Part shown: piece after piece, positions 1 to 45,787 of the stretch
Position numbering within the stretch: the first letter of the stretch is position 1
Layout: each line of letters opens with the position of its first letter
Origin: Desulfomonilia bacterium
GTDB taxonomy: Bacteria; Desulfobacterota; Desulfomonilia; UBA1062
Direction: 5' to 3'
Assembly: GCA_050014195.1 (NCBI GenBank)
Contig: JBEKDT010000024.1
Location: 1-45,787 of the forward strand
DNA length: 45,787 nucleotides
Notes under the pieces: model-generated
What the model was told of the DNA's origin: nothing
Database searches by the model: none
The model's input: only the letters and a program-made list of their open reading frames with translations
Made by a program: the position numbers and the translations under genes

Positions 1-1420
1 CGCTTTGCCGCAGCGACTCCTCTGTTTGCTTGCGCTCAGTAATGTCGCGAGAAACCCCGAGAATATCCATAGGCTTACCCTCATCATCCCGTCTGAAGGT
101 TGCTGTGAACTCGATCCAGACAGTATTGCCGTCTTTGCGGATCAATTCAAACTCCATAGTCCTTGGCCTGTCCGGATCAATAGCTTCCCCGCTGTTTTCT
201 TTGGCCAGCTCTTCCGATAAGACCTGAGCTGCAAGGGCATATGATGAGGACGTAAGCAGTTGTTCAGGGCGCAGGTTCTGTATCTCTTCCGGGGTATACC
301 CAGTAATCCGCACAACTGATAGGCTCACGTAAGTGAATTGTAAGTTCAGGTCTATGACCCAAATGGTATCGTGTACGTTTTCAGCGATCATCCGGTAGCG
401 GTGCTCACTCTCCTTTAAAGCCTCCTCCGCGAGTTTGCGCTCGTTAATATCAATGACTGATATGATCCCTGCGGGTTTTCCCCCCAGCATAGTGGAGGCG
501 CCTGAGAGATCCACCCATAATTCCTTTCCCTGCTTGGATATGATTTTGAATTCGTATCTTTGGATTGTGGACTCTCCCTGTTGGCGTTTCTGCCCGCGTT
601 GCTGGATCAATTGCTTGTAATCGGGATGTACGATATCCCAGAAATTCATGGATCTAAGCTCATCGGCAGAATAACCGCTGATCCTTTCCACTGCCGGATT
701 TGCATAGGTCCATTTGTCATGCTGATAGAGCATGATCGCTGTGGGTGTGGATTCTGCGAGGACCCTGAATTTTTCTTCACTCTCGCGCAAGGCCATCTCA
801 ACTTCTTTGCGCTGTGTCATATCGTGGACAACCCCGATTCTCCCGAGAGGTCTGCCAGCATTATCCCATATGGTCTTGGCATTGACCTCGGCGTGGATCT
901 TCCTGCCGTCGGCTGCGATGACGACGGTTTCGTACAAAGGGGTGTCTTCTCCTGATAGCCCTCGCCTGAACATATCCAAAGTGAACTCCCTGAAATCAGG
1001 GCTGACGATGTCAATGTAGGGACGGCTAATGAAATCATCGGTACGATATCCGGTGAGTTTTTCGAACTGGGGGCTGAGATATGTGAATCTGCCTTGTATA
1101 TCGAGGGAGAAGATGACGTCTATAAGGGTATCATAAATTAATTGATACTTTCTTTCACTCTCCTGAGGAGACGCTTCCACCCTCTTTTTCTTTGACATCA
1201 GTATTTGTGCATGTAAGCCGAAGAGGACGATGATTGCCAGAAAGGCTGTCCGTACAGCTACCTCATATGGATTCAGGTTCAGGATCTCTTCAATGAGTCC
1301 GTGGTTATGGTAAACAAGAACGTGAACCATTGATTCACTGATCCAGAAGACAATCCCGATTAAAATGCTGAGATAAACCAGGTGTTCTGAAAACCTGGAA
1401 CGGTTACCACTGTCGATCAT
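1..1420 (-). CDS. Membrane-anchored multi-PAS sensor protein (likely histidine kinase or similar), 3'-partial, runs off the window start
   Basis: Manual minus-strand translation from ATG at 1420 (RBS AAGGTGGAGA) is open to position 2. Two hydrophobic N-terminal segments precede three PAS/PAC repeats with ESEEKFRVLAE / ESEHRYRMIAEN linkers and HDMTQRK / IDINERK / RDITERK ends. Not in the ORF track because it has no stop in the window. Confidence 0.85.
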   Translation of the reverse strand, partial: MIDSGNRSRFSEHLVYLSILIGIVFWISESMVHVLVYHNHGLIEEILNLNPYEVAVRTAFLAIIVLFGLHAQILMSKKKRVEASPQESERKYQLIYDTLIDVIFSLDIQGRFTYLSPQFEKLTGYRTDDFISRPYIDIVSPDFREFTLDMFRRGLSGEDTPLYETVVIAADGRKIHAEVNAKTIWDNAGRPLGRIGVVHDMTQRKEVEMALRESEEKFRVLAESTPTAIMLYQHDKWTYANPAVERISGYSADELRSMNFWDIVHPDYKQLIQQRGQKRQQGESTIQRYEFKIISKQGKELWVDLSGASTMLGGKPAGIISVIDINERKLAEEALKESEHRYRMIAENVHDTIWVIDLNLQFTYVSLSVVRITGYTPEEIQNLRPEQLLTSSSYALAAQVLSEELAKENSGEAIDPDRPRTMEFELIRKDGNTVWIEFTATFRRDDEGKPMDILGVSRDITERKQTEESLRQS

Positions 1421-1840
1421 TCTCCACCTTTATCGTAGATGTTTGACATCCTGAATAGATGCTATGAGTTTATTTCGTCATAAATGAATAAAAGATTACA
1501 TTTTCCCCTTATATAGTCCAGGGCACTCATCACTTAGACAGTAGATTCCTGAGATAACTGAGAGCTTTCATAGACCCACATTATTCAAGGTCTCCTGAAG
1601 AGATCGACACAGGTTGACACCTCATCTGTTAATGCGGCTTATGACACGCAACCTATCAAAAACAACTTCTTCCCAGAATAATGATATCGTGTGCCAAGTC
1701 CAATGGTTATTCCAGAGCATAGATTTCTTTTTATAATCATCGCAAAAGATGGGCATTGAAGATCATAGATTACATACCATTCATTACGATTAACCTTGAT
1801 TGAAGATTACTTCGATAGATTAACGGTTTTAAGATGCCTG

Positions 1841-2481
1841 GGAGAGTCAGCCGGGGGAATTTCACCCCCAGCTGCTCGTAGAACCGGACGTGAACCTCTC
1901 AGCTCATCCGGCTCCCATTGTTCAGCCAATCGTATAGCTTGGCTTGGCGATACTCATTGATTCCTCCCATTTCTGGTTGATCAATAAATACCTCCTGAAC
2001 AACACAGCCCCTTCGCTCCACTCCCATTACAGGAGCTTCTTCTCTACTACGAGCTGTCCCGCCCCTGTGCCTGGCATCGGTACTCTCATCCTCGGGGGGC
2101 CTCTCCTTGGATTTCTCCCTTCTCATCCAGACGACAGGTTCTCACGTTCCGTGTAAAAGCCCGTATCGGATTCACACCATCTCTACACCGGATGCCGCTC
2201 AGACAGTAAACAGGTTTCCTCTGAGCTGTTCCCAGAGTTAGTTTTGGACCCTGGTTTTGACATCATCTGTGATCATTTTCGATGCCTCATCGATTGGTTC
2301 GCTTTCGCTGGTCTCTCCGATACTCACCTGACGCATTCCTTGCGCCTTTTCCCTAACGCTCACCACCATGGCTCTTTACCATCGCAGCTTAGGGCGGTTT
2401 GAAGCCTGCTCCTGTAAACCGACTCCGAGGGGCCCACCCTCATCTCCTACACAGCATTGCCTCTCAGCATTCGTGACACAC
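1841..2481 (-). mobile_element. Group II intron (IIB, bacterial class D-like) ribozyme lacking its RT/maturase ORF, about 640 nt
   Basis: 5' end GTGTG at 2481. Domain V GAGCCGGATGAGCTGAGAGGTTCACGTCCGGTTC (1914-1881) has the AGC triad, GAGA loop and AC bulge. Domain VI hairpin has a bulged A at 1847. EBS1 AAAACT (2245-2240) and EBS2 ATGATC (2276-2271) are complementary to exon GGTTTT and GATCAT. The 3' boundary is uncertain by 1-2 nt. Confidence 0.92.
1922..1957 (-). pseudogene. Collapsed remnant of the intron-encoded protein (MSIAKPSYTIG*)
   Basis: GGAGG RBS then ATG in domain IV. The 11-codon ORF ends 7 nt before domain V, where IEP stop codons normally lie. No RT motifs remain. Confidence 0.65.
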
Positions 2482-2704
2482 AAAACCGATGATCTACAGT
2501 AAGAACCTACGCAGCCTAAAGCTTCAAATGAGATCGTGGCTGTTAGGCTGTGCGCTGACGTTGATTCTCTATTCGCAATATGTGATCCTGACTAGTGCAC
2601 ATTATTACTTCCTTCTACTTACCACTCATCCTTTATATATCATCTCTCATCGCTATCTTTTCCTGCTTGAATTCGTATCATATCTTCTGTACATCCTGAA
2701 TTCA

Positions 2705-3081
2705 GGTTGAAGGAGTGCTGGTAATCGCTGGCGCCTTTTTTTGGCGCGAGAGGAAAGTCCGGGCTCCACAGGGCAAGGGTGGTCGCTAACGGCGACCGGG
2801 GGTGACCCCAGGGAAAGTGCCACAGAAAACAAACCGCTGCCAGTAAAGGCAGTAAGGGTGAAACGGCGAGGTAAGAGCTCACCAGTTCCCCGGGTGACCG
2901 GGGAAGCTTGGCAAACCCCACCCGGAGCAAGACCAATAGAGGGGCTATAAGGGCTGCCCGTCCCGCCCCTGGGTAGGTCGCTTGAGGTAACAGGCAACTG
3001 TTACCCTAGATGAATGATTACCGCCCGGCTCACAGGAATGCGATCCGGGCAACAGGACCCGGCTTATGCGCTGCTTCAACC
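2705..3081 (+). ncRNA. rnpB: RNase P RNA, bacterial type A
   Basis: Conserved GAGGAAAGTCCGGGCTC, GGAAAGTGCCACAGAAA, GGGTGAAACGG, GGTAAGAGC, GGCAAACCCC and ACAGGACCCGGCTTAT motifs. P1 helix GGTTGAAG / CTTCAACC closes the ends. Confidence 0.97.
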
Positions 3082-3118
3082 CTTTGTTTTATGATAAAGG
3101 AATGCACAGGATTGTCTT

Positions 3119-4183
3119 ATGGACAAGAAATCACGATTTGAGCTGGGCCACATCGAGAAGATCCGACGATCCATATACGTCTTTCTCCGTGATCAGATCG
3201 AGCGGAGGCTCATCTCCCTCGCCTTGGAGACGCCCTACCGCCTCTGTCGTGTCAAGGAGATCCCCTACCCCTATGTGGAACCCGGTGATCTGAAGCCAAA
3301 AAAGAAGGAGTTCCTGAAGGACTCATTCGTTGCGCAGCCATTCTTCATCATCTTCTGCGAGGACACTATCGATGAGGTCCGTCAAAAATACATACGGTTC
3401 TCCGACTCCAACAAGGTCAGGAAGGATAACCTCTCGCTCATCCCCGACCTGAAGATGCAGCGCTCCCTGTACTCAACGGCACGCTTCTTTGAGCGGGATT
3501 CGTTTTTTGACCTTATCGAGCAGCTCTTGGATGTCGATTATTGTCTCCTCATCCAGCGCGATAATCGTTATAAAAAGCAGAACCGCTACTGTCTCACGCA
3601 CTTTCATGTGAAGATCGACTGGCCCATTGCGGATGCGGCGGAAAGCCTGGCTAAGGAACTCCGCTACATCTCCAAAAACCTCTATGAAAAGGGAGACCGG
3701 TATGCAGAGATCCTCCAGCAGAAGCTCTTTGAATTCTATGGGTGCCACCACCAGGGTACGGGCGGCCGCCGCTCGGCAGCGCTGATCGCCGCCCAGTACC
3801 TCAAGAATGTGCCATACCTCGCTACGGTATACGTATCCAGCGCTGAGACCAAGACGCTGACCAGCTACTCGGAAAAGGGCACCTGCAGGTATGCCATTAT
3901 CCAGCTTGAGAAACAGTATGCAAAGATCGTCATGGAGAACAACGGCATCACGGAATCGGGCTTCCGCCAGGGATATGTGTTGGGTGAATCGGAGAATGCC
4001 TTTGACGTCCTGCTCTTCGTTATCTACAAACATACTGAATGGGGAACCCCGCCTGCTGATAATAAATTGAGGATCTTGAGGCCCGATTATTCCTGGCTTG
4101 TGCTGGATATGGAGATGGTGCTGCCCAAGACGGACGCCAGTACTTACAGGCCGCTCCAGGTCAAGTGGGTGTACAAAGGCTGA
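3119..4183 (+). CDS. Hypothetical protein, 354 aa
   Basis: Long ORF with natural composition and an AGGA RBS, co-directional between rnpB and folD. No family recognised. Confidence 0.8.
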
Positions 4184-4205
4184 AACGGTGCAAGGAGGAG
4201 AGAAG

Positions 4206-5054
4206 GTGGCGACCATTATCGACGGCAACGCACTCTCAAAGAAGAAGCGCCATGAAACCGCCCTTAAGGCAACCATATTTACCGAAAAGTACGGCCGTCC
4301 TCCGGGGCTTGCAGTCGTGCTTGTGGGTAAAGATCCGGCATCCGCCATCTATGTAAGGAACAAGAAGACAGCCTGTGAGACAGCAGGACTACGCTCCTTT
4401 GATTTTCACCTCGATGCGGCAACAAGCAGGGATGAGCTGCTGGCCCTGGTAAAAAATCTCAATGCCGACCCTGACGTGGACGGTATCCTGGTGCAATTCC
4501 CCGTGCCGCCCCATCTTGACTCGCAGGAGATCCAGCTTGCCATAGACCCTAAAAAGGATGTGGACGGACTGCACCCCTACAACCTGGGCAGGCTGCTCTC
4601 GGGCACACCGACACTCGTGCCCTGCACACCGTCCGGGATCATGTGCATGCTCCGCGAATACGGTGTATCTCTCAAGGGCAAGGACGCAGTAGTGATCGGC
4701 CGGAGTAATCTCGTGGGCAAGCCCATTGCCGTGCTGCTCATGATGGAGCATGCCACCATAACCATCTGCCATTCGCGCACACTCGATCTGGATAAAAAAG
4801 TAAAGGCAGCGGATATCGTGGTTGCGGCAATCGGCAAGGCGGAAATGATCCGGGGTGAATGGATCAAGCAAGGGGCTGTGGTGATTGATGTGGGCATGAA
4901 CCGGACCGAGGCAGGATTGAAAGGCGACGTTCAGTTCGAGGGGGCATCCGGGCGTGCATCCCTTATCACGCCCGTTCCCGGCGGTGTAGGGCCCATGACC
5001 ATCACCATGCTGCTGGATAATACCCTGCGGGCGGCAATGAACCACGTTTCTTAA
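4206..5054 (+). CDS. folD: Bifunctional methylene-THF dehydrogenase/cyclohydrolase
   Basis: Motifs [47 protein letters not shown]. Start reassigned to GTG 4206 after AGGAGGAG. Confidence 0.97.
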
Positions 5055-5167
5055 ACCCTTAAACGAGAATTTAAGCTGATTCGCTCCTGGGTTGCACGTC
5101 TCGTTGGTGCATGCTAAAGAGGGGGCGTTCACCGCCCAGCAGTGATGATATGAATGGAGAGGTTCCC

Positions 5168-6244
5168 ATGAAGACCCCGCTTCATCACGAACATGAGAAG
5201 CTGCATGCAAAGATGGTGGATTTCCATGGCTGGGAAATGCCTGTCTGGTATACCGGCATCAAGGAAGAGCATATGGCCGTCAGGAGGCATGCAGGCCTGT
5301 TCGACGTGAGCCACATGGGCGAGATCGAGGTAAAAGGCGAGATGGCCGCCCCCTACCTTGAGCACCTCCTCACCAGGGACATCACTTCCATGAATCAGGG
5401 GCAGGCCCTGTACACATTCCTTTTAAACGAAAGGGGCGGCATCATCGACGACCTGTTCATCTACTGCATGGAGCCCGGGAGCCGCTACCTGCTCTGTGTC
5501 AACTCCGCGAACAAAGACAAGGATTATGACTGGATGGTCGCTCAGAACACAAAGGGCGCCATCATCGAAGACATGAGCGACCTCTATGCAATGATAGCCC
5601 TCCAGGGCCCGGCCTCTGGTCAAATCCTCAAGACATGCCTTGCCTTCAACCTTGCCCTCATCAATCCCCACACTTTTGCCGTCATCGACACAAAGGATTA
5701 CGGAGGGCTCATTATCTCCCGCACCGGCTACACCGGTGCCGGGGGGGTGGAGATCTTCCTCTCTCCTCAGGCCGCCTCCCCTCTGTGGCAGTCGTTCCTG
5801 GCATCAGGTGCAACCCCGTGCGGGCTGGGTGCGCGCGACACGCTGAGGCTCGAAATGGGCTACCCCCTGCACGGCAACGACATCACCGAGGCCGTCACAC
5901 CGCTGGAGGCTGGTTTAAGCTTTGCCGTAGATCTGAAGAAGGACGATTTCATCGGGAAACAGGCGCTTCTTGATCAGCAAAGGCTGGGTATAAAAAGACG
6001 GCTCGTCGGCATGGAGGTACTGGACAGGGGCATACCCCGCGAGGGCTGCACGTGCTTTAAGAATGACCATGAGGTGGGTATCATCACCTCGGGGAACATA
6101 TCTCCGGTGAGAGGATCCGGCATTGCTCTCGGCTATGTGGATGGCTTCATCAAAGAAGGCGATGGGCTTTTTATTCGGGTGAGAGACAAACTCTTACGGT
6201 CCCGTATCAAGAGGCCCCCTTTTGTGAACGGGACCTTGCCGTAA
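5168..6244 (+). CDS. gcvT: Glycine cleavage system T protein (aminomethyltransferase)
   Basis: KTPLH, GWEMP, GLFDVSHMG, RTGYTG, GLGARDTLRLEMG. Start at ATG 5168 after GGAGAGG. Confidence 0.97.
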   Translation: MKTPLHHEHEKLHAKMVDFHGWEMPVWYTGIKEEHMAVRRHAGLFDVSHMGEIEVKGEMAAPYLEHLLTRDITSMNQGQALYTFLLNERGGIIDDLFIYCMEPGSRYLLCVNSANKDKDYDWMVAQNTKGAIIEDMSDLYAMIALQGPASGQILKTCLAFNLALINPHTFAVIDTKDYGGLIISRTGYTGAGGVEIFLSPQAASPLWQSFLASGATPCGLGARDTLRLEMGYPLHGNDITEAVTPLEAGLSFAVDLKKDDFIGKQALLDQQRLGIKRRLVGMEVLDRGIPREGCTCFKNDHEVGIITSGNISPVRGSGIALGYVDGFIKEGDGLFIRVRDKLLRSRIKRPPFVNGTLP

Positions 6245-6273
6245 ATGAAATCATTTTACAAGTGAGGGCACAG

Positions 6274-6663
6274 ATGAATATTCCGGATGGTTTGTATTAT
6301 ACGATAGATCATGAATGGGCAAAGATCGAGAACGGCAAAGTCCGCATGGGAATCACGGATTACGCCCAGCATGAGCTTGGAGACATCGTATTTGTAGACC
6401 TGAAGTCAAAAGGCACCAAGGTCGACAAGGGTGACTCGGTGGGTACCATCGAGTCTGTAAAGGCGGTCTCCGAGGTCTATGCACCCCTTACAGGCTCTAT
6501 TACCGAGGCGAACCCCGATCTGGAGACGAGCCCCGAGCTCGTCAATCAGGACTGCTACGGCAAGGGATGGATGGTCATCATTGCCGTCACATCCACTGAA
6601 GAGATCTCCGGCCTTATGGATGCCGCGGCATACAAGGAATACCTTGCGAAAGAGGCAAAATAA
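6274..6663 (+). CDS. gcvH: Glycine cleavage system H protein
   Basis: HEW, GITDYAQ..LGDIVFV, lipoyl-lysine motif IESVKAVSE, PELVN.DCYG.GW. Confidence 0.97.
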   Translation: MNIPDGLYYTIDHEWAKIENGKVRMGITDYAQHELGDIVFVDLKSKGTKVDKGDSVGTIESVKAVSEVYAPLTGSITEANPDLETSPELVNQDCYGKGWMVIIAVTSTEEISGLMDAAAYKEYLAKEAK

Positions 6664-6664
6664 A

Positions 6665-7966
6665 TTGTCCTTCCTCCCCACCAGCCCCGAAGACCTCAAA
6701 GATCTTCTTTCTGTGATCGGCATCGAGGATGTCGAACAGCTCTTTAGTGCTATCCCGAAAGAGGCACGTCACAAGGGCCCGCTTAAGGTGGAAGGCCCCC
6801 TCGATGAGCTGACGCTCCGGAGACGCTTCCAGGTGATTCCCTTAAGGGTGGTCTTTTTAGGTGGTGGGGTCTATCATCACTTTATCCCTGCTGTTGTGGA
6901 TTCAACTGCCTCCCGGCAGGAGTTCCTGACCGCATATACCCCGTATCAGCCGGAGATAAGCCAGGGTACCCTGCAGGCGATGTTTGAATTTCAGAGCATG
7001 ATGGCCGCGCTCACCGGCATGGATGCATCGAACGCCTCCATGTACGACGGCGCCACCGCTCTTGCAGAGGCTGCCATCATGGCCACGCGCATTAAGGACA
7101 TCAAGAGAATAGTGATTTCCCGTTCAACGAATCCTGTATACCGCTTCGTGCTCAAGACATACTTTCGTAATAACCATGAGGTTGAACTCGTAGAAGTTCC
7201 CTTTGACCCCACAACCGGAAAGGTGAATGCAGGGGCATTGGAAAAACTCGTGGATGGTAGCGTTGCATTCTTCCTTCAACAGCCGAACTATTTCGGCGTC
7301 ATTGAGGACATGGGGAGAGTTTCACGCATCGCGGCCAAAGCAGGGTTCTGGGGCGTGGTGGTGGGCGAGGCCGCATCTCTTGGCCTGCTCCAGCCGCCCG
7401 GCTCCTTCGGGTGCGATGTGGTGGTAGGCGAGGCACAGTCTTTCGGCAACCCTGCAAATGCCGGCGGCCCGCTCCTGGGGTTTTTCTGTACAAAGAAGGA
7501 ACATATACGCCGCATACCCGGCAGGATCGTGGGGCTCACAAGAGATTCCGCAGGCAATCGCGCCTTCTGCCTGACACTCTCCACGCGCGAGCAGCACATC
7601 CGCAGGGAAAAGGCCACCTCGAACATCTGCACCAACGAGGGGCTGTGTGCCTTGCGGGCAACGATCTATCTGTCTGCGCTCGGGCCCAGGGGCCTGCGCG
7701 ATGTGGCCGTTCAGTGCGCCGCAGGGACGAGAACCCTCATGTCCGCACTGGAAAAGAAAGGCATAAAGCCCGTCTTTACCGGAGAGGTTTTCAATGAATT
7801 CGTCATCCCCATGGACACGGATACCCTTAAGAACTTGCAGGGCAGCGGTATTGCCTGCGGAATCCCTATCGGACCAAACTATCCGGAGATGAAAGACGCC
7901 GTGCTCTTGACCATGACCGAGATGAATACGAATGAGGACATAAGATGTCTGACGGAACTGCTGTAA
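6665..7966 (+). CDS. gcvPA: Glycine dehydrogenase subunit 1
   Basis: FLTAYTPYQPEISQG, NASMYDGA, GGP.LG, REQHIRREKATSNICTN. Start inferred at TTG 6665, immediately after the gcvH stop. Confidence 0.95.
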   Translation: MSFLPTSPEDLKDLLSVIGIEDVEQLFSAIPKEARHKGPLKVEGPLDELTLRRRFQVIPLRVVFLGGGVYHHFIPAVVDSTASRQEFLTAYTPYQPEISQGTLQAMFEFQSMMAALTGMDASNASMYDGATALAEAAIMATRIKDIKRIVISRSTNPVYRFVLKTYFRNNHEVELVEVPFDPTTGKVNAGALEKLVDGSVAFFLQQPNYFGVIEDMGRVSRIAAKAGFWGVVVGEAASLGLLQPPGSFGCDVVVGEAQSFGNPANAGGPLLGFFCTKKEHIRRIPGRIVGLTRDSAGNRAFCLTLSTREQHIRREKATSNICTNEGLCALRATIYLSALGPRGLRDVAVQCAAGTRTLMSALEKKGIKPVFTGEVFNEFVIPMDTDTLKNLQGSGIACGIPIGPNYPEMKDAVLLTMTEMNTNEDIRCLTELL

Positions 7967-7977
7967 GGAGCTTCCCC

Positions 7978-9420
7978 GTGATCATTGAGCCCTTGCTCGC
8001 AGAGCTCAGCGGTGAAGGCAAAAACGGCATTGCCGTACCAAGTCCCTTTGATGCCGCACTGTGTAATGGCATCTCAGCACATACCCGCATGCCGGAGCTT
8101 CCCGAGCTCTCGGAGGTGGAGACGGTACGTCACTTCACCAGGCTCTCCCGTCTCAACTTCGGCATAGAGACGGGCATGTACCCCCTGGGTTCGTGCACCA
8201 TGAAATACAACCCCAAGGTCAGTGAGGAGATCGCCCGCACCATCGCTGCAGTCCATCCGGGGGATGAGACGGGGCGTGCGAGTGTTCTGGAGTGGCTCGT
8301 TAGTCTAAAAGGCATCCTTGAAGAGATCTGCGGCATGGATGAGTGCTGCCTGTGGCCGGCTGCAGGCGCTCACGGTGAGCTCACCGGCATGCTCGTCATC
8401 AAGCAGGCCATTATGAAAAAAAAGGAACGCCGCACCAAGGTGCTCATCCCGGACACCGCCCACGGCACCAACCCTGCATCATGCAGCATTGCAGGCTTCG
8501 TGACGGTGAACATCCCGTCGGGGCCCGATGGTTTCTTAAGGGCAGCAGATCTCAAAGACCACCTCGATAAAGACGTGGCGGCCCTCATGATCACAAACCC
8601 CAATACCTTAGGTATATTCGAACAGGAGATCCTTGAGATCGCCCGTGTGCTCCATGAAAACGGATCATACCTCTACATGGACGGTGCAAACCTGAATGCC
8701 GTCATGGGCATTGTCCGGCCGGGCGATATCGGGGTCGACTGCATGCATATCAACCTCCATAAGACCTTCGGCTCCCCCCACGGCGGCGGCGGCCCCGGGA
8801 GCGGGCCGGTCCTGGTAAAGAAAGACCTGGCCCCATTCCTTCCCGTACCCAGGATAGAACGCAACGGATCGGGACATTTAGTTCTGCAGGATGATTTTCC
8901 TGACAGCATCGGCATGATCCACTCTACTTATGGCAACGTGGCGGTACTGCTCAAGGCTTATGTCTTCTGCCTGAGCCTTGGCCCGCAGGGCCTCAAAGAG
9001 GCATCGATAAGGGCATGCCTGAATGCAAACTATCTTAAGAGCAGGCTGTCTACCCTCTTTGATCTTCCCTACACGACCCCGACGATGCACGAGTTCGTGC
9101 TCAGCGACAAGAAGCAGAAATCTTCTGGAGTGACCACCATCGACATGGCAAAGGCCCTTATGGAGTACGGCTTCCATCCGCCCACCGTATATTTCCCCCT
9201 GGTGGTGCAGGGTTCCATCATGATAGAACCTACTGAAAGCGAACCGATGAGCGAGCTCAAGCGGTTCGTAGGTGCCATGGAAGACATCGCTAAAAAGGCT
9301 GCAGCCGCGCCTGACGACCTGCGCACAAGCCCCAGGGGCATGCCGGTGAAGCGCGTCGATGAGGTCTGGGCTGCAAGGAACCTCATTCTTACATGGAAAG
9401 ATCTGAATCCATCAGAATAA
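7978..9420 (+). CDS. gcvPB: Glycine dehydrogenase subunit 2
   Basis: YPLGSCTMKYNP, AHGTNPAS, YMDGANLNA, PLP-lysine motif HINLHKTFGSPHGGGGPG, MIEPTESE. Start inferred at GTG 7978 after AAGGAG. Confidence 0.96.
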   Translation: MIIEPLLAELSGEGKNGIAVPSPFDAALCNGISAHTRMPELPELSEVETVRHFTRLSRLNFGIETGMYPLGSCTMKYNPKVSEEIARTIAAVHPGDETGRASVLEWLVSLKGILEEICGMDECCLWPAAGAHGELTGMLVIKQAIMKKKERRTKVLIPDTAHGTNPASCSIAGFVTVNIPSGPDGFLRAADLKDHLDKDVAALMITNPNTLGIFEQEILEIARVLHENGSYLYMDGANLNAVMGIVRPGDIGVDCMHINLHKTFGSPHGGGGPGSGPVLVKKDLAPFLPVPRIERNGSGHLVLQDDFPDSIGMIHSTYGNVAVLLKAYVFCLSLGPQGLKEASIRACLNANYLKSRLSTLFDLPYTTPTMHEFVLSDKKQKSSGVTTIDMAKALMEYGFHPPTVYFPLVVQGSIMIEPTESEPMSELKRFVGAMEDIAKKAAAAPDDLRTSPRGMPVKRVDEVWAARNLILTWKDLNPSE

Positions 9421-9433
9421 AGCAGGTATCTAA

Positions 9434-10045
9434 ATGGGTAAGAAGAAGGATATTGTTTCCGATGCAGTCCTGGTAAGAGGTATTAAACATGGCGATGCAA
9501 CCGCCATGGAGGAGATAGTGAGGAGATATTCGAACAAGGTATATAATCTTGCATACCATCTCACACGTGATGCATCGGCTGCCGAAGAGATCATGCAGGA
9601 GGTCTTTCTCACCATCATTTCCAAGATCAATACCTTAACCAATGACGCGTACTTTTCCACCTGGCTCTACCGTGTAGCAACAAACGCCTCGTACGGCTTC
9701 CTGCGCAAAGAAAGGAAATTTACCGATCAGACCCCTATTGAAGAGGCCGACCAGGAACCGTCTATAGACTACGAGTACGACTGGTCGACACTGCCGGACG
9801 ACATCCTCCTGTCCGAGGAAAGCAGGACCATCCTCCAGACTTCCATCGACTCGCTGCCCGACAACATGCGGACCGTGGTCATCATGAAAGACATAGAGGG
9901 TTTATCCAACGAAGAGATCGCACAGTCCTTAGGCCTCAGTGTCCCCGCCGTAAAATCCAGACTTCACCGGGGGCGACTCATCCTGAGGGATGTCCTGTCC
10001 GACTACTTCAGGAAATACACACTCCCTGAAGGAGAAGGCGTATGA
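9434..10045 (+). CDS. ECF RNA polymerase sigma factor
   Basis: Region 2 (AEEIMQEVFL, FSTWLYRVATN) and region 4 (EGLSNEEIAQSLGLSVPAVKSRLHRGR). Confidence 0.95.
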   Translation: MGKKKDIVSDAVLVRGIKHGDATAMEEIVRRYSNKVYNLAYHLTRDASAAEEIMQEVFLTIISKINTLTNDAYFSTWLYRVATNASYGFLRKERKFTDQTPIEEADQEPSIDYEYDWSTLPDDILLSEESRTILQTSIDSLPDNMRTVVIMKDIEGLSNEEIAQSLGLSVPAVKSRLHRGRLILRDVLSDYFRKYTLPEGEGV

Positions 10046-10281
10046 AATGCATGATCTGTTCCTCCTTGTTCCAGGATTACCTGGAAAACACGCTCTCCCA
10101 AGACATCATCGACGAGATGAACAACAATTTTCAACTCTGTGAAAAATGCAAAGTCTGCTTCAAGACCTACTCGCTCACCATCCGGCTCTCTCAAAAGATC
10201 GAGCAGCCCTGCTGCGTCAGCCCCGAGACAGTGGACAAACTGAGGCAGATGCTCATCGAGAGGTTCTTCTCGCGTCGCTAA
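10042..10281 (+). CDS. Small soluble ZAS/zf-HC2-like anti-sigma factor
   Basis: ATGA overlap with the sigma gene. MxC..L.DYLE..L pattern followed by CxxC (CEKC). The His of HxxxCxxC is Asn here. Confidence 0.8.
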   Translation: MKCMICSSLFQDYLENTLSQDIIDEMNNNFQLCEKCKVCFKTYSLTIRLSQKIEQPCCVSPETVDKLRQMLIERFFSRR

Positions 10282-10306
10282 GACTTTATTGGTTTCACAA
10301 GGGTTG

Positions 10307-10338
10307 AAAAAGAATCCTGCCCCGTGGGTTTTCTTTTT
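10307..10338 (+). terminator. Probable intrinsic terminator after the anti-sigma gene
   Basis: Imperfect stem AAAAAGAATCCTGC / GTGGGTTTTCTTTTT with T-rich tail. Confidence 0.45.
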
Positions 10339-10436
10339 GTACGCACTCAAGGCGCCCTGTTCATTTCTTTGCTTGATTCACACATTTTCTCCTTATCTCT
10401 TGACTCGTATGCGGATATCATCTTCACTGAGGGCTA

Positions 10437-11843
10437 ATGCTCGATAAACTGCTCAATACCATAAGCGCGCTGGGCCATTGGGGTTATGTGCTCATATTCC
10501 TGGCCCCCTTTCTCGAAAGCTCCGCCTTTCTGGGGCTGCTCGTGCCCGGGGAGAGCATCGTGGTTCTCTCAGGGTTCCTGGCTTCACACGGGTACCTCGA
10601 CTTGGGGGACTGCATCGTGGTGATCGCACTGGGGGCGGTCCTGGGCGACAGCACCGGGTATGCACTGGGCAAGGCCATGGGGAGGGATTATTTTGACAGG
10701 CACGAGCGGCTCTTCCTCTTCAAACGAAAACACCTGCAGAAGGTGGAGGCCTATTTCGCCAAGTATGGGGGCAAGACCATATTCTGGGGCAGGTTTGTCC
10801 ACCTGCTCCGGGCCATGACCCCTTTTGCAGCCGGCATGTCGGCCATGCCCTATAAAAGGTTCGCCTTTTTCAATGTGGCAGGCGGCATAGTCTGGGCGGT
10901 AACCTTCACCCTCCTGGGATATTTCTTCGGGCAGAGCTGGCGGCTCATCGAAAAGTGGGCAGGCCGGGCCGGGGTATTTGTTTTGTTCATGCTTCTGGTG
11001 GTCGCCGGGTTCGGTTATCTCTATGAGAAGCTCTCTGACAACCGGGAAGAGATAATCCGATGGTTCAAGGGGGTGCCATCATCGCCCTTCGTAACAAGAT
11101 TCGAGCAACAGCATCCCAAGGTCGTGGCCTTCATTGCACGGAGGCTCTCGCCAAACTCGTACCTGGGTCTTCATCTCACCGTAGGCATGGGCATAAGCAT
11201 AGTTCTCATCTGGATATTCGGCACTATCACCGAGGATATTCTCACCGGTGAGCCTTTCGTGGTGGTGGATCAATGGGTGGTGGAGAAGGTCCTGTACTTC
11301 AGGTCGCCGCTTGCTACGAATGTGATGGAGGTGGTTACTCAGCTTGGGGGAATAAGATTCATAGCACCAGGGGCCCTCATGGTCATTGTATACCTGCTGC
11401 TGAAAAGGCGTTTAGACATGGCAACAGTGTTTGCCGCGGCAATCGCCGGGGGCAACCTGCTTAACTCCGTAGTGAAAACAATAATACACCGGCCACGGCC
11501 AATCAGCACAACTACTCTGATCACGGCAAGCGGCTGGAGCTTCCCGAGCGGCCATGCAATGGCCTCCGTGTTATTCTACGGCATGACTGCCTACCTGCTG
11601 GTGCGCGCTGTAGATTCATTGAGACTTAAGACTTTCTTCGTGGCACTGGCCGGGTTCATCGTGTTCATTGTAGGCTTCAGCAGAATATACCTCCAGGTAC
11701 ATTACTTAAGTGATGTCCTTGCAGGTTATGTGGGCGGCCTCTTCTGGCTGAGCATCTGCATAACCGGCATCGAGATGTACCTTGTAAAGAGAAAGATCAT
11801 GGCACAACAGGCCCTGGAAGACAGCGAAACAAGGTCGGGTTGA
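10437..11843 (+). CDS. Bifunctional DedA / PAP2 family phosphatase membrane protein
   Basis: N-terminal DedA motifs (LESSAFLGLLVPGE, GDSTGY.LG, GRF). C-terminal PAP2 motifs KxxxxRPRP, SFPSGH, SRIYLQVHYLSDV. Confidence 0.93.
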   Translation: MLDKLLNTISALGHWGYVLIFLAPFLESSAFLGLLVPGESIVVLSGFLASHGYLDLGDCIVVIALGAVLGDSTGYALGKAMGRDYFDRHERLFLFKRKHLQKVEAYFAKYGGKTIFWGRFVHLLRAMTPFAAGMSAMPYKRFAFFNVAGGIVWAVTFTLLGYFFGQSWRLIEKWAGRAGVFVLFMLLVVAGFGYLYEKLSDNREEIIRWFKGVPSSPFVTRFEQQHPKVVAFIARRLSPNSYLGLHLTVGMGISIVLIWIFGTITEDILTGEPFVVVDQWVVEKVLYFRSPLATNVMEVVTQLGGIRFIAPGALMVIVYLLLKRRLDMATVFAAAIAGGNLLNSVVKTIIHRPRPISTTTLITASGWSFPSGHAMASVLFYGMTAYLLVRAVDSLRLKTFFVALAGFIVFIVGFSRIYLQVHYLSDVLAGYVGGLFWLSICITGIEMYLVKRKIMAQQALEDSETRSG

Positions 11844-11971
11844 TGCCCGCCTTGCTCCTCATAAACCGCTGACATGGGCCAACCAAAACTTCACATTCTT
11901 ATGGTATCCATGTATAACCTCCCCATCATGCCTGTTGCAGTGTAGTCGGCCGGACAAAAGAGGAGGCACTA

Positions 11972-14821
11972 TTGAGTTATTCTTGCCTTTCGGGGAAGAA
12001 GTATATCATTGCATTCCTGGCATGTGCGGCAATGATTCTCATATCGGCATTCCAGGCTTCGGCGCGGTATGATCCGGCACTAACGTGGTGTACGATACAG
12101 ACGGATAACTTCATCATCTATTATCCTGAAGGCCATGAATTGCTGGCCCAGCGCGTACTATCACTCTGTGAAAAGGTCCATAATGATATCACCGGATACT
12201 TAGGTGTTGAGCCGAGGGCCTGCCCGATTGTCCTTGATCCCGGCACTGATATCTTTAACGGGTTCATGGATGTATTTCCCAGCAGGATATCCTTGTTTGA
12301 AACTCCGCTTTATACCGTGCGGGGTTTCGGTCCGGGCTCCGACCTTATGGATCTCGTATTTACCCATGAATATACCCACTATGTGCATATTACAACCCGG
12401 CTCGGATGGTATGGAGAATTGACCAAGATTCTCGGGGACGGCCTCTCCATATCAAATGCCGTATCCCCCGGATGGGTCCTCGAGGGTATCACCACCAACA
12501 CCGAGACCATGTTCACCGATGGGGGTCGAGGGCGCTCTTCCCTTTTCAGGGGTGAGATGATGTCCTTCACGGAAGGGGAGGGCCTCTGGGGCCTCAACTC
12601 TGCAGCGGTATCGTCCCCCTACTCACCCCCCGGCTCAAGGATATACCTTGCCGGGTATTACATGGTTGATTATCTGAATCATACCTATGGGGAAGATGCA
12701 TTTGCGCGCTTAAGCCGGTACCAGGCCCGGCACCCCCTGGGGGGTACGGCGGAGGCCCTGGAACAGGTGACCGGGAAATCCCCGCAACAGTTTTATCTTG
12801 ATTTCTTAAGCGATTACCTGGCCTATGCACGTACGGTTAGAGAAAAGGCCCTTGCCGCAGGTCTGCCGGAGGGTAAGGTTGTGCTCACAGAAGCCGGGAG
12901 CCTGGACAGCTTTGAATCCCATTTCTGGACGGAGAAAGGAACCATTGTCTGCCTCAGGAGAGGCTATAATAAGAAGACCGCCTTGGTGGAGGTAGATCCC
13001 GGCAGCGGGAAGACCATCTCCGAGATCGAGACCGGCATCCTGGCGAACCTCTCGGCCCGGAGGCTCCCTGACGGGCGCCTTGTCTTGCCCGAGGTGTTCT
13101 ACCACCCCCTGGGGGAAGGCAGCATCGATACCACCGACCTCGTGATCTTCGACCCGAAGACACAAGAACACAAACGCATGACAAGGGATGCGCACATCTA
13201 TTCCGCAGATCTCTCCCCTGATGGAAAGACGTTTGTTGCAACACGAAGAAACGCCATGTGGATCGATCTGGTGCTCCTCAATGCAGACGGGACAAACATC
13301 AGGCCGCTTATCTCTAAGCCCGGGATGTATTTTGACGCCCCATGTTGGTCCCCGGACGGAAACCGTATTGCAGCCGTGGTGAAGAGCGGGCAAAACTCGG
13401 ATATCGTTCTTGTGGACCCTGCAACCGGGGCCATGGAGCTGCTCTTCAAATCCGATATCTCTGAAGACAACGAACCCGCCTTCTCTCCCGATGGAAAATG
13501 GATCGTCTTCTCATCAGACCGCAGCGGCGTCTGGAATATCTATGCATGGAGTCTGACAGAAAAAAGGCTCTTCCAGCTGACATCGGTCCCCTATGTGGCA
13601 GGAGACCCCCACATATCTCCGGATGGGAAGAGCTTGTCATTCTCAAACATGATTCGAGGAGTAAAGCAGGTCTGTACCTTGCCCTTCAATCCATCGGCAG
13701 GCAAACCGGTGGATGTGAAACAGGCGTCTGTTATCGAACAGCCCGACCTGAAACGCCTGCAGCCGGAGGTCACATTCACCGGTACCAAGGGCATCCCCTT
13801 GCAGGCTTACAAGCCCTTTATCCATGTCCCCTATGTAAGCTCTGATGAAAAGGGGACTCAGGCCGGGGTACTCCTCATGGGGGCCGATCCGGTCGGGATA
13901 AATTCCTATATGGTGAACCTCCTGTATGGGTTTAAATCAGACCGGGCCGGGTATGACATCAATCTCACCAACAAATCGTTCTGGCCTACTTTCACGGCAC
14001 GGATATATGACACATCGGTTGAAGGCAACACCATCGGTAACGGCAAAGATTTCTGGTACCGGGAGAGGGGCGGTGAGCTCTCTGTCGGCATGAATCTCAT
14101 CCATCAGATAGTGCCGAGCACGATCACATCATCATTTCGCATAGGACCCCGCTTAAGGTATTTCAGCAGCCTGGATGACAAGATCAATATCCCTGATGAC
14201 GAGGATCAATCGGTCGGGGCCTTCGGTGAGTTCAAGCTGTCCAGGATGCCGGATTCGGCGCAAAGGGACATGGTTTCTTCCTGGGGGGAAGATCTCTCCC
14301 TTTCCTATGAAAAGGGGTTGTCAAACCTGGGCGGGGAGATCCCGGGCTATAATGGTATTGTTTCACTCACACAATATGTGCCGTCTTATTTCGAACACCA
14401 GGGTCTGGCATTGACGCTCACCCACCAAGCCCAGAACGGCCTCCTTTACTATAACAAGGATCTGAGCATCCCCAGGGGGTATCATGATTACGACTCGCAG
14501 GGGGATCTTGATAAGCGGAAGAACCTCCTGATGTCCGCCGAGTATCATTTCCCGATTATCTATACCGATGGCGGGGTGGGTCTCTATGCATACCATAGCG
14601 ATCTTTTGAAAGGTTCTCTCTTTATAGACTACGGTGCAGGATGGGACGGCGGGTTCGATTGGGATTCATGGAACAGAATGGCCAGGACATCTGTGGGTGC
14701 GACATTGACAAACAAGTGTGTGCTTTTTGCGCTCCTGCCTGTTGAATTCGGAATACAGGCCGGGTACAAGACCCATGAAGGGGAAGGCTTCGCGAATTTC
14801 ATCTTTAAGGTCGGGTTGTAG
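11972..14821 (+). CDS. Exported protein: HExxH peptidase-like domain, PD40/TolB-like propeller and probable C-terminal beta-barrel
   Basis: Signal peptide, HEYTH followed by WVLEG, repeated WSPDG/FSPDG/LSPDG, aromatic-rich alternating C-terminal region. Confidence 0.8.
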   Translation: MSYSCLSGKKYIIAFLACAAMILISAFQASARYDPALTWCTIQTDNFIIYYPEGHELLAQRVLSLCEKVHNDITGYLGVEPRACPIVLDPGTDIFNGFMDVFPSRISLFETPLYTVRGFGPGSDLMDLVFTHEYTHYVHITTRLGWYGELTKILGDGLSISNAVSPGWVLEGITTNTETMFTDGGRGRSSLFRGEMMSFTEGEGLWGLNSAAVSSPYSPPGSRIYLAGYYMVDYLNHTYGEDAFARLSRYQARHPLGGTAEALEQVTGKSPQQFYLDFLSDYLAYARTVREKALAAGLPEGKVVLTEAGSLDSFESHFWTEKGTIVCLRRGYNKKTALVEVDPGSGKTISEIETGILANLSARRLPDGRLVLPEVFYHPLGEGSIDTTDLVIFDPKTQEHKRMTRDAHIYSADLSPDGKTFVATRRNAMWIDLVLLNADGTNIRPLISKPGMYFDAPCWSPDGNRIAAVVKSGQNSDIVLVDPATGAMELLFKSDISEDNEPAFSPDGKWIVFSSDRSGVWNIYAWSLTEKRLFQLTSVPYVAGDPHISPDGKSLSFSNMIRGVKQVCTLPFNPSAGKPVDVKQASVIEQPDLKRLQPEVTFTGTKGIPLQAYKPFIHVPYVSSDEKGTQAGVLLMGADPVGINSYMVNLLYGFKSDRAGYDINLTNKSFWPTFTARIYDTSVEGNTIGNGKDFWYRERGGELSVGMNLIHQIVPSTITSSFRIGPRLRYFSSLDDKINIPDDEDQSVGAFGEFKLSRMPDSAQRDMVSSWGEDLSLSYEKGLSNLGGEIPGYNGIVSLTQYVPSYFEHQGLALTLTHQAQNGLLYYNKDLSIPRGYHDYDSQGDLDKRKNLLMSAEYHFPIIYTDGGVGLYAYHSDLLKGSLFIDYGAGWDGGFDWDSWNRMARTSVGATLTNKCVLFALLPVEFGIQAGYKTHEGEGFANFIFKVGL

Positions 14822-14896
14822 TCATCAGTGCATTCTAAGATAAGATATGCACATGAGTGGTCTTTGGTAGGATCGGAATTATTATAATAAAAGCAC

Positions 14897-16051
14897 ATGA
14901 ACACACAAAATGAGATGATGCCCTCTCCAGGAGCAGTCAGCTTCAGCCGGGTAGATGATGAGACCCTGCTTGTCCAACTGAAAGGAGTCTGGAAAATCGG
15001 GAAGGAACTGCCTTCTGCAAATGAGGTCATGGATAATGCTGCCCTGAGGCCCACTACACACCTTATAACATTCGACTGCTCAGGGCTTGATGCCTGGGAC
15101 AGCAGCCTTCTGGCATTCATCGTTCATGTGCAGAATCGTTGTTCACTCACCGGGATCAAGCTGGCAATTGAGAGTCTTCCACAAGGGATCGTGCGTCTTT
15201 TAAAACTTGCTTCGGAGTTTAAAGAGCTGGAAGGCCTGCCTGATAAAAGGGCCCAAGTATCCTTCCTGGCCTCTATCGGAGAGCGTTCATTCAGTTCGGT
15301 TCGTTATTTTCTTAGCGTTCTTGAGTTCATAGGCGAAGCCTTTGTGGCCTTTCTCAAGCTTCTCACAGGGAGCGCCCGCTACCGCCGATCAGATATGGGC
15401 CTTTTAGTCTACGAATGTGGGCCGCAGGCCCTGCCTATTGTATCCCTTATCAGTGTGCTTGTCGGCCTCATCCTTGGCTTTGTAGGCGTGGTCCAATTAA
15501 GGATATTCGGAGCCCAGATCTATATTGCAAATCTCGTTGGGATCGGAATGGCTCGGGAAATGGGCGCAATGATGACGGCAATCATTATGATGGGTCGAAC
15601 CGGCGCTGCTTTTGCCACCCAGCTCGGCACAATGGAGGCTGGCGAGGAGATCGATGCGTTGAAGACCCTGGGGATTTCACCCATGGAATTCTTGGTCATG
15701 CCGCGCATGCTCGCGTTGATTTTGATGATGCCGCTGCTGTGTGTATATGCGGACATTGTGGGGATTATGGGGGGTGCATTCGTGGGGGTGGGCATGTACG
15801 ACATCTCTCTTTCCCAGTATTTTGAGCAGACACGTTCCGCGCTCAACCTTACCCATTTTTCAATCGGGGTGATCAAGAGTATAGCCTTTGCAATCCTCAT
15901 TGCCATATCGGGTTGTTTCCATGGGATGCGTGCAGACCGGAGCGCCTCTGCAGTAGGGTATGCAGCAACCAGGGCTGTCGTCACGGGTATTGTCTTAATC
16001 GTGGTTACAGACGGTATCTTTGCCATCATCACGAGTGTTCTTGGTATATAA
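14897..16051 (+). CDS. MlaE family ABC permease with N-terminal STAS-like domain
   Basis: D.SGL..WDSS STAS-like segment, REMGAMMTAI..GRTGAA, EEIDALKTLG, VGYAATRAVV. Confidence 0.92.
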   Translation: MNTQNEMMPSPGAVSFSRVDDETLLVQLKGVWKIGKELPSANEVMDNAALRPTTHLITFDCSGLDAWDSSLLAFIVHVQNRCSLTGIKLAIESLPQGIVRLLKLASEFKELEGLPDKRAQVSFLASIGERSFSSVRYFLSVLEFIGEAFVAFLKLLTGSARYRRSDMGLLVYECGPQALPIVSLISVLVGLILGFVGVVQLRIFGAQIYIANLVGIGMAREMGAMMTAIIMMGRTGAAFATQLGTMEAGEEIDALKTLGISPMEFLVMPRMLALILMMPLLCVYADIVGIMGGAFVGVGMYDISLSQYFEQTRSALNLTHFSIGVIKSIAFAILIAISGCFHGMRADRSASAVGYAATRAVVTGIVLIVVTDGIFAIITSVLGI

Positions 16052-16078
16052 GATATGACACACGAGATATGACACACG
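16051..16078 (+). repeat. Perfect 14-bp tandem duplication AGATATGACACACG x2
   Basis: Copies at 16051-16064 and 16065-16078, spanning the ATPase start codon. Confidence 0.95.
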
Positions 16079-16869
16079 CCCAAAAAGAGCTTTCCAAGAA
16101 TGATGTTCACATCACGGTTGACGATGTCACCTTGGCCTATGACAGTTATCTTGTCTTGAAAGACTTGAGCTTCACCATAGCCCGCGGAGATATATTTATC
16201 ATCATGGGCGGTAACGGTTGCGGAAAAAGCACGTTGCTGAAGATCATGATCGGCCTGAAACCCCCTGCAAAAGGACGGGTGTTCTATGATGATATCAGTT
16301 TCTGGGATGCAGATCCGCATGTCCGTAATCGCATATTGAAACGTGTCGGGATTCTCTATCAGAGAAATGCGCTGTGGAGCTCCATGACGCTGGCGGAAAA
16401 TATTGCGCTGCCGCTTGAAGAGTATACGGAGCTCGGCTCAAGACAGGTCGGTGAAATTGTATCCCTCAAGCTTTCACTCGTCGGGCTCACTGGTTTCGAA
16501 GATTATTATCCATCTGAGATAAGTGGCGGGATGCAGAAGCGGGCGGCTCTTGCAAGGGCCATGGCCCTTGACCCTGAGATCCTTTTTTTTGATGAGCCTT
16601 CAGCAGGGCTTGATCCTTTAAACGCCCGCCTCCTGGATGATTTGATTCTTGAACTCAGTGAAAGTCAAAAGACTACGGTGGTTGTCATCACTCATGATCT
16701 CTCAAGCATATTTGCCATAGGGAATAACTCCATTTTCCTTGATCCTGAAGCAAAGACGATCATAGCTTCCGGAAACCCCAAGAATTTGATGGATAATTCT
16801 CAAGATCCCAGGGTGCAGACATTCCTTACACGGGGGCATTCGGATCCCAAGTACTATTCGAGATGCTGA
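16069..16869 (+). CDS. MlaF-type ABC ATP-binding protein
   Basis: Walker A GGNGCGKST, signature ISGGMQKR, Walker B FFDEPSAGLD. Start reassigned to ATG 16069. Confidence 0.92.
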   Translation: MTHAQKELSKNDVHITVDDVTLAYDSYLVLKDLSFTIARGDIFIIMGGNGCGKSTLLKIMIGLKPPAKGRVFYDDISFWDADPHVRNRILKRVGILYQRNALWSSMTLAENIALPLEEYTELGSRQVGEIVSLKLSLVGLTGFEDYYPSEISGGMQKRAALARAMALDPEILFFDEPSAGLDPLNARLLDDLILELSESQKTTVVVITHDLSSIFAIGNNSIFLDPEAKTIIASGNPKNLMDNSQDPRVQTFLTRGHSDPKYYSRC

Positions 16870-16904
16870 GGTCATTACCTATCGAGAGAAAAGGATAAGA
16901 CGAG

Positions 16905-17882
16905 ATGATCAAAAAACCAAACAGAACATTAATCGGCGCTTTTGTCTTAGGTGCGGTCATCCTCGTCATGATCGGGGTTATGACGTTCGGTGCAGGAAGG
17001 TATTTTATCAAGCAGCCTACCTTTGTCATGTTTTTCGAGGGGTCGGTAAAGGGACTCAATGTGGGTGCCCCTGTAGTGTTCAAAGGGGTGAAGGTCGGAA
17101 AGGTCACTGACATCAGTCTGCGTCTAAATCCCGATTCGAAGTCCGTCATCATATCGGTCCTTGCCGAGCTTGACACACACAGTATAACAAGGACCCAAGG
17201 CAGGATCGACGCGCAGGATTTTTTCAAACTCCTGCTGCGGCAGGGGCTTAAAGCCCAACTCCAGTTACAGAACCTGCTGACAGGCCAGCTTGTTGTAGAA
17301 CTCGACTTTCACCCGGAGAAAAAAGCGAAACTGGTCAAGACCGATATACCCTATCCCGAGATCCCGACAATACCTTCAAGCCTGGAAGAGTTCACCAAGA
17401 CAGTTGAAAAGCTGCCCCTCGAACAGCTTATCAATAAACTGACATCGGCAATCGATGGTATGGAACGTGCTGCGACATCACCGGAATTGATGAAGAGCAT
17501 CCATTCTCTGAACCTAGCCCTTGAAGATGTGCGAAGGCTTATTGAGAATATTAACAGTAACGTTGCACCCATAGCGTCTGATATAAAAGGGACGTTGGAT
17601 GATTCAAGAAAAATGGTGCAGAAATTCGACAAGAACTCATCATCAGTTGAGGCCAGTATCGAGCAAACGTCCGAAGCTGCCCGTGCAGCCATGGTGCAGG
17701 CCGAGAAGACATTCAAGGCTTTAGAACATGCGAGTTCGGGAGACTCGTCTGTAGTGCATCAACTCTCCCAAACCCTCGAGGATATATCTGCTGCCGCCGA
17801 CTCACTCCGAACCCTGTCCGACTATCTCAACCGCCATCCCGAGGCGTTATTACGCGGCAAGAAAAAAATTAAGGAAGAATAA
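16905..17882 (+). CDS. MlaD/MCE family protein (PqiB-like C-terminal helices)
   Basis: IGAFVL TM segment, F..SV.GL.VGAPV.FKGVKVG.V MCE motif, C-terminal LNRHPEALLRGK. Confidence 0.92.
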   Translation: MIKKPNRTLIGAFVLGAVILVMIGVMTFGAGRYFIKQPTFVMFFEGSVKGLNVGAPVVFKGVKVGKVTDISLRLNPDSKSVIISVLAELDTHSITRTQGRIDAQDFFKLLLRQGLKAQLQLQNLLTGQLVVELDFHPEKKAKLVKTDIPYPEIPTIPSSLEEFTKTVEKLPLEQLINKLTSAIDGMERAATSPELMKSIHSLNLALEDVRRLIENINSNVAPIASDIKGTLDDSRKMVQKFDKNSSSVEASIEQTSEAARAAMVQAEKTFKALEHASSGDSSVVHQLSQTLEDISAAADSLRTLSDYLNRHPEALLRGKKKIKEE

Positions 17883-17886
17883 GATC

Positions 17887-18510
17887 ATGAACGCACGGAG
17901 CTTGATACCTTCAATCATCATCTGCATTATTTCAATTCTACTGAACGGATGTGCAACTTCACAACCTTCAAGGTTTTATGTCTTGAATGTCCTTGAACGT
18001 CCTCAGATGGAAAACTCTCAGGCCTGTAAAAATGAGAGCATCATCACGATAGGGATCAATCCTATAAATCTGCCGCGCTATCTTGACCGGCCGCAAATCA
18101 TCACAAGGGTCAATGATAATGAGTATAAGCTCTCTGAGCTTAATCTATGGGCCGAGCCGTTAAAGAACTCTATCCCTCGTATAATCGCGCAAAACTTGAA
18201 TACATTGCTGTGTGCCGATACGGTGATCTTTCCATGGGCAGGATTTAAACAGTTCGACTACAGACTTTCCGCTGAGGTGATTCGCCTTGATGGCACCCTT
18301 GGTGGACAGGCTTTTCTTGAAGTACAATGGTCCATATCTGATGAACGGGCTCAAAAGATTTTAATCACAAAGAATTCACGATACAGCGAGCCTATCAGAT
18401 CACAAGATTACCATGCACTTGCGTATGCCTATAGTCGAGTACTCTCGGCTTTCAGCCAAGAGATAGCCGATACATTCAAACCCATTTCACAAGGTAAGTC
18501 TCATCCATGA
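17887..18510 (+). CDS. PqiC family lipoprotein (ABC auxiliary component)
   Basis: Lipobox LNGC, RFYVL, LPRYLDRPQI, WAEPL. Confidence 0.88.
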   Translation: MNARSLIPSIIICIISILLNGCATSQPSRFYVLNVLERPQMENSQACKNESIITIGINPINLPRYLDRPQIITRVNDNEYKLSELNLWAEPLKNSIPRIIAQNLNTLLCADTVIFPWAGFKQFDYRLSAEVIRLDGTLGGQAFLEVQWSISDERAQKILITKNSRYSEPIRSQDYHALAYAYSRVLSAFSQEIADTFKPISQGKSHP

Positions 18511-18881
18511 AGAAAGGGAAATGATCCTTATATTCCTCAAGGCAATATGCCTCCCCCAAGCTAGGGCCTATTGCCTGCTGAAGTCATAAGCAGCAGGCCA
18601 ATGTCAGATGGCGTGTAAAAGTTCAGTAAAATAGACCTGTATGGGTCATATGTTGATTGCATTTATCAAAGAACGGGCATAATGTCGCACCCGAGGTCAA
18701 GTTCAGGAATTTCCTGGACATGTTGCTATGGGATTATAAGGGTAGTGCCGGGTCACTGATTTATCATAACTCATACGTGCCTGGATGAATCCTGATAAGA
18801 CAAGACTCTGCCACCCAAAACCATAGTTTGATAGTCTGGCAACGCGTCCTCGTAATACCGGTAAAGGATGCATATTTTATA

Positions 18882-20483
18882 ATGAAGATCGCACTCGTTA
18901 TACCCAAGAACAGCTCCGATGGGTCAAGGAGCTTCTACGACTATAAGTTCTATGCGGAATTTCTGCTATCCAAGAGATACATCTCATATCTCCTGGCTAT
19001 CCCCACCCTGGCATCATTAACACCGGCACACCATGAGATCAGGGTGTTCGATGAAAACATCGAAGAGATAGATTATGACTGGGGTGCAGACCTAGCAGGG
19101 ATCAGTGTCAGGACCATGTATGCCAATAGGGCCTATGCGATATCCCGGAATTTCCGGAATAGAGGAATAAGGACCGTCTTAGGGGGCATACATCCATCCA
19201 TGTGCCCGGAAGAGGCCCTCCAATATTGCGACAGCGTGGTTATCGGCGAAGCAGAGGATGTCTGGGGCACACTCCTGAAGGATGCCGAAAAAGGAACCCT
19301 GAAGAGGCTCTACAAGGCAGATGCATTCACGAACCTGCAATCTTCTCCCGCTATCGACAGATCATCCCTTTCACGAGAGAAATACCTGCAGAATATCGTA
19401 CAGACCACGAAAGGGTGCCCGTTCCATTGTGAATTCTGCTCGGTGTATGCCTTTGACGGTCAAAAGATCAGGAGTAAGACCATCGAGCAGGTAATTGCAG
19501 AGATTCAAGACATCAACATCACCGGATCCAGATATAAAAAGAAGAACGCCATCTTCTTTGCCGACGACAATATCATTGCCAACAAAAAGTTCGCCCGGGA
19601 GCTGTTTGAAGCCCTCAGGCCACACAATATCAACTGGTCGTGCCAGGCCTCAATCAATATCTCCCAAGAGGATGAGCTCTTAGGCCTGATGAGAGACAGC
19701 GGGTGCGGGGCCATCCTGATCGGGTTTGAATCCATTTCCCAAAAAAACCTGAAGGCAATGCACAAGGAGATCAATCAGCGGTATGATTATGCCGAGGCAA
19801 TAAAGAAGATACAGTCATATGGGATAATGGTTCACAGTGCCTTTATCGTAGGCTATGATTTTGATTCAGAAGCGGTCTTCGATGAGTTGATCGACTTTAT
19901 CCAGGATACCAACCTCCTCATGCCGCTCATCAATGTCCTCACCCCCTTCCCGGGAACAGAGCTCTTCAAGCGTCTCGAAAAAGAGGGTCGGCTCCTCCAC
20001 AAGGATTGGAGCGGGTATGACGCAAAGCATGTTGTCTTTAAGCACCCCAGCCTATCCGCCGAGGAGATCTCTGATGGATATGGGAGAATCGTGAGGGCGG
20101 TGTACTCTTTTGACTCTATCTGGAAGAAGCTGAACTATTACTGGGATATCGACTTCTGGAAACGCTCCAATGAGCTCGACCCGGTGAAGTTCTCTTGGCG
20201 GCTCATCTTTGCGCTGCGGCTGGCCACCCTGCTTTTTTCACGTAATAAAGACCGCTCAAGGTTCATCATGAAGATATTGCCCAAGGTATTTAAAAAGAGC
20301 GTCAGGATATCCACCATCCTCACCCTGATGGCATACAATGATTATGCATACAGTCTTGAGAGCGGGCGCCGTCAAATATTGGAGGTGGTTGCTGATCGGG
20401 TCGAGACAGTTATGAATCCGATAAGTCCCGTTCCACATCTCCACAATCACCCGCCACAGCCTCCAATCAGCCACGAGGCGTGA
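18882..20483 (+). CDS. B12-binding-domain radical SAM protein
   Basis: N-terminal B12-binding fold (DENIE, GIS, VLGGIHPS, VVIGEAE), TTKGCPFHCEFC CxxxCxxC, FFADDN, IGFES, TPFPGT. Start at ATG 18882. Confidence 0.92.
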   Translation: MKIALVIPKNSSDGSRSFYDYKFYAEFLLSKRYISYLLAIPTLASLTPAHHEIRVFDENIEEIDYDWGADLAGISVRTMYANRAYAISRNFRNRGIRTVLGGIHPSMCPEEALQYCDSVVIGEAEDVWGTLLKDAEKGTLKRLYKADAFTNLQSSPAIDRSSLSREKYLQNIVQTTKGCPFHCEFCSVYAFDGQKIRSKTIEQVIAEIQDINITGSRYKKKNAIFFADDNIIANKKFARELFEALRPHNINWSCQASINISQEDELLGLMRDSGCGAILIGFESISQKNLKAMHKEINQRYDYAEAIKKIQSYGIMVHSAFIVGYDFDSEAVFDELIDFIQDTNLLMPLINVLTPFPGTELFKRLEKEGRLLHKDWSGYDAKHVVFKHPSLSAEEISDGYGRIVRAVYSFDSIWKKLNYYWDIDFWKRSNELDPVKFSWRLIFALRLATLLFSRNKDRSRFIMKILPKVFKKSVRISTILTLMAYNDYAYSLESGRRQILEVVADRVETVMNPISPVPHLHNHPPQPPISHEA

Positions 20484-20566
20484 GATAACCTCATTATAAT
20501 GGGTATTGCCGCATCGGCAACCTGAAGATTGTCTCCTCGCCATGACCTGATGAAGATTCCCTCAGA

Positions 20567-23500
20567 TCAATTACCCAGGCTCCTGCCCTTCCAGAGGTAG
20601 TAGATGCTCGGATAGATGATCAGCTCGAGGATGGTGGATGTGACTACACCGCCGACCATAGGCGCTGCGATGCGCTTCATGATGTCGGCGCCTGTGCCAT
20701 TGCTGAACATGATGGGAACAAGGCCTGCCAGGATGACGCTCACGGTCATGATCTTGGGCCGGATGCGCTTGACCGCACCGTCCATGACGGCATCCTTCAG
20801 GGCACTAAGGCCTGTCATCCTCCCTTCACCCATCCACCGGTTATACGCGAGATCCAGGTATAAGAGCATGACCACGCCGGTCTCCGCGTCAAGGCCGGCG
20901 AGCGCGATGATGCCCACCCATACGGCGATGCTCATGTTATAGCCCAAGAAATACAGGAACCAGAACGAGCCTACCAGGGAGAATGGCACTGCCAGCAGAA
21001 CGATGACGGTCTTCGTGATTGAGTGCGTATTGAGATAGATGAGCACAAAGATGATGAACAGGGTGAAGGGGATGACCACCTTGAGGGCTTTCTCGGTCTT
21101 GAGGAGGTATTCGTACTCCCCGCTCCATTCCAGGCGGTAGCCGGGCGGGATCTTTACGGAGGCCGCCTTCTCCTTGGCCTCGGCAACATATCCGCCCACG
21201 TCCCTGCCCGTGAAGTCGATATATACGTAAGTCGTAAGCAGGCCCTGCTCGCTCTTCACCATGGTGGGCCCGCGTATGATGCGAACATCCGCGAGTTCCG
21301 AGAGCGGTATCCAGGCTATCCTGGACGGGGTGAACCCTGGTGTCTGTCCGGACATGCCGGCATCGCCCGAGGAGGCAGCCATGGTTACCGGCACGAGTAC
21401 GTTCTTCAGCTTGCTGATGTCATTCCTGAACTCGCGGGCGTACCGTACATTGACAGGGAAGCGCTGCCTGCCCTCCACCGTCGTGGTGAGGTCCATGCCG
21501 CCTATGGTGGACTGCACCGCCTCCTGCACATCATCCACGTTCAGGCCGTACCGTGCGGCAGCCTCACGTCTTATGTCGAAATCGAGGAAATAACCGGTGG
21601 TGGCGCGCTCCGCATAGACGCTTCTGGTGCCCGGCACCGAGCGCAGGGTCCCTTCAAGGGCAATGCCGATCTTCTCGATCTCGGACAGGTTGCTCCCGAG
21701 GATCTTGATGCCTACAGGCGTCCTGATCCCGGTTGCGAGCATGTCGATCCTTGCCTTGATGGGCATGGTGAATGAGTTGGCCACGCCGGGTATGGAAAGC
21801 GCATCGTTGAGCTCGTCCTTGAGGGTCTCGATGGTCACACCCGGCCGCCACTGGTTCTCGGGCTTGAGGTTGATGACGGTCTCGAACATCTCCATGGGTG
21901 CCGGGTCTGTGGCTGTATCCGCCCTTCCCGCCTTGCCGAAGACCGAAGCCACCTCGGGCACGCGTTTGATCATGGAGTCCTGCATGATCAGAAGCTTCTT
22001 TGCTTCCGAGATGGACAGCGCAGGCACGGTCACGGGCATGTAGAAGAGCGTACCCTCGTTCAGCGGCGGCATGAACTCCTTGCCAAGCTTCATGATCGGA
22101 TAGACGGTTATTGCCATGATGATGAGCGCAGCGATGATGACACCGGCAGGGAACCTTAGGGCAAACCTGGCAACAGGCTCGTAGATCCATCGCAAGAACC
22201 TGCTGATGGGGTTGCGGTCTTCATGGCTGATGTTTCCCCGGATGAATAGGGTCATGAGCACCGGTGTGAGCGTGACGGCCAGGATGGACGAGAAGAGCAT
22301 GGCAAAGGTCTTGGTGTAGGCCAGAGGCTTGAAGAGCCTTCCTGCCTGGGCCTGGAGGGTGAAGACCGGCAGGAATCCCACCGTGATCACCAGAAGCGAG
22401 AAGAAGAGCGAGGGACCCACCTCCTTGGCGGCGCCCACGATGACTTCGGTCCGGTTACCCGGCCTTCCCGCGGCTTCCCATTCCTCGAGCCGTTTGTGGG
22501 CGTTTTCCACCATGATGATGGATGCATCCACCATGGCGCCGATGGCGATTGCTATGCCGCTTAGGCTCATGATGTTCGATGTGATGCCCATATAGTACAT
22601 GAGGATGAAGGAAAGGATGATGGCCACAGGCAAGGTAAGGATCACCACGAATGCGCTGGGGAGGTGGAAGAGAAAGATGAGGCACACAACACCCACTGCC
22701 AGTGCGAGCTTGACGATCTCGCTCTTGAGCGTATCGATGCTTCGGTAGATGAGATCGGACCGGTCGTAGGTGACCACGACCTTTACCCCCGGAGGCAGTG
22801 ACGGGGCGATATCCTGGGAGATCTTCTGCTTGACCCGTTCGATGACATCGAGCACATTTTGCCCGAATCGTACGACCACGATTCCGCCGGCCACTTCCCC
22901 CTTGCCGTCAAGATCGGCAAGACCCCTTCTAATCTCGGGTCCGAGCTGGACATTGGCAATATCCTTCAGCTGAATCGGGGTACCATTGATGTTCGTCCCT
23001 ACCGGGACTTTCTCCAGATCGGCCGTGCCTTTCAGATAGCCCCGGCCGCGAATCATGTATTCCGCCCCGGTAAGGTCGAGCACCCCGCCTTCCACGTCGA
23101 GGTTGCTCCTCCTGACGGCTTCCATGACCTTGGGAAGAGCGATGTTATAGGACTTGAGCCTGACCGGGTCTACGTTCACCTGGTACTGCTTTACAAATCC
23201 GCCTATGGATGCAACCTGGGAGACTCCGGGAACGCTCTCCAATCCCAGCTTGAGGGTGTAGTCCTGGATAGTCCGGAGATCTGCCAGGGTATGGGTTCCC
23301 TTCTCGTCGACCAGGGCATAGGAGAAACCCCAGCCGAGGCTCGTGGCATCAGGTCCGAGTACAGGGTTGACTCCTTGAGGTACCCGGCTCTTTACCGCCT
23401 CAAGGTATTCGAGGACGCGGCTGCGCGCCCAATAGATATTCGTGCCTTCATCAAAGATCACGTAGATGAACGAAGACCCGAGGAAGGAGAACCCCCGGAC

Positions 23501-23743
23501 CGCCTGCACGCTCGGTGCAGCAAGGAGCGTGGACGAAATGGGATAGGTGACCTGGTCCTCGACAAGATCGGGGCTCCTGCCCGGCCACTCGGTGTAGATG
23601 ATCACCTAGGTGTCGGAAAGGTCGGGAATGGCATCCAGAGGCATTCTGTTCAGGGCCCAGATGCCCCAGATAAAGGTGCAGAAGGTAAGGAGAAGGACGA
23701 GGAATACGTTCCTGGAACTCCACCCTATGATCTTCTCAATCAT
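20567..23743 (-). pseudogene. cusA: CusA/CzcA heavy-metal RND permease interrupted by an in-frame TAG at codon 46
   Basis: Reading from ATG 23743: MIEKIIGWSSRN...PLDAIPDLSDT*VIIYTEWPG. The family has Q at the starred position. The rest is an intact CusA (YWARSRVLEYL, LGPDAT, FMPPLNEG, DPAP..M.ET, RIDMLATG). Confidence 0.88.
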
Positions 23744-23762
23744 GCAGATGCCTCAAAATATT

Positions 23763-23944
23763 CCCCCTCATCCTTTCCTTCTCCCTCCAGGGGAGAAGGG
23801 ACATAACGCCGCAATCTCCGCCCCCCTCTCCCCATTTTTTCTCTATGGGGAGTGACTCAGGCCATCCATGGCCTTCTCCCTTCGGGCGCACGTGAAGTGC
23901 GTCCAATTCGGCTATCCTGCCGAATTGTGGGTCGGTGTGAGGGG
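23763..23944. repeat. Inverted pair of BoxC-like (CCCTCTCCC...GGGAGAGGG) palindromic repeats, the right copy split by a 76-bp insert
   Basis: Copy 1 at 23763-23800. Copy 2 left part at 23821-23852 and right part GGGTCGGTGTGAGGGG at 23929-23944. Compare the intact copies at 34169-34206 and 34313-34349. Confidence 0.7.
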
Positions 23945-23986
23945 TCCATCTGAATGGTCTCTTCTTCATTCAAATATTCTTTACTT

Positions 23987-25168
23987 TCATTTGGACAACG
24001 GCGCCACGCCCTTGAGCTGGGCCTCGGAATCGATCAGGAAGAGGGCCGATGCCACGACACGCTCCCCGTTCTTCAGACCTGAAACGATCTCCCGCATGTC
24101 GTCCGATCGCAGACCGGCAGTCACCTCCCGGGGCTCGAAGTTGCCTTCGCCCTTATCCACGTAGACGATCTGCCTTTCCCCCGTGTCCAGAACGGCATCT
24201 CCGGGAACGGCAAGCCTGTTGCCCAGGTCGGCGGCTATTTCCACGGTCGCAAACATCTTGGGTTTAAAGATCCCCGAGGGGTTTGCAAGCATGCACCTGG
24301 CCTTCAAGGTCCTGGTATCGGGGTTGATATCGGGGTAGACGAAATCTATCGGCGCAGTGAAGACCTTACCAGGCATGCCATCAAAGCTGATTCGTGCGGT
24401 AAGACCCTTCTTTATCAAGGCGATATCAGGCTGGCTCACCTCGATAACGACCCATACCTTTGACAGGTCGGCAATGTCGAGGAGCGGCTCGCCCGGCATG
24501 ACTTTCATGCCTTGTGTCGCATAGCGCTTCACCACATACCCGGAGACCTGGCTGAAGATGGTGAGTGTCCTTACGGGTTTGCCTGTTTTCTCCAGCTGGT
24601 CGATCTGGGCATCCGTGATGTCCCAGAGCTTGAGCCGCTGTCTGGCTGCAGCATACACCCGCTCCGAGTCTTCAGGAAGCAAGGCCCCGGAAGTACCCTT
24701 GCTGTCGGATGTCCGCCAGGATTTCAGATTGATCAACTCCTGCTGGGCTGCCAGGAGATCGGGGCTGTAGATCTGAAGAAGCGGATCTCCCTTTTTCAGA
24801 TATCTCCCGGTGTAGTCCGCATAAAGACGCTCGACCCAGCCCTCCACCTTGGTGTTCACGGTAAAGAGCATCTGCTCGTCGGATTCGACGAGCCCGTTCA
24901 GACGGATGATCTTCTTCATAGGGATAAGAGCTGCAGGTACAGTCTTCAAGCCGATGAGGCGCTGTTTGTCTCCGGGTATCTCCACCGTGGGTGCCTCCTG
25001 CTCCTGAGTGGTAGCGGGCTCGGATACAGCAGGTGCGGACCCGTGCACATGATCCTGGGCCTGTATCCGGTTATCCCCCCCTCCCCTCAGGACGGCAAAC
25101 CAGAGCAATGCTCCTGCTGCGACCAGAAGGATCACACTTAGGATGATCCATGTCTTCATCTTCATCAC
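23987..25168 (-). CDS. cusB: CusB-type RND periplasmic adaptor
   Basis: GWVERLY, IYSPDL.AAQQE, RLKLWDI, IADLSKVWV, LFLIDSEAQL. Adjacent to cusA. Confidence 0.92.
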   Translation of the reverse strand: MMKMKTWIILSVILLVAAGALLWFAVLRGGGDNRIQAQDHVHGSAPAVSEPATTQEQEAPTVEIPGDKQRLIGLKTVPAALIPMKKIIRLNGLVESDEQMLFTVNTKVEGWVERLYADYTGRYLKKGDPLLQIYSPDLLAAQQELINLKSWRTSDSKGTSGALLPEDSERVYAAARQRLKLWDITDAQIDQLEKTGKPVRTLTIFSQVSGYVVKRYATQGMKVMPGEPLLDIADLSKVWVVIEVSQPDIALIKKGLTARISFDGMPGKVFTAPIDFVYPDINPDTRTLKARCMLANPSGIFKPKMFATVEIAADLGNRLAVPGDAVLDTGERQIVYVDKGEGNFEPREVTAGLRSDDMREIVSGLKNGERVVASALFLIDSEAQLKGVAPLSK

Positions 25169-26433
25169 TTGTCCTCCATAGCCCCTGTATATACCTTGAT
25201 CCGTGCTATGGCCTTCTCGTGCTCCACATACTGCTGCCAGCTGGTGAGTTCGTAGTCAAAAGGCACCTTCAACTTTGCCAGGGCTGATGCAGCTTCCATT
25301 TTTCCCGATGAATACTGGGCAAGAGCGGCATCGATGTCCTGCCTGGCCTTGGGGATCAGGGCATTCTTATAGAGCTCCATGACCCGCTCGGATGCATTGA
25401 CCATGGCGAGGTTGTCCCTGATATCGCTTTCAATCTTGAACCTTGCAGCATCCAGCTCTTTGCGGGCTGCAGCGAGGTTCCATGTGGCCTCGGAAATGCC
25501 TGCACCCTGTTTGCTCTTGTAAAAGACCGGTAAAGGCACGCTCGCGGTCAAAGCCCACATATTGTCGAATCCGTTTCCCCGGTTGAAATATGAGGCGGCC
25601 AGGGTGACATCAGGCCAGGCCTCCTTCTTGCTCCTGGACAGCTTCTTTTCCGATGCCAAGATCATCTTCTGTTGTATGACAAGCTCTGACGCCTGGGTAC
25701 TTGCCTTATCCAGGAGTTCCTGCAGGGTATAATGAAAAGGTGTGGCCGGAGATTCCACCGGTCTTCCGATCGGGGCCGAGGTTTCACGGCCTACCTCCCG
25801 GTTGAGCATGGCCTTGATGGATTCCACCCTGCGCTTTGCCATCTCCTCCTTCTCGATGAGCATGTACTTCTCCGCCTGGGCCATGATCACGTCTTCCTGC
25901 GGCCCCGCGCCTGCTGCATAGCGAGCCAGAGCTGCCTTCTCCAGTTGTGCCAGCAATGGTTTGCGTGACTGGATGAGATCGAGCTCCTTGACAGCAAGGA
26001 AAAGGTCAAAGTAGGCCTCCGAAACCCTGCCCGCCACCTCTCGTTTCATGGTTTCCACAGTCGCCATTTCAGCCTGTGCCTCAAAGGCGGATGCATCCTC
26101 CTGGAGAGAGAGCTTTCCCGGGAAGGGGAAGGTCTGGGCAAGGGAGAGCGTCCACCAGGAGTCCTGGGATTTGCCATAGGTGTACCCGTTGAAGCCACCG
26201 TTCTGGTATCCGACCGATAGCATCGGGTCAGCCGGAGAAGCCGACTGGGATATCCTTTCCGATGCAGACATCGCTTTTGCCTCGGCGGAGAGGATTTCAG
26301 GGTTGTTCTTCAATGCCTCATCAACGAGGTCCTTCAGTGAGACCGGCGGATCTTGAGCCGGGGCATAGGTAGAGAGCACCAGGAAAAGCCCTAAGACACT
26401 CCACAGTGATTTTGAGACTCTCGACATGGGCAT
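25165..26433 (-). CDS. TolC/CusC family outer membrane efflux protein
   Basis: Signal peptide, AL.NNPEI, QTFPFPGK, SVPLP. Overlaps the cusB start. Confidence 0.9.
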   Translation of the reverse strand: MPMSRVSKSLWSVLGLFLVLSTYAPAQDPPVSLKDLVDEALKNNPEILSAEAKAMSASERISQSASPADPMLSVGYQNGGFNGYTYGKSQDSWWTLSLAQTFPFPGKLSLQEDASAFEAQAEMATVETMKREVAGRVSEAYFDLFLAVKELDLIQSRKPLLAQLEKAALARYAAGAGPQEDVIMAQAEKYMLIEKEEMAKRRVESIKAMLNREVGRETSAPIGRPVESPATPFHYTLQELLDKASTQASELVIQQKMILASEKKLSRSKKEAWPDVTLAASYFNRGNGFDNMWALTASVPLPVFYKSKQGAGISEATWNLAAARKELDAARFKIESDIRDNLAMVNASERVMELYKNALIPKARQDIDAALAQYSSGKMEAASALAKLKVPFDYELTSWQQYVEHEKAIARIKVYTGAMEDK

Positions 26434-26441
26434 ATCTTTGT

Positions 26442-26831
26442 CTATGATACATCAACATTAAATCTCACGGTTTCTGTTTTCCCGCTGCGGGTAATCTTGA
26501 TGTTCAGGCCCCAAGACCCGCCCATGGAGAAATTCAGCGTACCTGCATACGATTCGCCCTTGAGCTGAGGGGTGACCTTATAGCGCATGGCAGGCATGCC
26601 GGGCATTGCGGGCATTTCGTAGTTCACAACGACTTTGGCGTCCTTGATCACCTTTCCTGCAGCATCCTTAATGGTTATGGAAACATTGTTCTCGCCAAGG
26701 GAAGGGGGGTTCTTTTCCACCTTGATCAAAACGGAATATGGCCCTGCCTGCTTTGTAAATTCCAGGTCTTTTGCCAGGACGACACCAGAGGCCAGGATGA
26801 ACATAATGCTCACAATCAATACCTTCTTCAT
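26442..26831 (-). CDS. YtkA/FixH-like periplasmic Met-rich protein
   Basis: Signal peptide, PP..G.N, MPAMPGMPAM, F.MGG.W. First gene of the Cus-type operon. Confidence 0.8.
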   Translation of the reverse strand: MKKVLIVSIMFILASGVVLAKDLEFTKQAGPYSVLIKVEKNPPSLGENNVSITIKDAAGKVIKDAKVVVNYEMPAMPGMPAMRYKVTPQLKGESYAGTLNFSMGGSWGLNIKITRSGKTETVRFNVDVS

Positions 26832-26951
26832 GCAACACTCCTTTACTTCGAGGTATGTTTATTACCTTGCACTATTAAGTGGTGGGTTAAAGGCCCCGGG
26901 TCAAGATCTTCAGGGCTATTTGCCGTTCATCTATCTATAATCATTAAGTTA

Positions 26952-27878
26952 TTATTTGGTTGTGTGGAACAGCCATGTGGAAAGATACCGCTCGCCGGTG
27001 TCGGGCAGCAGGACGACGATGGTCTTGCCCTTAGCCTCTTTCCTTTTCGCCACCTCAAGACCGGCCCACAGGGCCGCACCGCTCGATATGCCCGCCAGGA
27101 TCCCTTCATTTTTGGCAAGTGCACGTGCCGTCTCCCCGGCATTTTCGTTGGACACGAGGATGACCTCATCCAGAATGTCCCTATTCAGCACATCAGGCAC
27201 GAATCCCGCGCCGATCCCCTGAATCTTGTGAGACCCTGGTTTTCCCTTGGAAAGCACGGGCGAGTCAGCAGGCTCGATCCCGATGATCTTTACTGAGGGT
27301 TTTTTTGATTTCAGGACCTCGCCCACCCCGGTGATGGTCCCTCCTGTTCCGATCCCGGCAACGAAATAGTCCACCTTTCCGTTTGTGTCCTTCCAGATCT
27401 CCTGGGCCGTGGTCTTCCTGTGGATCTCAGGATTTACCGGGTTCTTGAACTGCTGGGGCATGAAGCTGTTCTTCATCTTCCGGGTAAGCTCTTCCGCCTT
27501 TTGTACTGCCCCGCCCATCCCTTTTGCCCCCTCCGTAAGGACAAGTTCGGCCCCGAGGAACGTAAGGAGCTGGCGCCGTTCCATGCTGAAGGTCTCGGGC
27601 ATGGTGAGAATGAGCCGGTAGCCTTTTGCCGCAGCGACAAACGCCAGGGCGATGCCGGTATTGCCGCTCGTTGGTTCGATGATCACCGTATCCTTTTTCA
27701 GCAGACCCTTCTTTTCCGCCGCCTCGATCATGGCCACACCGATGCGGTCTTTCACACTGCTTAGCGGATTGAAGGACTCGATCTTAACGAGCAAGGTCGA
27801 CTTCACTCCCTCGGTCAGACGGTTGATCCTTACCAGTGGCGTATTGCCTACGGTCTTTGTTATGTCGCCATAGATCAT
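26952..27878 (-). CDS. cysK: Cysteine synthase A, copy 1
   Basis: [43 protein letters not shown]. Confidence 0.95.
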
Positions 27879-27900
27879 GGTTTCATCCTTTTTTATTCGC

Positions 27901-28000
27901 TCGCGGCTAAAGCCGCTCCTCCAACAAACATATTATCGAGATGTAGGAGCGCCTTCAGGCGCGACCCGTTTCGGATGTCGCGGCTAAAGCCGCTCCTACA
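27901..28000. repeat. Cluster of three GTAG-family REP palindromes (REPIN-like)
   Basis: TCGCGGCTAAAGCCGCTCCTCCA (27901-27923), TGTAGGAGCGCCTTCAGGCGCGA (27942-27964), TCGCGGCTAAAGCCGCTCCTACA (27978-28000). Confidence 0.85.
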
Positions 28001-28028
28001 TTTTACTCTCGCTTCTATTCACTGGTCA

Positions 28029-29324
<1,296 letters not shown>

Positions 29325-29369
29325 TTATCTTTTAAAATATGAAATCCCCTGCATTATGAGAGGTATCCT

Positions 29370-30137
29370 TTATCTTAAGAGTAATCGCTCCTCCCCACTG
29401 TACACATCCATCCTCGATCCCTTCACATGACCGGCAAGGGTGAGATTCGCCACCCTGGCCAGCTTCACCGCCTGGTTCGTGGGTGAGCCGAGGGCCGCTA
29501 TGACAGGTATGCGGCACCGTAAGACCTTGGAGAGTATCTCCGAAGAGATCCTGCCCGTGGTGAGCATGATTGTCTCGGTGAAATTCAGGCCCTGGGTTAG
29601 TGCTTCGCCGATCACCTTGTCCAGGGCGTTGTGCCTGCCGATGTCGTCCCTGAAGATGAGGATGCGTTCCCGTGTGGCCAGGGCCCCGCTGTGCACGCCG
29701 CGGGTCTTTGTATGCTCGGGAGAGCCCTTGATAAATTCCTTCATGAGTGCTGATATCTCGGATGCATTCAGGACAAAACCATCTTCCAGCCTGGTCTTGT
29801 GGATGACATCCATTGGGTTATGGAAGATCACCCCTTTCCCGCAGCCCGAGGTATAGACACGCTTGAACACGAACTCGCTCCCGTCGCCTTCGATCGCAAC
29901 CGATACATTGAAGCGTTCCGTGTCGATGAGGATGGACTTCAAAGCCGTGTAATCCGGTATGACACCGGAGGTAAAAAGGAAGCCCGTGACAAGATTTTTA
30001 AGATGGTCAGGGCTGCACAAAAGCGTTGCAAGCTCCTGGCCGTTGACCTCGATGGTAAGGGGGACCTCTTCGCTTATGTCCTCAACGACCCGTTTGGAAG
30101 AATCATCCTGAAACTTGAGTATCTCGATGCCTTCCAT
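29370..30137 (-). CDS. fdhD: FdhD/NarQ family sulfur-carrier protein
   Basis: EEVPLTI.VNG, GFLFTSG, TSGCG, TRGVH.GA, DIGRHNALDKVIG, TGRISSE. Confidence 0.9.
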   Translation of the reverse strand: MEGIEILKFQDDSSKRVVEDISEEVPLTIEVNGQELATLLCSPDHLKNLVTGFLFTSGVIPDYTALKSILIDTERFNVSVAIEGDGSEFVFKRVYTSGCGKGVIFHNPMDVIHKTRLEDGFVLNASEISALMKEFIKGSPEHTKTRGVHSGALATRERILIFRDDIGRHNALDKVIGEALTQGLNFTETIMLTTGRISSEILSKVLRCRIPVIAALGSPTNQAVKLARVANLTLAGHVKGSRMDVYSGEERLLLR

Positions 30138-30140
30138 AAT

Positions 30141-31049
30141 TCACGACCTGTATATGAGCATCTTCTGGATGCACTTCTTTGCCTTGGCAATGGTCTCACG
30201 GGGCAGGGTTATCTCGTGGCGCATCTCCTCGAGCGCCCACAACACCTTTTCCAGGGTGGTGAGTTTCATGTTTGGACAGACCGCCTTATCAGAAGCCGGA
30301 TAGAAGGTCTTGTCGGGATTATTTTTGCGTATCCTGTGGAGGATGCCCACCTCGGTGGCCATGATGAACTCCTTTTCCTTCATCTCCTGGGCATACCAGC
30401 ACATTCCTTCGGTGGACAGGACCTTGTCCGCAAGTTCCCTCACCCCCCGGGTGCACTCGGGATGGGCCAGGACCACTGCTTCGGGGTGCAGCTCCTTCTG
30501 CCGCATAATATCCTCCGGCAGGATCCTGGCATGGGTAGGACAGTACCCTTTCCAGGTAATGAGCTCATACCCCGTTTCATTCATCACATGGTCCGCAAGG
30601 TACTGGTCCGGGACAAAGATGATCTCCTCCCTGTCCTCCATGGCATCCTTGACGATGCTCACGGCATTGGCCGAGGTGCAGCACAGATCACACTCGGCCT
30701 TCACCTCTGCGGTGGTATTCACATAGCACAGAACCTTTGCCTTCGGGTGCTTGGCCTTCAGATCCCGCAACTGATCTGCATTGATCATGTCTGCCATGGG
30801 ACACCCGGCATTGATGTCGGGAATAAGCACGGTCTTCCTGGGGGACAGGATCTTGGCCGTCTCCGCCATGAAGTGGACCCCGCAGAACACGATCACCTGG
30901 GCATCGGTGCCGGCGGCCTGGATGCTCAATCCAAGAGAGTCACCCACGAAGTCTGCTACGTCCTGTATCTCGGGGAGCTGGTAGTTGTGTGCGAGGATGA
31001 CAGCATTCTTCGCCCGTTTAAGTCTCAGGATTTCATCAACGATCCCCAT
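30141..31049 (-). CDS. nadA: Quinolinate synthase
   Basis: ILAHNYQ, FCGVHFMAETAKIL, AGCPMA, YVNT, CPTH, AHPEC, CPNMK. Confidence 0.96.
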   Translation of the reverse strand: MGIVDEILRLKRAKNAVILAHNYQLPEIQDVADFVGDSLGLSIQAAGTDAQVIVFCGVHFMAETAKILSPRKTVLIPDINAGCPMADMINADQLRDLKAKHPKAKVLCYVNTTAEVKAECDLCCTSANAVSIVKDAMEDREEIIFVPDQYLADHVMNETGYELITWKGYCPTHARILPEDIMRQKELHPEAVVLAHPECTRGVRELADKVLSTEGMCWYAQEMKEKEFIMATEVGILHRIRKNNPDKTFYPASDKAVCPNMKLTTLEKVLWALEEMRHEITLPRETIAKAKKCIQKMLIYRS

Positions 31050-31089
31050 TCATTCTCCTTATCTTTAAGGACATTGTCCCGATTTTTCC

Positions 31090-31175
31090 ACTAGTCATCG
31101 ATGGCAGCGCAGGGCCTTCTCGGCAAGAAAATGATCCATCACCTTGTCGCTGTATATCTTCAATTGATCGCCCAT
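31090..31175 (-). pseudogene. iscU: iscU/nifU remnant with a large internal deletion
   Basis: ATG 31175 after AGGAGG reads MGDQLKIYSDKVMDHFL, matching the IscU N-terminal YSxKVxDHF motif. This is fused directly to AEKALR and, after a frameshift, AAIDD*, resembling the IscU C-terminal LAExALxAAIxDY. Confidence 0.8.
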
Positions 31176-31178
31176 CAC

Positions 31179-32345
31179 TTAAGCCCTCCTTTGATACAGC
31201 GGGGATATTGCCCGCAGCTTCCTCACGATTGCAGGCAGAACCTCGATGACGCGCTCGATCTCATGGTTTGTGGTATTTCTCCCGAGGGTAAGGCGGAGCG
31301 AGCCGTGGGCAAGCTCAATGGGCAGACCAATGGCGGCCAGGACATGCGAGGGCTCCAGGCTCGATGAGGTACAGGCGCTTCCGGTGGAGACCGCTATGCC
31401 ACTCATGTCGAGGGTGAGCAGCATGGCCTCCCCCTCGACGTATGCTATGGAGATGTTCACATTGTTAGGCAGTCTCTTGGCGGGGTGACCATTGAGGCGG
31501 CTATCTTCGATAGAGGAATGCAGGCCTTCTATGAGCCTGTCCCTCAGTGCTGACTGCCGTACGGCTTCTTCCTTCATCTCGCCCTTAGCAAGCTCCACAG
31601 CCCTACCGAAACCAACGATGCCCGGGACATTGATTGTCGAGGCCCTGCGGCGGCGCTCCTGATCCCCGCCATGGAGCAGCGGTGCAATGCGCGTTCCCTT
31701 GCGGATATAGAGCATGCCCACCCCCTTCGGACCATAGACCTTGTGGCCGGATGCGCTCAGCAGATCCACATGCAGCGCATCGACATCGATGGGACAGTGA
31801 CCGAGGGTCTGTACCGCGTCGGTATGGAAATAAATGCCGTGATCGCGGGCAACAGCCCCGATATCTGCAATGGGCTCTATCGTGCCGATCTCGTTGTTCG
31901 CATGCATGATAGAGATCAGGATGGTCTTGTCCGTTACCGCCTTTTTCACATCATCCGGATCTACAAGGCCGTATTCATCAACGCCCAGATATGTCACGGA
32001 AAATCCTTGCGTCTCAAGGAACTTGCATGTCTCAAGCACGGCATGATGTTCGATTGCAGAGGTTATGATATGGTTGCCCTTGTCCTTACGGGCAAGCGCC
32101 ACACCCTTGAAGACGAAGTTATCGCTCTCGGTACCGCCGCTGGTGAACACGATCTCTTCAGGCTTTGCACCGATGATGGATGCCGCATGATCCCTGGAAT
32201 TTTCTACAGCCTCCTTTGCCTCCTGGCCGAAGGAGTGGAGGCTCGATGCGTTCCCGTAATTCTGAGTCATATACGCCAGCATGGCCTGAGCGACCTCAGG
32301 GGCTACCGGAGTAGTTGCTGCATGGTCGAGGTATATCCTGTCCAT
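31179..32345 (-). CDS. iscS: Cysteine desulfurase (IscS/NifS)
   Basis: YLDHAATTP, FTSGGTESDN, HTDAVQ, SGHKVYGPKG, STGSACTS. Confidence 0.95.
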   Translation of the reverse strand: MDRIYLDHAATTPVAPEVAQAMLAYMTQNYGNASSLHSFGQEAKEAVENSRDHAASIIGAKPEEIVFTSGGTESDNFVFKGVALARKDKGNHIITSAIEHHAVLETCKFLETQGFSVTYLGVDEYGLVDPDDVKKAVTDKTILISIMHANNEIGTIEPIADIGAVARDHGIYFHTDAVQTLGHCPIDVDALHVDLLSASGHKVYGPKGVGMLYIRKGTRIAPLLHGGDQERRRRASTINVPGIVGFGRAVELAKGEMKEEAVRQSALRDRLIEGLHSSIEDSRLNGHPAKRLPNNVNISIAYVEGEAMLLTLDMSGIAVSTGSACTSSSLEPSHVLAAIGLPIELAHGSLRLTLGRNTTNHEIERVIEVLPAIVRKLRAISPLYQRRA

Positions 32346-32360
32346 ATTGATAGACGCAGC

Positions 32361-32801
32361 CTAGATGTGATACATCGCGGCGCGCTCCCCCTTTTCCCTG
32401 CTCTTCCTGACCAGGTCCTCCAGGGTAAAGGAGCCCAGGGTCTGGGAAATGCTGTCGCTAAGGGTTGTCCAGAGATCCCTGCTTGCGCAGGTATCCGAGC
32501 GTGAACAGGCTGACGGGTTCTTCACGCAATCCACCAGGCAGGTATCGCCTTCGAGTACATCCACTATCTCCTTCAAGGTGATCTCCGAAGCAGGCTTTGC
32601 CAGGGTATATCCCCCATGTGCCCCGCGCTGCGAATTCACGAGCCCGGCCGCCTTCAAGGGGATGATGATGAGACTCAGGTACTTCTCCGAGATCTCCTCT
32701 TCCTTGGCGATTTCCCTGAGATACAACGAGCTCCTGGTGCTGTTCAGTGCCAGCTCGAGCATGAGCCGCACACCATACCTTGACCTGGTAGATAGCTTCA
32801 T
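32361..32801 (-). CDS. Rrf2 family transcriptional regulator (IscR-like, three Cys)
   Basis: MKLSTRSRYGVR, YLS.I, LVNSQRGAHGGY.LA, C-x6-C-x5-C in the C-terminal part. Confidence 0.93.
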   Translation of the reverse strand: MKLSTRSRYGVRLMLELALNSTRSSLYLREIAKEEEISEKYLSLIIIPLKAAGLVNSQRGAHGGYTLAKPASEITLKEIVDVLEGDTCLVDCVKNPSACSRSDTCASRDLWTTLSDSISQTLGSFTLEDLVRKSREKGERAAMYHI

Positions 32802-32822
32802 AGGATCCCCTCGAATTACTTT

Positions 32823-32869
32823 AATTACTATCGATTGACTAGTGTATAACCACCTGCAACACTTGTCAA
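32823..32869 (-). promoter_or_regulatory. Sigma70 promoter of the rrf2-iscS operon with overlapping CTA-N9-TAG operator
   Basis: TTGACA (32869-32864), 17 bp, TACACT. Operator core CTAGTCAATCGATAG at 32842-32828. Confidence 0.7.
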
Positions 32870-33003
32870 GGGGGTTTACCGAAACAGATATACTCCACGG
32901 TTATATTCATGAACTGTCTCTTGATTGCCATGACAAGGAGATTATAAAGACCATTGCATTGCTTCTCGTTCACCATGATTAGGGGTTCATAACGTTTTTT
33001 TAG

Positions 33004-33048
33004 TTGACAGCTATCGATATTTTTATTACTATTATTTCAATAGTATTA
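33004..33048 (+). promoter_or_regulatory. Sigma70 promoter of cysK copy 2 with CTA-N9-TAG operator
   Basis: TTGACA (33004), 17 bp, TACTAT (33027). Operator core CTATTATTTCAATAG at 33029-33043. Confidence 0.72.
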
Positions 33049-33131
33049 GTAGACATTAAAAATGAGCAAAGAAATTAAAGGACTATTCTTAAAGGATCAA
33101 AAGAAAAATAAGCTTCCCAAAGGAGACCTTT

Positions 33132-34109
33132 ATGGGCACGTTTTTTGACGACAACACCTTATCAATCGGCAACTCGCCGCTGGTCAAGATCAACAGGCTG
33201 GCTAAAGGGCTGGGCGCCACTGTCTTGGCCAAGATAGAGGGACGCAACCCTGCCTATTCGGTTAAATGCCGCATCGGCGCCAACATGATCTGGGCGGCGG
33301 AGAAGGACGGTTCGCTTAAACCGGGCATGGAGATCATCGAGCCCACGAGCGGAAATACGGGCATCGCCCTTGCGTATGTGGCAGCTGCACGCGGGTATAA
33401 ATTGCACGTCACCATGCCCGAGACCATGTCCATAGAGCGCCGCAAGGTCCTTTCGATCTTCGGGGCGAATATCATCCTGACACCGGGCCCCCAGGGCATG
33501 AAAGGGGCCATTGCGGAGGCGGAGCGGATTGCTGCTTCAGACCCCAAGTACTTCATGCCTCAGCAGTTCAAAAACCCTGCCAATCCGGATATCCATTTCA
33601 AGACCACAGGGCCTGAGATATGGGATCAGACGGCAGGCAAGATCGACGTGCTGGTTTCCGGCGTGGGCACGGGCGGAACGATCACGGGTGTTTCGCGCTA
33701 TATCAAGCACGAGAAGGGGAAGAAGATCATCAGCGTGGCTGTCGAACCCGCTGAGAGCCCTGTCATTTCCCAGCACCTGGCTGGCCAGGAGATCAAACCG
33801 GGGCCCCATAAGATCCAGGGCATCGGGGCAGGGTTCATCCCCGATACCCTCGATCTCTCCGTGGTGGATCGGGTGGAGAAGGTAACCAGCGAGGAGGCCA
33901 TCTCTTATGCCAAGCGGCTGGCACGCGAAGAAGGGATCCTTTCGGGGATAAGTTGCGGTGCAGCCATTGCAGTGGCCCTCAGGCTAGCCGGGCTCAAGGA
34001 ATTCGAAGGGAAGACCATTGTCGCCATCCTGCCGGACTCCGGTGAGCGGTATTTGAGCGGGGTGCTCTTCGAAGGGCTGTTCGACGACTCCGGGTTGCCC
34101 AAGATCTGA
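33132..34109 (+). CDS. cysK: Cysteine synthase A, copy 2
   Basis: [45 protein letters not shown]. Confidence 0.95.
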
Positions 34110-34168
34110 TGCAGCCATGCGTATTTAGTTATCCATTACCATTCAAGCTGCTCTTGACAATGAACTAT

Positions 34169-34349
34169 CCCCCTCTCCCCGACCCTCTCCCTCCAGGGGA
34201 GAGGGAGTAACTTTTATCCTTCTGAATCTGATAAAGCTCAATGCATCCGCTTCTATTGTCCGCCTCTCTCCTGTTGACCATATTATTTCAGCACCTGCCG
34301 GACAAAACAGGTCCCCTCTCCCCTTGCGGGAGAGGGACAGGGTGAGGGG
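34169..34349. repeat. Inverted pair of BoxC-like palindromes flanking about 105 bp (MITE-like)
   Basis: CCCCCTCTCCCCGACCCTCTCCCTCCAGGGGAGAGGGA (34169-34206) and CCCCTCTCCCCTTGCGGGAGAGGGACAGGGTGAGGGG (34313-34349), between convergent genes. Confidence 0.75.
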
Positions 34350-34399
34350 AAATTTGCCAGGGTAGCAACATTTCCCACAAGTTCAATGCTGACAGAGTA

Positions 34400-35542
34400 C
34401 TAGACCTTCTCCAGTGCCTGCTCCAGGTCGGCGATGAGATCGTCCACGTGCTCGATGCCCACGGAGATGCGTATCAGGTTGCCGGTTATGCCGGCTGCTG
34501 CACGCACCTCCTCGGGCATGGACAGGTGCGTCATGGTCCAGGGATGCTCGATCAACGACTCCACCCCTCCCAGTGACTCGGCGAGAATGAAGAGCTTCAC
34601 ATTCGCCAGCAGCCGGAAGGCCTCGTCCTCACCGCCCTTGACCTTAAACGAGAACGTACCTCCGAACCCGCGGGCCTGTCTTAATGCCAAGTCGTGCTGT
34701 GGGTGGCTCGAAAGGCCGGGGTGCAGGACACTTTCTATTTTCGGATGTTTTTCAAGCCACTGTGCTATCTCGAGGGCGTTTCTGTTGTGGGCCTCCATCC
34801 GCACCGCCAGGGTCTTGAGCCCCCGGAGCACGAGGAAGCAGTCAAAGGGGGCCTGACAAGTGCCTAATGCGTTCTGATGGAAGGCCAGCCGGCCGGCCAG
34901 TTCAGGATCATTGACCACGATGGCCCCGCCCACCACGTCAGAGTGCCCGTTGATATACTTTGTCGTGGAGTGCAGTGCCATGTCTATCCCCAAGGCAAGC
35001 GGGTTCTGGAAATAGGGAGACAGGAACGTGTTATCGCACAGCGTCAACACCCCTTTCGTCTTGGCTATCTCTGCGATAGCCGCCAGATCCAAGATATTCA
35101 TCAACGGGTTTGTCGGCGTCTCGGTCCAGATGAGCTTTGTATGAGGCTTGATTGCTGACTTCAGGGCGTCCACGTCCCTGAGATTGACAAACTGAACGTC
35201 CACCCCCTGACGTGAGATAACTGCCTTGCAAAGCCGGTAGGTTCCGCCGTAGAGATCGTCGTGCACGATGATGTGGTCTCCGGCTGAAAGCAGTGCAAGC
35301 GCCGTGGTCTCTGCCGCCATGCCGGTGCCGAAGGCAAAGCCGTACGCGCCGCCCTCCAGTGATGCGATGCAGTCCTCCAGTGCCTTGCGTGTGGGGTTGC
35401 CGGAACGCGAGTAGTCAAAGGGACCCATCTGCTTCACGCCCTTGTATGCGAACGTTGACACCTGGTAGATGGGCTGCATCACGGCGCCGTAGGCCGGGTC
35501 AGGACCCTGTCCTGCGTGAATTGCACGTGTCTCGAATTTCAT
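34400..35542 (-). CDS. Cystathionine gamma-synthase/gamma-lyase family PLP enzyme
   Basis: PIYQVSTF, YSRSGNPTR, ETPTNP, DNTF, HSTTKYINGHSDV, AESLGGVESL. The exact activity (MetB or cystathionine lyase) cannot be resolved by eye. Confidence 0.92.
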   Translation of the reverse strand: MKFETRAIHAGQGPDPAYGAVMQPIYQVSTFAYKGVKQMGPFDYSRSGNPTRKALEDCIASLEGGAYGFAFGTGMAAETTALALLSAGDHIIVHDDLYGGTYRLCKAVISRQGVDVQFVNLRDVDALKSAIKPHTKLIWTETPTNPLMNILDLAAIAEIAKTKGVLTLCDNTFLSPYFQNPLALGIDMALHSTTKYINGHSDVVGGAIVVNDPELAGRLAFHQNALGTCQAPFDCFLVLRGLKTLAVRMEAHNRNALEIAQWLEKHPKIESVLHPGLSSHPQHDLALRQARGFGGTFSFKVKGGEDEAFRLLANVKLFILAESLGGVESLIEHPWTMTHLSMPEEVRAAAGITGNLIRISVGIEHVDDLIADLEQALEKV

Positions 35543-35590
35543 ACTGTTACCTCCTGCCGAATCGAAAATATCTATTAATCTAATTACTTG

Positions 35591-35638
35591 AATTACTATC
35601 GATTAACTAGGTTATAATCATGCATGAAACCTTGTCAA
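35591..35638 (-). promoter_or_regulatory. Sigma70 promoter of the cystathionine synthase/lyase gene with CTA-N9-TAG operator
   Basis: TTGACA (35638-35633), then TATAAC or TAACCT at 16 or 18 bp. Operator core CTAGTTAATCGATAG at 35610-35596. Confidence 0.7.
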
Positions 35639-35796
35639 GGTTATTCACCTGCCCCTGATGTTATTACATCAACTTGCCTCGTTACTCATAAATAACTCCC
35701 CTGCCCTTATGAACAAAGATCTGATGCTGACAGCATAGACTCTATGCACACTTCATATGCATGGCAACCCGTCACCAAAAGAATTTATTTTTCTGC

Positions 35797-35842
35797 TTGA
35801 CAGCCTCTATTATTTTTATTATCTAGTATATCGATAGTATTA
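35797..35842 (+). promoter_or_regulatory. Sigma70 promoter of the leader-metY2 transcript with CTA-N9-TAG operator
   Basis: TTGACA (35797), AT-rich spacer nearly identical to the cysK2 promoter. Operator core CTAGTATATCGATAG at 35823-35837. The -10 is less clear. Confidence 0.65.
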
Positions 35843-35870
35843 GTAGTGAATAAATTAGTCGAGGAGATGT

Positions 35871-35972
35871 ATGCTGTTGTCAAGACCTACTCATCATATT
35901 GCACATGCATCCGCGAACATGTGCTGCTGCATGTGTATGTGCCGCTTAAGGGGATGGGGGGTGTCCATGTAG
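35871..35972 (+). CDS. Putative Cys/Met-rich attenuator leader peptide (MLLSRPTHHIAHASANMCCCMCMCRLRGWGVSM)
   Basis: GAGGAG RBS at 35861, ATG 35871, TAG 35970-35972. Codons 17-24 are ATG TGC TGC TGC ATG TGT ATG TGC. Directly upstream of a terminator and metY. Confidence 0.8.
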   Translation: MLLSRPTHHIAHASANMCCCMCMCRLRGWGVSM

Positions 35973-35977
35973 GGTAG

Positions 35978-37390
<1,413 letters not shown>

Positions 37391-37511
37391 TACCGGATTT
37401 GCGATCATGGGGGCCATTCTTTCAGGACCCCCTTATTGAGTCTCTGGGAATCATAGGTTCAGCTAATACCCTTATGACGCATATCTCAAAAGGACTCACA
37501 AGGAGGTAACA

Positions 37512-37709
37512 ATGAAACCGGGCAAGAGGGTTTTAATGATCGTGCTTGTCTATCTGGCAGCAGCCATCCTCTGGGGCTTGTTTCCGCCGAGGGCGTCCGG
37601 GGCGAACCCTCCGGACAAGCTCAAGGTGGGATATCTCTCGGTCATAGGCCACGCCGAGATCTTCCTGGCCGAGGGGCAGGACTTCTTAAGCAGGCATAAG
37701 TTCATATAG
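37512..37709 (+). pseudogene. N-terminal fragment of an SsuA/TauA/NrtA-type ABC substrate-binding protein
   Basis: Strong RBS AAGGAGG, signal peptide, then DKLKVGYL..GHAEIFLAE.Q.F typical of the family N-terminus, stopping at 65 aa. Confidence 0.6.
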
Positions 37710-37719
37710 GAGAATACAG

Positions 37720-38148
37720 ATGCGTATTGGATTGATAGGAGGACTGACCCGCAGCGAGGTACAGTTGACGAAGATAGCCGCTGATGCAGGCCATAAGTTG
37801 GAATCCCATAACGGAGAGATGAACGGCCGCTGGGCAAGGGAGCTGAGGGGTATCATAGAGCGCTCGGAATTCGTCATCATCCTGACAACCATCAACTCTC
37901 ATCAGGCGGTATGGCTTGCAAAACAGGCAGTGCGCGAGTTCAGACGCCCGAACATTGTACTGAGGAAATGCGGCCAGGATACCTTCCGCGAACTTCTTCA
38001 TTTACTCGATCCTGGTGTTGAACAGCCCATCGAGACAGCTGTCATAAGAGGCAACGGGAGAAATGTGAACGCCCGTCTCACGTATCTTGAACATGCAGGC
38101 TTGTCCGGTGATCCGGAAGGTGGAGAGAGCACCAGGTCAGGAAATTAA
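37720..38148 (+). CDS. DUF2325-like protein
   Basis: MRIGLIGG..R, H.G, VIILT..NSH...AK pattern. RBS AGGAG. Confidence 0.7.
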   Translation: MRIGLIGGLTRSEVQLTKIAADAGHKLESHNGEMNGRWARELRGIIERSEFVIILTTINSHQAVWLAKQAVREFRRPNIVLRKCGQDTFRELLHLLDPGVEQPIETAVIRGNGRNVNARLTYLEHAGLSGDPEGGESTRSGN

Positions 38149-38303
38149 TGCAAGCATCATAAGGAATCAGGAAAATGGGAATTCCGCTTTTCGGGAAACG
38201 TCAGTTGGAATGCCCGTTAGCCCCGAGATACGATCCATGCGGTTTAGCATGCATGACATTTCCAGGGCGGCGGAATCGGCTAAAACAAGAAAGGAGAACC
38301 ATC

Positions 38304-39149
38304 ATGAAAAGAATAGCAATCATAGTACTCGGTGTCGGTATTTTCGTATTAATCCAATTTACCCCTTCCTTTGCAGGTCCGCCGCTCAACAACCTTGAAG
38401 GCGTGGGGGGCATTGCATTCAATCCTCTGGCCTATACCGCCGGCACCGGCTTCGACCACGATGCGGGAAAGCATGACGGACTTTCCTATCAGGACGTCAT
38501 CTCGAAACCCCAGGTCGGTATCTGGTATGTGAGCCTGAGTGATGTCAGCGTGGACTGGACCGCCATCGGTATTGCGGAGACATTCTTCAAGCGCCTTGAG
38601 GTCTCCTATGGGTATGAGGCGGTGGCGCCTGACGGTAAGAACATCCACAAAAACAACATCGGCGGCAAGCTCCTGCTCCTGAATGAGAACTCCAACGGCC
38701 TGGATTTCGTCCCCGCAGTCTCCGTAGGCACCATATATAAAAAGACCTCAGGTGCCGCTGAAGGCGTCGATTCTTCGGACTTTGATTATTACCTGGTGGC
38801 AACGAAGCTCATCACCTCATTACCGGCACCTGTTCTCATCTCCGCAGGCGTGCTCTCCACCAAAGAACTGGTGACGGGTGTTTTCGGGTTTGACAAAGAC
38901 CGCGATCAGACCTTTTTCGGCAACATAGACGTCATCCCTGTCCCGCAACTTGCCGCAGGGTTCGAATATAAACAGGGCGCCCGATTTGATGACTTCAAGA
39001 ATGCCAGTTATTACGACATCCATACGGCATGGTTTGTAAACAAGAGCCTTACCCTCGTTGCAGCCTATGTCAATGCCGGGGACGAGAAATCAATAAGCAG
39101 GGTTGGGTTGGGAGACGGGATCGTGTTGAGCGGACAGTATGCATTCTGA
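38304..39149 (+). CDS. Exported beta-barrel-like protein, DUF3034-like
   Basis: AAGGAG RBS, signal peptide, LEGVGG..NPLAY, D.Y..ATKL, AWF.NKSLTL.AAYV, C-terminal Phe. Confidence 0.7.
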   Translation: MKRIAIIVLGVGIFVLIQFTPSFAGPPLNNLEGVGGIAFNPLAYTAGTGFDHDAGKHDGLSYQDVISKPQVGIWYVSLSDVSVDWTAIGIAETFFKRLEVSYGYEAVAPDGKNIHKNNIGGKLLLLNENSNGLDFVPAVSVGTIYKKTSGAAEGVDSSDFDYYLVATKLITSLPAPVLISAGVLSTKELVTGVFGFDKDRDQTFFGNIDVIPVPQLAAGFEYKQGARFDDFKNASYYDIHTAWFVNKSLTLVAAYVNAGDEKSISRVGLGDGIVLSGQYAF

Positions 39150-39190
39150 GGATAAGATATAAGCACACACAGGATAGATGACATGCCTAC

Positions 39191-39224
39191 CAAGGAAGCC
39201 CGGCACTTCAGCCGGGCTTCCTTG
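39191..39224. terminator. Perfect 14-bp hairpin between convergent genes, probable terminator
   Basis: CAAGGAAGCCCGGC-ACTTCA-GCCGGGCTTCCTTG. No long U-tract. Confidence 0.65.
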
Positions 39225-39370
39225 TATATGGATTGAATTTATACCGGGCATATCCCTACTAACTCGAAGTCGGGCGCGCGGGGCAGACCGATACCAGGTA
39301 AAACGATCGTGAAGGACAGGCCGGGTGGTTTGTCCCTGCTCCCATGCAACAGGGGAGAGGGAACTGATTT

Positions 39371-39991
39371 TTAGCTTGTTGTTATACAACACCTGGCCTG
39401 CATCTCGGCAGTGCACTCGGACAGGGCCGTGAGGATCTTATCGATTCCTGCGGTCTTGAACTTCGGCTCAAAATCGGCATATTTCTCGATATACTCCATG
39501 TAGAGGGTTATCTTCTCATCCATGCTTATCTCTGCCGCGACAGGTACAATGAAATCAAACTCGTCTATGGGTTTATTTTTCCCTGTGCAGTTCCCTTCGG
39601 TCAAATCGATGCAGTGGTCTTGGTATTGCAAAAAGCAATCGATCTGGGGAATGTAGTCCAGGCCGTATTTTGACAGCAGATTCGCTATGCCCGTATAGAT
39701 CTCATTGTTCAGCCTGAAGAAACCGATATTCTTCCGGATCGGCTCTCCGAGTTCTTCCGCGAGCCTGGCTATGGCCCCGTGTTTTGTCAGGCAGATGCCT
39801 TTTTTCTCCGTGAAGATGAGCTGTGAATCGACCATGTCGGAATTATAGTCATAGGGCAGATCATTGACCCATTTGCATGCATCATGAAATGTTTTCATCC
39901 CGATCTTTATGAACTGATCTGAAAAGATGCCCCTGCTCCTTATTTCGACATTGGGGAATACATCATAGCTGCTGAAGGTTACCTTCATCAT
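39371..39991 (-). CDS. Hypothetical protein, possibly transglutaminase-like
   Basis: V..LPY, GICLTKH..IARLAEELG, IDLTEGNC. Ends ARCCITTS. The family assignment is tentative. Confidence 0.7.
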   Translation of the reverse strand: MMKVTFSSYDVFPNVEIRSRGIFSDQFIKIGMKTFHDACKWVNDLPYDYNSDMVDSQLIFTEKKGICLTKHGAIARLAEELGEPIRKNIGFFRLNNEIYTGIANLLSKYGLDYIPQIDCFLQYQDHCIDLTEGNCTGKNKPIDEFDFIVPVAAEISMDEKITLYMEYIEKYADFEPKFKTAGIDKILTALSECTAEMQARCCITTS

Positions 39992-40054
39992 GTCCTTTGT
40001 GCCCCCTCTCCCGTGTTTGGTTTACTGAAGGTGTCGTCTCTACACAGAAATCAG

Positions 40055-40732
40055 TCACACAGCCTTCGGTTTCAATCCCCGGATCACCTCTGTCGGAAAT
40101 GTCATCTGACTGACGTATTCCCTCTGTGTGTCAATAAATCCGGCAGACTCAAGATAGGGAAGCAGGTAAACCCCTCTGCATCCCCCAAGCAATGAAGGAC
40201 GTATCCGGTACACGAGCTCCGAAAGGGCGTTATACCAGTGAAGGGGTTTTGTCATGTTCGCCATGACCAGCCTCCCCCCCGGACGGAGAACCCTGAAAAA
40301 ACCACCCAGTATCATGGGGAAATCCTGTTCCGGCAGAAGATCGAACATGTAATTATTCAGGACCACATCGAACTCTTCAGCGGGATAGGGAAGATCATAG
40401 GCGTCACCCGGTTCAAGAGAATAGTTTCCAATGCCCAGTTTTTCAGCCTTCTTCCTCGCCCGGTTCAACATCTCCACAGTAAGATCCATTCCGGCATTCC
40501 AGCCATGAGGGTTTTTCTTAAGGATCTCGACAAAGGCAGACCCGGTTCCTACCGCCACCTCCAGGACCTTCTCACCATCCTGTATCTTTGCCAGTTCCAG
40601 ACATCTCTTCCGTGCCTTCGTCTCGGTCAGCATCCCCCAGATATCATATATGGGGGCAATGCTCCGGTAGACCTTCGGGATATCCGCTTTCTTGACACAG
40701 GCCTTCAGGATCTTCACGTTTTCTACAGTCAT
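40055..40732 (-). CDS. Class I SAM-dependent methyltransferase (UbiE-like)
   Basis: VLEVAVGTG, GMDLT.EML, GDAYDLPY..EEFD, RVLRPGG. Confidence 0.9.
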   Translation of the reverse strand: MTVENVKILKACVKKADIPKVYRSIAPIYDIWGMLTETKARKRCLELAKIQDGEKVLEVAVGTGSAFVEILKKNPHGWNAGMDLTVEMLNRARKKAEKLGIGNYSLEPGDAYDLPYPAEEFDVVLNNYMFDLLPEQDFPMILGGFFRVLRPGGRLVMANMTKPLHWYNALSELVYRIRPSLLGGCRGVYLLPYLESAGFIDTQREYVSQMTFPTEVIRGLKPKAV

Positions 40733-40766
40733 GACATACCTCCCTGACCGGTCTTATCCATTCTTT

Positions 40767-41123
40767 TCACTTTCCACAGCAGCCGGGTGGACAGCAGATG
40801 GGGATGCAGGCCCTGACCTGGTCGACCAAAGATTCGAGCTTTGCAAGGAATTCAGGACCGTTTATGGAGTAATACACAAACCTGCCTTCTTTCTCGCAGA
40901 TCAGAATCCCGGCCTCCTGCATGAGTTGAAGATGCCGGGATATCACCGAGCGGTCCTGAGGAAGGTGCTGTGCAATCGTGCCGATATCGGATCGTCCGTT
41001 CAGCATCAGGTATTTCAACAGCTGCTGCCGGACGGGTTCGCTCAAGGATTTGAAAAATTTGGAGTCGAGATTCCCTGCAAGATCCTCCACCAGCTTGGTC
41101 TTGTTTCTCTTCAGAGCAATCAT
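40767..41123 (-). CDS. ArsR/SmtB family regulator with C-terminal Cys cluster
   Basis: FFKSLSEPVR, SVISRHL..M.EAG, EGRFVYY, C-terminus CIPICCPPGCCGK. Start at ATG 41123. Confidence 0.92.
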   Translation of the reverse strand: MIALKRNKTKLVEDLAGNLDSKFFKSLSEPVRQQLLKYLMLNGRSDIGTIAQHLPQDRSVISRHLQLMQEAGILICEKEGRFVYYSINGPEFLAKLESLVDQVRACIPICCPPGCCGK

Positions 41124-41129
41124 GTTATG

Positions 41130-41159
41130 ATTATATATGCACACATCTGCACATGTCAA
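41130..41159 (-). promoter_or_regulatory. Consensus sigma70 promoter with an inverted-repeat operator, probably giving a leaderless arsR mRNA
   Basis: TTGACA, 18 bp, TATAAT, then 6 nt to ATG. Inverted repeat ATGTGCA-GATGTG-TGCATAT fills the spacer. Confidence 0.7.
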
Positions 41160-41237
41160 TCCTCTTTTTCCCCTTCACTGAGATTAAGCTTTCTGTTTAA
41201 TAAATAGTTGCCTGAACAGTTGAGATTTGAGGCAGAT

Positions 41238-41947
41238 TCATTTCCCAGGCAAAACCGCCTGGAAAGGCTTGTCATGTTCGTTTACAAACGACTCTTCGAA
41301 CCCGAATCCTGCATCCTGGATCATGTATCGTTTTGTCACGGATAACGTATCCTGGGGGGCTTCCAGGATTGTCCTGGCAATCTGGAGGGCACTGTCCAGC
41401 AGGCTGTCCTCTTGAACCACTTCGCTCACGAGGCCTATGCGGTATGCCTCAGAGCTATCGATCCTCCTCCCGGTGAGGCAGAGGTCGCGGGCCATGCCGT
41501 GTCCGATGATCCACCTTAAGGGCGTGAACAGCGGGGGGGCCCGAACTTTATCTCCGGGTGGCCGAAGACGGCCGATTCCGAACAGATCCTGATATCGCAC
41601 AGGGTTGTCAGGTCGAATCCCCCGCCCAAGGCATGTCCTTTCACGGCAGCGATGGTCGGTTTGGGAAAATTCCATACATCCCGGTGGTATTTGGCTGATG
41701 ATGTGTATATCTCCTCCATGAGCTCAGGCTTGCTGAATTCCTTCAGATCAAAACCTGCTGAGAAACTCCCACCTGCCCCTATGAAAATGACAGAGCCTAC
41801 ATCCGGGGCATTGACCCAGTCCTTGAGACAGTCAGATATCTCCTGCCTGAGCCTTATGGAGAGCGCATTCTTTCTCTCCGGACGGTTCAGGGTGATGATT
41901 CCCACCCTCTCCGGTGTCTTTCTGACTTCAATGCACTGGTAATCCAT
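41238..41947 (-). pseudogene. Enoyl-CoA hydratase/isomerase family gene with a single-base frameshift
   Basis: ITLNRPE..NAL, FSAGFDL, PKPTIAAV.G.ALGGG, FGHPEIKFG in one frame, continuing PPLFTPLRWIIG...LCLTGR..EAYRIGLV in another. The shift lies at the GGG-C7 run (41542-41533). Confidence 0.85.
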
Positions 41948-41994
41948 AATCCCTCCTTAAATGTAGCCGCGGCGCCACCCGATTCTTAGGGATA

Positions 41995-43065
41995 TCATGC
42001 CTCCGGGGCAAGGTATCGTTTTGTAAAAAATTCATTGATGTCGGGCGGTGGTATGATGGTTTCCCGCAGAACAAGAGCAACCGCCGTCGATGGACATGTC
42101 GGGACACAGATGCCGCAGCCGATGCAGCGGCCGGGATCTACCTGCGCATGTTCATCTTCCCCGACGGCAATGGCATCCATCGGGCATCTCTCTTCGCACG
42201 TGCCGCAGCCGATGCACACCTCTTCATCAACACAAGATACATAACTGGATGAAGATATCATTTTCAGGTCGAGCAGTTTCTGCGTCTGGAGGAAGACGCA
42301 GCAGCACCCGCAGCAGTTGCAGATCATGGATAAATACCCATCAAGGTTTTCACAGGAATGAACCAGCCCCTCCTTATCCGCTTCTTCCAGTATTGACAGC
42401 GCCTCATCCCGGGTTATCTCCCTGCCCATCCCCTGCTCAACAACGTAGCGCCCCATTTCATTGAAATGCAGACAGTTATCAAGAGAGTGATTACATCCCT
42501 TTCCCACATAGGACATCATCTGCCTGCACGGACACTTACTCACGGCAAAGTAGGAAAGACTGATCAATTTCTCCTTGAGCTTATCAAACGGGAGGATCTG
42601 TGACTTGTTCTTCAGCGACTGGTCAATGGGAATGACCCGTACGGCCGGGATGTTCCGGGCAAGCTCTTTGCCGAAGCCCTCATCGCGGTATTTGATCCAG
42701 AGCGGTGCGAGCTTGCGGGCCTTTTCCGTATCGATACCGGCCCAAAAAGGGGCTTCCGCAATACCTACCACCGTGGGCAGGAGACGATACTTCCTGTCCT
42801 TCCCGGGTTTCTGCTGGGTGAATACCGTCCCGTTTCTTGCCATGACGGTCAGGATAGATTCCAGGGATTCCGATTTATCCGGATATAATTTTTTGAGATC
42901 GTCAAGTGACTTGTTTTCAAAGGGAAGCTTGCATGCTATTTCTGCTTCCTCTTCAGGGAACATGATCTCAAGGATACCCATGAGCGACGGCGACATGGGT
43001 GCACCAATGATGCCCTGGTGCAAATGCCTGGCAAGGTTTTCATACAGAGTCTTTCTGCTGTCCAT
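41995..43065 (-). CDS. 4Fe-4S dicluster domain protein
   Basis: CPCR, ICNCCGCCC, CIGCGTCEERCP, CIGCGICVPTCP. Confidence 0.9.
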   Translation of the reverse strand: MDSRKTLYENLARHLHQGIIGAPMSPSLMGILEIMFPEEEAEIACKLPFENKSLDDLKKLYPDKSESLESILTVMARNGTVFTQQKPGKDRKYRLLPTVVGIAEAPFWAGIDTEKARKLAPLWIKYRDEGFGKELARNIPAVRVIPIDQSLKNKSQILPFDKLKEKLISLSYFAVSKCPCRQMMSYVGKGCNHSLDNCLHFNEMGRYVVEQGMGREITRDEALSILEEADKEGLVHSCENLDGYLSMICNCCGCCCVFLQTQKLLDLKMISSSSYVSCVDEEVCIGCGTCEERCPMDAIAVGEDEHAQVDPGRCIGCGICVPTCPSTAVALVLRETIIPPPDINEFFTKRYLAPEA

Positions 43066-43144
43066 ACGCACCCCTTTGGCGGAGAATTTGAATCATCACC
43101 TCTTCATAATCCAGACAGGTCTTCCGAATTACCTGCCCCATTGT

Positions 43145-43756
43145 TTAATGGGTTACCCTCTCCAGGGTTTTCCATTCTGCTTTCAGGATGTAGTCAAAAA
43201 TAAACCTTGCGTGTGTTTCGAGCGGCTCAGTGCTCTTCTCCACCTTCATGCTCATGAGTGCACCCTCCCAGCTGGATATCATGAAACGGGCCGTGTCCTG
43301 TGCATTCAGGGTTTTTGACAGGTGGCCTGACTCCCGGGCTTCTAGGAGAACATCCACAAACTGCCGGGCCATTGAATCAAGGGAGGTCTTGAGTTTTTCC
43401 CTGAATGCAGGGTTGACGTCACCCATCTCCTGGGCAAAGTTCCCGATCGGGCACCCCAGGGTGTAATCCGTTGACTCGAAGAACTCGATGAACCATCCGA
43501 GCAAAAGGCGTATTCTTTCTAAGGGTGGATGTGATTTGTCCCCAAGGAACTGATTGGAGATCTGCAAAAAGAACCCGACAAAATAATCGATGACCTGCAG
43601 GCCGAAATCCTCCTTGCTTTTAAAAAAGTTATAGAATGATCCTTTGGGGATTCCGGCCGTATCGAGAATTTCCTGTATGCCGGTATTATTGAAACCCTTC
43701 AGGTGCATGATCCGTGCACCCGTCATGATGAGTCTTTGTTTTGTATCCTCTTTCAT
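43145..43756 (-). CDS. TetR family regulator (NemR/LmrA-like)
   Basis: GF..TGIQEIL..AGIPKGSFY.FFKSKE HTH, GCPIGN..QEM, SWEGAL. Confidence 0.92.
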   Translation of the reverse strand: MKEDTKQRLIMTGARIMHLKGFNNTGIQEILDTAGIPKGSFYNFFKSKEDFGLQVIDYFVGFFLQISNQFLGDKSHPPLERIRLLLGWFIEFFESTDYTLGCPIGNFAQEMGDVNPAFREKLKTSLDSMARQFVDVLLEARESGHLSKTLNAQDTARFMISSWEGALMSMKVEKSTEPLETHARFIFDYILKAEWKTLERVTH

Positions 43757-43787
43757 ATGTCCCAAGGAGATGAATTTATCTATTAAT

Positions 43788-43812
43788 TAGACCGGTCGTT
43801 TTAATATGTCAA
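43788..43812 (-). promoter_or_regulatory. Probable TetR operator overlapping its own promoter
   Basis: TAGACCGGTCGTTTTA (43788-43803) resembles the TAGACC-N4-GGTCTA box of NemR-type regulators. TTGACA on the minus strand at 43812-43807. Confidence 0.55.
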
Positions 43813-44202
43813 GTTCATTCCCCCCTAGGACTACTTTGTCCGAAAGGTGGCTGCCTTGTTTGTCCCAGATGCATCATATTCTCAGGCAAGACCCGTGCGG
43901 GATATACTGATGTGATCTTCTTCTACCAGGCAGACCGATAACAGGAGAGATATTTCAGACGGACGGGCTCAGAACCCAGCCAAATCCCCCAAGGAACCTG
44001 TCAGAGATCACCTTAAAAACTATTCAATATCGGCTGAGCGGATATCCTTGGCACGTAAGTTACAATCAATGTTGTATTAAGACATACAAAATAACTTCAG
44101 TCACGACATTTTAGTCTCACCTATTTTACGTTATCCTTCACATTATTCCAAAGGTGATTATAATAATAACATTTACTCAATTCTTTAATATGGGGATATC
44201 TC

Positions 44203-45787
44203 ATGAAAGATGTCACTAAGACAAAAGGACAGCTCAGAGAAGAGTTGGCTATGGCGCACCAATTAAATGCTGAATTAAAAAATTCGGCATCAGAGCATAA
44301 ACGCATAGAGGAGGCAATCAAGGGGAGCGAAGAGCGCTACCGCAAACTTGTAGAGAATGCCCATGACGTGCTTTGGGTCTTTGATCTCAATCTAGGCTAT
44401 ACCTATGTAAGCCCATCAGTCAAACGCCTAAGGGGACACAGCGTTGAGGAGGCTATGAAACAGCGACTCGACCAAGTCCTGACGCCCGAGTCCTATAAGA
44501 AGGCCATGGAAATGTTTTGGGGAGAGCGGGATCTGGAGATGAGAGGACATCGGCACGGCCCTGATTGGTCACTCACCTCTGAGTTTGAAATGATCCACAA
44601 GGACGGTTCTACTTTCTGGGTAGAAATCACCATGAATCCTCTCCATGATGAGGCCGGTAGGATCAAAGGTATTATGGGGATCACCCGTGACATTTCCGAG
44701 CGTAAGCGGGTTGAAGAGACTTTGAATGACAGTGAGAAACGATACAGGTTACTGGCTGAAAATGCACGGGATGTCATCTGGGTCCTCGACGAGAACCTGA
44801 GATACAAGTATGTGAGCCCCTCTGTGAAGAAACTGAGGGCATATACACCGGAAGAAGCGATGATTCAGACCATAGATCAGGTCCTTACCCCGGATTCTTA
44901 CCAAACGGCCATGGACATATTTATTAAAGAGCTTGAGCTTGAGAAGAGCGGCAATAGGCATCTTCCTGGTTGGTCAATGACCCTTGAACTCGAATTGATC
45001 TGTAAGGATGGATCCACAGTTTGGACTGAGGTAAATATAAGTCTCATATATGATGAAGCAGGTAATCCAACAGGGATTCTTGGGATAACTCGCGACATCA
45101 GTGAGCGCAAAAAGGCTGAGGAGGAACTAAAGAAACACCGTGATGACCTTGAAGACTTGTTTAAGGCTCGCACAGCTGAACTTGTTAAAGCAAATGAGCA
45201 GCTGAAAAAGGAAATACAAGAGCGCAAACAGGCTGAAGAAGCACTACGCGAGAGTACAGAAAAATACCGCATCCATTTTTCTTTAGCCAATGATGTCATG
45301 TTCTCCTACGATCACCTGTACAGGGTCCTCAGCGTCTCACCTAATGTGGAGAGGCTCCTTGGTTACAAGCCTGAGGAACTGATAGGAAAGACCTTTCAAG
45401 ATCTCAATGTCCTGCACCCTGATTACATGGGCGAAGCGGTCGACAACGCCATGCATGTTCTTTCCGGTGAAACAATCTATTCTTCAATCTATGAGTTTAT
45501 CACCAGGGATGGGACAAGGAAATTTGGTGAGGTGAGCGGTGTCCCCCTCATACGCGAGGGTCAGGTGGCCGGGGTAATCTCTGTAGCCAGGGACGTCACA
45601 GAGCGCATTGAAATGGCAAACTCGATTCAGGAGAGCGAGGAAAGATATCGCATTACCCTCCAGAGCATGCCGGATGCTGTGAGTATCATAAAAACTGAGG
45701 ATGCCAAATATCTCTATGTGAATGATGCCTTCTGCAAGATTACCGGGTATACACTGGAAGAAGTCAAAGGGAAAACACTCTTTGATT
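44203..45787 (+). CDS. Cytoplasmic multi-PAS sensor protein, 3'-partial
   Basis: Manual translation from ATG 44203: MKDVTKTKGQLREEL..., SEERYRKLVENAHDVLW, RDISERK repeats, coiled-coil ARTAELVKANEQLKKEIQERK. At least three complete PAS domains and a fourth starting. Open to the window end. Confidence 0.88.
   Translation, partial: MKDVTKTKGQLREELAMAHQLNAELKNSASEHKRIEEAIKGSEERYRKLVENAHDVLWVFDLNLGYTYVSPSVKRLRGHSVEEAMKQRLDQVLTPESYKKAMEMFWGERDLEMRGHRHGPDWSLTSEFEMIHKDGSTFWVEITMNPLHDEAGRIKGIMGITRDISERKRVEETLNDSEKRYRLLAENARDVIWVLDENLRYKYVSPSVKKLRAYTPEEAMIQTIDQVLTPDSYQTAMDIFIKELELEKSGNRHLPGWSMTLELELICKDGSTVWTEVNISLIYDEAGNPTGILGITRDISERKKAEEELKKHRDDLEDLFKARTAELVKANEQLKKEIQERKQAEEALRESTEKYRIHFSLANDVMFSYDHLYRVLSVSPNVERLLGYKPEELIGKTFQDLNVLHPDYMGEAVDNAMHVLSGETIYSSIYEFITRDGTRKFGEVSGVPLIREGQVAGVISVARDVTERIEMANSIQESEERYRITLQSMPDAVSIIKTEDAKYLYVNDAFCKITGYTLEEVKGKTLFD

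Follow-up and report, generated by a model that had tools for sequence, protein, structure and literature searches.

A class D (RmInt1-type) group II intron without its ORF in a Desulfomonilia genome, probably mobilised by an IEP supplied in trans

Introduction

Group II introns that lack an ORF are elements of a kind already known. For the ORF-less TeI3 introns of Thermosynechococcus elongatus, mobilisation in trans was shown experimentally (Mohr et al. 2010, PMC2882425). As described in that report, these introns carry a domain IVb deletion that leaves N- and C-terminal ORF remnants, one breakpoint is common to copies at different sites, EBS/IBS pairing with the flanks is good, the EBS sequences diverge to fit new sites, and twintrons occur. 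C.te.I1 of Clostridium tetani is presented in a review as a lone ORF-less intron that only splices (PMC4424553).

RmInt1 is the reference for class D (IIB3) introns in the present work. The IEPs of this class are reported to consist of RT and maturase domains without D/En domains and to end in the motif L-x3-A-x3-P-x-L-F-[V/A]-H-W, and trans action has been reported for RmInt1-type IEPs (PMC4615759). RmInt1 itself is described as ending in CC with C at exon position +1, and its splicing is reported to be inefficient (PMC4238363). Its home site lies in an insertion sequence, and a persistent 5' RmInt1-like fragment, FRE652, is on record (PMC5894124).

Here we describe an intron in a 45,787-nucleotide contig of a Desulfomonilia bacterium (JBEKDT010000024.1, assembly GCA_050014195.1), the whole of which is referred to as the window. 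The closest precedent is TeI3, with which the present family shares the domain IVb deletion with ORF remnants, the common breakpoint, the EBS/IBS pairing, the EBS divergence, and the twintrons. It differs from TeI3 in belonging to another intron class, in having En-less parents, in its number of copies (two complete and one fragment, against the 17 reported for TeI3), and in that the assembly contains no driver IEP. We consider it highly probable that the window intron is a non-autonomous derivative of a class D intron, which lost its ORF by a deletion in domain IV and was moved by an IEP acting in trans. Intron surveys based on RT ORFs miss elements of this type.

Results

The window intron is 641 nt long, lies on the minus strand (2481-1841), and contains all six domains. 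Covariance-model searches placed two group II models in it above their gathering scores, RF01999 (group-II-D1D4-2) at 2441-2326 (114.8 bits, gathering score 36, E 4e-23) and RF00029 (DV/DVI) at 1916-1841 (52.0 bits, gathering score 40, full model 1-77); the sole other Rfam match in the window is to RNase P RNA. Three lines of evidence for the intron boundaries concur to within one base: position 1841 is the end of the DV/DVI model, three different 3' flanks begin to diverge after CTCTCC, and the two halves of a repeat profile abut at 2482 and 1841/1840. Since profile positions 13-72 are followed by positions 72-127, the two flanks together make up one copy of this repeat. No gene is interrupted; for the annotation of this genome, the spacer beside rnpB is filled by an intron and is neither a gene nor an assembly error. 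The features of the locus are as follows.

2-1420, minus strand: PAS-domain sensor gene, downstream of the intron and running off the window (Pfam PAS families, E 8e-42)
1786-1840, minus strand: 3' half of the host repeat (nhmmer match 1841-1786, model positions 72-127)
1841-2481, minus strand: ORF-less group II intron, RmInt1/class D type (Rfam, repeat halves, diverging 3' flanks)
1844-1877, minus strand: Domain VI, intron nt 605-638 (Rfam, consensus)
1880-1915, minus strand: Domain V, nt 567-602, with AGC triad and GAGA loop (RF00029 alignment, consensus)
1917-2003, minus strand: shrunken domain IV, nt 479-565 (consensus structure)
1922-1957, minus strand: remnant mini-ORF MSIAKPSYTIG* (comparison with parent IEPs)
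2004-2057, minus strand: Domain III, nt 425-478 (consensus; the private change U439A breaks one pair)
2061-2141, minus strand: Domain II, nt 341-421 (RNAalifold consensus mapped onto the window copy)
2142-2476, minus strand: Domain I, nt 6-340 (covarying consensus structure, Rfam)
2245-2240 and 2276-2271, minus strand: EBS1 AAAACU and EBS2 AUGAUC, in Domain I
2481-2477, minus strand: intron 5' end GUGUG (sequence)
2487-2482 and 2494-2489, minus strand: IBS1 GGUUUU and IBS2 GAUCAU, in the 5' repeat half (pairing from sequence)
2482-2541, minus strand: 5' half of the split host repeat copy (nhmmer repeat profile, model positions 13-72)
2709-3081, plus strand: RNase P RNA gene, divergent from the intron (RF00010, 318.2 bits)

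The 5' GTGTG, domain V, and domain VI lie where a preliminary description of this DNA had placed them. In the predicted structure of Domain VI, the bulged branch-point A is at 1847, 7 nt from the intron 3' end.

By its likeness to RmInt1-type introns and to RF01999, the window intron is assigned to the RmInt1 (class D, IIB3) lineage, of the endonuclease-less type. A blastn search against plasmids matched 634 records, which include S. meliloti introns annotated as ltrA (7-9 places per record) and a Salmonella ltrA intron. The ribozyme can be aligned end to end with the S. meliloti element and is 72-76% identical to it and to the Salmonella intron (75% over 460 nt), where the S. meliloti element is termed RmInt1-type from its organism, copy number, 419-aa IEP, and C-terminal motif. 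The window intron ends in ...CUCUCC and is followed by an exon C at 1840, which by analogy with the C at +1 of RmInt1 is presumed to be IBS3. The preliminary description had taken the 3' end, ACTCTCC in place of a terminal AY, as a ground for doubting activity. Because RmInt1 likewise has CC and then C (PMC4238363), this ending is native to the lineage, and its reading as a defect was rejected. Unlike RmInt1, the window intron has no ORF, and a small hairpin that is present in relatives, close to where domain I begins, is missing from it.

Scanning metagenomes with a 32-base pattern from the DIV/DV border retrieved 13 contigs. Seven of these (L049, L050, L051, L056, L058, L059, and L060) have an IEP C-terminal coding region 5' of DV, five (L048, L053, L054, L055, and L057) are ORF-less, and one (L052) extends only 6 bases upstream, too short to tell its ORF state. 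Across the 524 nt of the 5' ribozyme, the full-length parents L050 and L059 share 95.2% identity with the window copy. Their IEP, of 412 aa, has matches to RVT_1, GIIM, and TIGR04416 (438.7 bits, cut-off 300), and a profile search with the L050 protein gave no match to an endonuclease family. This protein therefore matches the RmInt1-type IEP in having RT and maturase without endonuclease, and it is 59.5% identical to the 419-aa S. meliloti IEP. The class D C-terminal motif is kept in part only (P-x-L-F-x-H-W): it reads P-R-L-F-C-H-W in L050, P-E-L-F-H-H-W in L051, and P-Y-L-F-S-H-W in L058, so that the core is present and the L, A, and V/A positions are changed.

Comparison with these parents identifies the deletion. 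Domain IV of the window copy contains the mini-ORF MSIAKPSYTIG* and no other coding sequence, which had been read as an IEP start joined to its stop, and both ends proved to be homologous to those of full-length parents. The L050 IEP start, VGITKPYEIS, aligns with MSIAKPSYTI of the window, and the end of the IEP in other parents (...GGC TGA) coincides with the end of the mini-ORF. The mini-ORF consists of the IEP start and about ten codons joined in frame to the last codon and the TGA stop; given this homology at both ends, the deletion is in frame and extends from about codon 10 to the last codon. Its junction lies at about 1928/1927. The CCAAG-CCAAG tandem (1947-1938), previously placed at the junction, was rejected as the deletion scar, because by parent comparison the junction is ∼12 nt further on; the tandem is a 5-nt insertion within the N-terminal remnant that makes the terminal hairpin longer.

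The remaining domain IV comprises a basal stem and two hairpins. One contains the start codon and a Shine-Dalgarno-like GGGAGGA; the other, the terminal one (AGCCAA/UUGGCU, 1944-1924), occupies the former place of the ORF. Covarying pairs are present in the basal stem (alignment columns 521/611 and 525/607) and in the terminal hairpin (582/603). The retained hairpins may be a binding site for the IEP.

For the window intron folded as a single sequence, the free energy is -238.2 kcal/mol (z -4.95 relative to 20 shuffled sequences). A consensus fold was computed with RNAalifold from 10 natural ORF-less relatives, which belong to four lineages ∼70% identical to one another. It has the six-domain architecture and 192 pairs, and at 82 of these a compensatory change occurs in at least one sequence. 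The window copy keeps 187 of the 192 pairs and the second genome copy keeps 190. These results, together with the Rfam matches, agree with the preliminary reading of an ORF-less group II intron with a complete ribozyme, and the concern that elements of domains I-III might be missing was not borne out, as the consensus extends from DI to DVI. The window copy has three private changes, A47G, G172C, and U439A, at columns that are invariant in the other nine aligned introns, and G172C and U439A each break a conserved pair. In this structural model the ribozyme architecture of the window copy is complete, and its catalytic competence is not assured.

The home site of the window intron, like that of RmInt1, lies in a multi-copy element. 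In RmInt1 this is an insertion sequence (PMC5894124), whereas here the target is not an IS transposase gene but a dispersed repeat of ∼125 nt, for which nhmmer gave 60 hits in the genome (E <= 1e-3). Copies of the repeat (for example, window 2541-2482 plus 1840-1786, C3:51032-51167, C5:35866-35728, and C21:22027-22162) have short inverted ends and often form same-direction arrays with 0.7-1.5 kb spacing, upstream of unrelated genes; no shared downstream gene family was found among 48 copies examined. By eye, the arms of a hairpin in the repeat covary (CATC with GATG, CTTC with GAAG), and the intron is inserted at the top of its 5' arm; a consensus fold of 24 repeat copies returned no structure (energy 0.0).

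The repeat could be a MITE-like element or a shared leader or promoter. A scan of L004, which holds three intact copies, reported no Rfam match for it at the gathering threshold. An integron attC was rejected by eye, as neither strand shows both halves of an R''/R' core pair (RYYYAAC ... GTTRRRY). Promoters of the sigma-54 and sigma-70 types were also rejected: inspection turned up no persuasive match, and a scan around the window copy gave 2 sites where 2.4 were expected.

Recognition of this target can be read from the exon-binding sequences. As previously described, EBS2 and IBS2 form 6 perfect pairs and EBS1 and IBS1 form 6 pairs with one G-U, and an identical 12-nt 5' flank precedes three of the three copies of the intron in the genome. 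In relatives with other targets (L053, G007a, and G003b), the EBS1 loop covaries with the 5' exon. Since the flank is common to all three copies and EBS1 changes with the 5' exon, the pairing is beyond chance. By its offset from G329 of RmInt1, the invariant G at intron nt 271 is proposed as EBS3; a search by covariation resolved no site for it. A recognisable site is present in 59 repeat copies. Full pairing with both EBS1 and EBS2 is seen at 12 of them, of which 11 carry no intron, a count that speaks against ongoing spread.

Other introns use the same repeat. In a sub-lineage consisting of L053, L048, L049, and L058, the insertion is 11 nt upstream on the same strand and EBS1 is changed accordingly, and a sister family of 675-nt ORF-less introns (G002, G003, and G007) is inserted on the opposite strand. 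In all, three intron lineages land on the host repeat, at three positions and on both strands. In one metagenome contig (L058:1541-1848), two family introns occupy their respective homing positions in a single repeat copy, head to tail and with only 11 nt between them.

A search for other copies and for a full-length parent with an RT ORF succeeded in part: it found two more copies in the genome, and it found parents in metagenome contigs and none in the assembly. The three genome copies are those in the window, at C12:100325-100964, and at C12:102522-103064. The copy at C12:100325-100964 has the same junction as the window copy and is 98.7% identical to it over 524 nt. By our own count on the alignment, the 3' flanks of these two complete copies match at ∼30 of 43 positions; because the flanks differ, the copies are separate insertions in diverged repeat copies and not parts of a duplicated segment.

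The identical junction is found at four insertion sites, each another repeat copy, namely the window, C12:100325-100964, L057, and L048 (L054 is the C12 locus again), and L053 and L055 have a junction variant within 1 nt of it. The EBS sequences of L055 mismatch its own 5' exon, and this contig may be recombinant or chimeric. As one junction recurs at four sites (two in this genome), the most likely course is that the deletion came first and that the ORF-less form was then spread by an IEP supplied in trans, although the shared junction could also have been spread by recombination between copies.

Partial copies were observed as well. The third genome copy (C12:102522-103064, or L004:6523-7065) is a 5' fragment with DI-DIII and the start of DIV. 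It breaks off 2 nt 5' of the IEP start codon, and a PEP-CTERM-type gene comes next. The fragment is similar to FRE652, which is described as retaining DI-DIII and part of DIV (PMC5894124); the window copy, unlike FRE652, is complete through DVI. An 89% identical copy in genome G002 (G002:C4, L017:2022-2330) lacks DV/DVI and all of the IEP except its C-terminal third (RT7 and part of the maturase region), a different route of decay in the lineage of the window intron. A fragment in genome G003 (G003:C45) is 96% identical to the window intron and shares a 45-nt flank with it; as this flank is part of the repeat, it does not tell whether the two loci are orthologous.

The assembly is a metagenome bin of 29 contigs with an estimated completeness of 100%. 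Searches of these contigs with RVT_1, GIIM, and tblastn found no cognate IEP and thus none of the related IEP-encoding introns that a comparison with TeI3 would lead one to expect in the same genome. RVT_1 had one match, an RT on C10 that scores 144 bits with TIGR04416, below the cut-off of 300; GIIM had one match, in a 59-aa open frame only; and tblastn with the parent IEP recovered the C10 RT only, at 24% identity. This RT (C10:107599-108909, minus strand; L005:1114-2424) is a free-standing 436-aa, K/N/I-rich protein with RT_UG17 as its best PADLOC match, and no intron RNA matched beside it.

The identical 3' end of another group II intron (...CTACTCGAC) is present at two contig ends (C9:1-123 and C26:29546-29668), and the interior of that intron, with any IEP, is missing from the assembly. 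Many contig ends in the assembly have sequence in common. Because multi-copy elements are under-assembled, the missing IEP is weak evidence of its absence from the cell.

Related genomes and plasmids were also compared. Within the genus, 5 of 15 genomes searched have matches to the intron, and 4 of the 15 (G000, G002, G003, and G007) have complete ORF-less copies; in three of these four, no IEP of the same family is assembled. A maturase-domain (GIIM) search in G003 and G007 found none. Only 3 of the 634 matching plasmid records have a contiguous ORF-less form. Unannotated ORF-less class D mini-introns lie on plasmids of two other bacterial classes, one of 658 nt in Methylomonas (CP157007.1, L033:1456-2113) and one of 645 nt in Rhizobium leguminosarum (NZ_CP030762.1, L034:1451-2095); the Rhizobium mini-intron clusters with the RmInt1-type intron of S. 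meliloti at 100/100 support.

A tree of the 5' ribozyme (17 rows) has three clades with 100/100 support, each containing ORF-bearing and ORF-less members. The ORF state changes at least five times on this tree, a count from which three rows, those of truncated copies, were excluded. A tree constrained to unite the 7 ORF-less rows, a group defined once the tree was known, is worse by 394 log-likelihood units (p-AU 1e-42). The remnant in each lineage consists of the start, 7-10 codons, and the last 1-8 codons. On this tree, ORF loss is independent in at least three well-supported clades, with near-identical breakpoints.

Discussion

The above results suggest the following history. An in-frame deletion in domain IV would have removed ∼1.2 kb of the RT/maturase gene and left the ribozyme, a ribosome-binding site, the start codon, about ten codons, and a stop. 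The intron would recognise its target, the 5' arm of a hairpin in the ∼125-nt dispersed repeat, by base pairing of EBS2 and EBS1 with the 12 bases 5' of the insertion point, probably with a further pair between the invariant G and the C at +1. As its own protein is gone, efficient splicing and retrohoming would occur only when the IEP of a full-length relative is in the same cell, and it would be a borrowed IEP that spread the intron to several repeat copies in the past. The suggestion of a non-autonomous mini-intron that needs an IEP in trans, made in the preliminary description, is supported by the existence of 95% identical parents, by the junction at four sites, and by the reported trans action of RmInt1-type IEPs.

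Present activity of the window copy is doubtful, because the assembly contains no matching IEP, 11 matched sites are empty, and there are three private changes. The earlier caution that activity is not assured stands on the missing cognate IEP and the private changes, and not on the 3' end.

The same observations are compatible with a dead relic, in which full-length introns were present at each site, homologous recombination or gene conversion carried the deletion from one to another, and nothing moves or splices now. The lack of an IEP in the assembly, the empty state of 11 of the 12 fully matching sites, the changes at invariant positions, the 5'-only, decay-like fragments (C12:102522-103064, G003:C45, and G002:C9), and the recombinant appearance of L055 are all in keeping with such a history. 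It requires, however, that a full-length copy was present at each of four sites and was then converted, and it sits poorly with the 187-190 of 192 structural pairs that the ORF-less forms retain. In addition, the same pattern in Thermosynechococcus was traced by experiment to trans mobilisation (PMC2882425), and in a metagenome bin with collapsed repeats at contig ends a missing IEP carries little weight. We therefore regard a dead relic as unlikely.

An intron that is self-sufficient in vivo and only splices, as C.te.I1 does according to PMC4424553, would also be expected to have the complete ribozyme seen in the consensus structure, and it would account for an assembly without an IEP and for the empty GIIM searches of G003 and G007, which have ORF-less copies of the sister family. 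We consider this very unlikely for the window intron, as no gene is interrupted and splicing would not be selected for, RmInt1 splicing is reported to be inefficient (PMC4238363), and the start-codon hairpin is kept in domain IV, as expected if an IEP must bind.

That a full-length intron was collapsed in assembly and the missing ORF is an artefact, for which the fragmented bin and the presence of other introns at contig ends might be cited, was rejected and has a negligible likelihood, given that contigs of four of the four runs examined (four study codes) bridge the junction over 1854-1987 or more with 0-1 differences and that the identical junction is present on separate metagenome contigs with other flanks. 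One run has a contig from the 3' exon that covers 1600-1987 with zero differences. The stretch 1600-2700 is present at 0.91-0.97 of sampled words in 14 runs, labelled peat and wetland metagenomes; in RNA runs at most 0.06 of the sampled words of the stretch are present. The run evidence consists of contigs and speaks to presence only. No loose contig ends were seen at the junction among the best-supported ends listed, and a full-length variant may exist at the window locus in the population.

Based on these considerations, we favor a non-autonomous class D intron moved in trans. The series of ORF losses to which it belongs lends itself to two questions, what a class D IEP requires of domain IV and how non-autonomous introns originate. 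A broader and, in our view, improbable proposal is that class D introns here repeatedly lose their ORF at the base of the domain IVb stem and give rise to SINE-like mini-introns, a guild on one repeat that persists without a group II IEP, with breakpoints set by a built-in mechanism. If this were true, persistence without a group II IEP would imply either help from a host or unrelated RT or long persistence in an immobile state, and the convergent breakpoints would reflect, for example, an RT jumping across the stem base during cDNA synthesis, beyond selection on survivors.

Additional elements were noted during these comparisons. Twintrons occur in the family, with an inner element of ∼1.9 kb in domain VI (L052:61-1990 and L055; in L041, from G002:C18, after DV), and G002 has a 457-aa maturase-bearing ORF near its twintron. 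In the genome of the window intron, Rfam models D1-D4-3, D1-D4-1, and DV/DVI match within 629 nt at C7:212120-212748 (minus strand; L010:1501-2129), which suggests a second ORF-less mini-intron that belongs to another structural class.
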